The translations under genes were made by a program, and so were the position numbers. A stretch of DNA of 64,000 nucleotides from Raillietiella orientalis (Eukaryota), in the NCBI GenBank assembly GCA_036172245.1, contig JAYWIR010000026.1, positions 1,426,001 through 1,490,000 of the forward strand, in the 5' to 3' direction. The notes beneath the pieces were generated by a model, which was not told the origin of the DNA, searched no databases, and saw nothing but the letters and a program-made list of their open reading frames with translations. This document shows positions 1 to 64,000 of this stretch, in pieces; positions within the stretch are counted from its first letter, which is position 1, and each line of letters begins with the position of its first letter.

Positions 1-1699
1 GGGCGATTGCAAAACCGGCAATTTCCAAGGGTTCGGAGAAGATGCGCTCGGCAGACGGAAAACGTGATTAGGAAATGAAACGTCGAGCGGGGTGTCACAG
101 GAGGGAAGTCCCCCGAGAAGTTCCACGATTTCCTGCATAATTTGGGGAAGGGTCTCCCCCTCCCCCATAAAAACAAGAAGATAATTGCCCCCTGCTTTTC
201 TTCCTTCCCTTCCCCCACTCACTCCTCCCTCCTCCCCTCTCCCTCCCGGAAAAGCGCAGGGAAGCGCTCGTGCCGCTCTCCTCGGCAGCAGCGATTCCGA
301 CAAGGCGGGAGGGAAGCAGAGGAGGCGCCGCCGTACGAGAAGAGAGAGGAAGAACGGCCTCAGGAGAGAAGTCGCCGCCGCCTCTTGAGCCCGCGAGGAA
401 GACTCGGATGCTGAGCTGTCCCGCATCGCCGTTCCTACGAGGCTGCGTCGAGCTCGCGCGAGCGCCTGCCAACAGCTGCGCCGGCTCCTGCTGTTCGAAG
501 GAAGGCCGCGCGCGTCCTGGTCATCGCCGCCCTCTGTGTGTGCGCACGGGAGAGAATCCCGTACTGAGGACATGCCGCGGGGAAGGGAAGGGGGGGGGGA
601 AGTTGCTGGCGTCTGAGATGTGGCTCAGGGTCGGATCTGCTCTGAGCGAATCGGCGCTGGAAAAAGCGCGCCCGGGTCGAAAAATTCCACTTCCGAGTGC
701 GGAGGGCAACTCCGCCTCGAGCCCAGCTGTCACGAATTCGATTGCTCGCACGCTGGAAGCTGACAGATTTCTCGTGTGGTTGATTTATTAACTCCTCACG
801 AGGATTCATCTCTCCGGAGCTCCCGGATGGCGCGAGGAGCTCCTGCCGAGATCTCCTCACGAACCCCCCCGCGTCTTTCCGAGGAGCTCCTGCTCGCACC
901 CGACGCACAGCAGCCTCCTTCTTCGCCCTCCCCTCACCAGTGACGCGGCTGCAGTGGGTGGGAAGCGGTGTCAACGTGCCGTTTGTTCCGACCAGGGTCG
1001 ACTCCACCACCCTACGCTCGATGGGTCCCATCAGGTGGATGGACGTCCTATTCGAGGAGCGACTGCTGCTTGATTGCTTGCAGCTTGACGGCCATCAGCA
1101 GCCAGCCGACGCCAACAACACCCCTCCCCCCCTTTCAGGTGTCTAGCGCTCCTGGTGAGACAGAACGGCGATCCCCGGCCTCGCCGTTTCCGGGGAAACG
1201 ATGATTTCGATCTCGGAGTTTTTCTTTGCGTCTCCTGGACAGTCCATCGTCCCTGATAACTTGGCTCAAAACGAACACGAGAAGGCTGACCTCCGCTCCC
1301 AGACTTCACTCGATCTCCCCTAATTGGCCATCCTAGGAGGGCCATCGTTTGTCCAGGTGGGCACAGATCGTCTTCCTGCCGATTATCGCTTGGCAGGGGT
1401 CTCCATCGCGGCCTCCTGTCTCCGCCCACTGCAGCTCTTTTTCTTCTTCTTCTCCGTCTTCTGCACACCCACCCGGAAGGAAAGGCGACTTCGAGATCTG
1501 CCGTCACGAGGACTCCACGTGCCGAGGGCGCCTGAAGCGACCAGTGTCGCCCAATCTCCCCCCCTCGCTCCCCCGGGATTTCTCGGGAAATGCGATGCCT
1601 TTATTTTCAGCCCGACGGCGGCGGTGCCTCCGTCGGAGAGTGCAGAACATCCCCAGAGGGCGCGGAAGATCGCAGAACCCCGGGAGCGGGGTCAGGAAA

Positions 1700-4600
1700 C
1701 TCCATCGAACTCACGAGGACTACGGGACCCTGGATCCTCCGAGGCCGCCAGATGCGCAATCAGCTTCTGAGGATCAGGTCAAGGGAGTTCTCCGCGATGA
1801 CGAGCATCGCTCACCAATCATCCCGTGGATGACAGAGCTCGTCGAATTCCTACCTTCTCTTCTTCCTGTTTCCGCGTCCTATTAATAGATCGCAGATTCC
1901 AGTCTCGCGTGTGATCTTCATCTTCTTTGACTTTTTAATTTCGGAAGATTGCGGCTCGCCCGCCGCCGCCTCTCGCCAAGCGTTCCTCGAGGTGGACATA
2001 AATCCCGATAGCTGTCTTGCGAGTGCTGCTCTGTCATTCGTTCTTAAAGAGGAACGCCGACCGCCGGCGCAAGAAGAGTCCACCAATGCGGGGGGACAAG
2101 TGGTTGAAGCGACCACATGAGAGAATCGCGTGAGATCGTCATTTCGCTCTACCTCAGGTGCCCACCCAACCACACACTCCTCTGCGCGCGGCAGTTGCGG
2201 AGGAGCACCCTCACGAGTGCCCCTGGTGGTGGTGGTGGTTCGCAGAAACGCCTGCTCGGGATCCTCGGGGAACCGGGCCGAAAGTTTCGCGGGTCGCCTT
2301 TCTCAGCTCCCAGGCAACTAGGTCGAAAGGCCCTTGCTGCCTATATGCTCCTCCTCCCCACCCGCTCCTGATAGCGCATGCTTTCCTCAGGACCGCTGGG
2401 AGCGCCCCTCCTCTTCCCGCGAGAAGAGACGCTCCACCTTCTTCCCAAAGCAGGGAACGGACGCCGGCAATGAGGAGCGCGCGCGAAGCCGCGCCTCTGG
2501 CGGTGCTGAATTTTCCGCAGTTCCCCGGATCGGATCGCCTTCTCTTCGTCTCGTTCCTTCTTTCGACGGCTGCTCCAGAGGAGATGATCCGCGAAGATGA
2601 GAAACTCCTCCTTCCCTTCCGTCGCCCTCGCCGCGACAGCTTCCAAGGCTGCACCATTCTTCCTTGCTCTGCTTCCTTCTCAAAACAGCGCGCTGGTGAC
2701 CCCGTCAGATGGCTCTCAGGCAACGGTGGGTCTCTATGGCGCTCGCGCTCCGGACTGATCGTCCGGGTCATCCGGAACCTCGCCTGGAAGCGGTTGCTCG
2801 GCTTCCCTGCAGTTACCGGACGGAACCATCCAGGAAGCGGGAGTCCTGGGAGGCACGATCCATTAGGTCCTGTTAGCCTAGAGTGGTCCTCCGGGTGTTG
2901 TCCGTTTCGGAGACGACTTCTTTCCTTCTAACAGAGGTCAGGACCCGGCCACAGGGAGAACAACATGGGAACAGTTCTTAGCCAGAGGGAACGATGGAAC
3001 CGCGTCCGGAGAGAGCGATCCGGCCCGACGATGTCCCAAGGACGGTCCACCCCATCGTGTGCCTCCTGAAAGATTCAACGATCCTGCGAAGGTGGCCTCA
3101 CCTCGTTTCCCCAGAAGCACACAGCAGCAAGAGCAGGAAGGTGGAGGGTTGAGGTGGATGGGTAGGTTCTTAGCCTGTGAAGGGATGGAGGCTGGAAAGT
3201 TCCCGTCTGCTCCCCGTCCCTCCTGCAGCTCCCCGGGCGTACCCGGGTGGAAACCCTCCTGCAGTTCCTTGGGCACTTCGCCACCAGAAGGGAGGAAGGC
3301 ACCCTCGGTATTCCTCCTTCCTCTCCCCATTTCCAAGATCAGGGGAAAAGTTTTTTATTTTTTCTCTCCCTCTCTCTTTCTTCCCTTCTTCCTTCCCGTG
3401 GACCTCCAGCGATTTTTTTCGTTTCTCTCTGCCGAGGTCTCCCTGCGTCCCTGCGCTTGAGGAGCCCGCATTCGGCGGGCCTGCAGTCTCTCCGAGGAGC
3501 GACTGCTGACCGACGGCGGCCTGTCCAGATACGAAGAGCGCCTCTACCAGAGGACCAGTGCTTCCCGCAGCCGACACACCCGCCCACGGGCGCACCCCGA
3601 CCTGCCGCTGCAACGCATCTGCAGCAGCAGCAGCAGCCCAGCCTCCCTACGAAATCAAGTTGGGAAACCCAAGGTGACCGCAAATTGCTCACGTACCATC
3701 GTTTTCACATGTCACGATAATCTTCAGGGACATGTTGATGACCTTGGCGTTATAATTTGATAAGCTAATCGCTCTCTCCTGCGTTACCGGCTACCATTTC
3801 CTCCTCTTCTTCTTCTTCCTCTTCTACTTCTTCCTCTTCTTCTTCCCTCTTCTTCTTCTTCATCTTCATTTTCTCTCTCCCTCTCTCCCCCCTCCCCCTT
3901 CCAATCCCTCCCCCCTTCCAGAAAAAACGATCACACAATGCACGCGCGGGAAGAGGGCAAGCCTGGTTTCCATAGGAACACGACGGCATCGCTCGCAGGA
4001 TTCTGCGAACGCACGTCTTCCGAAATCTTGCTTAATTGTTTCAAGGTCAGAGGATTCCAAGCTCCCGGAGACGCGAGCTCGGGGAGCACCGATGCGGAAC
4101 GGATCGGAAGGCCCCTGCAGGAGCCGGACCAGCAGCAGCAGCAGCAGAAGCCACAGCAGTAGCGGGAGTTTTCCGGCCTCGGGCAGAGGTTCCCCACCAC
4201 CACCACACACACGCGCACTCCCCGTTTCCCACTCTCTCACCCTTTCCTCCTCCCCTGCTGCCCCTTTTCCTAGCGGGAGCGCTCCTCCCGGAGGCGACCC
4301 GCTCGAGCGGAGGTGGAACGTGCAGCCGACGTCCAGAAAAGTGTGGTCGGCAGAGTGCGCGAGGTCACCCGGAAGCTGTCCCCCTTCCCCTTCCCTGCCC
4401 TCCCTTTTCCTTTCCTCGAGCAAACCGTCCGGGCGAGCGTGCACCTCGTGGGCGCGCAGCGAAGAGGACGCACTCGTCGGGACGGCTTGCTCCCCGGCGT
4501 CCGCGCCGTGCTTAGCGCGGACGCCGGGAGCCACTGCACGTTGACGTAACAGGGGCGCACACACTGATGGGGCCTCTACAGACGCGCGGGATGCGCCTGC

Positions 4601-6850
4601 GAGCCCGAATACATCCCCACCCTACACCCCGAACGACCCCTCTCGCTGGGGAATAGCTCGTATCGAGCTTCCCGCTCCTCCGCAGGTTCTGTCTCCTTGG
4701 AACCCCTCCCCCCCTCCCTTCCGACGAAAGCAGATCGGCAGGGCGTCAAATCTCGGACGAGGAGACCCTCAGATATGGCGCTCTCGAGGACAGGAGCGTC
4801 CGCTGTCCAGAAGCAGAACTCCCTCTCGAAGGTGGAGGAGGAGCGCTCGGATCCGGACTGCCCCCTTCCTCCCAGATCCGTGGTGGGAAAGGGGGTCGGC
4901 GGAAGGGACTTCTGACTCCTCACTCTTTCCGACTGGCGTGGCGACTCTGGGACAAACCTTCCCCCGAGGCGACCAACCGAAGCGCCCGGTGGGAAGGTGG
5001 TCTCCTTCCCAAGGAGCTTCCCTTGGCGCCCTCTCTAGTCACGCTGGCGCTTCCATTCCCCCAACCCGAGGAGCCACCCTCTCCCGAAGGGAAATCGTCG
5101 CGACCTCCGCGCGTGCAGCGCGGCAGCAGCAGCGCGCGGGGGTCACGGCGCTTCACCCGACCCCGAGGCTCTCCAAGGGCAAAAGAGGAGTCAGAGACAG
5201 AGGCAGCGAGATCCGCCTCTAAGTCGGATGTCCCCTCCTCCTCCCTTCCGCTTTCCTACCTGGAAACGGCAGTGGCATTCCCCCCCGAGAGTCCCTCCCA
5301 TTTCTCCTGGATTCCCGATCCCTCCGGCTGGAGAAAGTCACCCTCCCGAGGTGCGGCCCTTTTGCCGAAGGGGAACAGCTCTCATGGAGTCGCGAGCTGA
5401 TCCTGGAGCAGGAATGAGCCCGCGTCTCTCCTGAATTCCCAGGCTCCAGGACAGCGGACCTCCAGCTTTCGCCTGCCGCGCGGCATCTCGTTCCCGGAAA
5501 CATCGTCTCCGCGGGAAGAAGGGTCATGGGTGGGTTCAACGAGATTATCCAGACCGCATGCCCCTCTCCCTTATTCCCGCCCTGCAGCTGCGAAATCAGA
5601 GAAAGGAGCAGGAGAAGGCCATCTCGTGGCATCTTTGCCATTTCTTTCCTCCTCGCCACCCCGCGGCTCCAGGGTTTGCATACCTTTCGCCAGGAAACGG
5701 TTCCCGGAGGCTTCTCCGGAGAAAGGGGGTTCTTCCGGAGTCCTGGTTCATACTGTTCACCTCCCTGCTTTTCTCCATCGTCTCCTCTCCCTGCCACGGC
5801 CACGCTCCTCTTCCGCTAGCGGTGGCTTCCCTAAGCCCACCGTGGACCCCCACCCTAAGAGGATCGCGTGGTCGAACCCGACGCCTTCAAGGCCGAGCGA
5901 GTGATTCCAGAAAACCTAGCTGCGAGAGGGGACCGTGCGCACGCCCCTTGTCGACTGTCTCGGGCTGCGGGAGGCTGCAAGAGATGTGCCGGAAAGACCG
6001 GAAATCAAGGCAGATCCCTGACGCGCGTCCTTGCGATCCACGGTGATCTTACCAGAGGCGAGGGACCCTGGAGAACTCCTGCTCTCCGTTTCCCTCCTTA
6101 GGAAGAGCTAGAGAATCGGGAGACCAAGAAGAAGAAGGGGAGGAGGGAGAGGTTTGAAGGGAGAAAAGAAAAGAGGACGGTGAGAAAGATAGTAACCATG
6201 GATATCCCTTACCTCAGCACCAGCTTGAGGAGGACTTTGATGGATATCTTGAAGATCGTCTGTGGAAGAGGGAATACTCCAGGAAGAAGTCGTCCTCAGT
6301 GGTTCTGACAAGTCTTCCTGGCCTAGGCAGGTCCTTTTCCTCCCACGGAGCTGCTCTCCCACAAGCTACAAACGACATTGCCCATAGCAACCTGCGGCAT
6401 TCTAGCCTCTCTTTGCGTCCTACCGAACTGACGTTCGGTAGGACGCAAAGAGAGGCTAGAATCATCAGCATCAGCATCGCCCTGCACATCCTCTGGGAGT
6501 CGCCAAAGGAAGCAGATCAGAGATCGGGAAGCCTCCCATCACTCGACCCCATGTGTTTTCCTCTCCCTCTTGTCCCATTTCTTCTCCCCCTGTCCCCAGA
6601 ATCGCCTCCCTGTGATTGAATCCCTGAAGCTCAAAGAACCCATTTCCCCCCCCCGCGCGCGCAGCTCCTTAATCCTTTTCCTCTTACACCTTTCTAGGGC
6701 CGTGGGTCAGAAATCCTGGAGGCATCCTCCTGACCTGGAGTCCTTCTCTAAGGTTTTCTGGAACGTCCTTCTCGCTCGCCGAGGGATCACTCCGAGGAAG
6801 GGGAGCAGCGCACCGAAGAGTGGGAAGGGCACTCAGCCGGGTTGACGGTC
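1700..6850 (-). mobile_element. Heavily decayed non-LTR retrotransposon (L1-like ORF2) remnants
   Basis: Only weak motif echoes remain: PWSRGVARRKEMAKMPRDGLLLLLSLISQLQ (~5590-5680), resembling the post-RT 'GGLGL' region, and an RT-like AMLVIAENSLDLILRS..SSMEFPD (~1690-1810). Boundaries are uncertain. Confidence 0.3.
3800..3915. repeat. Polypyrimidine low-complexity tract with (CTT/CCT)n microsatellite
   Basis: Directly visible tcttcttc/cctcct repeats followed by a C/T-rich run. Confidence 0.9.
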
Positions 6851-7255
6851 CGTGGGGTCACGGAGGATCCGCTCTTGTCCTCGCCACTCTGAAAGCAGCT
6901 CCCTGGGTTCAGACGACCTCGCCGGGTGGCAGCACCGTCAGCGCTCCCAGGAGCTCGGCGGGACCTCGGTGGGCCTCTCACTCGGTTGGCCCTGACTCTT
7001 CCCGACGTGGAACGAGGGAGAGTAAGACCGAGACGGGGACGTCTCCTCGTCGCTTCTGGTCAGTGCTGTCGGAACAGCTGGCAGGGTCCGCGATCCCCTG
7101 AGGCAGCGCCAATTCAACCCTCTACAGCCGTTTCCGGAAAAAGCGGCGGATGGTGGACTGTCGCTTACTTTTCCTTCGTCTCGGATAACTTCGAGGATGC
7201 TATCGGCAACAGTCCTTCCCATGCAAGACTGTCTTCGCGGTGAATCGCTCCTGGG

Positions 7256-7960
7256 TTGAGCAACAGGAATATCTTACAGGAGCGGAACGAAAATATCCCA
7301 TCGTTGGCAGCATTGAGTTCAGCAGGAGGTTTCATCAGAAGAGTCGCACTTGGAGCATACCGGGAAGCCTCAAGGCGGAACTCCAGCTTTCGTCTTCAGA
7401 CTGTGCACTCAATGAGTGAGAGGAGGAAGAAGAGTGGAGGGGGGAAAGTCGAAGCGAAAAGGTCGCCTCTCGATACTGACTCACAAACTGAACCACTGCA
7501 TGAGGTACTTCTCTCCTATACACAGCCATGCATGATGCCATAGTCGAAAGACTATCAGCAGTTGCGAAGAGTACCGCAGGTTGGACGTTGGTGTCAGCCA
7601 AAAGGACCGTGCCTGGGTCCGACTCCAAACCAAGACCGAATCTGGTGTTGCAGAAGGCGAATCGGATGTTTATCTCCGATGTCTTTTTGTCCCTTCTAGA
7701 ACAAGGAAGAGGTATGCAGCCTCACAAGATCGGAAAAAGAAAAGCAATACCAGGAGATCGCCTTGTTGCTTACGAGAAAAGGTCTCGGGATCAAGCACTT
7801 GCATTTATTGTAGGTGCACTGGGATCGTGGAACCCTCGGACGATGGTCTCATCCGAGAGTTGGGGATCCCGAAGTGGTATACGGATGCAGTGAGGCACTC
7901 GATGATGATGTCCCATGCATCCAGTACGGTAGGGACATCTAGTGGACGCACCGTCTAGGG
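7256..7960 (+). mobile_element. Decayed 3' fragment of an RLE-type (R2-group, NeSL/Utopia-like) non-LTR retrotransposon, restriction-like endonuclease region
   Basis: Across frameshifts it reads HDAIVERL...W.LVS..TVPG...RPNLVL.K...FISDV...FIVGALGSWNP and ..DGLIRELGIPKWY..VRHSM. This matches the RHD / RPDLV / DVT / VGALGSW motifs of RLE elements. An AATAAA lies at ~8056. Confidence 0.75.
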
Positions 7961-10900
7961 TATCCTCCAGATGATTCCACTAATCTGCAACAAGAAGCAG
8001 TAGCAGAGGACGGGTCCCCCTTTTAGCCCATGAGAATTAAACATCGTTTTAGCCCAATAAAAAGATACTGAAGAGCCATCCAGTTTAATTTTTTTTGTAT
8101 ATATTTGTGATGTTCTTCCGTTCGTATCGTCTCAATGCAAGATTAGTGTTCGTTACTCGTGAAAGTGTTCCCGAATGCTTCAGTGTCCTGTATAGGGAAT
8201 GTCGTACCCTTCGATAAAAGTGTTTATAAGTGTTTATTGTCCCGACAGCAGTATTGAAGACCCGGTGTTGGTAGTCCCTCAGACACCAACGGGCTAGGAC
8301 TGATTTTTGTGCCTCTGTGTAGGGAAAGCTGAGAGCCACTGCTCGACGTTTTCCTCCCGTCTTCCGTCGTGCCTTTCCTCAGAACTCTGTCTCGCCCATA
8401 CTCCGAAGTGTACACCAAGCGTAGAACCCGTTGGGGATTCCATCTTTCTTCCGATGTGTCAGGACTTGTCCGAATGCCGACCAGAGGTCGCTACTAAACT
8501 GAATCACATCGAGCGAGTCATAAAGGCACGAGGGGTTTCGAAATTCCAAGAAGGTAAAGTTCAAAGACAGAGACAAGGAAGGTCCTACAAGGCCTAATTC
8601 ACATGTGCTAAAATCCTCTGCACCAATCTTGGGTCATAAAAACTGATTTCCTCGCACAAATACATATGGGAGGAAAAGAAAACACGCGCGCGCGCATTTG
8701 AGTGTTCAGCACCATAATCCATGGATGGATTTGTTTGTTCAGAGATCGATACCTCTTGACATCAGTAGCTTCGAGCATCTGTAGCCTTCCCGTAATCTCT
8801 TCCACTGACTCTAGCAGACCGCGCAGACTTTGAAGCCACTGCAGAGAAGCGAGCTGCATTTGTTTGCTGGAAACTGTTTCGTAAGGCCTACAAGTACGAA
8901 AGGCATGTATAAAATGAAGTATGGGCCTATTTAATTATATAAAGACTGCAATTTGTTAGCAGACCAATCACCGTCCCTCAGAACAATATGCAGTAGGTGG
9001 AGGAAAAAAATTATGGGAGCAAGGAGAGACAGAAGTGGAGGAAAGGAAGAGCGAAGGTGAAGAACGCTGCTGGCTTCGTCTGATGACTGTTCCTCAGGTG
9101 GGGAAGTAAATTTCTGTACATATTTCTCATTTTTCCATTATTAGGTAGGAGGACTTTGCTTGAAACTTTTTTCCCGTCTTGCCCCTGCCAGCTCCTACGT
9201 CTCCAGCTACTCTCTCCATGAAGGCTAGCTATGAAGGATCCCATGGCACTACAGCTTCTAGATGCTAAGCTGCTGAGAGAAAGTGTGATGTTCCTCGGAT
9301 TTGCAGTAGAGATCATGCAGAGCAGAAACGTAATTAGCTAAGGACTCAAATGCCTGGACTCCTACATGAAGGTCAAGAGACTTTCTCTGCAGCCTCACTC
9401 ACGTCTAACAGAAACTCTCAAATAATACAGTATTCCATAGTGAAGTAATGGGGCTTCTTATTGCTAACAATAGGTCCTTAGCATCACGAAGAGTTAAGTG
9501 GTTTTTCCGTGTGATGATTGCGAAAATTTTGCGGTAGGAATGCTTGCAGTCTAAGACGGCCATCGAGTGCCACTCAGATTCTTTGGTGCAACCTTTCGTC
9601 ACCTTACGTTCAGTCCTGCCAGTTTCACAAGTTGCTGTTCCTTCTTGAATTCTTCTCCTCACCTACTGCATGTACAGTGCTCCGAAATGGTATGGTGTAT
9701 TCAAGGCATAGTTGAGTAATTTCGACCATTTGATATCAGCCAAGTTCAAGCTTTCCATGTCTGATTATTTACTAGGAAGTAACGTATGAATTCATTTACT
9801 CAACTCTTCCTCATTATCTGTCAAATAGGCTTGCAGTCTTCGATCCTTGAAAGATGTTAGCAGAGTATTGCTTCAGAGGACTCTATGCTTACACTGTATT
9901 TTTACAGCTCAGTTCCGAATCTTTGGGACAGTCTCATAGGTTTTGGATGATCATAAAGCCACCCACAACTATAAAAGCCTCTTCGGCTTCATGTTTAGAA
10001 TTTCTGTTGTGCAAGATAAAGCACGGTTGATCACAATGTAATATTTCAGAAGAGATGGCAACTAAAGATCGTAGCTAGGAATCATAATTAGCACCATTTC
10101 GCAACATATGTTGCAGAGTATGTCCGGTCAGAATTTCCCTTGCTCATCGACATGCTTTGGTAGGAAAGGGTCACACGAATTCCAGTCACAGTATTAAAAT
10201 ACCAAGGAAATTGCCAGTTGTACTCCTCGTTTAATTTCAATGTTCCTTCGCAAACTCGGTCCACTCTCGCACAAAAATTTAATTACTCGACCAATTAGCT
10301 TCCACAGATCGCTGCAGCATTTCAGCCCTCGTACCATCCTGTTGTGTAATTGCTGCTTTTTCATGCACAAGCTCTTTCTATTCAGGAAACTTCATAACCC
10401 AACAGTACCAAAAGAGCACAACTTCTTCCAGGAGCCGAAGCATCTTGGATAATGATATGCTGCTCTAAATCCTTTCCGGTGTGTTCTCTCTGGCCGAGTT
10501 TGTGTGTCACATAAGAATGCATGGATTTATGATCGCCAGTGTCCGAACTTCCCTGTTCTTGCTGCTTGGCTATCGTGCTGCTGCTGACCGTTTCCGCAGC
10601 ACCGGTGAAAAGTTGGCAGCAGTGGCTCGGAAGCCATTTGTAGGTGGCTTGGCTGAAACAGTCTAGGATGTGAATCGTATCTCACGGTGTCTGTCTGCAG
10701 CTAGAATCCAGCTTCTCTAATTCACAATGCACAATCTAAAAAAGTTTTGCAATTTGCAACCCTTCCGCTTCAATGAAATCAAGACTTCATTCGGATGGCA
10801 TTCATCTTCCTCATTTCCGTCATGCAGTTCGTTGGATTCATTTGGTTTGCTCTGTCTGCATTTCCCCGGGTTTGGGATAAGCAATCTGGAAACTAGTGTT

Positions 10901-13240
10901 GAAAACAACTGGGCATCGGTACCTTATCTAAAAGTTTTACTATTCATTTTCTCTAAATCATTCGTTAACTATCATTTCTCGTCATTTTTCTCTCTTCAAT
11001 CGCTTAAATTACATGGCGTCTTTTAAAGGAAGCTCGTAGAAATAGAAAAAATGCTGCTTCGAGGATCATACATCCGTAATGGATTGTACCGCTCGACGTA
11101 ACATAAGTATTTGAACGAAAATATTGGCAAAGTTTTTTAAAGAAGCGAACTCAGCCTTAGAACGCCACCAGTTCACCTCGTGTCTGACTTCCTCTTGACC
11201 ACTGAGGAATGGCAAAAATAATTACATGTTTTGAGGTCTGCGCTGTATGCTCGCGTTACAAGAGATGGTCCAGAGGTGTTACGGAAAGACTGGACTAAAA
11301 TACCTTGTGGCATCTGGACGATGGGTCAGTCTTCAAACTAAGTCCCTGCTTTGCGCCTTAGTTACGATAGATGAGTAACTCTGTCACAACTTGGAACTAA
11401 TGTATCGGACTGCATTGTGAAGCATTCCACAGTTCATCTTATATTGCTTTATTTGTTATGTGCATTCAGCTTCTCCTCGTAAGGAAGTCGATTGTTCCGT
11501 TCATTTACAAACAAACAAAAAAAAAAAGCACTTCAGAAAGCCGACATGAGGAAACAGCACTATATCCTCCTATGCGCTATACATTAGTTGGACCATTGTG
11601 CACTGTAGAAGATTCTAATGCTTTATGTGAGGTATGACAGGATACTTTGTGTAGGCTGTGGATGCGCTATGTAAACTTTTTGTACCATCTATATACATTG
11701 TGGGAAGGTTGTGTTTTTATAACAACCTGTTCATATATTCCTATTTTACGCTTTCAGTTGGTATTAAGCACGAAAATTATCGTTCTCGTCCATTATGGAG
11801 GATGACAGCTTCCACGAAACCAGAACCAAGTGCTTTCTAAAAGAATTCCTCATCCTTTTTGGACCAGTTTGTAAATACTCACGCAGAATCGGTGTGACTT
11901 CGAAACTTTTGCTTCTCTTTGAGGCACTCTGATGTGCAGTTTTTATCGACTCCAATATCCTGCAGGTTTTCTCAAAAACATTGAAATAGAAGCACCGAGC
12001 TAAAGTAGAAGTGGTTGTTTTATTTGCAGAACACGCATCTGTTTAGATCGTTTGAGAGCAGCTGCACTCAGGAGCCCGTGTTGCAGCTGGACAACTCACC
12101 TACAAACTAAAATATTGCTTTCAGTGAAACAAATTATGACCAAAAGGAACTGCTTTCTGCGACTACCCATTGTGGAAAGTGCATTGCTGGATTTGAGAGC
12201 AGCCGACTTGCTCTGAAGGAGTTCCAGGGTTTGGAGGAGCTGGTACGAGGAACCAGGGTTGCCCCTGCACTGCATCGAAATCCTGGAGGTAATTCCACGA
12301 AGGGACAACTTCCGTTGGTTTGATTTGCATGGCCCCGAGAACGAAACACCTGGTTTTTCAAACACCGGAAGCCCAAGAAATGCCGTCTTCGACCGTGGTG
12401 GATGGAGAGGCGTGTTTCGTGTTCCTCTGAATTTGCTCCACGATGCAAACCCAGTTGCTCGGAAATGGGGACTTTGCCTCGATTTTCTTCGTAGATCATG
12501 ACACCCGGGTCCGGTAAATAGTTTCCTGTTTTTTCATCCAGCTTCTTGCTCTGCCTGAAATCACATGGTCCAAGCTCCGGACCAGAGCACTTTTTTCTCT
12601 TCTGGTTGCAAAGGGCAACTGTGGCTGTGTTGGTTCAAACCGAACGCACCGCAAAAGGTTTGTGTTGAGAGTTTTCCCCGATGCTGCATCGTAAACAATT
12701 TCACCATTTCATGGGCACGAACAGAAATGGGGGACCATATTGCACCCGAGTGCTTTTGTTTATACTGTCGTATTTGAAATTTTGATGCAGTTGTTGGATC
12801 AGGGTGGATGTCGTGGTGCACAAAGCATCATCAGTCAGTCCCCGTGGTTTGAAAAGACAGAATCCTTTTTGCGTTTGGTGACCCAAACACCTTGGTGTAT
12901 GTACTGTAAATGCTGATGTTCGGTTTGTGGACGTTAAACTGTTGGAATCCTTGAATCTTTGAAAACTGATGGTGTGATCGCACTGCTCATGGAAAAATTT
13001 ATCCATTTTTTTCATGTTTGTTATTCACTTAATGATTATTCATACCCCAACGTGTACATTTGTACCGTTCTCAGCCCATTGTGAATTTATAAATGGTTTT
13101 GAATGTTTCCAGGGTTAGCCATCAGCATGAGTTTTCAGCATCGGATATTTTGAATACTTTTATTCTATACACATAGTAGCATTCTTCAGCTTCCGAATAA
13201 TTCATTTAGGAGCTTATTCAAAAAGCTGTTCCATTGAAAG

Positions 13241-14110
13241 ATGCAGCCATTTAGTAACGAAAATGAATCAAATGAATCTTCCAAAGATGTTCCTTGGTGG
13301 CTGAGATATGGTGGTCGTGGAGCAGGTTGTATTACAGGCGTAGGTACGTTAAAATTCACGTGTTGATATTTGAAATATGAGTTTTTGGCACATTTTAGTT
13401 GCCTTGGTGCTTGGTATTTTCAACTGTATAACTTTATCCCCAATTTGTATGGTAGCTGGAGTTTGGCAAGTGTAAGTTGGCTCTTTTCACAAGTTATAAG
13501 ATATGCTCCTTGTTTTGATTAATCAGAATGTAGCTCTTGTTTGCATCAGTGTAGCATCATCTGAATTCAGTGTGTGATGTATAATGTATACATATCTTGC
13601 AGCATTAATTTAACAATGAAACCATAATGAAATTTGAAATTTAAATTAAGCTTCTGTTCAAAACTACTTTGTAGGATGGCTGCATTTGTAGTATTAGTGC
13701 TTGAGGCTCCATGTCTATGTATGTTTTTGGATTTTGTTCAGAAGTTTAGTGATTGGATGGATAAACGTGAATATTGGAATAAAGCTCTCCTGTATTTACT
13801 GTTAGTATTCATGGATAATTTTTTTCCACTACCTAATATTTGGAATAGGATTTCTATGCCTGCTGTTATACTGTGTGCAGGATTGTCTACTCTAATTGGA
13901 AGTGGACTTATATTTGCTACAGGAGTCATCTATGGAATGATGGCATTAGGCAGAAAGTGATTTATTCATATATCAATGATACATAATTTGTTTTTGTTAC
14001 TTTTCAGAGCAAGTCGTAGTGACATGCTAGCAGCTGCTAGCACTGGTTGGAGAGCTCGTTCACAAAAAAATTCACTAGTCGATGATCCAGATGTGTGGAG
14101 AGCCACATAG
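13241..14110 (+). CDS. fwe: Calcium channel Flower homolog (CACFD1/fwe), 170 aa, 5 exons: 13241-13343, 13399-13471, 13675-13800, 13849-13956, 14008-14110
   Basis: All introns are GT-AG and phase-consistent. The protein reads DVPWWLRYGGRG...CMVAGVWQVMAAFVVLVLEAPCLCMFLDFVQKFSDWMDKREYWNKALLY...[26 protein letters not shown]...DDPDVWRAT*. The LEAPC motif and DPDVWR C-terminus are typical of arthropod Flower. AATAAA at ~14189. Confidence 0.93.
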
Positions 14111-15997
14111 CTCTTTTGTCATGTCATATTCTTTGTCACCTTTGAAACATATATGTATTTTATTTTATTTATTCTTTTGCTGCAATAGAATAAATGTTTT
14201 ATTAGTTAAAGGAGAACACTGCCTTGCAGTCTCAGCATTTGGTGTTTTGTAATGTTTTCTGTTCATATGAACTGGCAAAGTGCTGCTGCTTCCATTCACA
14301 ACATCAGTACCAGTATTATGGGTGGATCCCTAATGGCAATGATGATGATATTTTAGTAGCTTTGTTAACTTGACTTTCTCCCCTGCACTGTATGCCTTTG
14401 TGAATCAATGCAATGCAAGTTAAATCATTTGTAGAGTGTCCAGAGGACATCTGTTGGAAAACTGAAGATGCACTCTGAAGCAAAAATTGAAAGATGAAAA
14501 ATTGTTTCTTAAGAATCAATTTTTTTTACTAAAAATAGTGGATAGCAAAGTGTATTGTTTAAAAAACCTCTTCAACAAATGTTCAGCACAGACTAAGATT
14601 CTAAAACACAAACACTATGAACCCAATAATCATTAAATGATTGTATAAATGTTTAGCCAACAATATGGGTACATTCATATTTCTTGATTTGTACAGGTTC
14701 CTTATTTACAAAGCAAAGCTATTTGACAAACTACTGTATGTCAAATAGCTCTGCTTTGTAAATCCAGCTATAATCTCCGGCTATTTGTTCATGAATTCAT
14801 GCCATAAATTGGCTTAAAACTGAAAAAGGAATATACATTTCTCATATCCAAAAAGAAATGCAGCAGTAAGAGCTGGGTAATCTGCTATTTCAAATCTCAT
14901 TATGTACCTTGTTATTTTGGATTCTGTTCCACAAATGCACTGATGATTTCATTTCCTGCGTAACTGATTGCCAGCAGGTGCACATTAATAGAAAAAAAAA
15001 ATCTAAACATTTAATTGCAGGGACCATAAAGTATGTCGCATGATGTTTCAGGTGACCTGTTTCACAATATCGGCTACCACAAAAAAGTTTGAAAAAAAAT
15101 GATACAAGCAAACATGAAAACTGAGTTATGCTGGTGTACCTTGAGTTAAGGCATAGGAAAATTTTCAAGATACATTTAAGTCCTCGTGGAATTGAATTTA
15201 AGATCTCTGAGATTTGTTTGCTCTATTCTTCACTATCTGTGCATACAAAGCAAACCATAAAATCTAAACCTCGTTGGCATGTATGAAATTTTAACTGCCA
15301 CCTCATACTAAAATTTTACCACTAAATTTGAAGAACTGCTATTTTCCAAATAGTTCACGAAAGAACTAAGCATTAAAGCATACATATATGACATTACGTA
15401 ATCGTTATTGCATTAGTTTGACCTCTCGCTCTATCACAATCGTTTCTTGTCTTTTGCTGCTATGAAACGTGGCTTCCTGAATCGATCGAGCAAGAGAGCA
15501 TGCCATCTTAGCAGCTTACGCAACTCTTTATGTGCGAACGATTCCTTCGACAAAGTATTGATACAGTGCTACCAGGTTATTAAGCGAGAACTGTGAATAT
15601 TTCTTTCAATCCATGTTGAGATCAGACTTAATCGATGGAATGATTTGATGACCTTTTCTAGCTATTCCAAATTTTCTGTCAACGCACTATCCACTCGTTT
15701 TCCTGTTTCCACTTTTTTCAGTGTGTATCCATCTGATTGTGATGTTTCTTTTCCTAAACACAAATATCTCCAAAAATAAAAACCGGCTTCCATGTGTTTA
15801 TGACGAAGATGAATAAGTGGGAGACTGTTGATATGATTTTGCTTTTGTAACTCTTTTATACCAAGTCTCAGAAACCTAGATTTTTGTTACACCCAGGAAA
15901 TGATATGAGGAGCCTTTCTTTGGAAAACAACTAAGATTGTTTCTCGGGTCTTAGATGTTCATGATATACACATTCATTAAACTGCTAGCCTATTACA

Positions 15998-16040
15998 CTC
16001 ATTCAGCCTGTTGTACTCTCATTCAGCCTGTTGTACTCTC
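15998..16040. repeat. 20-bp tandem duplication (CTCATTCAGCCTGTTGTACT x2)
   Basis: Exact adjacent repeat seen in the sequence. Confidence 0.9.
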
Positions 16041-19000
16041 TGTCTGATTCATTCCAAAGTGGGGCTCAGAATTAGATCAAATAACGTTGCTCTAATTTAA
16101 ACCAAGATAATTCGTTAGGGTTCCAGATGCTATCTTTGTTTTTCACTTCCATTTGAAAATAAATGCATTGGAGCTTTATTTTCAAATGGAATTGGTGCCT
16201 TCCATACCTACGTAAAATGCTTTTCACAATTCACAACGATGCACACTCTATTTTGAATTTTCTATTCCATATGCATATATGCTGCATATATATTTCTAGG
16301 TCGAAGAACATGTGATAAACTTTAGTATATACCCGTTATCTTCCATGATACAGACGGATAACTTGCGAACAATCTGTAGACTACATCTGTAGACATTTTA
16401 ATAACAATCTCTTCTATGAGCATCTTAATTCTACATATCTGTTCAAAACATCCTCTAATTACCAGTAGTGCATTGGACTCCAACACAAGACTTGCAAAAG
16501 TGAGATACTTTATGCAAGGAAAGTAAGCAATTTTCCGCTAGATTTTGTGATTGAGACCATTAGCTTATTGGAAATTGCACATGTGCTTGCAACCAATACC
16601 ATAGGTGACAATTCTCATGTGAAGTATCACGCATGTTTTGTAAGTTCTGATTTCATATGAATAAAATGGTCCATTATTCTTTGGAAACCTTAAACGAATC
16701 CAAATGATCTTAAAGTATTTTAAGATCTCTTTCCGCACAAATATTTTTATTTCATGTGTGATTTAGAAACTTCATGATGATCTTTGACGTTGTTAAAATC
16801 TCATAAAGAGTACCTCTCCAATGATCTTTAGATGAGCAAATGTATGGAAATATGCTTTGTACTACTAAAATAGGAAATGCTCCTCGTTGCACATCAAATC
16901 CTCAATCAATCAAATACATAAGATATAGGCAAACATTTCCGATCATTGCTGAGGAATAAATATCTGTCATCTTGCGATCTCATTTTTGTTGCATCAGTTT
17001 CATGAATTTATAGGCAATCGCAATATATCTGTATTTGAACTTTGCTTTTTATGATTTGAGTTTTGGAATTATTCAGACATGCTTTGACCACTGGATTATC
17101 ATGGTATTATCAGTTGACCAGTTTTCAATGTTTGCCATATGCAGAAATGAAATGAATCATCACTCAAAAAAGAAGGCGGACTCCGATGCTAAGACGACAC
17201 GAGCAATAAAAAAATTCAAGGTGATCTGTGCAAATATATTTTCACGAATGCGAGCTAATTGATAAACAAAAGTGTGAGTGTAATCTAATTGTTCCATCAA
17301 ATTGCAAACAAGGAAAGTTCTTGAGATCATATTAAGAATCGCCCCTTATGAACAGGTTTTGATGCCGTCACTTTAATCAAGATGATTAGAGGTTTCCCTG
17401 GCTTCAGGACGATTGTGCTGCATTCCAGACCGTACAAATGATGAATGGAATGACGTGCTTACTATGTGGCATATGTTTCAGCTGGACGGTTGGCAAAAAC
17501 AGTCTCAGTCTTAAAGTTCAGTGTGGGATATTTTGTGTAGATTTGCTGTAGTTTGCAATCTGAGTAGATTAAATGCTATCTCGGTGCCACCACCTCTTAT
17601 TTTGTGGTTTAAATTTTAAAAGATACGATTAGACAGTGGATAGCAATTGGATTGCTTTAGTTGTTTCTGCCACCATAGCATGCTGATATAGGAAGAATGC
17701 ACAAGAATTAAAGGTTTTCATGGCTTAAAAAAATTACCAGTCAGAACATGTTTGTTTGTCAGTATTTTGAACACTTCCAGCGCTTACGTGGAATTCAGAC
17801 TTTGGGTAAAATACGAACAAGTTGGAATGATAGCTGTTAATTAGAAGACTTATTTCACCCATTTTTAGGAGAATCACTTTTAATGATATTTCTCCAATAA
17901 GGGGAGATATACCTTTGTGGTAAGTGGAATCAGCTTTGGAATCCTTCTCAAGAGCTGATTTCAAAGTGTTTCTGAACTGGAAAAATCCGACAAGTTTGTG
18001 TCCGAAACCCGTTTTAATTCAATTTCAACCTATTCTGCTATTCCTTTATTATTTAGAGAGAGCAACCTTGAAACCTGAGCTTTCATGCAAACTACTGTGG
18101 AAATTGTTTAATAGAAGCTGAACTTACACATGACTAAGATGAGATACCGGATTGCATCTCATCTGCATGATTTAGGGAAGTAGGGTCCTAAACATCGCTC
18201 ACAGTGACCATCTTTTCCTTGCAGCTGATTTGCATGGTGCTACTGTTCCTTCTTCAATTGATTGAAAATAAGAGTAGAATTTGTTCCCATCAACTTTATT
18301 TTTGTTCTGTTGTGGAATCGAAATAGGCGACCTATAACAAACCGAAAAATGTTAAAATTGCAAAGCAGCTTTCCTTCTTCTCCTGGCTTGCATTTCTCAA
18401 TCCAACCTTCCAGCCAAATTTTCGGCATTGCACGTCGTCATAGACTGACGACCCTGAATTAAGTAAATAGCGAATAAAAGAAGAGACTTGGCGCGTGGCA
18501 GACGTAGAACATGATAGATTCTGGTATCGCTTCCAGGAAACTCTGGAACCCCTTCTTCCTGACGGAGTGAGGTTCGTCAGGTAGTACCATCCGCCTCTGC
18601 AGCTCAAACCGGTGAAGCAGATGAGAAACATAGTTACGGGTGGCGGAAGGATGTTCAAATGGTTCGTTGTCGTTTCCAAGCAGGATTCCAAGCAGTCAAC
18701 AACTTAGACAAACAGAGTAGCACGATCACCAGGAGCATCCTTGGAGCAGTTGCGGAACCAGAAAAGTTCCATCACTCACGGCATATTGGGTGTATGGTCT
18801 AAGAGACCCGGAGAACGACTCGAGCGGACTAGACGAAGGTGGTGAAAGATAAGCTGTTCGCAAATAACTGCGTTGAAATAATTCTACTTCCTGAACATAA
18901 CTGCAGTTGGGAATACGCAAAGCACAGTAGCGGCGAACCGTGCACCTGACCACGAGACAAAAAAGAAACAGCGATTGAACTTGGTTTGAGATCTTATCGG

Positions 19001-19773
19001 GACCTCTTGTACGACGTGTCACAATATATGTCAATCTTGCTTGTCACATGCTCAAAACCACTTTTTCCACTTGGTGTATCAGTAAGGAACAAACAGGCGA
19101 TAAATGAAATTAGCATCTTACTTCTCCTGAGAATGTTTCATGGTGAGGAATTGGTTGAGCGATGAGCTGTTTCATAATTTCGCTGATTTGCAAAGACAAA
19201 GATGCCTAGTTCGTAGTAGACATCCTAGGAAGTTCATCTATAGTACATTGCAGTTACTGTAGCTGATCGAAAAGGAAACGGAAGGAAATACTCCTCTGTG
19301 ACTGGAGAATGTACAAAACGGAATATTTGTGGGGACATAGGGAACATCCCCAAATACCGACTAACCATGGTTTCATGCTACCGCCATCTTCAGCTGGAGG
19401 TAGCATGAAATGACCTTTATTCAAATTCCTGTAGTTCTAGAATTTCCCGGTACTTTCCTTGCCTTTTTTCCCTTTCTAAATTCGAGAGCAGTTTTGTCTT
19501 CTAACAAATGCATTAAATTTCATGTTTATGAAATAATACTGGGAACCCATGTATAGCGTTTATTCAAACCATGCTTTTGAGCCGAGTGTGATATTTGTTT
19601 AGGTAGCAGTTGATATTTTTTATTGAAATGTCTTCCATTTGAAGATAGGCACCTGTCTGTTGTAAAGGCTCATATAAGTGCATCTCGAAGCACGGAAGGG
19701 TCGTCTGACATTGCCATTGGCAGGGTCCACATCGACCATTCTATTATGCAGAATCTGATGGCTGTTGTGTGTT

Positions 19774-21116
19774 TTATTTTCCACCACTGGAGGAATCCTT
19801 AATTTGATTAAATTGACTGTAGTGGTCGAGCACGATGCTAAGAAGGTAAATGTCTGTCGTGAGTCGGAGTAAAAGGTAAACCGTTATGCAGCACAGTGAT
19901 CCGAGAAAATTTTCGTACTCTTCCTTAGTGACATTCGTCTGATCTCTTGGAGGTAAAATGCAGCAAGCCAACTGAATCATCGTGCATAAAATAATCAGTA
20001 TAATAACCATTCGGATCGTCATGAAGGTCAGCCATGCAGAAAACCATTGCCAGGTATTCTGAAGAAAAACATGAAATGAAAAACAGACGTTTAAAAACAC
20101 GGAAGAATCCAAAGAATGCTTTCAGAATTATCATCAGTCAAGGGTGGTAGGTTAGGTCTGCATCGCAATCACAAAAGGACGAAGGAAGAGAGTCAGTAAG
20201 AGAAACAACAGACTAGAACTAAAGTTCAAACTTCTCTGGTATTTCGAAATGGCAGGGCAGCACATGTATATGGTTAAATCACTCTGCGTTCGAAAAAAAA
20301 AAAAATTATTGCAAACTCGAGAGAAAAAGCACATAGTCGGCCACTGCAAAGTGTTTTCATTTTTGGCTTTTACAAGAATCTAAAGATGGAGCTTAGGCAA
20401 CGGGAAAAATGACAGATACATAGAGTAAGTAGCCAGTCACTCTAGAGATGTCTTCTCTCGAGTTCCGAAGAGGCTGATTAAGGAGGAGAAATTTACACCA
20501 GAATGATGAATCAAAGTTCTTCCGGAAAACGGAAAATCACAATGATCTGGAGGATCAAATTGGGGGAAAAAAATGTGGGTGAAGATCCAGAAATTCGCGA
20601 TGAAATGGCAGTGAAAAACTTCCACGTTCATCCGAGCACTGGAACTGCATAAAGTACGACTTACCACATAAGTAGCAGCTATCAAGATAAGACCAGCTAT
20701 TTTCGAAGTTGGACCTCCCTGAAAAGACAGCAGATTTTGGCAATAGAATGTGCAACGGTTAAATATTTTGTTTTTTTCTAAAAAAAAGATGGATCCGGAT
20801 AATGCATGTGTCTTGAAGTATATTCGGAATAAGAGAAAACAACAGATTAGCTGTTTCAGACTTACAAGAATCAGTTGAAATATTGCTACAGCCACAACTT
20901 TATCGATGTTGGTCTCCAACATAGTAATTTCGGAATAATATTCCTAACGCATAGATGTTCATTCATGAGATTCCGCCCATTTCGCTGAAAATTTAAATCC
21001 AAAATGGTAAGAGAGTATTCCTCTTTTCTTTCTGGTCTGTCGGAGTTTCCATAGTGATATAAAGCCTTGGGCATAGGTGTCTTGAGTGAAACCATGTTTA
21101 CTGCTTCAAGGTCCAT
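19774..21116 (-). pseudogene. Probable disrupted multi-pass (LAPTM/DUF4728-like 4-TM) membrane protein gene
   Basis: Exon-like segments have good splice sites: ..KVVAVAIFQLIL|gtaagt (ends 20866), cag|GGPTSKIAGLILIAATYV|gtaagt (20718-20665), and a terminal cag|NTWQWFSAWLTFMTIRMVIILIIL...YLLSIVLDHYSQF...* (~20059-19774). Joining them needs a frameshift and passes internal stops. The family call is tentative. Confidence 0.3.
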
Positions 21117-22137
21117 TAAGTGAATTTTTGCTCGTTACCTGATAAATAAAAAGGTTGAATGGCTCCTGATAAGTGATGATCTACAAGATAGCTTTCCATG
21201 GAACCCTCTTTTTTAATGGAGCCTCGGCAGCATTAGAGAAACATCCTTCCATTCTCTTCGGTCTTGAATCAATCTTTGTTTTCTTACAAACACATTAATC
21301 TTGAAATGATTTCAAAAAAGGATCAAGATGCGTTCCTTTTTCTTTTTGCTCTTTCAAAGGACAGTCAAGTATACTTTTGTCATGGAACCAAAGCAATCAA
21401 AATTCTTGATGACGTCGTTGTGCCTACCAGGATCTGCATTTTCATCAGCAAAGCGTGTAGTTCGTGAGAACTGGAAAAAGCCCCACAGAATTTCAAGTGG
21501 CGATTCTACAGGAAAGTCCATTATGAATGGAAGAAACCGTAACTGAGTGGTCATGAAATAATTGCAGAGAAAGATAGAGCTCGAAAGTTGTAGCACATTG
21601 CAAATTCGGTTACAGCGTATGATTCATGGTGAATAACCGCTGTTCCTATATCTTGGAAATGAACAGACGAAACTGCTCCTTGTTCCCAGCTAGTTCCCCG
21701 TTACCTTAGAATACTATTACAGATAAAACCCACGATGAATAAAAGAATGTGATCATGAAATTTCCATGTAGTGGCCACTGTCATATGAATGCAATGGATG
21801 AAAAAACTTCTATTCTTAATGCATTTACCAACAGAATCATTCTTTCTGTATTCATTTTTCAATGTCTCTGCGGAAAGAGTTCATGAAAGATATGAAAAAC
21901 CATTAAGATAAGAAATAAAGGAATAGAGCAACTGGCATCGTGAATTAGGAAGTGTTTTTTCGAGCTAAGCCTTGAAGCTGTGGAATACACGGGAAGAAAT
22001 GTGTGCAAGAATATAGTGAAGCTGATTACCTGGAAGGTTCAAAGAACCAAAATGGTTTTTTTCTGTTTTTTTCCCTCCTTACAATCAGTGTCTGCAAATG
22101 TGCACGTGCGCGCGCACACACGCACATGCACACAAAA

Positions 22138-22164
22138 ACGAAAGATATCCACAAAACACACACA

Positions 22165-22199
<35 letters not shown>

Positions 22200-22212
22200 A
22201 AAAAACACACAG
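22138..22212. repeat. (CA)n microsatellite plus poly(A) run
   Basis: Directly visible. Confidence 0.9.
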
Positions 22213-23826
22213 AAACAGCAAAACAGGAACACAGATTCAAAACAGAGTAATATGAGATTGCAGTGGAGATGAGAGCAGCTGCGAATCCGGAAAAACAAGC
22301 AAAGTGCACTTTTCTTCTTTGGAATAAAGTGATGTTGTGACGAATCAGCGCAACGAACGTCAGTGGAGAAATACAAATAGCACAAACCTCAGTTTTCCAT
22401 TTATGCTTTCACGCAAATCTGAAAAAAATCCAAAGATTGTCACAACTTCATAAATAAATCCGATGCTGATTACACAGCCGATGTATGTTAGTTATCAAGG
22501 TACATTTTATCTTGTAAAACTTCCGAAACTGCCTTCAGTATGCCCAGTTCGATCTGCCTGTCTACGTGCCGTGTACATATACACATCTCTTTTGTGTCAA
22601 GTCACATGTGTCCTCGTAGAATTTATGCGGGTATGAGTTTGCGATGACCTTAATTATGGTTATCGATTTTATTTGCAAAACGACAATGCTACGTACAAAA
22701 TCAAGAGAGCCAAGACTGTAATGCAGTTGCAATGCTAATCGTACAAAAAAAAAAAAAATGGTTTTCCGACTGGTTTTCCATCCCACTTTTAAGGTGTTTC
22801 AGACAAATTCATTTCCACCTTTAGTTCAACATGCTTTTCCGAAAAACCTGATTTCGAGAGAAGCATGAGTGATTAGAGATTTGATTATAAAAGCTCGGGT
22901 CACTTTGCCTTCCCATTATCAAGGCAGCAAGCAAATTTCCAGAATGCAATGCCCCATTCATGTGTTTATCTGGCGATGCAGCAAAAACATATTCTTCAGG
23001 GGCAGGAAGGAACGAGCTGGTATTTGAGCATAATCTGTACAGCTGCAAAATAAATCACCGATAAGTCCGTGTTTCTGTCAAAAGTTCGCTGCAGGTAAGG
23101 AATAAGTTTTCGAAAACGAGGAGGAATGCAGCTTCTGAGCAATTTCTAACTCTCACTTTGCTCTAAGAGGAACCACACGATAAGCTGGGGGAAGCTGCCA
23201 ACACTGATGACCGAGCAGGCAAGAGATATAAATCGGAACGCAGATGGCAAAGGTGCGTGTGGATGCTGTTGAAGGAATGCTGCGTCAAAAACTGTGATCA
23301 CTGCCTCTTGAAGATAAAAGGATTTGTATGATGCTTATGGAGAAATAAGATAACAAAAGGGAAAATTAGATTAGTCCACAGTTTGCGTATATAAGCCGAA
23401 GCAGAGCAAGAGATAACATTATTTGGGTGCATCGCGTTACCAAGACGATTGATCTCGCCGTGAGATTGTGATGTGACTTTCGATATATGCAAATCCAACA
23501 GAAGTATAAGTCTTGTTCATATAGGCCGAATGCTTGTTTGCTTCGCGATAACATTTTAAAAGGGCAACGGTTGCATATTTTTTTTTTTCTCAAATAAGTT
23601 ATTTCACTGGGTTTAAAATGTATTAAATGACTACCGATTTAGCACAAACGATTTTCCCTTAGTTGGTTTGAACATGCGTTCCCAAGTATCTGGAATAATG
23701 TTTGAAATTCGTTTTTTTTTTTCTTTCTTTGTTTCATTTTGTTTTCGAGTACAACGTGAATGTAATGAACGTTCTTCCTGAATAGCGAAATTTACGAACC
23801 AAATTTGCCATTCGATTTTTTGAGAA

Positions 23827-26157
23827 ATGGGAGAAGGAAAAAACAAAGCTATCATTCATACCGGAAACATTCTAAACCTAAGTGAACTAACATTAAAAGC
23901 GGGTAAAATGACTACATCACAGGAGGTATGCAACGTGCCAGAAAGTAGCAATTTTATTTAAGCAACTTCAGATCGCAGTGTGCCTGAGTGCAACTCTTGT
24001 GAATTTATCACCATCCTGCATTAAGGATTCAGGAACACTAATTGAAGTATGAATAAGATAAAATTTGTATTCCATTCTTTTCTTAATGTACAATTTGCAG
24101 ATCGATAGTGTTGATTATTCGGCAAATGAAGAAGATATTCTGTGTGCAGAAGAATATAATAAGGATTTGAAATTTATTGCAAAGTTTTTCCTCCGTTCCC
24201 ACAATGTAGATGCTTTGGACCAGGCCATGAATCAAGGTATTGTATTAATTCAGAATGCTTTCCAACATACGTTAGGATTCTGTTTTGAATACGAATTCCA
24301 CTGAATGATTGGTTCTGCTGGAAGAACTTTGACTCATTGTTTTGTTATATGCATTTTCGTATTTGAAAATGCACAAGTGTGTATTATGTATTTAAGCATA
24401 AATACTTGCGTAATTGTGATCACATATGCAAGTATGTTCACATCATCAGGGTGCCAATATTTTTAAATATGTATGCTTGGTACTGAAAAATAGCCAACCA
24501 TCAACACAGAAGCATCTAGGAAAGTGTATAATCAGTGTTCGGATTTTAAGGCTTTAATAATTAAATCTTGAGTCAACAAACAAGTTGATAAGCTATTATG
24601 ACTTGGTGTCTGGATAATAATGGAAGTAATGATCATTTAGAAGGTATATGATTGGTAAACCATTGATTTATCATCTTAATTAGATCCAGTTGAGGATATT
24701 AACTTGAATGCAGATCTTGTGATTTCTATTTTCTAAACTTGGAAAAGGAAGGTTGCATTGAAAAGCACTTTGGAAGATGAAAAAGGGAAAAATTCGGACA
24801 CATCTATATACCTTCTAAATGAGAATGCAGAAAGAAGTTATGAAACTTTAGTAGGTCCATTGGACTATTAGCATTGTAAACTTATGAGTCATCAGCCCCT
24901 AATTTTACAATATGGGCATGAAATGTACACATAGCTTGTCAAGAACCACATCAAGAGTACACTCTTGATGTGCTTCTCAGTAGAGTGTGCAGTTGCAACA
25001 ATGTACAATGCGCTGATCACTTAATTCCTAACTTGTTTAATTCCCATGCATGCTTAAATACCAAATGATTTAAATATAAAAATCCAACTTTCATCATAAC
25101 TGAATTTGAAATTTGAAGTTCTCGTAGATTACATCAGCAATCCACCATTTTAGTTCTTGCTGTAGCACAGCATATGCTGACATTTGTTGCTTGCTTATGT
25201 TTCCAATACTCTTAAACAAAAAATTAGACTACATATAAAAAGCTAGACTAGTTCTTTGTTTTATGGTAGTTTTCATTCTTCATTTCTTGATTTATTCATA
25301 CGGCCTTATGACAAATTGAATTGTTTCTCTATCATTAGTGACATAAGAAAGTAGGATCTAAAATAATAAATAAGTGATAATTTACACCATTGTGTGAGAC
25401 AGAAGCAAAACAAATTTGGGTTTATTATTTGTGAATTCCTTGTTATGCAGAGTTGTGTGTTTGTATATAGAGCAAGTGATTTCTATCAAGTTCTGTGTAT
25501 TAACTGTTACATAGTGTTTGCCTTGCGCCAGAGAGCATTCAAAGGAATTGATATGGTGGAAAGTTGGATTCTGTCTCTGCCTAACAGTTTTCAAGATGAA
25601 CTATGTTTGGAAAAGATTAAACCTCTTTGGGAAAGGATGGAAAGTTCTTATACTTGGAGTGGCAAAGTCCATTTAGGCATTAGTGGTATCAGCATTGAGC
25701 TCTTGAAGGAGCTTTATGATTGGGCAAAGGTGAATTTTTATTGTTGTTTTGATCCTGTTTCCATGTTAATTTAGATCAAGCCCAACACTGTTTCTATAAA
25801 TTTGTCTTTTTGCTGCATGGTGCCTTCTGATTTGCAGGACTTTGCCAGTGCTCACAACATGCAAATTCTTACACACAATGATCCCAGTGGTAATTAAATT
25901 TTGATACTTTTATATCTGTGAATAAATTCTATTTTTCCTGAGAGAATGTGAACAAATCATTGCAAATGTCTCACTATCAATATTTTCTAGATATTCTATC
26001 CCAGGAAGATTTGCACTCAGCTTTAGCCATGTGCCCATCGTTGTTCACAGAGCCTGCTGATTGGGTGACTGATTGGGTGGCTCGCTATGTTGTGCTGATG
26101 CAAAGTCGTAGCATAATAAAACTCAAAGGATATTTTGTGGCAATCAGCAGTCTTTAA
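23827..26157 (+). CDS. GCLM: Glutamate-cysteine ligase modifier (regulatory) subunit, 268 aa, 6 exons: 23827-23925, 23972-24046, 24101-24236, 25515-25729, 25775-25889, 25991-26157
   Basis: Phase-consistent GT-AG splicing. The motifs HTGNILN, LWERME...LGISG...ELYDWAKIKPN..INLSFCCMVP.DL..FA..HN.QILTHNDP and WVARYVVLMQSRSIIKLKGY match metazoan GCLM. AATAAA at 26229. Confidence 0.94.
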
Positions 26158-26506
26158 TAAGACCTCACTTTATGCAAAAAAACAAAGATACAGAAATACA
26201 AGGAGGACACTATTGGGATCCAATGGAAAATAAATGCTTGTTTTATTACCGTGGTAATATTGGCAGGTGGGATTGGCCAAGGGCCACTGAATCAAATCGT
26301 GAGTAAATGTGTCGATTTCTCACTCAGAAGCTTTCATCCAGTATTTTTTTCTTTGTTATCAGCTTGGATTGCCAATTTTGGAAGTTGACTTGAGGATAGA
26401 TGTCTAATCAGTTTCGTAGTAGCTTCAAAAGATAGGGTTTCTTGGGGCTCTTTGCCTTGCTCTTGGCTTTCTTTGTGTGAATGCAGTTCTCTTTTTCAGC
26501 TTTGGT

Positions 26507-27498
26507 ATGGCGGAGTTGGACCTTCTGTGCAATTATAAGAAATGTCGGGCACGGCTGGTATCCACTGTGTGGATTACTGTGTGCTCCCATGTTTTCTGTG
26601 ATGAGCATGGCAGTCAGGAAATGGCCAAAGTGCCCACCAATTGTCCAGCTTGCCAGAGCTCCCTAAGTGGCAAATTTGATGTATCACGCAAGGATCTGAA
26701 TCCCTCTGAACATTGGAAAGCTGTAAGGTGCCTGCTGGCTGAAGTGCTTAGGCTCTGCATAGATGGTGCTTAGTGGTCTTCGTCCTGAGATCATCTTGGA
26801 CATTTGCCAAAGGGCCATCTCGTTTTGGATCTTCCAGATGCAGTCTCAGTGGAGCTATCAGGAACAAGTGGTGCAGCAATATAATGAACGTTTACTGCAA
26901 CTTGAGGATTACTATGAGCATTTGCTAGGAAAAGCACAGCTGGAAAGTAGTGCAATGAAACGTTTGCTGGAAGGTGGCACATTAGAGATTTCCTGGAACA
27001 ATAGTGTAGTTACCGTTTATAGCTGCCAAACATGAAAATGAGGAAAATCGACGAAAGAATGATGAGATGGCTGACAAGCTGCAGGAAAAAAGCCGCCAAT
27101 ATCAAAAGTTGCAGGTGAGCAAGTGTTGTTTGTTCATAGGAAAAGGACAGAAAGCTGTTGATAGGTGCTGAATAATTCATTGCGCTGTAAGCTGATTGCA
27201 CGTTCTGATCAGCCTAGATTTGTAGATGTGACACAGTTAGGAGCAGATGAATTGCAGTTCCCCCATGCTGTGTCTGGAACTAAAGCTCCTAAAGCTTCCA
27301 GTAGCACAGAATTTGGTAGGAACTGAAGGTCAACAATTCCTTAAACAGTGTTATCTTCTCCTCCTTGTAGATTTTCAGTTGTTTCCTTTTTCTTCTTCCG
27401 AGAACACTGCTACTTTGCTCCCATCCTCCACTTCCAAAGGTGAGAAACCATCTTATTAACCTTGACTCTCTCCTTTCTATTTCCATCTAGAAAATTAA
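26507..27498 (+). CDS. CCNB1IP1: E3 ubiquitin/SUMO ligase CCNB1IP1 (HEI10), ~248 aa, exons 26507-26722, 26763-26973, 27023-27114, 27165-27315, 27371-27439, 27491-27498 (alternative stop at 27459 if the last intron is retained)
   Basis: The N-terminal RING-like region LLCNYKKCR..WITVCSHVFCDEHG..CPACQSSLSGKFD, then L.PSE.WKAMVLSGLRPEIILDICQRAISFWIFQ and a coiled coil ending EKSRQYQKLQ, closely match vertebrate HEI10. Splice phases are consistent; the last two exons are less certain. Confidence 0.92.
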
Positions 27499-28449
27499 CA
27501 AAACTTATTTCCACCAACTTATTAGGCAGTTTTTCTTTAAATTTGCGAAATTTTTGGATGTTCTTAGAACGATTGTTTATTTGTACATCTTCTGTGAGCA
27601 TACTTTTGTTTGATCTTTCTGCCATAAGTAAGCAAGGTGGTCACATAATGTGCTGGATTGATCATGCTTTTGTAGATTAAGTTTACATTTATGACTAAAT
27701 AGAACATTGCATTTTAAGAATGCAAGTAACCACAAAGTATGCACGTATTATTGTTATTTTCCACTATGCTTCATTGGTAGTTTCTTCCTTAATTTTCACT
27801 TTTGCCCCTTATTGCGATCAAATTAATGTTTCTTGTTATCATTATTTTCTTCAGAATCACAATAGATCTGCAACTTTTCTTCCTGTGACATTTAAGAAAA
27901 ATTGAAAAACGATTTCACTGTATTTTTCCAAAATTCATGCAGTTACCAAATCCATCTAAGAATTTAGCCCCTGATACCACTTAAAGAATAAGAATAAATA
28001 AGTTCTAAAATCCAGGAAGCCGAATTCATTTTTTGTTTTTGCGTGCAAGTTGAGAGGACAGACCTCTCACTTCATCTCTGAATGCGTCAATCTTTGATGC
28101 ATTGTGGACACCACCATTGTCCATCATCATCGGAAATTTTCGAACAGTAAGTTGGCTGTTTATCCACGCCGATGCCTTCTGTCTCGAAAACCACTCCACC
28201 CAAATCGGATGTTTCCCCTCCCCCCCGTCTGATTGAGAAGTTGGATTCCAAAAACGTGGCTAGCAGGCTCACTTTCCGAGAAGGCACGTGTCGCAACATG
28301 GATCGTGGGCAGAAATGTCGGAATGTCTTTTAGTGGATCTCCCATGCGGATGCGATGTTAGCCGTGAGGAATACGTACGTCTGAAAGTGGTCCTCTTCTT
28401 GTAGGATCTCAAGCAAACCCGCTCTTCTCTCAAACAACTTACTTGGTTC

Positions 28450-29150
28450 AGTACTTTAAATCCGGAAGTGGAATAAAGGAACCAAGCTCCGATTTTCCTT
28501 CAGGCACACTGGAACTTTTGCACTCAGATGCTGCCAGTTCATTTCGAAAGACTCGAATGGGGATCGAACAACGAGTGTCCCATCGCCAATGCGAAATCTT
28601 CTGGCCCTAGGAACACGTAACCTAGCTGAATCTGTGGATGGGGGATCCGGACCAGCGATTAGATCTCATGCTTTCATGGAATGAGTTGTAGTTGATGTAA
28701 GTAATTTGATGGTTTGCAAATAAAGAACCGGAAGCGCTGTGAAGGATGGCGTGTTTAGCGGTTCGGTTTCCGGATTGCACGCCACAGCTCGTCCGTCGGA
28801 CAAAGCATCTTCCGCCGATAGGGATACGGGATTTGCTATAGGGATATAATATTAAGTGAACACTGGGTTGGTGTACCTTGCAGGAACGAGGGAACGTAAA
28901 TATACGGTGAAGAATAAGTCGCGCGCAACTTTTGCTGTGAAGAACTTCAGTTTCATACCAAGTGGGGTGTGTAGAGGGAAAAGTGGGGTGCCTTGTTCTC
29001 TTGTTTCCTTGGAAGCAAAACAGAACATGACCCGACGGAGATCCGACCACGCGAGAGAGGTGTAAAGCACGTCTTCGTGTCTGTTGCTTTCCGTACCAAG
29101 AAGACGAATTTCGATTTTCCTGCCATGTGCAGTCCCCTGCGCCAATATCT
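28450..29150 (-). pseudogene. Possible decayed divergent ionotropic (glutamate-receptor-like, IR) chemoreceptor gene
   Basis: Across stops and frameshifts it reads EQGTPLFPLHTPLGMKLKFF (pore-like QG..P), FFTVYLRSLVPARYTNPVFT*YYIPIANPVSLSAEDAL (M3/S2-like Y...SAEDL) and YVFLGPEDFALAMG. The motif order fits IRs but similarity is weak. Confidence 0.25.
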
Positions 29151-31311
29151 ATCTTTGCGAGGTCCTGACTGAATGCTTGGTCAGTAGGAGCTTGATTTGC
29201 TCCGCTACAGGCGTTTGAGACTATATCGAAGAGTTCGATGCGCCTGATGAAAGAACGTTGTAGGGAACAAGCACGTAAACAAAACTGGTTTGGAATGGAT
29301 ATGTACAAATGCTGACGGGAATGCCCGAGCGAGTGCCCCATCTATGAATGTCTGAGAAAGGAAACGCTAAGGAGAAGCTTCTCGTTTTGGTTTTTGCACA
29401 TGGAGGGACCCTGCCCTTCTGCTTTCCAAGAAATGTTGTCCTTCAGATGTTATTACTAGAGATCTAGGGAGAATCTGCACGTCACCTCGAGGAATTTTCC
29501 CGACGTCCCTACTGTTGCAGGAAGATCCCTCGCAACCGATGGAGTCATCTGTGCGCTCTTGCAGTTTTCTTACCCCTTCCAGAGAGGGGAATCCTCTTCC
29601 ACGGCGCATCTGCGGAGTAACCGTAGGGGGATCTTGTTCACGGATTCGCAGATTCATTGCCTTGGGAGTAGGTTGTTGTTCAGGTTGCGATTCAAGTTTG
29701 GAAGCCCAAGATTTGCAGCAGCACCTTTGGGATTCCGAGCTGTCCTTGCACTGAGTTCCCGTGAACCTTATGGCGGTTCACGCATGTGGCAAACTCTTCC
29801 ACGCGAGTCATCCTCTGATTGGCTGTCCTCTGCTTTTTCCGAACGGCGGTCACAATGTGGCGTGCTTATTTCAAGTGGACATGGTGAGTGATTAGACGGA
29901 TCCATTCGTCGCTAGGTTTCCTTTGATTATTCGATTTTCCTTTGCTTATGATTTCTGACTCTCCTCATTTCGCTCCGTTGCGCCTCTTTCCCAATCACCA
30001 GATGGACCCGACCTGCTTTTTTTCTGTCTAGCGCGGTGCCGCGAAGACCGCGGGAAAATTTGCATTGGTCATCACTTCCCCCATCTCTTTTGCGCTGGTG
30101 CTCGTGTTTCTGTCCTTGCAAAGGATCCTGGCCGCGGATTTCCACTTTCGGAAGGCGTGTCCCTGTCGCAAGACACGTTCTGCTCGCTCATTGAACCAGC
30201 AATTATGTGCCACATTCACACGACTGCGTCTCTTTTTACGGTTGTAAATTCTTTGAGGAGCAAATAGGAACCGTTGGAATTCCTACTTCTGGGGTCCAAA
30301 GTGAGTCTCGGGAAATTTTCATAGTCTCCATCATTTGGTGGATCCATCGTTGGTGGGCGTGCAGCTATTTTCTTGGGTCTGTCGGCGGCGATGTTTCGTT
30401 GTGCATCAATCCGGTGTCAAGCCGGGCGATTCCCTGATGCACGTGTGTGTGTGATGGGCGTAGTTGGGCAGGCTGAGTCATCAACATGAGCCGAAGCTAC
30501 TGAAAATGATAAATGTGGGCGAGGGTGTGGGTACATTGTACTGCTGCGAGCACCTTTTCTCTCTCTCTCTCTCTTTTTTGTTGGGGACGGAGGAGGAGGG
30601 GTGAAGCCTCTTCTTGTTCTGTCCAGTCCACTATTCGCATCGCGCCTTTTTTCCACGGCTCTTTTCTCAGGAACTGTTCCCAGATCTGCTGACTCACGCA
30701 GCCTTCACCCAGGCTGTCCCTACCTTTAATCGAGCGTGGATGGCCGCCCGACTGCCCTTGCTGGTCTTCTGTCTTCTTTCCGGTCATCTCTCCGTAGAAT
30801 TGATTCCCCCTTGCGTTTAGCGCGCGGCAGCGGGTTGATTGTCTTCGCTTTCCGTTTGCGGGAAGGCGTGGGCTGCTGTGCCTTTGATAAGGGAGGACCG
30901 CTCCGTGTGAAGAAGACGTTTCGCGAGCAACCGAAACCTCCCAGCGAAAGGCGAGCCTTCTCATCACAGATTCTGCGGTTGCCTGCGGGGCCGGAAGAGC
31001 TCCTCGTGCCCCGTCTGGTAAAGAGGATTCACCGCTTGGGGCGAAGAAGACGTCACCGCCCTCTTGGACCTCCTTTCCAGCTGCGCATCAGCCAAGCTTC
31101 CAAGCGAGGGACGATGGAATGAGGAGGATGGGGAGTAGGGCCCGCTCACGCGTGCGCGAGTCAGCAGTAGAGTGTTGATTCACCGGAAAAGTCCACAATC
31201 GTTGGTTCCTGGGACGGCGGTAACTCCAGTGCACCGGCTCCTGAGGGAGACCACGGTCGGGAAGGAATCGATCTGATGCGGATGGGAAGGCTCCTGCCGG
31301 CAGCCTGGTTT

Positions 31312-32185
31312 ATCACCTGGTCACGCCGGGACGTTTATTATAAAAAATAATAAACATTCAGGTGTAGGGCCATCGGTCCTGCATTGTCCGAATATGCTGG
31401 GAACCTGCCGAGTGACCGGAACGTGGGCCGGGGAGGTTCGCCTCGGCAGCGGAGGGGGAGGGGACACATAAAAATAAAAATAAATACAAGTCAATAATAA
31501 AAAAGAAAACTCTGGGGAGGCACGGGAAGGGATTACTATCCCCTGGGGGTCATCCTCTGCATCCTTTCCAGGATGCCGACAAGTTCCATCCGAGTATGTC
31601 CCAGAAGGGACCGTCATGCTGCCGTCTGCAGGAAGCGCAAGGAGAAGCAGATGGCGTCCCTATTGCGCCGTCCATCTCTTGTGTACTCCATGCAGCATTC
31701 ATTGTAGGCAGCAGCAAAGAGCTGCCAAGGCTGCAGCAGGCGAAAGGGCATCGCACACGAAGAGGTGCTTTAATACGTCCCTGGAGTGATCCGTTTATGC
31801 ACCAAGGGCCGTTGCGAATGGCAACCACAGGGGCCAGAGGGCAACACAGTTCACAAGCAGGTGTGGGTGCTGGGATTTCCTCTCCCCGTAACTGCAGCAG
31901 TTTGCGTCCACAGCCCCCCGGGTTCAGTGAGACCGGCGGGCTTTGCAAGGAAGACCCTAGTGCAACAGCAGAAGTGCCGACTCCTGCCACTTCATGGGGA
32001 GGGCTCGGTTTCTCTTCAGCGCTGGGGGCCACTGGAAGTCTTCCTGTAGGATTCCCAGCAACTCACTCCAGCGCAATAGTCCTTTCGGTGGGACCCTCGG
32101 GGTCGCAGCATCCGTGAGCTGACCTGTGGTCCAACCACCCTTCCCTTTGCTCTTTCATCGATCTCACATCGGACCTCCCATTTGG
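31312..32185 (-). mobile_element. 5'-truncated copy (A) of the L1/Tx1-type LINE family (ORF2 C-terminus + structured 3' UTR)
   Basis: Its reverse complement aligns by eye with 39805-40660 (e.g. GGTTGGACCAC.G..CAGCT, AAAGGACT.TTGCGCTGG, GGCATCCTGGAAAGGATG). It ends AATAAACGTCCCGGCGTGACCAGGTG. Confidence 0.88.
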
Positions 32186-35100
32186 AGAGCTGCCTGATTG
32201 GAAGGGGCGCTGCCGCCGCGTTGGCGGGCCCGCGCGAGCGGCCAGGGAGCTGGTGGAGGCCCGTCCTCCTTCAGCTGGAGACTCCTGTCGCTCGCCACGC
32301 GGCAGCTGGGGACGGGGTGCACCTGGCGCGGCGGCGCACTGCGCTCGACTCATTCCCTTCTCGTCTTCTAGCGTCCCCCCCCTCCCTCCCTTCTCGTCTT
32401 CCTGTCCTCGTGCGCACCCGAATTTCCGCGCTGCGCTCTTGCGGAGTCGATGCCCACCAGCCCGTGCGTGTGCGGAGGGCAGGAGGAGGAGAGGGGGAGG
32501 AGTCCGAGGTGCCGAGGCGCGCGCTCGTCCAGTCATCCACCCATCCTCGCTACCGGAACGTAAAGAAAGAGGCGACTGATTGCTGGAAAGCGGACGTCCT
32601 CGCAAAAACAAACAGGCGCTTGGAGATTTTTCTCGAAGCCGCCGCGATGGCGACAGCTCGCGGAGGGAAAAGAAAGAAGCAAAAGCTCTGTCACGAGCGG
32701 TCTCGGATCCGTGGTGGTGGTCCCGGTCCAAAGATAATCGGAGGATCAAAGCCCCGTGATAAATCCAGAAGCAACCGGCAACGGAAGTCTCCATCCATCC
32801 ACCAGGCGGTCCGAGCAGTGAAATCCCCATCGTCGGAATCGTTGCTCATCCGGAGAAGGAAGGCCGAGGAATTCCCGGAATTCCACGGGGAGGGGGGGGG
32901 GCTTATCGATAACAACGGACCTCCTGCTATCACCTCGCGCGGAAACGGAGGCAGGGTCTTTGCTTTCCACCAGCCTTCGGCAGGGAGTCGATGGTCCGGC
33001 CCGCTGCTCTTGGACCGGAGGAAGTGCACTCTGAGCCCGGGAGCCTGAGCTGGAAAGGGGGGAGGGAGAATCGCCGCCAACCGACCCTTTTCTTGTGTGC
33101 GCGACCGTGGAGGACCCATCATCGCGAGCCAGCGGCGGCGCGATCGGGTTGCGGGAGCGGTGCTGCTCGCCGAGGCTCGTCCGCGGTCCGTTCGAGGTTG
33201 GCCCCTGCGAAGGAGGAGGGCGACACCCCCGTGGTCCTCCTCCTTCCCCTGTGCGCGACCGAGTGGTCCCTCCGCATTCTCCCTCCCCCCCGCTCTCCTC
33301 CTCTTACCACGTAGCGTCGTCGTCGTGGACCTCGAAAGACCTCGTCGTCTCCGAGGGCCGGAGGGAGAGTGAGCGAGCGGAGCGTTCAACCATGTAGTCA
33401 CCCGCGCGGCACCGTCTCGAATCCCCCCCTCCCCGCTTTCTTTCGCCTCGCTGCCAGCTCTCGCGGCTTCCGTGCCTCGTTCCCAGCGCCTGCCAGACCT
33501 CCCAGCAGAAGAGTGGCCGCCGCGGGGGGGCGAGTGGACCAGAGAGGGGGAGCGAAAGTCCCGGTCTCGACCCGGAAACCGCGGGTCCCCCGTTGTTCCG
33601 AGAGCTCTCGCGCGAGCACGCAGATCAGCTAGGAGCTGCGCAGACCCACTTTGATCCGCATCGCGAACGCGCCGAGGCGACCCACGCCGCCCTAACGGTG
33701 CTTATGCGCGCGGCGTGCGGAACTGGAGCGCCGCTTCCACAGAGCTCCGGGAAGGCGAGGGCTGAGTCAAGGTCCCCCCTCCGGACTCGGGCCAAGTGGG
33801 GGCCTCAGAGCACAGCTGGCTGGAGTTTGCAAGTGCCGGGTGCCTTCTTCTGCCACCGGTCCAGCCCGGCCTGCTGCCCAAGCACCCTCCCTTCCTCCTC
33901 CCAGCCGCGACGTCTGGTGCGATGTCCGGCGGGCAGGCACTCGATCAGAAACAACAAAAGACGCATCTCTCCGACTGATGCCGGCGTCGCCGCCTCGAAG
34001 AATGGAAGTCACCTCTTCCGTTGTGTCACCCGCTACACGACGTCCCTGAAAAAGAAAAGAAAAGAAAGCCGCGGCACCAGCAAGTTCAGCACGAAAGGGA
34101 CATCGGCATGGACGCGACGGATTCCTCTGAATGCATCGAACAAAGGGGGGAGAGGACAAGGAGGGAAGGTGGCGCTAGTGAAGCGAGCCATTGTTCTAGT
34201 CGAAAACGAGGAGTGACTATCGGATCGCTCACAGCGGAGGAGGGAGGGAAAGGAAAAAAAAAAGTGCCTCCTGATATGGGCGTCTAATAAGAGATCAAGG
34301 TTACTGATAAAGATGCTCCGAAAAGGAGTACCGTTGCGCGCATGGGAGCGCGCGGCTCCAGCGCTTGGTTTTCGTCCCGCCGACTCGACCCGTATCGAGG
34401 AAGGCTGAGAGGGGATGCGGGGACCAGTCGGTGCAGCAGAGGGTAGGAGGAAAAGGGAGGGGGGAAGGGGGAGGGGAAAAACGGGAAGCGCCGCGCACGC
34501 GTTCCTCGAAGGGGGTGGTTGTCCTGGGAACCCGCGAGCTGGACACGCTGGAAGAAGTTTTTTCCCAAGGACCGGGTGCCCCACGGGGCACGAGAGGCAC
34601 CAGAAAGACTCGCCGACACACACGCGAAGGGCAATCGACTCAACCCCCTCCTTCCCTTTTCTGTTTTTCCTTCAGTTTGGCAGGGGACGTGGGGCGAGTC
34701 TTCATGTCGAAGAAGATCATCGACCCTTTCCTTACATCGCGCCGGGGTTTCGAGCTCGCCACGAGGACCATTGGAAGGGAAAGAGAGGAAGGAAGCCGTC
34801 AGCAGCTTCTCAGAGCAGGTGGATACCATTGGTTCCTAGCCGGTGGTGGCGCCACTGCACCGACTCCGAGACGAGAAACCTAGGTGGGCCTCCGCGTGCG
34901 CGAATCTGTTATGTGAGGTGCTGCTCGAGGGCTTTCGCCACCGCCTTTTATGCCGACACAGTTCGTGACCTCCCGGGCCGAGCAGAAGGGACTCTCCGAC
35001 GGGTTCCCTGAGTCAAATGAAGACCCCGAAAGTCCGCTCTGGAAGAGGAGGATGTGGGTAGGGGGTAGGGAAAGCGTCCGACGAATCTCCCTTTGTGCCC

Positions 35101-35326
35101 AGGGAGCTCTGCGACCCAGCCTCGTCGGTGCTGAGCCAGCTCTTGAGACAAGACGTGGTCGCCGTCCGTTCGTTCATACCCTTCGCGGCGCAGGGGTCCC
35201 CCCGGCGCCTGCTCGGCGTCGCTCGCAGGAATGCCGTGGGCGGACCGCTCTCCACGCGCTGGCATCCCCCCCCCCCTTCCCAACACCGAAACCTTGGTTT
35301 CGGAAGACATGGCGCTAAGCAATGCT

Positions 35327-35368
35327 TGTAGGGAGTGCTATAAGGAAGGGCATTCGAGGAGGACATGT
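35327..35368 (+). mobile_element. Gag-like CCHC zinc knuckle (LINE ORF1 remnant)
   Basis: CRECYKEGHSRRTC = C-X2-C-X4-H-X4-C, on the same strand as and upstream of the RT at 37.8-39.2 kb. Confidence 0.6.
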
Positions 35369-36859
35369 GGTCGGGGACTCCAGGGAGCAGAGGAATGCAC
35401 TGCAGGAGGAGTTGCGAAGCGGTGAGGAGGAAGAGGAGGAGGACACCAGGGGGCGCTTCAAGCCCCTGACTTCGGGAGATGCCACTGCACGCAATCCATC
35501 TGCGGCTTCGAACTACGCAGACTCACGGAGGTGCAAGGTGGTCCAGGAAGGAAGGGGGGAGGGGGAAGACTCAAGACTGAAACCAGGAAGCCTTCCTCTT
35601 CCCCATCTGCCGTTTTTTTTTATTTTCTCACCGGCATTCCGGGCAGGATGCCGGAGGAACTCTGCGCCAGCGGCGGCGGAGCAGACGGTGGCATACTCTC
35701 CAGTGCGAACACGAGTCACCGTTCTCCCCGCGGGCGGACACGTGGAAAGCGCGTGCGCGCGCTCCGAGGGATGGACGTCTGCGGCTGAACCGGGAGGGGG
35801 GCAAGGAAGAGTCGATCCGGATATTCGAAGTGGTCAGCAGGAACTCCGCGAGCCGGAGTGTGGCGAACGGTGTAGCGCTCCTTTTTCCTGCCATCGCGCG
35901 CGCTCCCGGACGCCCCGTCGTCCGCGTCCGCGTCCCAGGCGCCAGGCGACGCGCTCTCGCGCGCTTCCTTTCAGCATTCCTCTTCCCTTTTCCTGTCTGC
36001 TGACTCGCGCGTACGATCCCCCCTTCTTCCCCACGCCTTTCCACAGGAGGCGAAGAGAGTTCTCTCCGCTCGGTAGCTCTGCTGCATCGCTGGCTGTGGG
36101 TGATGTCGGGGGCGGGTGGGGAGGAGCCCAGCCGACTCTGGGCGGAGTTCGGCGAGGGGAAGGAAAAGCAAAGGGCGGGCACGGGAGGGCTGAGAATGCG
36201 ACCTAGAGACACCCGGGGCGATCTGCTACCCACACCAGAGAGAAGTCGTGAGCGCGGAGGCTGGAGAGAAAGACCCCGTAGCAGGGAATGGCAGGAGGGA
36301 CGCAGCGAGCGCAGGGGTGGATCGACCGCTTCCCTCCGGAAAGCGTTTGCCCGCGTCGCGCGCAAGGATGGCCTTGGATTGAGAAAAGCGAGGTGCCTTT
36401 CGTTCCCATGGGAACATCCGCGCTTGCAGCCGGATGCGGCTCGGAAAGGAAGCACTCCCGTGCCAGCCCTCGAGGCTCCGGAGACCTCCCCGAAAGAAGC
36501 GTAGGTGGCGCACTCTGCTCACCCGGTGGGCGCGTCCCGGCGAGTCCTGTGCGCGCGCGAACGAGAACGCGCCGGTTCCCGAAAGCCTCCCGGTTCGTCT
36601 CCCGAAGTTTCACAAGCGGAAGGAGGAAGCGTCAGGTCGAGGGAGCGGTAGGCGGGATGCTTTGCGGGAACAGACGAAGACCGCTCTTTGACCTCTCAGA
36701 GGATGCAGCATACGTCTGAGGGCCAGCAGCAGCCTGCTGGCACTTTTCGCAGTCGGGTGCTCCTCGCATCCCAGCTGCCGCCTCCGGCTACTGTGTGGCG
36801 GTCCTAGGAGCCAGCAGGGACAGGAACACGCCTGTCAGACGAGCACGGCAAAGGACCAG

Positions 36860-37763
36860 AAGCGACCTCTTGGGGCACCACGGACAGCGGTGTACGCGCC
36901 GCCTTCCGGATTCGACCTCCCCCCCCGAGAGCAGCCGCGATGCCTTACTGAGTGGATCATCGAGCGTGCTTGGAGGTCGCGCGACCGCACGAAGACCTCC
37001 CGCCGCCTCTCCATCCGGATGGAGGGATGCCCGAGGAAGGTCAAAAGAAAGCCAATGGCCACGGTCCGCGTCGAACGGACATGGGGAGGTTCGGGACTCA
37101 CCTGGCCCTCGGGAACGCCTCCCTCTCCCCCGGCCGAATCCGTCAGAGGAGAAAAGAAACTTCTAGCCAAAGACGTCGGCGGGAGCCTGCAAGAAGCCTT
37201 CCGGCAGAACCGGAAAGAAGGCAGGAAGCGCGCGAACAGGGGGAGCGATCCCCCGCGGCAGTCGACTGCGGCGAGACGAGAGCGACAGAGGGGGGGGAGG
37301 AAGCGCCGCCGCTGCAAGGCGCTCTCAGCAGTGACGCTTATGACCGAGGACGTCGCCGGTCTCAGACGGATCGCCCCACTTGCGGGGCGCACGCGCCGCG
37401 CGAGTGACTGCGAGAGCGAGGGGCGGCGATGTCAGAGTGACGGGAGGCCTTGCTCCGCATCCCTCCTTCCATCGGCAGGGCTGCGGGGTGGGAGCTCTCC
37501 TTCGAAAGCACGGTTTCCAAGCCCCCTTCCCCCTTCCCTCTCCTTCCCTTCCCCTCTCTGCCTTCACGCGCCCCGTCCCCGAGGCACACCCTCCTAGCTC
37601 GACTGGCTCGGCGGCAGACGACGCCGGTCACACTCTGTAAAGCCGCCAACTGGAGCGCGTCCCGCAAACGCCTGCCTCGGGGATCAACGCGGGGTGGCGA
37701 CCGGAGTCTGGGCTCGGAGGCGTCTCCGGGACGGCTTCGCTGCACCCTCGCCGCTCACCCCTA
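36860..37763 (+). mobile_element. Decayed LINE AP-endonuclease-like segment (includes the left arm of the 0.5-kb inverted repeat)
   Basis: Weak APE-like echoes: AVYAPP, DVRVTGGLA...WEL, and a post-endonuclease LCKAANW. Heavily frameshifted. Confidence 0.35.
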
Positions 37764-37844
37764 TCGGCGCGACGCCCAGCGCTCGCGCCGGCGCGTCCCA
37801 CGCGAAGAACGAAGCCGCCCACAGCCCCCTGCTGGAAGGTGAGG

Positions 37845-40665
37845 ACGAGCACCCGGGAAAAGTTGCTCGCGAAATTATTGTCGGAGCGACTGGAGCGGGC
37901 GGCGGAAAGCTTCATCATCCCGGAGCAGACATACGCTGCTCCCGGGCGGAGCATGCACGCCAACCTGCTCTTCGTGAACACTTGGTTCGAGTTCCAGCGG
38001 TGTAGAATAAACAAAGGGAACACGGTCGGCACTCCGATTTGCGGGACGTCCGCTGGTGGTTCGCGGGATGGTCGGGAGCTCCAGGGGCCCTCGCGGTCGC
38101 AGTCGACTCGAGGAAAGCTTTCGATTTTCACCCGGGTTTCGCCGGGGCGTTTATTAAAAAATGAACTTTCACAAAGACGTGCTGTGGCTGGACCAGTGAT
38201 CCAGCCACTCCCGAAGAAACAACACAGAACCTGCCAGGTCACCAGTTCGCAGACCGGTACGGTCCACCACGGCAGCAGGGGGAAGGGGGAAAAACAAAGA
38301 AACTAAACAAAAATGAAAAAAAACGTAGGAGGGTGCGTTGCATCCTTCGCAGGATGCCGGCAAGCTCTTCCTGTATGTTTGGATCCAGGTGGGGCCATAG
38401 CGACGCCCTCCTCAAAAATTCGGCGGCGTGCTGGATGGCACCCTTATCGCGAGGTCCTCCTGTAGCCTTGCTCCAAGCGGCGATGATCCCGCGTAGGCAG
38501 CACAGGGCTGCTAAGGAGGTCGAAGGGCGTCGGCGACGAAAAGGGCTTTCAAGGTGTGTCCCTGGGGTTGCCGCAGGGAGGAAAGCTTTCGATTGCGCAG
38601 ACCAGGAGCTCCTGCTGGAGCTTCTGGAACGCTTGGGCTTCCCGGCCTCTTTAATGGCCTTTCTGCGCTGTTGCTGGCGCGATGCGCTGACCAACATTTC
38701 TTTTAGTGGAAGAAACGTGCTCGTTGTGCCGGTGCACCGCGGGATACGGCAAGGTGACAGCTTGAGCCCCTTGCTTTTCAGCACCTACTTCGAGCTGGTG
38801 CTGAGGGCGTACAAGGAGACTCTAGCTCGCCTGCCTCTCTTGTGCCCAGGTCCACCGGCCGTTGCGTCGTATGCAGACGATCTTCTGCTGCTGCTCCCCA
38901 TGTCCACTCCGGCGTCGGCTGTCGAAAATTTTTTCGAGCTACTGCGCCACGGTACAGGACTGGAGGTGAGCAGGGCGAAGTCGTCCGTGGTTGCAGTCGG
39001 TTCGTCGTGGGCACGGCAGCAGGACTGGTTCCGCTTGGGGAACTCCACGGTGCGGTACTTCAAGTACCTTGGTGTGCCGTTGGGGGGCTACTCTCCGGAG
39101 GAGGCGTGGTCCAGCTGCCTCCAAAAGGCCGAGAAGGCGATCGGCCCGTTCCTGGATGGCGAGTTTTTCTTGCCGGAACGGGCCGTGGTGTGGAACACTT
39201 CGTGGCCCCCCTTTTTCGCTACTTGCTTTTTGTTTGCCCCCCACCCTGCGGTGTAAAAAGGAGGACAAAGGACTTCCTAAGGAATGCCCTTTGGGGCAGG
39301 GGGAGGCTCCGAGTCCGCCTTAAGGACTTGTGCACTTCGCGTCGCGACGGAAGCCTCAGCCTCCTGACGCTGAAGCTGCAGCTCCAGTTCAGAACGTTAG
39401 CCCTAGTGGCGAAGTTGTGGAGCACCAGCTGGTGCGAGCCTGCACGACACCTGGTTCAGCGAGCCAGTGGCTGCGCGGGACTGTCTACCTTCCTAGCGCG
39501 CCGCAAACGTCGGTACCTGTTCCACTGCGGACTGGGGCTCCGGCGAGTGGTCAAGCTGGCCAGGGCGAACACCTGGATCTCCTGCTGGCTCGCGAACGGC
39601 ACTGCCTGGTTGCAGGAAAGCCTTCGCATATGGGCCCAGATTGAGGGAGCGAGCCCGGAGTTGCGGCAGCGACCGCTGAACTCCTTTTACAACAGCCGCT
39701 CGCTGCAGGACATCATCGTGCAGCCCGCTTTGAGTGCATGGGCTGAGAGGATCTCCCTAGCTGCGGCTCTGCTCTAGGGAGCACCTGGGCAGTAGTCAAC
39801 CGGCCAAGTGGCAGGTCCGATGTAGAATCTCCATGGGAGAGAGGGAACAAGGTGGTTGGACCACGGGCCAGCTGACTGACGCTGCGACCCCAAGTGCCCC
39901 AACGAAAGGACTGTTGCGCTGGGGCGAGCTGCTGAGCATCCTGCTGTATGTACTCGAGTGGCCCCTAGTGCTGAGGAATACCCGGACCCTCTCCCTTAAA
40001 TGGCAGGAGTCTGCGTTTCTGGTGTTGCATTGGGGACTCCCCAGCAACGCCTGCCGATCTCACTGGACGAGGGGGGCAGTGGACCCGAACTATGTCAGGT
40101 GCAGGATACGGGAATCCCTCCCACACCTGCTTCTTGACTGTGTTGCCCTCCGGCCCCTGTGGTTGCGTTTCACAACGGCCCTTGGTGCAACCATGAACTG
40201 CCCTAGAGACGTATTGAAGCGCCTCTTTGTGCACGACGCCCATTCGCCTGCTGCAGCCCTTGCAGCCCTCTGCTGCCTACGAGGGATTGTGGCGGTCTGG
40301 AGCACGCCACTGGTGGACCGAACGATAGGGACGCCATCTGCTCCGCCCTGCGCTTCCTGAGTACGGCAGCCAGATGGTCCCATCTGGGACGTATGCAGAC
40401 TGAACTTGCCGGCATCCTGGAAAGGATGTAGAGGACGACCCCAGCGGAACGTGATCCCTTCCCCACCCACCCTGCTTTTGTAAATAGTGTTTTCTTTTTT
40501 TTGGTTTTTATTTGTCCCTTCCCCCTCCGCTGCAGAGTCGAACTCGCCGGCCTGTGCGCTGGCTACTCGGCAAGTCTAGAATTCTTGTCGGACGTTGTAG
40601 GGCCCATGGCCCTACACATGTTTATTTGTTGTTGTTGTAATAAACGCCCCGGTGCATCCGGGTCT
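37845..40665 (+). mobile_element. L1/Tx1-clade LINE ORF2 (reverse transcriptase + zf-RVT-like C-terminus), disrupted; copy C
   Basis: It reads KLLAKLLSERL...PEQTYAAPGRSMHANL, AVDSRKAFD (split by a nested insertion), RGIRQGDSLSPLLF, YADD (38870-38881) and FKYLGV. A frameshift near 39200 leads to LW...LCTSRRDG.L, a TAG stop at 39775, then HWGLP...C..RESLPHLLLDC. The 3' UTR ends AATAAACGCCCCGGTGCATCCGGGT. Confidence 0.93.
38127..38577 (-). mobile_element. Nested 451-bp 3' fragment (copy B) of the same LINE family, flanked by a 17-bp TSD
   Basis: It encodes LAALCCLRGIIAAWS...WPHL...EELAGILRRM, homologous to 40260-40430. The direct repeat GAGGAAAGCTTTCGATT lies at 38110-38126 and 38578-38594. Confidence 0.92.
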
Positions 40666-43600
40666 TATAGAAGGAGTAGCCGGGCGCGCTTGCTGGCAGC
40701 TTGCTGACGGGCACCGCGTCTCCTCGCGGACTCCTGTGGGGTTGCCTCTGGAGAGGCGACACCCGCGAGCGGTGGGCGTGTCCGAGTAGTCAGTGGCGGT
40801 GCGGAGGGCCTACCGGAGCCCCCTCTGGAGCTCGACGTTCCCAGCGCGCCCACAAGATGGGAAAAAATCCCTCTCCTCGTGCATCGGCGACGCCCAACTT
40901 CGTTGACAAATGCAGCGTGGGCTCACCCTACCAGCAGCCCCGACGCTTGGCGGAGGTAGGGGTGAACGGCGAGGGCGCTGCGAAGCCGTCCCGGAGACGC
41001 CTCCGAGCCCGGCCTCCGGTCGCCACCCGGCTGGCGCGTTGATCCCCAGAGGCAGCCGGTTGCGGGACGCGCTCTAGTTGGCGGCTTTACAGAGTGTGAC
41101 CGGCGTCGTCTGCCGCCGGGCCAGTCGAGCTAGGAGGGTGCGCCTCGGGGACGGGGCGCGTGAAGGCGGAGAGGGAGAAGAGAAGGGGAGGGAAGGGGGC
41201 TTGGAAGCCGTGCTTTCGAAGGAGAGCTCCCACCCGCAGCCCTGCCGACGGAAGGAGGGATGCGGAGCAAGGCCTCCCGTCACTCTGGTGTCGCCGCCCC
41301 TCGCTCTCGCGGTCACTCGCGCGGCGCGTGCGCCTCGCAAGTGGGGCGATCCGTCTGAGACCGGCGACGTCCTCGGTCGGAAGCGCAACTGCTGCGAGCG
41401 CCTCGCAGCGGCGGCGCTTCTCCCCCCCCCCCCCCCGTACTCCCTCCGTAGCGTTCGTCTCGCCGCGGGCTGCTGTTGTGAGGGGATGGCGCGAGGAGCA
41501 GGCCAGGGAAGGGGGCGGTGGCGGCGCTGTCTCCGCTGAGCCCGAGGGCGTCTGTTTGCTTGGCGTCAACACGGCCTTTCTATTTGCCAGGAAGTCGCGC
41601 CCGCGCGAGAAAGGACTCGAGGGCGCGCCGGATGGGGAACACCACTACCGTCATCTGTCCGGAGCTGACCTCCAGGTCGTCCTGGACACTGTTGTCTTTG
41701 GAGGTGGAGGTCGACCGTCCGCCTCCGGGGGTCCCGCTGCGCGCGCTGGCGGGCATTCTGGAGGGGCGGCGGGAGGGAAAAGAAGGTGGGAATCCAGGCA
41801 GACTGGCCGGAAAGGGGGGGGGGACGCAGGAAGGGACCGAAGACCGGGTAGCTCCGACAACGCCCGGCCGTGAGTTCGCTGGACGTGCACGACGACCCAC
41901 GCGGGCTGCTGCCGCTCGGACGACGGGTCTCTGGGATGGTCGCAGCGGAAACCCCCCCTCTCGTCTTTCTCTCCGACGAGATGGAAACCGGGACGTGGGA
42001 GATAGGCGGCATCGATGGTACGGACGGGCGGGTCCGACACCGTGGCAACCGTGCGGAACGGGACCGTTCCCTTTCCGTTGGGTCCAGGCGCGCCTCAGAG
42101 ACTTTCCAGCTCCTCGCCCTGCCCCTCGGAGCGGCCTCCGGCTAGAGGTGCACTTCCGGGAGGCGGCTTCCGCCCCCCGCGCGAGTCCCAGGGTCACGCG
42201 CACCAAGGATTCCTCCCGCGGAGCGAGACGGAAAATCCTCCTCTGCTGCTGCTGGACCTGAGGGCTCCTGCCCTCGCCGGGGCTGCCGGGAGACCTCTGC
42301 AGGCGCAACGGGGAGAGGACTGACGGTTGCTGGGTGGACCTCCTCACGTCTGCCGCGCACACGCTCGAGAGAAGGATGGATCTGTGGGGGTGCCGTGGCC
42401 GGCGGAGACGATGACTACGCGGGGTGGCCCGAGGGCAAGCGGTGCGACGGGCTTCCCTGCGGCCGCTCCCCGATCAGAACGAGGAGGCGCGCAGGAAGCC
42501 TGCGGAGGCACGGAGAGAAGCCGGCGCGCGAGCGCGGCCTCTCCCGTGCGGCGAGGGGAGGGCAGGGAGATAGAGAGGGTCTCCAGACAGGACGAACTCC
42601 TGGGCAGGTTCTGCAGAAGAGGGGCGAACCTGCTTTCCGGCGGCGAACCCCGAGGGATCCGTCTCGGGCCCGGCCCGAGGGACCGCCTGGGGAGCCGCAT
42701 TGGATGCAGCGGGCCCCCCGAACGTTCAGGGCCCCCCGCCACCGGCCAATCGCCTGCACCGCTCGCTTTCTCGGGTCGCGCGTCCCTTCCGGCGGGCTTC
42801 CCTCGGGCCAGGAGGGCGTCGCGCGCACGAGAAGGCACGCACCCCTCCCTTTCTTTCCGCTGGCCAGTGGCCGGCCCTTTCGAGAATGCGGCAGCGACCC
42901 CGCCGCGGACGACGACGTCAAGACCAACTCTTCCGCCTGCGCGCGTGCGATTTATTGGCCCTGCGCGCCCGAAGCCGGGGGAGGGGAGGAGGGGGAGGAG
43001 AAGGGGTATTTTGCCTCCGGCTCCTCGTGGCGCAGTTCAAGTCGAGGTGCCGCTCGAGATGAAATGAAGAAAAAGGACGCCTTCTGAGAGTAGAGCGCCG
43101 TATCTTGGTGATGGAAGGGGGGAACTGTTTCGCCCCGATTGGCCGGGAAACTCCGGGACCGCGTCAGGGAGAGGTGACCATCGCTCCCTCAAGGGTGTGT
43201 GGGAAGGTGGGGGGGTAGATGGACGAGACGCGGAGCAAAGGGGAGCGCAGCTCTGGGAACCCTGCCGAAGACCTTTCTTCGGCCCGATCCTGGTCGCGTC
43301 TCTGGCGTCTATTTCCGGGCATTGCAAAGGCGGGGGTAGGGGGTAGGGAAGGGAAGGTACGCAGCGCGCGAGGTGATCAAAAACAGAAGAATTCCTACGG
43401 GGAATGCAAAAAAAAAGGCAAAAACAAAAAAAAAGAGGAGAAGATAAACGGCGTCGACGGGTCTACCTCGTGCGGCGGCAGCGCTCGTGCGCGGACAGCG
43501 GGCAATCGCGAAAGTAAAATCCCTTCCTGGTCGCGCGGGCGAGCGATCGCCGGAGGTGGAAAATTAGCGCGCCCGCGCATCGGCGCGGCGGCGTCCTTCT

Positions 43601-44824
43601 GTTCCGTCAAGCATGCGGGAAACCGTGAGCTGACGTCACGTGTTTGCGCTCCGCGGGTTTGTTTGTTTGCCCAACAATCGATCAAACGAAGATGCACTTG
43701 GGCAGCGAGCGCGCCGGTTTTGCTGCGTACGACTGCGGGCGCGTTTCCCGGGAGACGGAAATGCGGACACGGGCTGTCGCTTGCGCGCGCGCGCGCCCTC
43801 GTCCGCCGTCCATGTGATGCGTGCGAGCCCTCACGTGCCGCTTGAGCACGCGCAGGCAAAGTGAGTCCATGGGTGTGCGTGCAACCCGACATCCGCTGGT
43901 ACGCGCGCGCGCTCACGAGTGTGTACATGCGTCCTCCCTCCCCCCCTCCTCCTCTTCCGGGGAACGCAGTCCCCATCGTACACCTGCACGCGAGCGCAGT
44001 CGTATACAAAACGGCAGGCTCCGCAGCGGACGACGATGCGCTGACCTCGCACGTGCGCGTGCGCGGCGGGTGCAGTACCGCTCCGACAGCCCTGGGCGAA
44101 ATCGCGACGTCTTGCGTCTCGCGGGAGGCGCCGCAGTCGCCGTCACCCGGCAACGTCGGTGCAGAGCAGTTTGTCGGACAAGAGAAAAGAGAGAGAGAGA
44201 GAGAGAGAAGAGGAGGAGAGAGAGGAGAAAGGAAGTGATGAGATGGGGGAGGCTTCCATTTATCTCGCGGAGGAGCATCGCCGACACGCTCGCGCTTTGC
44301 ATAACAGCGCGAAGACCAGCCGCCCGTCCCCGTGACGTAGCCGCGCCTGGCTGCGCGCGTGCCTCTACGCTCGCGCGCGTCCTTGCTCCGGGGGGCGGGA
44401 GACGCGGGAGCAGGGGAACGGGGAAGGAAGCGCCCCGTCTGCGAGAGGAGGAAGGGAGGGATGGGGTTTCCGCGGAGACCTTCCTCCCGGGGGGAACGTC
44501 CAGCCCTGAGCGGGCGGCACGGCCTCCTGGGGATGGACAACGGGAGAAAAGGGCGGGAGGAGCGGGACGACACGAAGTGGCGGTAGCGAGGACTCGGTGG
44601 CAGTGGGCGCGGCTTTTTTTCGGGCGGGCGCGCACGGCGTCCGACCGAGAGAGAGAGTGTGCGCTCGCGCGCGCGGCGCGCCCGACAGTCGCCACCGCCT
44701 GCGCCACGAAGCGCGGCCGAGCGACCTGCGGGCCGCGGCGGAAAGGCGGCGGCGGCGGCGGCGGCCGTCGGCCAGTCGGTCGAGCGCTCGTGACGACGCC
44801 GGTCGCGTCGCTTCCGGAAAGCCC

Positions 44825-47800
44825 ATGGAGCGGCCACGAGACTCCGTGGCGGCGGCGGCGGCGGCACAGCCGCCGCCCGCGCGCGCCCTTCGCCCGCTGC
44901 TTCTCGCCTTCGCAGCGGCCCTCCTTGCGGCGCGCCCGTCCGCGCAGCTGCCAACGACGACGCCCGGGGAGGAGGCGCCGGGAACGACTGCTGCTGGCGC
45001 TGCCGACGACGAGCTACTCCTGGAAGTGTTCCGCGGCGGGCAGAACGCGGTGATCCTCAGAGTCAACAGGACCACCCTCCCGGACCCGAAGTCCCTGGAC
45101 GCGCTCGTGAAGGGGCGCCCCGGGGACGGGGGCGCGTCCATGGCGGCGGAGGAGGAAAAGGCCGCCGCCGCCCTCGACGACGTCTTCGAGCGGCTCCTGG
45201 AGAGCATGGAGCTGCAGATCTGGGAGAACGAGGTGTTCCCTAACGACACTAGGACAGGCCGAGCCCGGGGCATCGCCCTCGACTTCCCCAAGCGGACGCA
45301 GGACTTCTTCAAGTACCGCGTGCCCTTCACCCAGTCGCAGCTTCGTAAGTGTGAGCGCCCCTCGCGCCCTTGCTCTCCCCTTCCCCTCGCACAAGGACGC
45401 CGACGCGACCCCCACGGGAGAGGGGGCGGGGTCTTCGCCGGCCGCATGGCGGTCCGGGTCGGACCACCGCGCGGATGCCTCGGTAGAGAGGAAGAAGCGC
45501 CGCCGGGATGACTCTGGCGAAGCGGAAGGGAACCCGGGAAGACATTCTGGCTGCGACGAGGTCGCCTGCATGTCTCCCGGCTCGCTACCTTGCCCGGGAG
45601 CGAGAATAACGGAGCTCCCGGGGATTCTTGGGCGATTAAATGGGGGAAGCGCCCGAACTTGCGTCTCCCACTCCTTGGCAGCACCGAGGAGAACTCTCCC
45701 TTTGCCCGAAGGGAGCTCCGACTTGGGTCACAGATTCCTGGGGGTCCCTGCAAGCAAGCGCCGCCGAAAGCGCTCCCTGGTGGCGCGCATCGTTTCCCTG
45801 ACGACCGCCGCAGGGCGGAACGGCCCCTAGAACCGCCGCCACCGGAAGGGTGGGGGTGAGGGCAAGGAGGAAGCGTGCGTCCCACTGCAAGGGGTCTGTA
45901 GGGGCAGCTTCTACCCCTTTTCGCCTTCGCGCTCCCAGCTGGCACGGGGACGGAGGGCAGGGTCCTGTCGGAAATGTCCGAGTGGCGGGAAGCGTGCCTA
46001 GGCGGGTGACCTGACCCTCAGAGCCTGGTGCCACGGTCCTATCTTTCCCTGAGGCACTCCGCGGGTTTCCAGAAGACAGGAGAAGGCGGGAGGGGAGGGA
46101 GCGTTGCTATCGCTCCCTCGCAGGGGTGGAGGCTACAGGAGACGCGGTAACTGGGCAACTGCCCCCCCCCTCCTCCGGAACTTCATCCTCCCCTCTCCTC
46201 CCGTCGTCCGCCAGAGCCGATGATCCAGGGAACCGCCGGTCAACGAGAGTTTCTGCGGTCCGGGATTGCGCGACCTCACCTGCGAGCTTTGAGCAAGCCC
46301 CTCCCCCCCCCCCCCTCTTCGCCCGATCCAGGAAAATCCTCCAGCCGACTGGGAGGGACTCTCCTATGCCGGGCAAGACGGGGAGGAGGTGGGACATAGA
46401 GAGGGTGAGCATAGGGGGGGAGATGGGCGGGCGGGCGGCTCCTTTCACACCGAGAACGACCACCTGGAGGGCCGAGAGTGAGCGGCAAAGATGCGGGCGT
46501 TCCTCCCTGGAGGGACGAGTCTACCCTCGAGGAAAGGGCGAGCGGGCTCTACCAAGGATGGACGTCGCCGCGGTCCTCCTCTCTAAGTGCTCCAGGGTGG
46601 AGGAGCTTGGCGAGGTGGAGCCGTGCCCGCCGGTGGAAGGGCGGGACCGGAGGGACCGGCACTGAACCACGAAGTACACCGGCCCCGAGGAGGGCGCGTC
46701 CCTGCTCCTCGCTGCGCCGCCGCCGCGCTCCCGCTGACATCTGCTCTCGCGGGGGCGGGCGGGACTGGAGAAGTGTCGAAAGGGCTTCTTCGGATTAGGG
46801 ATGGGGGCTGTTGGGAGAAGGAGGGGTCACCAGAAGGACCCTTCCAAGTCTCCGCAGGGCTGTTTCTCCTGGACGGGGGGAGGGGCGTCTGTCGCACCGA
46901 GGGGCACCGAGGGGTTTCCTCCTCCCCCACCGTCTCTGATCGCGCGGGGACCCTCGTGGGTCGATCCCCGGGAGCCCAGCGGCTCGGTGCTCCTGACCGG
47001 GCAACGAGCCGAAGGGGCGTCGGGGGCGTGCGCGACCTGACTCACCCCTGGGAAGTCGCCTTCGTGGGAAAGCGGAGGAGGACCGAGGGAGAAGGGCGTG
47101 GGCTGCGAGACGGCCTGAGCGCGCGATGACGTCACGCCGCTGCCGGCGGCGCTGCCCCGGCCGAGCGCCCCTGCGCGGGAGAGAAGAGAGGCCCTGCGGC
47201 TGACCCGCCTTCAGGGGCGGTGAGTGCGGGTGCGGGTGGAAGAAGGGCTCCTGAGGGGAACTCAGGGGTGACCCAGGCTTGACCTCCCTCTTCCCTCGGC
47301 AGGAGCGCCGAGGAGGTTCTCTGGAGTGCCGTGTCCCATCCGAGTTCCCTTTGCTGTGTCCTCCTCCCCCCCGACCTGGCCTTTCCTGCTTCCCGGTTGC
47401 CCAGAAGAGCTCCCGCAAAGTCCTTCGGAGACCGTTTCCTTACTCTTCGGGGTGAAGCGGTTGGGGGAGCTGCTTCCTGGAAGGGATGCGTGCGGGAGTC
47501 CCTTAGGGCTCCTCCCCCAGGAGGGCGTCGAGCTGGCGCTCCCCAGGCTACATGGGAAGAGGGGGAGGTCGTGCCTGTTAGTGTCCGACCCTCGAGGGTC
47601 CGAGTGGGGAGGACACCCTTCCCTCGGGGGCTCTTCCTCGCTCGGTCGGCGCCGCCTTCCCACTGGTCCGCGTCGTCGTCCTCTACCAGGTCGTCCCTCG
47701 AAAGGGGAAGGGGTGGTGGGGTTGGAGGCTTCCTGACCACTCCTCTCATTCCAGAGCTGTCCCTGGGGTCGTCTCCCATCAGCCTGATGGATATCGCCAG

Positions 47801-50800
47801 TGGGGTGGCCACCATGTTCGCGGCAGTCGCCAGCGGCCTGGTGAGCGCAGGCCTTCTGACCAGCAACATCGTAAAGAAGAGGTCAATCAACAAGAGGAAG
47901 CTGGTCGTCCAGGACCGCAGGGGCGGGCCGGGAGGAGGCGGCTGGCCTTCTTTCCCGGAGGGCGTCGTCCCGGGCCTTCCCTTGTACGCCCCTCCTCCCC
48001 AGCAAGCCGAGCCGTTCCCCCTCGAGAGGGTCGACGGCGCCCCCGATGGAGGGTCCCTGCCAGCCTACCTCGTGCCCCCGGGGCCTCCTCGTCGAAGCGC
48101 ACCGGATCACTGGGAAGAAGAGGAGACCCCGCACCCCGCGGGCCTGCTCTCTCCCCGGCAGTCCCTGGTCCCGGAAGAGGACCGCCCCCGGCAGACCGCA
48201 TACCAGGAGAGCTTCTTCGACCCGGCGGCTGAGCCTTTCCGCTTCCCCAGGTACCCCGAGGGCGGCGCCAGTCCTCCGGCGGCCGACTTCGGGGAGCAGC
48301 AGGAGACCATCCACTACGGAGACGGCCTGGCCGAGTCGCCTCTGGGCCCGCCCCCCAGGGTGTTCCTCCGCGAGAAGCCCCCGGCCTCGCATGGGGCTTT
48401 CCCCCCCGTGGCGGAGAGTAGGCTCGGGGAGAAGACGCCCGAGATCGTCGGAGGGTTCACCCCCTTTGTACCCGGCGGGCAGCCCCCACCGCCACCCCCT
48501 GCCGGGTGGCCCGTGGAGGGCAACGGCACCCGCGCGCAGTCCCCGTCGGAGACAGTCGACAGCCTGATGAGGTCTCCGGACTTCCCCGGTTTCCCGTACA
48601 CCTTCGACCCTTTCCTGGGGCCACGCCTGTCTCGGATCGACGCCATCTTCGCCCGCCTGAACTTGACCGACGAGGGCTGCCGGGAGCGCATGGTCTGCAG
48701 CGTCTACAGGAACCCACCGCTCTACTCCCCCATCAGCGAGATGCTGTCCCACCAGATCAGCGTGTGAGTGTCGCGGGCGCGCCAGATCAGGGAGCGGAGC
48801 GGGGGGGGGGAACCCTTGCGCACGCTCGTCCGCCGAAGAGTCCCGGCTGCGAAGGAGGGTCCTCAAGCGCCCTTCCTGCCGCCCGGTTGGCTGCGAGAGG
48901 CAGGGACAAAGGGCGTGCGGGATGCGCCCATTCTCTAAAGGGGGGGGGGGAGGAGGAGGAGGTGACGGAGGAGGAGGCGATGAACCCGCGGGCCAGTCGC
49001 GCCAAAGGGGCCATTGCCCGAGCGACCTTGCGGTGCCGCCTGTCGGCCCAACTGTTGCGAGTCTCGAGCGGCGGGGTCGACTCCTCGGCCGGTCCTGCCG
49101 CCGCAGCCGACCCTTCTCTCCGGTGGACGAGTGGGAAGGAGGGAGTCGACCTGGACGTTTTGGATGGCTCTGGGAAGAACCCTCGGGTCCTGGGAACTGC
49201 TCTACCACCCCTGCGGCAGCGGACGACCCTTCCCTACTGCGCCTCGAGGGGGTAGGAGGAGGGAGGGCTCTCCACGGACCTGAGATGGCAGCGAAGCGCT
49301 CCGGAACCGTGGTGGAGTGACTTCGCATTGCCCAGGGCAACCCGGGGCTGCTCGACCTCGCGGCGATCGCCGGTTTCACCGCTGGTTTTTTCGCGCTTGG
49401 CGGTGGCACTTCCTCCCGGCGGCGCTCTTCTTCGTCGGATGAGGCTTTCTGGAAGGATCGCGAGCGAACCTGCAAGGCATTCATCTCTTGGATGATCCAG
49501 GAAAAGGATCCAGCATCGGTCTAGGATCGTTCCCACGGCTGCCGACCTCTCTCGTAAAAGCGGAAACGCTCCGTTCCGGTTTCGTTTCGAGGTCGCGGCC
49601 GGCTCCTGACATCCTGCAGTAATCTTGGAAGCCATTCCAGGTTTCGTAACTCTCGATCCGACGGGATCGATCCATGCAACCACATTCCTCCGTTCCCTTC
49701 GCCTTCTGCTCCCGATTTCTTTTCCTGAGGCACCTGCTTCTCTGGACAGGTGGCCGAGGCAGCACCATCTGATAGGCCGTCTGCCAACTACTCATCCTCG
49801 GCACCTTCCCAAAGATGGTTCTCCCCTCTTGAGCGTCTCGCTGGGGAAACCCCGTCCTTTCCGGACGTTCCTTTGGTCCCGAGGGACCTCGTAAGCCGGA
49901 AGACATTTAAAAAAAAAAAAAAAACGCGAGTTCCTTCAGGGGTCAGCACGGGTCACCTTTCCCCGGAATTCTTTCTCTTCATTTCCGGAGGAGAAGCACG
50001 AGAGAAGGGTCTCAGTATTTGGCGTAATTGGTCGGGGGTGGGCCCGACTGCCCTCGACCGGTCGTTGGGAGCATTCCGCGGATCGCGGGCGAGTCAAGAC
50101 CGACATCCGGTAATTGCGGCAGGGCTCCCGAAAGCATCGCGGTCGCCCGTTTTTTCTCAGGGGTGCCAAGACGAGCGCAGAGGCGGAACCCGGGAGCAAA
50201 ATCGGGGATGCGAGCTGCTGGAATTCGGCCGGCGCGTAGGTTGCCTTGCGAACCGGAGCTCGGAATGCGTCATGCCGCTCGCGCGCAGCTTCCTGCGGAG
50301 AAACCCGGCGGCGGTGCGGGAGGAGAGCGGTGGCCCAGCGACGCGCCCTCTCTCCGGGCTGTTTCTTTCTCTTTTCTTTTGGAGGGGGTGGATCCGACTC
50401 TCGGAGAGGAAGGCTTCTCGGGAGCCCCCCCCGTTCTTCAAGGGGGCGGGAGGCGGCGTTCCTGCTGCGGGCGACTTGTCCGTCCCACATGCGTAAAGGA
50501 AACATGCAGTCGGCAGGGAGACGGCTCTTCCTGTGTCCGCCTCACCTCCAGCTGCATTCCATCCGAGTGCTGCGGTGACCCAGCTTTAGCAGCGGCGGCG
50601 GCAGGGGGTCGTCGCGGGGTGCGGGCGGGAAGAACACGGAAGCGGAAAGAAAGCCAGCAGCGCCCGCGGGACAATTCCACCGCGCCGATGGCCGCCATCT
50701 TCCCTGAGAAGCAGGCGCAGCCGCAGCAGCGTCTCCTCCATGTTTCGGAACCTTGCTCCGAGTTACCCGGAGAGGTCGCGCGCCGACGGTGATCGGGGAA

Positions 50801-51418
50801 GGCGCGACCTCTCCGGGTAACTCCAAACACCCGCTCGGAGATGCGCTCGAGAGACCTTTCCACGAGCGGCGTGCGGCGTGACCTACTGGCACGCCCCCCC
50901 CTTCCTCCAACGCGCGCGCGCTCGCGAGGTGCACTGAGCCTCGGCCACCTCCTCTCCAGGAAGTGCAGTCCGTCCGCCACCTCGTTCCCGAATCGGTATG
51001 GGAGGCGCAGATGCAACCGGGAGTGTGTGTGTGGGAGAGGGAGGGGGGAATGCGCGGCGGCTGCTTGGTTGCGGACTCCATCCTCCATCCACTCCGCCTC
51101 CCCCAGCTTCCGGCAGAAGCGGCGCGCGCGCACTCTGACGCCCGCTGTCGGCAGTGGGTTCTGACCGAGGGACGCCCTGCTGTTGTTTCCAGAAACGTGA
51201 AGGACCTGAGAGTCGCCTCCTTGAAGCACAACGAGGGGCAGAGATTCGTGCGGTACCTGCAGAGCGCGAAGGACGGGACGCTGGGCAAGGACTGCCAGAC
51301 CAAGTACAGCAGCTGCGACGTCAACACCGACAACATGGCCGCCTACCCCATGATCCACACCTACAACCAGATCAACAAGCTGATGCGCCTGGGCAAGATC
51401 GCCTCGACAGCCACGTGA
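44825..51418 (+). CDS. Secreted/membrane protein with C-terminal DM4/DM12-like Cys domain, 584 aa, 3 exons: 44825-45344, 47755-48763, 51193-51418
   Basis: Strong splice sites (c|gtaagt, ttccag|, gt|gtgagt, ttccag|) with matching phases 1 and 2, and high-GC3 codon use. It has a signal-peptide-like LLLAFAAALLAA, an RTGR motif, a hydrophobic segment followed by KKRS, a Pro-rich linker, and EGCRERMVC...YLQSAKDG..KDCQTKYSSC. AATAAA at ~51574. The gene model is firm; the family label is inferred. Confidence 0.82.
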
Positions 51419-51718
51419 CCTCCGAGCTACCCGCCGACGGCGTTTCTCCCGCACTACGCGCGGCCGGCTCTCGCCGCCGCCGCCGGCGCCGCGCCCACGG
51501 CCGCACTCGGTTCCTTCGTTTCGCTTTGTTCCCCTCCCCCCCTTCCTTCTACTTCTTCCTCCTCCTCGTGTCCAATAAATTCACCTGCGACTCCGGCGAG
51601 AGAGATCTCTTCCCAGAGGTTCCAGGAGACTGCATCCATCGACCAGCTCGCGAGCTTGCCTTTCCGCTTCCGTTCCACGTGAGCGCGGTGCAGGAACCTC
51701 TCTCGCGCGCCCAACTTG

Positions 51719-53450
51719 CTCTTGGAAACGGGCCGCGCTCCGCCCGCGTTCGCTGCGAAGGGTACGGGCGGGGAAAGGGAAGGGAAGGGGGGAGGGGAGA
51801 GAGGGAAGGAAGTTCCTTCGTGCTTTTCCTGCATGCACTCCCAACGGGCGCTCGCCCACTTCGCTTCGCTCCAGCTTCCCACCCTCACCCCCTCGTCCCA
51901 AAGTTCGGTAATCCCTCGCCGTGGCGGGGAGCCGAGACGCGAGCCGAACTTTCCTTCCGGAGATCGGAAGGGGCGACTTCTGCAATGGGGGGCGTCGCGC
52001 CAGCGCTGCACAGGAAGCGGTCAGCTTTGCGCCTGCGCACGCGCTCCTCCGGGACCTCCCCCTCGCGAAGCGCGGGGGGAGTTCGGCTGCCACCCGCGGA
52101 CGCGGCCCCGGGAGGAATTTCCCGTCCGGCCGTCACATCCGGAAAGTTCGACCGGAGGAGCAGCGGTATTTCTGGACGTATCCGGACAGTGGGTCGCCGA
52201 GCATCCGGTCGCGCGCACGCGCACACCGGACCTCGGGGTGTTGCGCGCGCCCAGTCGAAGCGATAAGGTGTGAGAGGACCTCGGCGGGCGGCGGCGCTGC
52301 CTCCTTGGCCCGGTGCAGCGCCCCAAGCCTTTCGCCCGATGGTCTTCACGAGATGCTCCGAGCGCGACTGCTCGCGCAAGCGGTGCCTCGCCAACGAGGG
52401 CGCGCGGGTTGTGCGCGCGCGCGGCAGGCGCGGGTCACGGAAGTCCCTCCCGACCACGCGTGCTCGGTCTCTGCGTGCGGGATTGAGGCTTCGCCGTCAG
52501 GGGTTGCACCCGAATTCCAGAGGCGATGGGAAAGGAGGAGGGGGGGGGGAGCGGCAGCCTATGCTGAGTGGACTGACCTAGAAGTCTGGTGGGACCTAGT
52601 TCTCTTCCCTGCCCCCCCCCCCCCCGGGAAACTCAGCATGGTGCGGGGGTGGAGTGGGTCCGGCAAAGGGTGTTTCCTACGAGGACGGCGCTGCTGTTCA
52701 TCCATGCTTCCCCGCGAGGAGTGCTGGCGGCCAGGGTCCCCGGGGGCACGGTGGAATTCCGAGAGAACCCGAGGCCTCGGGCGCTCTCGCGGAACATGGC
52801 AGGGGAAGGAGGAGGGTCTGCTCCAGCACTGCCGCGACACACATCTGGCGCTCCGTCTGGGTCACCGGCCACGATAATCGGCGCCCGCGGCTGCCATCGG
52901 GAAACGCAGTACCGTTCTTCCGAACAGCTTGTGGCCATGGCGATTGCACTCTCTGGATGGGGGCCACTCCGCCTTGCCCCTAAAGTCAGCTCCTGCCCGC
53001 GTCGGCGGCCGAGTGGCTGCGGTCTCCGCGCGTGCGGCATTCAGGCGTCGCGGGTTCGAATCCCGCTTCGGGAACGGATCGACGCCAAGAACGGGTCGTG
53101 TACTCTGAGTTTTGAGTCCCTCCCCCCGCTGGATGACGCTGCTTGGCCCACGGGCTTCTTCGGGTGCGGCACTGGTAGAAGCTGGGTGCCCCGTCGCCTG
53201 GCCGGGATTGGTTGTTGACTCTCTAGGATCCTTCTAGGAATCAAGGGGTCCTTCGGGGTTCCTTCCGGTTGCGAAAATGGGGCCGTAGCATGGAGCTGGA
53301 TGATGCCCCTCCCCCCTTCTGGAGGGGTTGCCTCTTGGAAACGGGCCGCGCTCCACCCGCGTTCTCTCACTCTCGCTGCGAAGGGTACGGACGGGGAAAG
53401 GGAAGGGAAGGGGGGAGGGGAGAGAGGGAGAGAGAGAGAGAAGGAAGTTC
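51719..53450 (+). repeat. Dispersed ~100-120-bp direct repeat (51719-51815 and 53332-53450)
   Basis: Both copies share CTCTTGGAAACGGGCCGCGCTCC.CCCGCGTTC...GCTGCGAAGGGTACGG.CGGGGAAAGGGAAGGG...AAGGAAGTTC. Confidence 0.8.
52995..53175 (+). mobile_element. tRNA-derived SINE-like element, copy 1
   Basis: A-box-like CGGCCGAGTGG and B-box GGGTTCGAATCCC (53052-53064) within a T-arm hairpin. A non-tRNA body follows that is shared with 58474-58648. Confidence 0.75.
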
Positions 53451-53591
53451 AAGGGTGTCAAGAAGAGCTCCGCTACTTTTAGGGCACGCGCTCCAGAGAA
53501 ACTGAGAAGCGTCCCTTCGTGGTTCTCTTCAGAGGAGGATGAAAGAGGGAGCAGCTCTCTTTCGGATTCCCTCCGGTGAAGAAATTCCAGG

Positions 53592-53959
53592 AGCGGATCC
53601 TTTCCGGGTTTCCTTCGGAGGGAGGAGAAACGAGGAACGGTCTCCACTAACCGGGGGATCCCTCCTCAGAGGACAAGGAAGAGGTTCCTTTCGTTGTTCC
53701 CTTCGGTGACAACCGGGGTCGACGGTTCCCTTCGGTGTTTCCCTGCCAAGCGTGAGAGGAAACGGACTCCTCCCTCCAGAGTCCTTCCTGGATCCATAGG
53801 GTGATCCCCTCCCGGGGGTAATCCCCTACAGCTTGAAAGGTGACACGCACCCTCGGCTAGAACGGACAGCCTTAAAGAGCTCAGTGGCCCCCTTTCCCCC
53901 CCTCCCTAAGGAGGCAAGCGGTTCTTCAGCTATTGGCGAACCGAAAAAACAAAAAAAAG
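53592..53959 (+). mobile_element. 3' end of a second non-LTR element family, copy 1 (A-rich tail)
   Basis: Highly similar to 59283-59623. It ends in a CGGTTC...GAACCG hairpin followed by AAAAAACAAAAAAAG. Confidence 0.75.
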
Positions 53960-56900
53960 ATGGAAGGAAAGCAGCGAAGGGCAGAAGAATCCGAAAAGAT
54001 TTCCACTATTCTAGGCGAATAGCTCCGATCTTACCGCGAGGTCGCTGAAGCCCTTTCCTCTTTTCCACGGGAGGTCGCTGCTGGAAAAAGAAGCTGCCCT
54101 TTCAAAAAGCGCAGTCAACTCCTGAAGCTCTCCTGAAATGCCGATCCGCTGCGGCCGCGCGATCCTTTTGCTGTCCGTGGCTGAGGTCCGCCCGAGGACG
54201 GACGGCGCCACGGCGTCTCCGACCGTTTGCCTTTGGATGGTGGTCTTTAAGAGGTCGGTTCGGGTGCTGGGCGAGGGGAGAACAACGCGCGCTTCCCGCC
54301 TCTCGCATGGGATGTCACGTCGCTGCGTCCGGGGAGCAGGGATCGGGGCTGCTGGTCACGCCAGGAGGGGAGGCGCGGCGCTCGAGGAACGCACGGAGGC
54401 GTGGGGTAAAGCGGAGGAGCGGCCCAGCTAATCGGAGGCACCAAAGGGATATTCCCGAGAGGAAAGATGTCGGATGGTCCCTGGACGGCCACGACTCGGT
54501 CCGAAGAACGCGCGGGCCGTCTCCCAGCGGCGAGGCGCGGAGAGCGGTGAACCCCTGCCCCCGAGAGAGAGAGAACTTCCGCGGTGCAGAAGGAAGAGGG
54601 GAGTCATCCTTTGTCCGGAAACGCAGAGGACTCCTTCGCGCTTCCTCAAAGTAGGAGTGGGGCGAAGGTCCTTCCCCCGACCCGGGGCGCATATCCCCAC
54701 TCGAGACTTGGGGACGGGATTCGCCTCCATCCTCCGGTTCCTGGAAACCTTCCGCCTTCCTTAAACGTCTTTGGTGTGTGCCGGGTTTCTGTCCAGAGAT
54801 CGTCCGGAGTGGTACCTAGGATCGAGCGGCGCCTTCTAACATCGCGACGGTTTCTTCCGGGATGTGGGATCTGGAACCTCGAAGTTGGGGCTCGCGGCCC
54901 TTCCTCCGCACTCCCGCCCATCCGGCAAACCCGACTGGAGAGAGAGAGAGTCCAGCATGGCTCCAGACGTAACCTCTCCCCCCTCTTCCTTTCTGGGCGT
55001 ACCGCTGGACGTTCGCTCTGCCCGCGTAGCCTTCGGGGTCACTCGACGAGAGGCGGGAGGAGGGCGGACGGACGCCGCGGGTCGGTGCTTTCCAGGCTGC
55101 GACATCTGGCGGCGGACTGCATCTCGGGAGAACGCGCGCGGGAGGCTCTTCGAGAGGAAGCGGCGAGGTTCACTGAGCGCGGGCGGCGTCATTTCCAGCG
55201 GCTATGGCCACGCGAGCGGCAGGAAAGCGGGGGCGCTCCGAATCGCAGCTGCGCCAATTGCGGCGCTGCCCCGCAACAGGAAACTGCGTAATGACGGATG
55301 ACTTAATAGAGACGTTAATGACTGAGAGAGGGGCCGCGCGCGCGGAGAGAGATGCGGCCAAGCCGCCACCGTAATAAAAACCGCAGCTGCAAGTGGAGTC
55401 GATGATGATGATCATGATCATGATCGCAGCGCCGCGAAAATAACGATCCTGGCTCTAAAAGCAGCCGTCATCCTGGAGCGGGGAGGATGGGCGATTCACG
55501 ACAGGAAGTAGGCGGCGGAAGGGAGGTGGAGGCAGCAGAGGCGGTGGGCGGGCGGCTGCGAGGAGGACCGCGGCGGTCCCGGGAGCGGCGACGGTCAGCC
55601 TCCTCTCCCTACGGGGGAAGACGCGCGGACCGGTGCGTCTCCGAGGCAACGGAGCAGCGTTCGAAACGGAAAGGTGGGAAGGGGGGGTCTCTGAGAAGCT
55701 CGGAAGGGCACAGCTTCACCCTGCCGGCGACTCGCTCAAGGCCGTCGGCCTCCACGTCCTCCTTTCCTCGGGGGAAGAAGGACGTGGCTTGCACGCTGCC
55801 CGAGCCAGTTCGTCCTCAAACGTCCCCTGGGGGAACAAAAACGGGGCACGCCCCGTTTCGGCGTCGTCTCGAAGGCGCGTGCTCTCGAAAGACCACCGGT
55901 CTTTGTGCCCCTCGAGGTCTCCTTTGCTGCCGGTGGAAGCCGCCGCCCCTCTTCCTGCTCGATGCCTTCAGCAAGCGCTCCTTCCGGGCGCGGACTCTCG
56001 CGTGACTCTTCGTCCTCCCCCTCCCGCGGAGGCGCAAAGAACCCTCGCGCGTCCCCCGGGAGGGTCACTCGAACGGAAAGGAAGCCACTGCCGTGGTGCC
56101 TCCTCGGGCGCGAAGATGGATCGCGACCCTACCCCCCTCCTCCCTTTGCCCCCTCCAGTCTTGCCTCGCTCCACCGGAGCAAACTGCTCGTAATGGAAGG
56201 AACCAGCTCGTCTGCGCCCCAGCTCCGATGGGATGCCTCCTGCTCCGGATTCCGACGCGACCCTGCAGTATTCTGCCTGAGGCGGTTTGTCGGCAGCACC
56301 CCGGCGTCGTCCTCGATCTTCTTAGAAGACCCCGAAAGTTCGCTCCTCCGGCCAGGAGGCGGCAGGGGTCGCAGATTTCCTTCCGTATTTCTTAGGTTTT
56401 CTGGGAGCAAGTCGGAGGGAGGACGAGTCGGAGATGGTCGCAGACGAAGACGAGCCGTGAAGGGGAAGACAGGGGAGGGTCCTCTCCCTGGGGAGCGCGA
56501 ACTTTCCTTCCAGGAGTGCCACGCGTGCGACATGCTTCTGGCAGCACCATCCGGAACCGGTCCTCTTTGCGGGAAACGTCCCGCCAGAGGGGACAGATCA
56601 CAGCTCAGGTCTCCGCTCACCCTGGTCGAACTCTTCAAGGCAGCGCTCCCGTGAGCTCGACAGGAATGCGTTCTTCAGAGGTTCCGCCATCTTCCGCTTT
56701 GGGTCTCGGCTGGAGTCAATAGCCGCAGCAGGTCTGGAGATGTTTGCGCGCAGGGAGGAAGACGCCGCCGCGTCGAGCGGTCCGGAGCGCGGTGTTTGCG
56801 TTCTCTGGACTCGAAGATATGCGAGAGCCGCTTTCGGACGGAAGCGGGTTCGAGAGGTTACCGCCGCGGCTGGGCGCGTCGCTCGAGAGCGTGCAGGCAG

Positions 56901-58049
56901 ACTGCAGCATCCTCGGATCCAGGGAAGGCCAACGAGTCAACAGAGAGGGGAGGGGAGGGGAGAGGGACACCTTCCACGTTGAGGGGGTGCAGGAAGGGAA
57001 AGCGGCGCTGGAGCGCAAGGAGACGCGCCACGCTTCTCGGACGCTCCCGTCGCACCAAGAGATCGCGACTTCCGCCGGAAGCAGCGCACGCCGAATGGAC
57101 CCCTTTCGAAAGACGCTTTAGGCTGGAGGGGAAGGAGGAGGATCCGTTCCAGCTGGAGAGGAGGGTGACCCGGGCGCTCTGATTCCCACGCACGGGTGCC
57201 TCCCGGAAAACCTCCCGGAAGTTCCCATCCCAGTCCCGTTTCGGAACGATGACAGGGGGAGGTTTTCCGATGCCACGGGATGCCTCCTGCCTTCGAACGA
57301 GCCCGCGTTGGCGGCCGTTCGGCCGCGGCGTCCCCGCGCGCGCGTGCGCCAACTGGCGTCGTGGGTTCGAATGAGCGGCCGGAAGGCAGTGACTGGGCGA
57401 TGCGAAGGTTCCGATTTCCCCCGGGAGATGACTCTGAGATGGCTACGCCGCTTCCTTCCGCGGAGTGGGTGCGCAGCGCGCGCACCCGCTCCCGCGGCTG
57501 CATCGCAGCCGCCGAGAGCGGGAGCACCCTTCGGCTTCACCCCTGTCCGCTTCGCGCGTACACCCCGGGTGCGCGGCAGTGGAACGGGATCGGCAGCACC
57601 CCACGTGGGGACATGGCCGAGCCGCTACGACGCCCCCCAGGGGGAGCGAAGCAAAGGTTTCTTCGATACCAGAGGAAGCAACAGCAAAAAGAGGAACGAA
57701 AGAGCCGGAAGGACGTAGGGAGCAGCCAAGATGAACCAGACTCCCACCCTCTCGTTTTTCCATGTCGCAGGAGCAGATCTGAACTCAGGACTCTTCCGCT
57801 CAACTGAGCTCTGAGGCTCCTTCTGGGGCGCGCTTTCGAAGCGACCTCCCGGGGTCGCGGTGACAGTTCGTCCACAGATCCCAAGCCCGAGTTCGCGTTC
57901 CCTGGTGCTCGAAGGCCTGAACCGAGCCGGCTCAAGAGCTCGCGCAGTCCGGTCCCAGCGATCGTTCCGGATGCGCGCGCGCGTCCCTGGAGGGTTAGCG
58001 TCGGCGAAGACACCGCGCAGGTGAGTCATCCAAGTTTCTTCCCTCTGCG

Positions 58050-58440
58050 ATGGTCACTGCGCCGCGCTTAGTGCCCTGTTATCCAGCTCGCTCCTCCGCC
58101 GGATCCGAGTCCAAGGAAACCGCTCTGATGCCTCCAGGTTCCTGTGGCTGTCGGCGGAAGCTCTTCCAGCCGATCCAGGAGCATGGTCACGGCAGTGCGA
58201 TGAGCGCCGTCGCAGCCACGGTTCGTGGTCCTGGATGATCAGGGACGCTTTGCACACGCGGCGGCTCGTCGCTCCAGAAAGTTCCGAAGGAACCTCGCGA
58301 ATCGCTTTCGTCATGAAGGACTGGGGCAAGTCTTCCTGCTTTCGGGTTTCTGGAAGGGAAGCTCAAGAACAGCTCTCTTCACCTCTAAAGGATTTTTCCT
58401 GGGAACTTTCACCCCTTCATGACCTGTGCAGGATCCCACC
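58050..58440 (+). mobile_element. Decayed LINE ORF2 C-terminal (zf-RVT-like) fragment
   Basis: AWSRQ...SWSWMIRDALHTRRLV resembles the W...W..l..aL.T motif that precedes the zf-RVT finger. Confidence 0.3.
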
Positions 58441-58473
58441 GGCGTTCATGCAGGAAGAGCGCGTTCTTCCGGG

Positions 58474-58648
58474 TCCCTCGCTGGTGGCCGCATGTCTGCG
58501 CTCTACGCGCGCGGCGCCAGACGTCGCGGGTTCGAATCCCGTCCGAGGAAGAATCGACGCCAAGAACGGTGTGTGCGCCCTGGGTTTTGAGTCCCTCCCC
58601 CCGCTGGATGACGCTGGTTGCTCTCGGTTGGCTTCTGGTGCGGCACTG
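58474..58648 (+). mobile_element. tRNA-derived SINE-like element, copy 2
   Basis: A TGGCCG A-box remnant, B-box GGGTTCGAATCCC (58528-58540) and CCTCG/CGAGG acceptor-like pairing. Its body (ATCGACGCCAAGAACGG...TTTTGAGTCCCTCCCCCCGCTGGATGACGCTG) is shared with copy 1. Confidence 0.75.
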
Positions 58649-58652
58649 ATTG

Positions 58653-59230
58653 ACACCCGGTCACTCCGGGGAGTTTGTTTATACAATAAACATCCATATC
58701 TGTGGCAGGACGATTGATCTTGCCACTTATAACTACGAGAAGGAACCTGCTGGGGGCTGAGACGCAGGTCAGCGGAGTTCGCCTCTGCAGCACAGGCGAA
58801 GACAAACAAAAAGAAAAACAAAGCAAAACAGAAAACACACAGTCGAAAAAAAAAAAGGAAGTATGCTGGTTCGGGAAGGGTTCGGGAAGTATGCTGGAGG
58901 GCGTTCCCTGCATCCTTGTAAGAATTCCGGCTAGTTCCTGTTTGAAGACTCCCAGATGGAGCCATCTTGACGCTATCCTCATGAAGGGGACAGCAAAATA
59001 ATGGCGTCCCTGTCGCTATGGTCTCCTCTGGCGTTGCTCCATGCAGCCGCCACAGTCCCACCGCGTGGGTAGCAATGTACTGCTAGGGGGGGATGCGGGC
59101 GGCGTGAGGGTGTTGTGCAAGAAGAGGCGCTTTCAAACGTCTCTGGAGTTGCCGCCGGGGGTTCCAACGGTCGCAGCAGGCAAAGCGTTCTCAAAGGGGT
59201 AGGAGGGCAACGCAGTCCCCTCGGCAGGGG
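58653..59230 (-). mobile_element. 5'-truncated, diverged copy (D) of the L1/Tx1-type LINE family
   Basis: It encodes RIASRWLHLGVFKQELAGILTRMQ and ..AAAWS.., and carries the same 3' UTR modules, ending CTCCCCGGAGTGACCGGGTG. Confidence 0.82.
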
Positions 59231-59282
59231 AGCCCCACTGGCCTGCGTGCCAGCTCCCAGCAGGCTCCTTTTCGTATTCATA

Positions 59283-59623
59283 AGCGGATCCTTTCCGGGT
59301 TTCCTTCGGAGGGAGGAGAAACGAGGAACAGCCTCCACTAACCGGGGGGTCCCTCCGCAGAGGACAAGGAAAAGGTTCCTATCGTTGTTCCCTTCGGTGA
59401 CAACCGGGGTCGACGGTTCCCTTCGGTGTTTCCCTGCCAAGCGTGAGAGGAAACGGACTCCTCCCTCCAGAGCCCTTCCTGGATCCATAGGGTGGTCCCC
59501 TCCCGGGGGTAACCCCTACAGCTTGAAAGATGACGCACCCTCGGCTAGAGTGGACAGCCTTAAAGAGCTCAGTGGCCCAGGCAAGCGGTTCTTCAGCACT
59601 TGGCGAACCAAAAAGAAAAAAGA
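59283..59623 (+). mobile_element. 3' end of the second non-LTR element family, copy 2
   Basis: Near-identical to 53592-53959. It ends in GGTTC...GAACC plus AAAAAGAAAAAAG. Confidence 0.75.
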
Positions 59624-59934
59624 GGTCCCTCCGGACGGAAGACGCCACCATCTTTTTTTTTTTGTTCTTTGGCTTGTCTATGTTGTGCGTGTACCCCATC
59701 AATCCGGAGATGCATGCGGCAAAGTGTTCTGGAAGATGTGTCGCGAAGATGGCCCCCAAAAAGCTTGGCGAAATTTCTCCGATGAATCCTGGAAGGCAGA
59801 ATGCGGTCGCACCGTCAAGAACCGTCATGGTCAGGCAAGAGGTTGGATCTTTGCACTCGCGCGCGTGGTTTTTTCCCTGAGCAGCAAGTGGCAACACTCG
59901 GACGAACTTAAGTACCATCTACCGGGTGCCATCT

Positions 59935-61330
59935 AGGTGCGCCGGGGCGTTTATTCTTTCGAATAAAACATTTGGAGAATCTGTGGCTGAACCAGTGGTC
60001 CAGCCACGCCCTAGATGTACAAAGCCTGCCGGGTCACCGATTCGCAAACCGGTGCGGTCCACCTCAGCAGCAGAGGGGAGCGGGGTATAAACAAAAACAA
60101 AAAAAAAGTCAAAAATAAATAAAAGAACTAAGGAGGGCTCGGGAAGGGATCACAGTCTGCTGGGGGTCCGTCACATCCTCTCGAGGATGCCGGCAAGCTC
60201 TTCCTGAATGTTGACTTCCAGGTGGGGCCATCGCGTTGCTATCTTGATGAATAGGATGGCGAAGTGGGTGGCATCCCTGTCGCTGGGTCCTCCTGTTGCT
60301 TTACTCCAGGCTGCGACGATCCCGCGTAGACAGCACAAGGCTGCAAGGGAGGCCACTGGCCGAAGCGCGTCGCGAACGAAGAGGGATTGTATAACGTCCC
60401 TGGAGTTGCCTCCGGGGGTTCCCAGGGTCGCAACAAAGAGTTCCTACAGGGGTCGGAGGGCAACACAGTCCACTAACAGGTGGGGAGGTATCATGTTTCC
60501 TCCCGTATCTAACACAATTGGGGTCGACACTCCCCCGCGTCCAGTGGTGACGGCGGGCGTTGCACGGGAGACCCCAGTGCAGCACAAACAGCGCCGACTG
60601 CTGCTACTTCATGGGGAGGGTGCACGCGTCCATCAGCACTGGGGGCCACTTCAGGTGTTCCACCGGAAAAACCAGCAGTTCGCCCCAGCGCAAGAGTCCA
60701 TGTGGAGTGGTACTCGGGGTGGCAGCGTTGGTGAACTGACCCGTTTTCCATTCCCCGATCTTCTTCTCCGTCCCGGAGATTTTAACAAAAACCTTCCATT
60801 TTGCCGCGCTGTCGCTGCGCAGATGTTCCCCGAGGGAGGACAACGCCACAGCAAGGGAAGTTCTACCTGCCCACGCGCTTTTTCGGGGATCTTCCAGGAT
60901 CTCTCGGAGCATGCAGTTGTTGTGCTGCGCGAACAGGAATCTTAGCATCTGTTTCGCGCGTCGCTCGTGGATCCTCGTCCACAGGCGAACGGTATCCTGG
61001 AGACAGACAGTACCGTTCGCGGGGCGGATGGAGATCCATCCCGGGTTGATCCTCATGAGTTTGACCGCCCTCCGAAACTGCAGTCCGCAGTGGCAGATGG
61101 GGCTTCGGAGTGCAAGGCAAGATGAAAGTCCCGCGTTGCCGGTGACCTGCTCGACGAGGAGGCGTGCAGAGCCGCACCAGGTGGTGCTCCAACTCTTCGC
61201 CATGAGGGCAGTTATCCGGAACTCGAGCTGACGCTCCAGCCACTCCAGCGTCAGGAGCCCGAGACCGCCGTCCCGACGTGGAGCGCACAAGTCCGCAAGC
61301 CGGACTCGGGGCCTCCGAGTCCCGGGACCA
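59935..61330 (-). mobile_element. 5'-truncated copy (E) of the L1/Tx1-type LINE family (post-RT ORF2 + 3' UTR)
   Basis: RVRLADLCAPRRDGGLGLLTLEWLERQLEFR..., LHWGLPCNARRHHWTRGSVDPNC and LAALCCLRGIVAAWS... are homologous to 39300-40430. It ends GAATAAACGCCCCGGCG. Confidence 0.9.
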
Positions 61331-64000
61331 CCGAGAACTCTGTGAATTCTTACGGAGCCTTCGCCAGAGGGGAAGAGGCTGTTACATCTTCTGAAGAATT
61401 TTGCAACTCCGAATGTGTCTGTATGTAAACGTATGTGTGCTTTGTTTTTTTTTTTTTGGTTAACGCTCGCTTTATAGAGGCATCCCAGCATCCCAGAAAA
61501 AGACCCAGGAAAAGACAACGGCGGCGCCATTGAATCGAAGTACAAAAGATTTTCTGGAGATCTGTTTTCGCTGCTTGACGGAGTCATGAGCCTGCAGATG
61601 CTGTCTCGAGGAAAGCGCACGCGACCGAGGATCGAATGCAACTCTTCAGCTACAGCTGTGCTCTGTAGACGGGTATCCAGGAAGCTCGAAAATCATCCGG
61701 AAGCTGACCCGGAAAGTGATCCAAAAAAGGGAAAATGTATTCTAGGAGTGGAACGCGAATACCGGAAGTTCGAATGCCAGGAGAGAGAATTCAAACTCGC
61801 ACAGATCAGCTCTTCCTTGCGGGCGGATGGAATGAATAAGTCAGAAATAAAGTCGGAAGATGGAGAGAGAATCCCCTGGCATTCACCTCAGCCAATACAG
61901 GAACTCGCAGCAGAAGAAATCGGTGATCCCACCCGAGGCATCGCGGACAGCTGGGGGAAAGGAAGCTGGAGCGAGGCATCTTTCGTGCTTCACGAACAGA
62001 TGGCACAAGGTGACTTTGCGTCCTCTTTGGCAAGCCGTCGAAAAGAGGAGGGAAACTTCAAAGGACGCAAGAGGTTTCACTCTCCAAGAAAGGAATGGGA
62101 TGCTCTAGCGGCACCACTGACGAACGTTCCTCTTCTGTGACTGCGGAAATTCCCGGATGTGAGAAGAGGCGGACACAGGCACGTGGCGGAAGTGGTAAAG
62201 CAAGTCGACTACCGCTACATCGTGGTTCCCTGCGAAGAGTTTTTTCCTTGTCTGTTCCCTCAAGAGCGATTACGAGGGGGAAGCAGGAAGTGGAAAGATC
62301 TGTTTGGGTGCAGGAAAGAGTTTCAGAGAGGGAGGACCCAATGCTCTTTTTTTGCACTGTCACACGGTATGCAACGTGTCCATTGAGCAGTGGCACAAGG
62401 AGAAAGGAGTGGATCAAGCCGGAAGACTTGCCCAGGGTCTTGAGATTCTCAGAAAGAGACGATTGCAGCTTTCGAACACGGTTCAGGTTGGAAGCAAGGT
62501 TTCCAACGTGATGCCAGTAGCAGTTCCACGTGTCAAAGGGCCGCAGTTGATCTTCCGAAACTCGAGAATCTTGAGCTAAGCAATAAGCACTGTCATCGTT
62601 AGTGGACTCTGACCTCTGGAACGTTTCCACGGCAGTTGGGCTACGTCCCCGAATGAGAAATCGATACAGATCTCAGCCTGTTCTACTCAGGGAATGCAGG
62701 TAGAGCTTCTTCCTTCCAGGAGTCTTGAAAAATGGCACAGAATTCGAGGGAATGGCTCAAATCGTTTGCTCTGCCACGACAGTCCTGGATGACAATCATT
62801 AACAAAGAGTACCGCAGTCATCTGCTTATTGTCCTCTGCGTCCCAGCACATACCTTTTTTTGGAAGAAGGAATTCAGAAACATGGTATGGAATGGAAGAA
62901 AACAAGAACCGGGTTGCCCCAGGAACCCAAATATTCCAGCCAAGACCGGAAATTCTATGGAAAGAGTGTATACGAACGCGCTTGCGGAGGTTCCGGAAAG
63001 CTCCGATTCCATGGATCCCTCACAGATGGCAGCGTCGGGATCTGCACTCCCGGGACATCTCTTAGGAATGAAAGGCATTTCGGCGTTTCAGTCTGCGTGC
63101 AGTCGTTGCGATATCTTTGCCAGGCAGTTTCCGAATTCGGTGTGGGGACCACCCAGAGACCTTCCGAGCGCATCAGAAGATGGCGGGTTCCGTAGTTTTC
63201 GCGTAGAGATGTGAGAGCGTCACCCATGCATGCGTGCCTGGCCGTTCCCTTTAGCGTTTCTGACTCTCGGTGGACTCCTATGATTTAAGATTCGATCGTA
63301 AGGCGCGCGCGCATTCTCGCCAATGGGCGATGTCCCTGCATGCGCTCCTACACGCATAAATCGAGGCAGAAAAGTTGAGTAGCATGAATCCAAGAAGCAT
63401 AAATCGTGTAGAGAGAAAGAGAGAGAGAGAGAGAGAGAACGAGAGGAGGGGAGGGGGGGATGAACCACGAAAAAAATGACGAAATTATGTGATTCCGGTG
63501 CACAGCAACATTTCCACTTATCTGAGAGAAAACATCTCCGTGGATTTTCACGGATTTCTCAGAGGTGATTCGCTAGAGAGCCGCGCTTCGCCATTCCATC
63601 TCCCCGAACCATCACAAGCGCAGCGCAGAATCTCCTCGCTTCCTCTAAAACAGCACTTGCATTTTCGCCTGCGGCTCCACCTACTCCGATCCAAGCTCAG
63701 GAAACTGACCCATCCTTCAGCAGCTTCAGCAAGGTCAGCAAACCGTCCCTGGTTAAATGGATCCGGCTCTGCCCCGGACGCGCCGAGGATGGGCGGTCGG
63801 TGGGGCCGCAGAGCTTCAGGCCTGCCAGCGACTTGCCTGAAATCCAGGAACTCTCCACTCAAGGCCAGAAGTCGAAGCGACGCCTGAACTGGAGAGTGGG
63901 TGGGAGCAGGGCGCAGCCCACGTCGTATCGGAATGACACATCACTTGCAGCCAGCGAGAAAGCACCTGTGGACCGGGTTCCGTTTCAGCCTCATCACGAT

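Follow-up and report, generated by a model that had tools for sequence, protein, structure and literature searches.

The 64-kb stretch of DNA analysed here (the window) contains one LINE family, represented by five 5'-truncated copies (c31, c38, c40, c58 and c59; Table 1) that share 67–75% pairwise identity and a common 3' end of approximately 150 nt. All five are truncated within or after the reverse transcriptase (RT) domain. The first-pass annotation had described five diverged copies with identical module order, and our analysis agrees with it, including the position of every 3' end; a covariance model placed each of them with a score of 130–140 bits. The 5' end of c40 is approximate and lies between 37.74 and 37.85 kb. 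The RT domain of this copy is recognized by Pfam (RVT_1). Among the five, c38 is the youngest and has been preserved best. A sixth, partial copy comprises little more than the first structural module, with an inner helix CUGGC/GCCAG, and runs on into a different 3' region. A tRNA scan of the window was negative.

Table 1. Copies of the LINE family in the window and features of their 3' ends. Model, placement of the 3' end by the covariance model; TSD, target-site duplication.
Feature	Position	Strand	Model	Description
c31	31308..32185	-	31308-31455	about 0.87 kb; 74.5% identity to c40
c40	37800..40665	+	40524-40670	RT C-terminal part, CCHC-like block, 3' UTR; split by nested c38
c40 module 1	40529..40574	+		long irregular stem; outer GCUGC/GCAG arms, inner CCGG helix
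c40 module 2	40596..40616	+		GC hairpin, 9-11 bp, 3-nt loop
c40 module 3	40620..40645	+		GUUUAUU...AAUAAAC hairpin; poly(A)-signal hexamer at 40639-40644
c40 module 4	40648..40662	+		terminal hairpin CCCGG-UGCAU-CCGGG
c38 TSD, 3' copy	38110..38126	-		AATCGAAAGCTTTCCTC, perfect 17-bp direct repeat
c38	38127..38577	-	38124-38281	451-bp 5'-truncated insertion, ends ...CCCGGGTGAA, perfect 17-bp TSD
c38 module 4	38131..38146	-		CCCGG-CGAAAC-CCGGG, then UGAA, then TSD
c38 AAUAAA	38150-38155	-		23 nt upstream of the final base of the element
c38 TSD, 5' copy	38578..38594	-		AATCGAAAGCTTTCCTC, perfect 17-bp direct repeat
c58	58649..59220	-	58648-58796	about 0.57 kb; paralogous flank from 58648 bounds the 3' end
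Partial copy	59216..59282	+		module 1 and linker; 79% identity to c58; 23.6 bits, E 6e-5
c59	59924..61323	-	59924-60076	about 1.4 kb; modules 1 and 2 intact, terminal hairpin disrupted

The exact end of the element is defined by c38, which sits inside the RT-coding body of c40. Homology between c38 and c59 stops at 38578, and residues 230–234 of the related protein P0113 (see below) are encoded twice, in the 38110–38126 repeat and at 38579–38593. A head-to-head double insertion of c38 and c40 was considered and rejected, since c38 has a TSD of its own and is simply nested in c40. The duplication fixes the end of the element at ...CCCGGGUGAA (GGGTGAA), 4 nt (UGAA) beyond the terminal hairpin and 23 nt past AAUAAA, with no A-tail, as the first-pass annotation had claimed for this copy. 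The duplication itself starts with AA, and up to four terminal adenines are compatible with the junction. For c58 the end at ...CCGGGUGUCAAU is bounded by a paralogous flank, and searches for TSDs around c40, c31, c58 and c59 found none; the absence of poly(A) is documented by one exact junction and one junction bounded by a paralog. None of the five copies carries an element-owned run of four or more adenines, and the poly(A) tail characteristic of L1 elements from mammals, and of most of those from plants, is missing from the TSD-bounded c38 as well as from the other four. No motif is shared among the 3' flanks of the five insertion sites. Other repeats enclose or adjoin three of the copies (c40 around c38, inverted-repeat arms on both sides of c40, a tRNA-like repeat next to c58), five sites being too few to show a preference.

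Assignment of the family relied on P0113, a more intact family member from a protein database with 72% identity to the RT of c40. Its residues 142–234 and 211–617 are colinear with c40 at 37845–38125 and 38525–39732, respectively. P0113 lacks its N-terminus, matches RVT_1 at 4.7e-24 (Pfam), and has human L1 ORF2p as its best match of solved structure (7e-40, residues 3–397), compared with 7e-17 for R2Bm. Among its best 30 full-length relatives, 27 carry an APE domain (PF03372), 21 a zf-RVT domain (PF13966) and one PF14529; zf-RVT was also present in five of 13 distant representatives scanned. A placement based on the short RT fragment of c40 was misleading (R2Bm 3.6e-14 versus L1 2.3e-10) and was superseded by that of P0113. 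Three copies (c40, c31 and c59) show a degenerate C-x2-C-x7-H-x4-C block. Pfam did not recognize zf-RVT in this C-terminal block even at E≤10; the block matches the zf-RVT region of P0001 weakly and colinearly, and the H-x4-C residues are aligned in this match (E 0.0025 against a set of 98 sequences). A Pfam search with 84 long ORFs from GC-rich regions returned RVT_1 as the single match. The similarity of P0113 to L1 ORF2p, together with the combination of APE, RT and zf-RVT in its relatives, supports an L1/Tx1-type family, at the level of the superclade, and bears out the earlier assignment.

The 3' UTR of the family is approximately 250 nt long and consists of a pyrimidine-rich leader followed by modules 1 to 4. 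A "CTGCC...GGCAG-closed junction" had been proposed for the first of these: its arms are indeed conserved, but they belong to one long irregular stem rather than a multi-way junction, and their closure does not covary. Conservation among copies is highest in AAUAAAC (identity 0.94), the outer arms of module 1 (0.86) and the arms of module 4 (0.84), and falls to 0.38 in the linkers, 0.44 in the loop of module 4 and 0.39 beyond it; similarity drops to background directly past module 4. With values of 0.84–0.94 in its conserved parts versus 0.67–0.75 across the coding body, the 3' end thus stands above the rest of the element. The terminal hairpin occurs as cccgg-tgcat-ccggg, cccgg-cgtga-ccagg, cccgg-cgaaac-ccggg and cccgg-agtga-ccggg, exactly as first read. 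The decay noted in the 59.9-kb copy (c59) is likewise confirmed, approximately 11 extra nt separating the arms there. The structure is partly decayed in c31 as well (7 of 11 pairs in module 2, 4 of 5 in module 4). In c58, AATAAA has changed to AACAAA, and UAUAAA lies just upstream. The pattern AATAAACGYCCCGG-N5/6-CCNGG occurs at three sites of the window (four overlapping matches), while 100 shuffles gave no match (0.00 expected). A metagenome scan with the same pattern yielded 90 stretches, none of which shared more than the motif with whole 3' UTRs (BLAST) or encoded an RT (tblastn); they were rejected as relatives and are treated as chance or terminator-like hairpins. Rfam had no match at the gathering score in the window and none at E≤5 in 38000–40800, and its LINE 3' elements did not match the family.

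To what extent these modules are maintained as structure was assessed on a MAFFT alignment fitted to no structure, with 28 tested pairs, 500 shuffles and slid controls. The tested positions are paired in 87.1% of cases compared with 79.9±1.6% in shuffles. Eight pairs have changed on both sides, compared with 4.1±1.3 in shuffles, none of which reached eight, and with 0–2 in slid controls. All eight belong to the inner helix of module 1 (four of six pairs) and the GC hairpin (four of 11), the same two helices that RNAalifold recovered independently. The sample consists of five copies, plus one partial, which form two or three groups of relatives, so that independent compensatory events are few. 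Mismatch rates at codon positions 1, 2 and 3 amount to 0.21, 0.17 and 0.32 between c40 and c31, and to 0.26, 0.21 and 0.41 between c40 and c59. This pattern indicates that the lineages diverged while they were still coding, and compensatory changes in the tail thus reflect selection and not decay. Taken as evidence from sequence comparison, the data support conserved RNA-like helices with compensatory changes in the 3' UTR.

Another explanation would be that the hairpins are chance GC-rich palindromes inherited from one ancestor and free of structural constraint. The copies are related, and kinship alone can exceed shuffles without any structure; moreover, when sequences were folded singly every tail did better than its shuffles by only modest margins (z −1.7 to −2.75). 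However, slid controls retain the relatedness and still yield far fewer than eight both-sided pairs, arms with 56–64% identity remain paired while the linkers are down to 38%, and all 28 tested pairs form in the youngest copy, c38 (three G·U, no A·C). We therefore regard chance palindromes as very improbable. A wobble test of the folding strand, pooled over copies, ended in a tie (nine G·U, nine A·C) and does not identify that strand.

Covariation does not extend to the remaining modules. It supports the inner helix of module 1 and module 2, and what is seen of the CUGCC/GGCAG closure, AAUAAAC and the terminal CCCGG/CCGGG hairpin is conservation as sequence. Since neither the closure nor the terminal hairpin ever covaries, both might be sequence motifs bound by protein and not helices. 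Of the four modules, the AAUAAA hairpin is the weakest: in a shuffle test for contiguous complementarity it was unremarkable in c38 and c58, and in the other copies 72, 75 and 112 of 5000 shuffles did as well, and its 5' arm may be nothing more than an upstream element rich in U. An alternative long-range pairing between the 5' strand of module 1 and the terminal CGCCCCGG is equally good (87.3%), has no covariation and is reached by 353 of 500 shuffles.

On balance we favor a model in which the copies are 5'-truncated members of several diverged lineages of one L1/Tx1-type family, in an arthropod-like host, with a stringent-type folded tail that is recognized in cis by the ORF2 protein. Specifically, ORF2 protein would bind the folded 3' UTR of its own transcript, and target-primed reverse transcription would begin at a fixed 3' boundary, with the consequence that little or no A-tail is copied. 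The AAUAAA located 23 nt before this boundary most probably serves as the signal for cleavage and polyadenylation of the Pol II transcript where the element ends, and transcript and element would then share the same stop. Recognition of the tail by the family's own RT is, in our analysis, the likely function of the conserved end.

Two other functions of the modules were weighed against this model. The first is formation or stability of the transcript 3' end, with a relaxed RT priming on poly(A): U-rich upstream elements, an AAUAAA displayed in or freed from a hairpin, and a GC hairpin marking or shielding the site of cleavage would serve processing, and in the observed copies any A beyond the first one or two would have been lost or not copied at all. 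The spacing of 23 nt is a normal distance between poly(A) signal and cleavage site, AAUAAAC is the most conserved element and lies at this distance from the exact end of c38, the tract upstream of it is U-rich, and the terminal hairpin does not covary. In addition, the TSD predicts a target primer with TT at its end, able to anneal to terminal A. By contrast, young insertions of a relaxed, poly(A)-primed LINE normally end in an A-tail, whereas c38, with its perfect TSD, has a few A at most, and compensatory change has kept two helices far upstream of the cleavage site across lineages, which goes beyond the requirements of a simple poly(A) site. We consider this explanation unlikely. Less likely still is that the structure is real but serves another RNA step, such as nuclear export, translation control, ORF1p packaging or protection from silencing or exonucleases, and that the tail-less end is unrelated to it. 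Covariation reports selection for pairing and is silent on the partner or step, and no Rfam family points to a function. Against it, the conserved block reaches to 4 nt from the element end, where similarity stops, a pattern also found in the tails of stringent LINEs that are recognized for RT initiation (PMC3472496).

Precedents come from plants and green algae. In monocots and Chlamydomonas, stringent LINEs of the L1 clade were described whose 3' stem-loop is conserved and shows compensatory mutations, and nine of 233 flowering-plant and five of 15 green-algal L1 families lack any 3' repeat (Ohshima 2012, PMC3472496). The novelty implied by the first-pass annotation was thus overstated: a tail of this kind is largely known from the clade in these hosts, and what had not been anticipated is the animal lineage and the particular architecture. 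The monocot LINE1-1_ZM group and Chlamydomonas L1-1_CR resemble the present family in having an L1-clade ORF2, a 3' end that is the most conserved part and a compensated stem-loop for which 3'-end recognition by the RT is inferred (PMC3472496). They differ in that their structure is a single hairpin within approximately 45–80 nt, that L1-1_CR ends in poly(A), and that SINE partners sharing the tail are known for the plant and algal group (PMC3472496). The family described here, by contrast, resides in an animal host, and its end of approximately 150 nt combines two or more covarying helices with two sequence-conserved hairpins and lacks an A-tail. A covariance model run with filters off detected no SINE sharing the tail in the 64-kb window, the only hits being the five LINE copies and the partial module 1.

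L1 is usually taught as a relaxed, poly(A)-dependent LINE. Mammalian L1 and the present family have in common the closest RT structure, TSDs of variable length (17 bp here), frequent 5' truncation and an AAUAAA near the 3' end. Mammalian L1 carries and depends on poly(A) and has no conserved essential structure in its 3' UTR (PMC3472496), whereas the TSD-bounded copy of the present family is devoid of an A-tail and the 3' UTR contains covarying structure. Closer in terms of host are the animal Tx1-clade LINEs Tx1L, Keno, Kibi, Koshi and Tx1-Mar, which likewise belong to the L1 superclade and occur inside other repeats (Kojima 2015, PMC4494074). Tx1 members are defined by RT phylogeny and usually by target-specific insertion; the five 3' flanks of the present family, a sample too small to reveal a preference, have no motif in common. 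A search of openly accessible full-text literature retrieved no description of an L1/Tx1 family in animals whose end is structured and lacks a tail.

Outside the L1 superclade, UnaL2 and ZfL2 reportedly are stringent LINEs with a 3' stem-loop (Kajikawa and Okada 2002; Nomura 2006; Hayashi 2014, PMC4176376). These L2-clade elements share with the present family a conserved terminal stem-loop near the 3' end and the lack of poly(A). Their stem-loop is recognized by their own ORF2 protein, an interaction that for our family we infer, and they end in (TGTAA)n repeats that allow template slippage, whereas no repeat follows the hairpin in the present case.

It is tempting to speculate further that an animal L1/Tx1 lineage kept or regained strictly stringent recognition by means of an elaborate tail that also switches between polyadenylation or translation and RT priming, although we judge this extended version rather improbable. 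The two covarying helices would then provide a platform for protein binding, and the terminal hairpin would set the RT start 4 nt from the end. In the switch, the 5' strand of module 1 could choose between a local partner and the terminal hairpin, and sequestration of AAUAAA would also be possible. The stringent plant and green-algal L1 lineages underlie the hypothesis that the ancestral L1 recognized a specific 3' structure (Ohshima 2012, PMC3472496); if the elaborate tail proved real, this proposal would become testable in animals. An animal family of L1/Tx1 type that lacks an A-tail and has a covarying 3' UTR would bring animals into this comparison, extending known biology without changing it, and its RNA element of approximately 150 nt would offer a compact test bed for specific template recognition by an L1-type ORF2 protein.

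The five LINE copies in the window, designated c31, c38, c40, c58 and c59 by position, are all 5'-truncated, share the ORF2 C-terminus ...ELAGILERM* and end where the first-pass annotation had located their 3' ends. They are homologous yet diverged, with self-BLAST identities within the window of 74.5% for c40/c31 (872 nt), 69.1% for c38/c59 (446 nt), 68.5% for c40/c58 (254 nt) and 67.2% for c40/c59 (1273 nt). All tail comparisons draw on these five copies from one 64-kb window. A covariance model made from the five tails, applied to the entire window without search filters, matched only these tails (130-140 bits) and one partial module 1. Three sites in the window carry the tail motif AATAAACGYCCCGG-N5/6-CCNGG, for which shuffles give an expectation of 0.00. 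DNA related to the family was not found in a metagenome search.

A Pfam RVT_1 match is retained in c40 only, and its short RT fragment is ambiguous when compared with solved structures (R2Bm, 3.6e-14; human L1 ORF2p, 2.3e-10). When the clean part of the c40 RT was used as query in an exhaustive HMMER search, two close relatives emerged, P0113 (619 aa; 72% identity, E 2.8e-101) and P0114 (81% identity). Identity of further relatives falls to about 30%, and the family is thus isolated. P0113 is colinear with c40, and its residues 3-397 match human L1 ORF2p (7e-40) better than R2Bm (7e-17). Among its best 30 full-length relatives, 27 carry PF03372 (the L1-type APE), 21 zf-RVT and one PF14529; named matches come from tick, lizards and frogs. 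The copies themselves contain a degenerate C-x2-C-x7-H-x4-C block which is not matched by the Pfam zf-RVT model and aligns in register, if weakly, with the zf-RVT region of the relatives. Because of the ORF2p match and the domains of the relatives, sequence comparison supports placement in the L1/Tx1 superclade, a level at which L1 proper and Tx1 are undivided; at that level the original designation 'L1/Tx1-type' is borne out.

The tail structure was evaluated on A2, a MAFFT alignment of the five tails fitted to no structure. The 28 pairs of the four modules are 87.1% paired (79.9±1.6 in shuffles), and eight pairs show changes on both sides (4.1±1.3 in shuffles, none of 500 reaching eight; 0-2 in slid controls). 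All eight lie in the inner CCGG helix of module 1 (four of six pairs; e.g. CCGG/CCGG to CUGA/UCAG in c58) and in the GC hairpin (four of 11), the same two helices that RNAalifold recovers independently. Copy c38, the best preserved, forms every one of the 28 pairs, three of them G·U and none A·C. Single-sequence folds are modestly better than shuffles (z -1.7 to -2.75), and chance is a very improbable source of the shared structure. Where the copies share the 3' part of ORF2, mismatches at third codon positions are about double those at second positions (rates at positions 1/2/3 of 0.21/0.17/0.32 for c40 versus c31 and 0.26/0.21/0.41 for c40 versus c59); much of the divergence between copies therefore dates from lineages that were active and under coding selection. 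The paired changes in the tail result from selection and not from neutral decay.

The proposed four-module structure holds only in part, as neither the CUGCC/GGCAG closure nor the terminal CCCGG/CCGGG hairpin covaries among the five copies in A2. Nor is module 1 a multi-way junction; alone it folds into one long irregular stem. RNAalifold offers an alternative (87.3% paired) that joins the module 1 5' strand to the terminal CGCCCCGG and would open the terminal hairpin; it has no more support than the local closure (353 of 500 shuffles do at least as well). As the strand pairs equally well with the local GGCAG or with CGCCCCGG, and neither option covaries, a conformational switch is possible. 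That the structure serves some other step in the life of the element RNA we consider improbable. Wobble pairs do not identify the folding strand because pooled G·U and A·C are equal (nine each). The arms of the AAUAAA hairpin are invariant among the copies; judged against shuffles, its complement stands out in c40, c31 and c59 (72, 75 and 112 of 5000, respectively) but is unremarkable in c38 and c58.

The end of the element is fixed by c38, whose two flanks carry a perfect 17-bp direct repeat. Because the repeated stretch is part of the c40 RT-coding sequence and residues 230-234 of P0113, used as the uninterrupted reference, are encoded on either side, c38 is a nested insertion, antisense in c40, i.e. 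LINE-into-LINE nesting within one family. It ends in ...CCCGGGUGAA, 4 nt past the terminal hairpin and 23 nt past AAUAAA, which confirms a target-site-bounded copy without an A-tail, although a few terminal A would be compatible as the duplication starts with AA. The c58 end is set at ...CCGGGUGUCAAU by a paralogous flank. At c40, c31, c58 and c59 neither a target-site duplication nor an element-derived A-run at the 3' end was found.

Identity is high in the module 1 outer arms (0.86), AAUAAAC (0.94) and module 4 arms (0.84), intermediate in the covarying arms (0.56-0.64) and low in linkers (0.38), the module 4 loop (0.44) and beyond module 4 (0.39), a profile typical of a functional tail. While the anatomy of the tail is established, its mode of action is probably that of a stringent-type tail: ORF2p would bind the folded 3' UTR, and target-primed reverse transcription would start at a fixed boundary, at which AAUAAA would also direct cleavage and polyadenylation. 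A tail acting purely in 3'-end formation, with priming relaxed, seems unlikely. Upstream, the 3' UTR opens with a conserved CCCTTCCC box, missing from c38, followed by a T-rich tract of 40-60 nt and a CCCCTCCCCC run directly before module 1, together a pyrimidine-rich leader.

Tails of this kind are already known. Conserved 3' ends forming a stem-loop with compensatory mutations, together with SINE partners, are described for a lineage of monocot L1s and for L1-1_CR of Chlamydomonas; a 3' repeat is lacking in 9 of 233 L1 families of flowering plants and 5 of 15 of green algae, and the ancestral L1 was proposed to be stringent (Ohshima 2012, PMC3472496). Parts of Ohshima 2013 and Kojima 2015 provide Tx1 background. 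Set against the L1s of Ohshima 2012, the present family is new in its animal host, its longer architecture of several hairpins and its tail-less end; full-text literature searches, which do not extend to Repbase or subscription journals, turned up no animal L1/Tx1 family with such a tail.

Copy c40, with c38 inside it, lies between the two arms of a 480-bp inverted repeat (91% identity), with spacers of about 40-80 bp and 290 bp. These arms may belong to a DNA transposon or foldback element that received the LINE, reminiscent of Tx1-type insertion into other transposons. The 3' region of another retroposon, present in two copies (89% identical), is rich in C-UUCG-G-like hairpins and has A-rich tails (…GAACCAAAAAGAAAAAAGAG and …GAACCGAAAAAACAAAAAAAAG). 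Its 59-kb copy lies directly 3' of a module 1-like domain plus linker (79% identical to c58) and may be a related lineage, or a non-autonomous derivative, in which an A-tail is present. The flank of c58 belongs to a repeat (79% identical copies) with a tRNA-like B-box, GGTTCGAATCC, adjoining the c58 3' end on the opposite strand; it is possibly a tRNA-derived SINE head, and ARAGORN called no tRNA in it. Most long ORFs of the GC-rich blocks lack a Pfam match. The window is a strong compositional mosaic, in which LINE islands and other repeat-rich blocks of 55-69% GC stand against a genic background of 33-44%. A flower/Cg6151-P-like ORF in that background, with best matches in beetles, a moth and spiders, suggests that the host is an arthropod or another invertebrate.

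Coordinates of LINE copies, tail elements and neighbouring features in the window
Feature	Position	Strand	Remark
c31	31308-32185	-	LINE copy
c38	38127-38577	-	LINE copy, nested in c40
c40	37800-40665	+	LINE copy
c58	58649-59220	-	LINE copy
c59	59924-61323	-	LINE copy
17-bp direct repeat	38578-38594; 38110-38126		nesting spans 38110-38594
c40 RT query	38579-39253		HMMER
3' UTR opening	40430-40528		c40 and equivalents
Module 1 5' strand, two pairing options	about 40528-40540 with 40645-40656		c40; A2 columns 7-19 with 138-149
Partial module 1	59216-59322	+	23.6 bits, covariance model
Module 1-like domain and linker	59216-59282
Inverted repeat	37290-37763; 40957-41429
A-tailed retroposon	59283-59624; 53592-53959	+
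B-box repeat (c58 flank)	52996-53174; 58475-58648	+
Short direct repeat	51719-51806; 53332-53429		88% identical, GC-rich block
flower/Cg6151-P-like ORF	13631-13960		best matches beetles, moth, spiders (42-54% identity)
RING-finger ORF	26423-26773		genic block
Repeat-rich blocks	1-7 kb; 30-64 kb		mosaic over 1-64000
Genic block	8-28 kb
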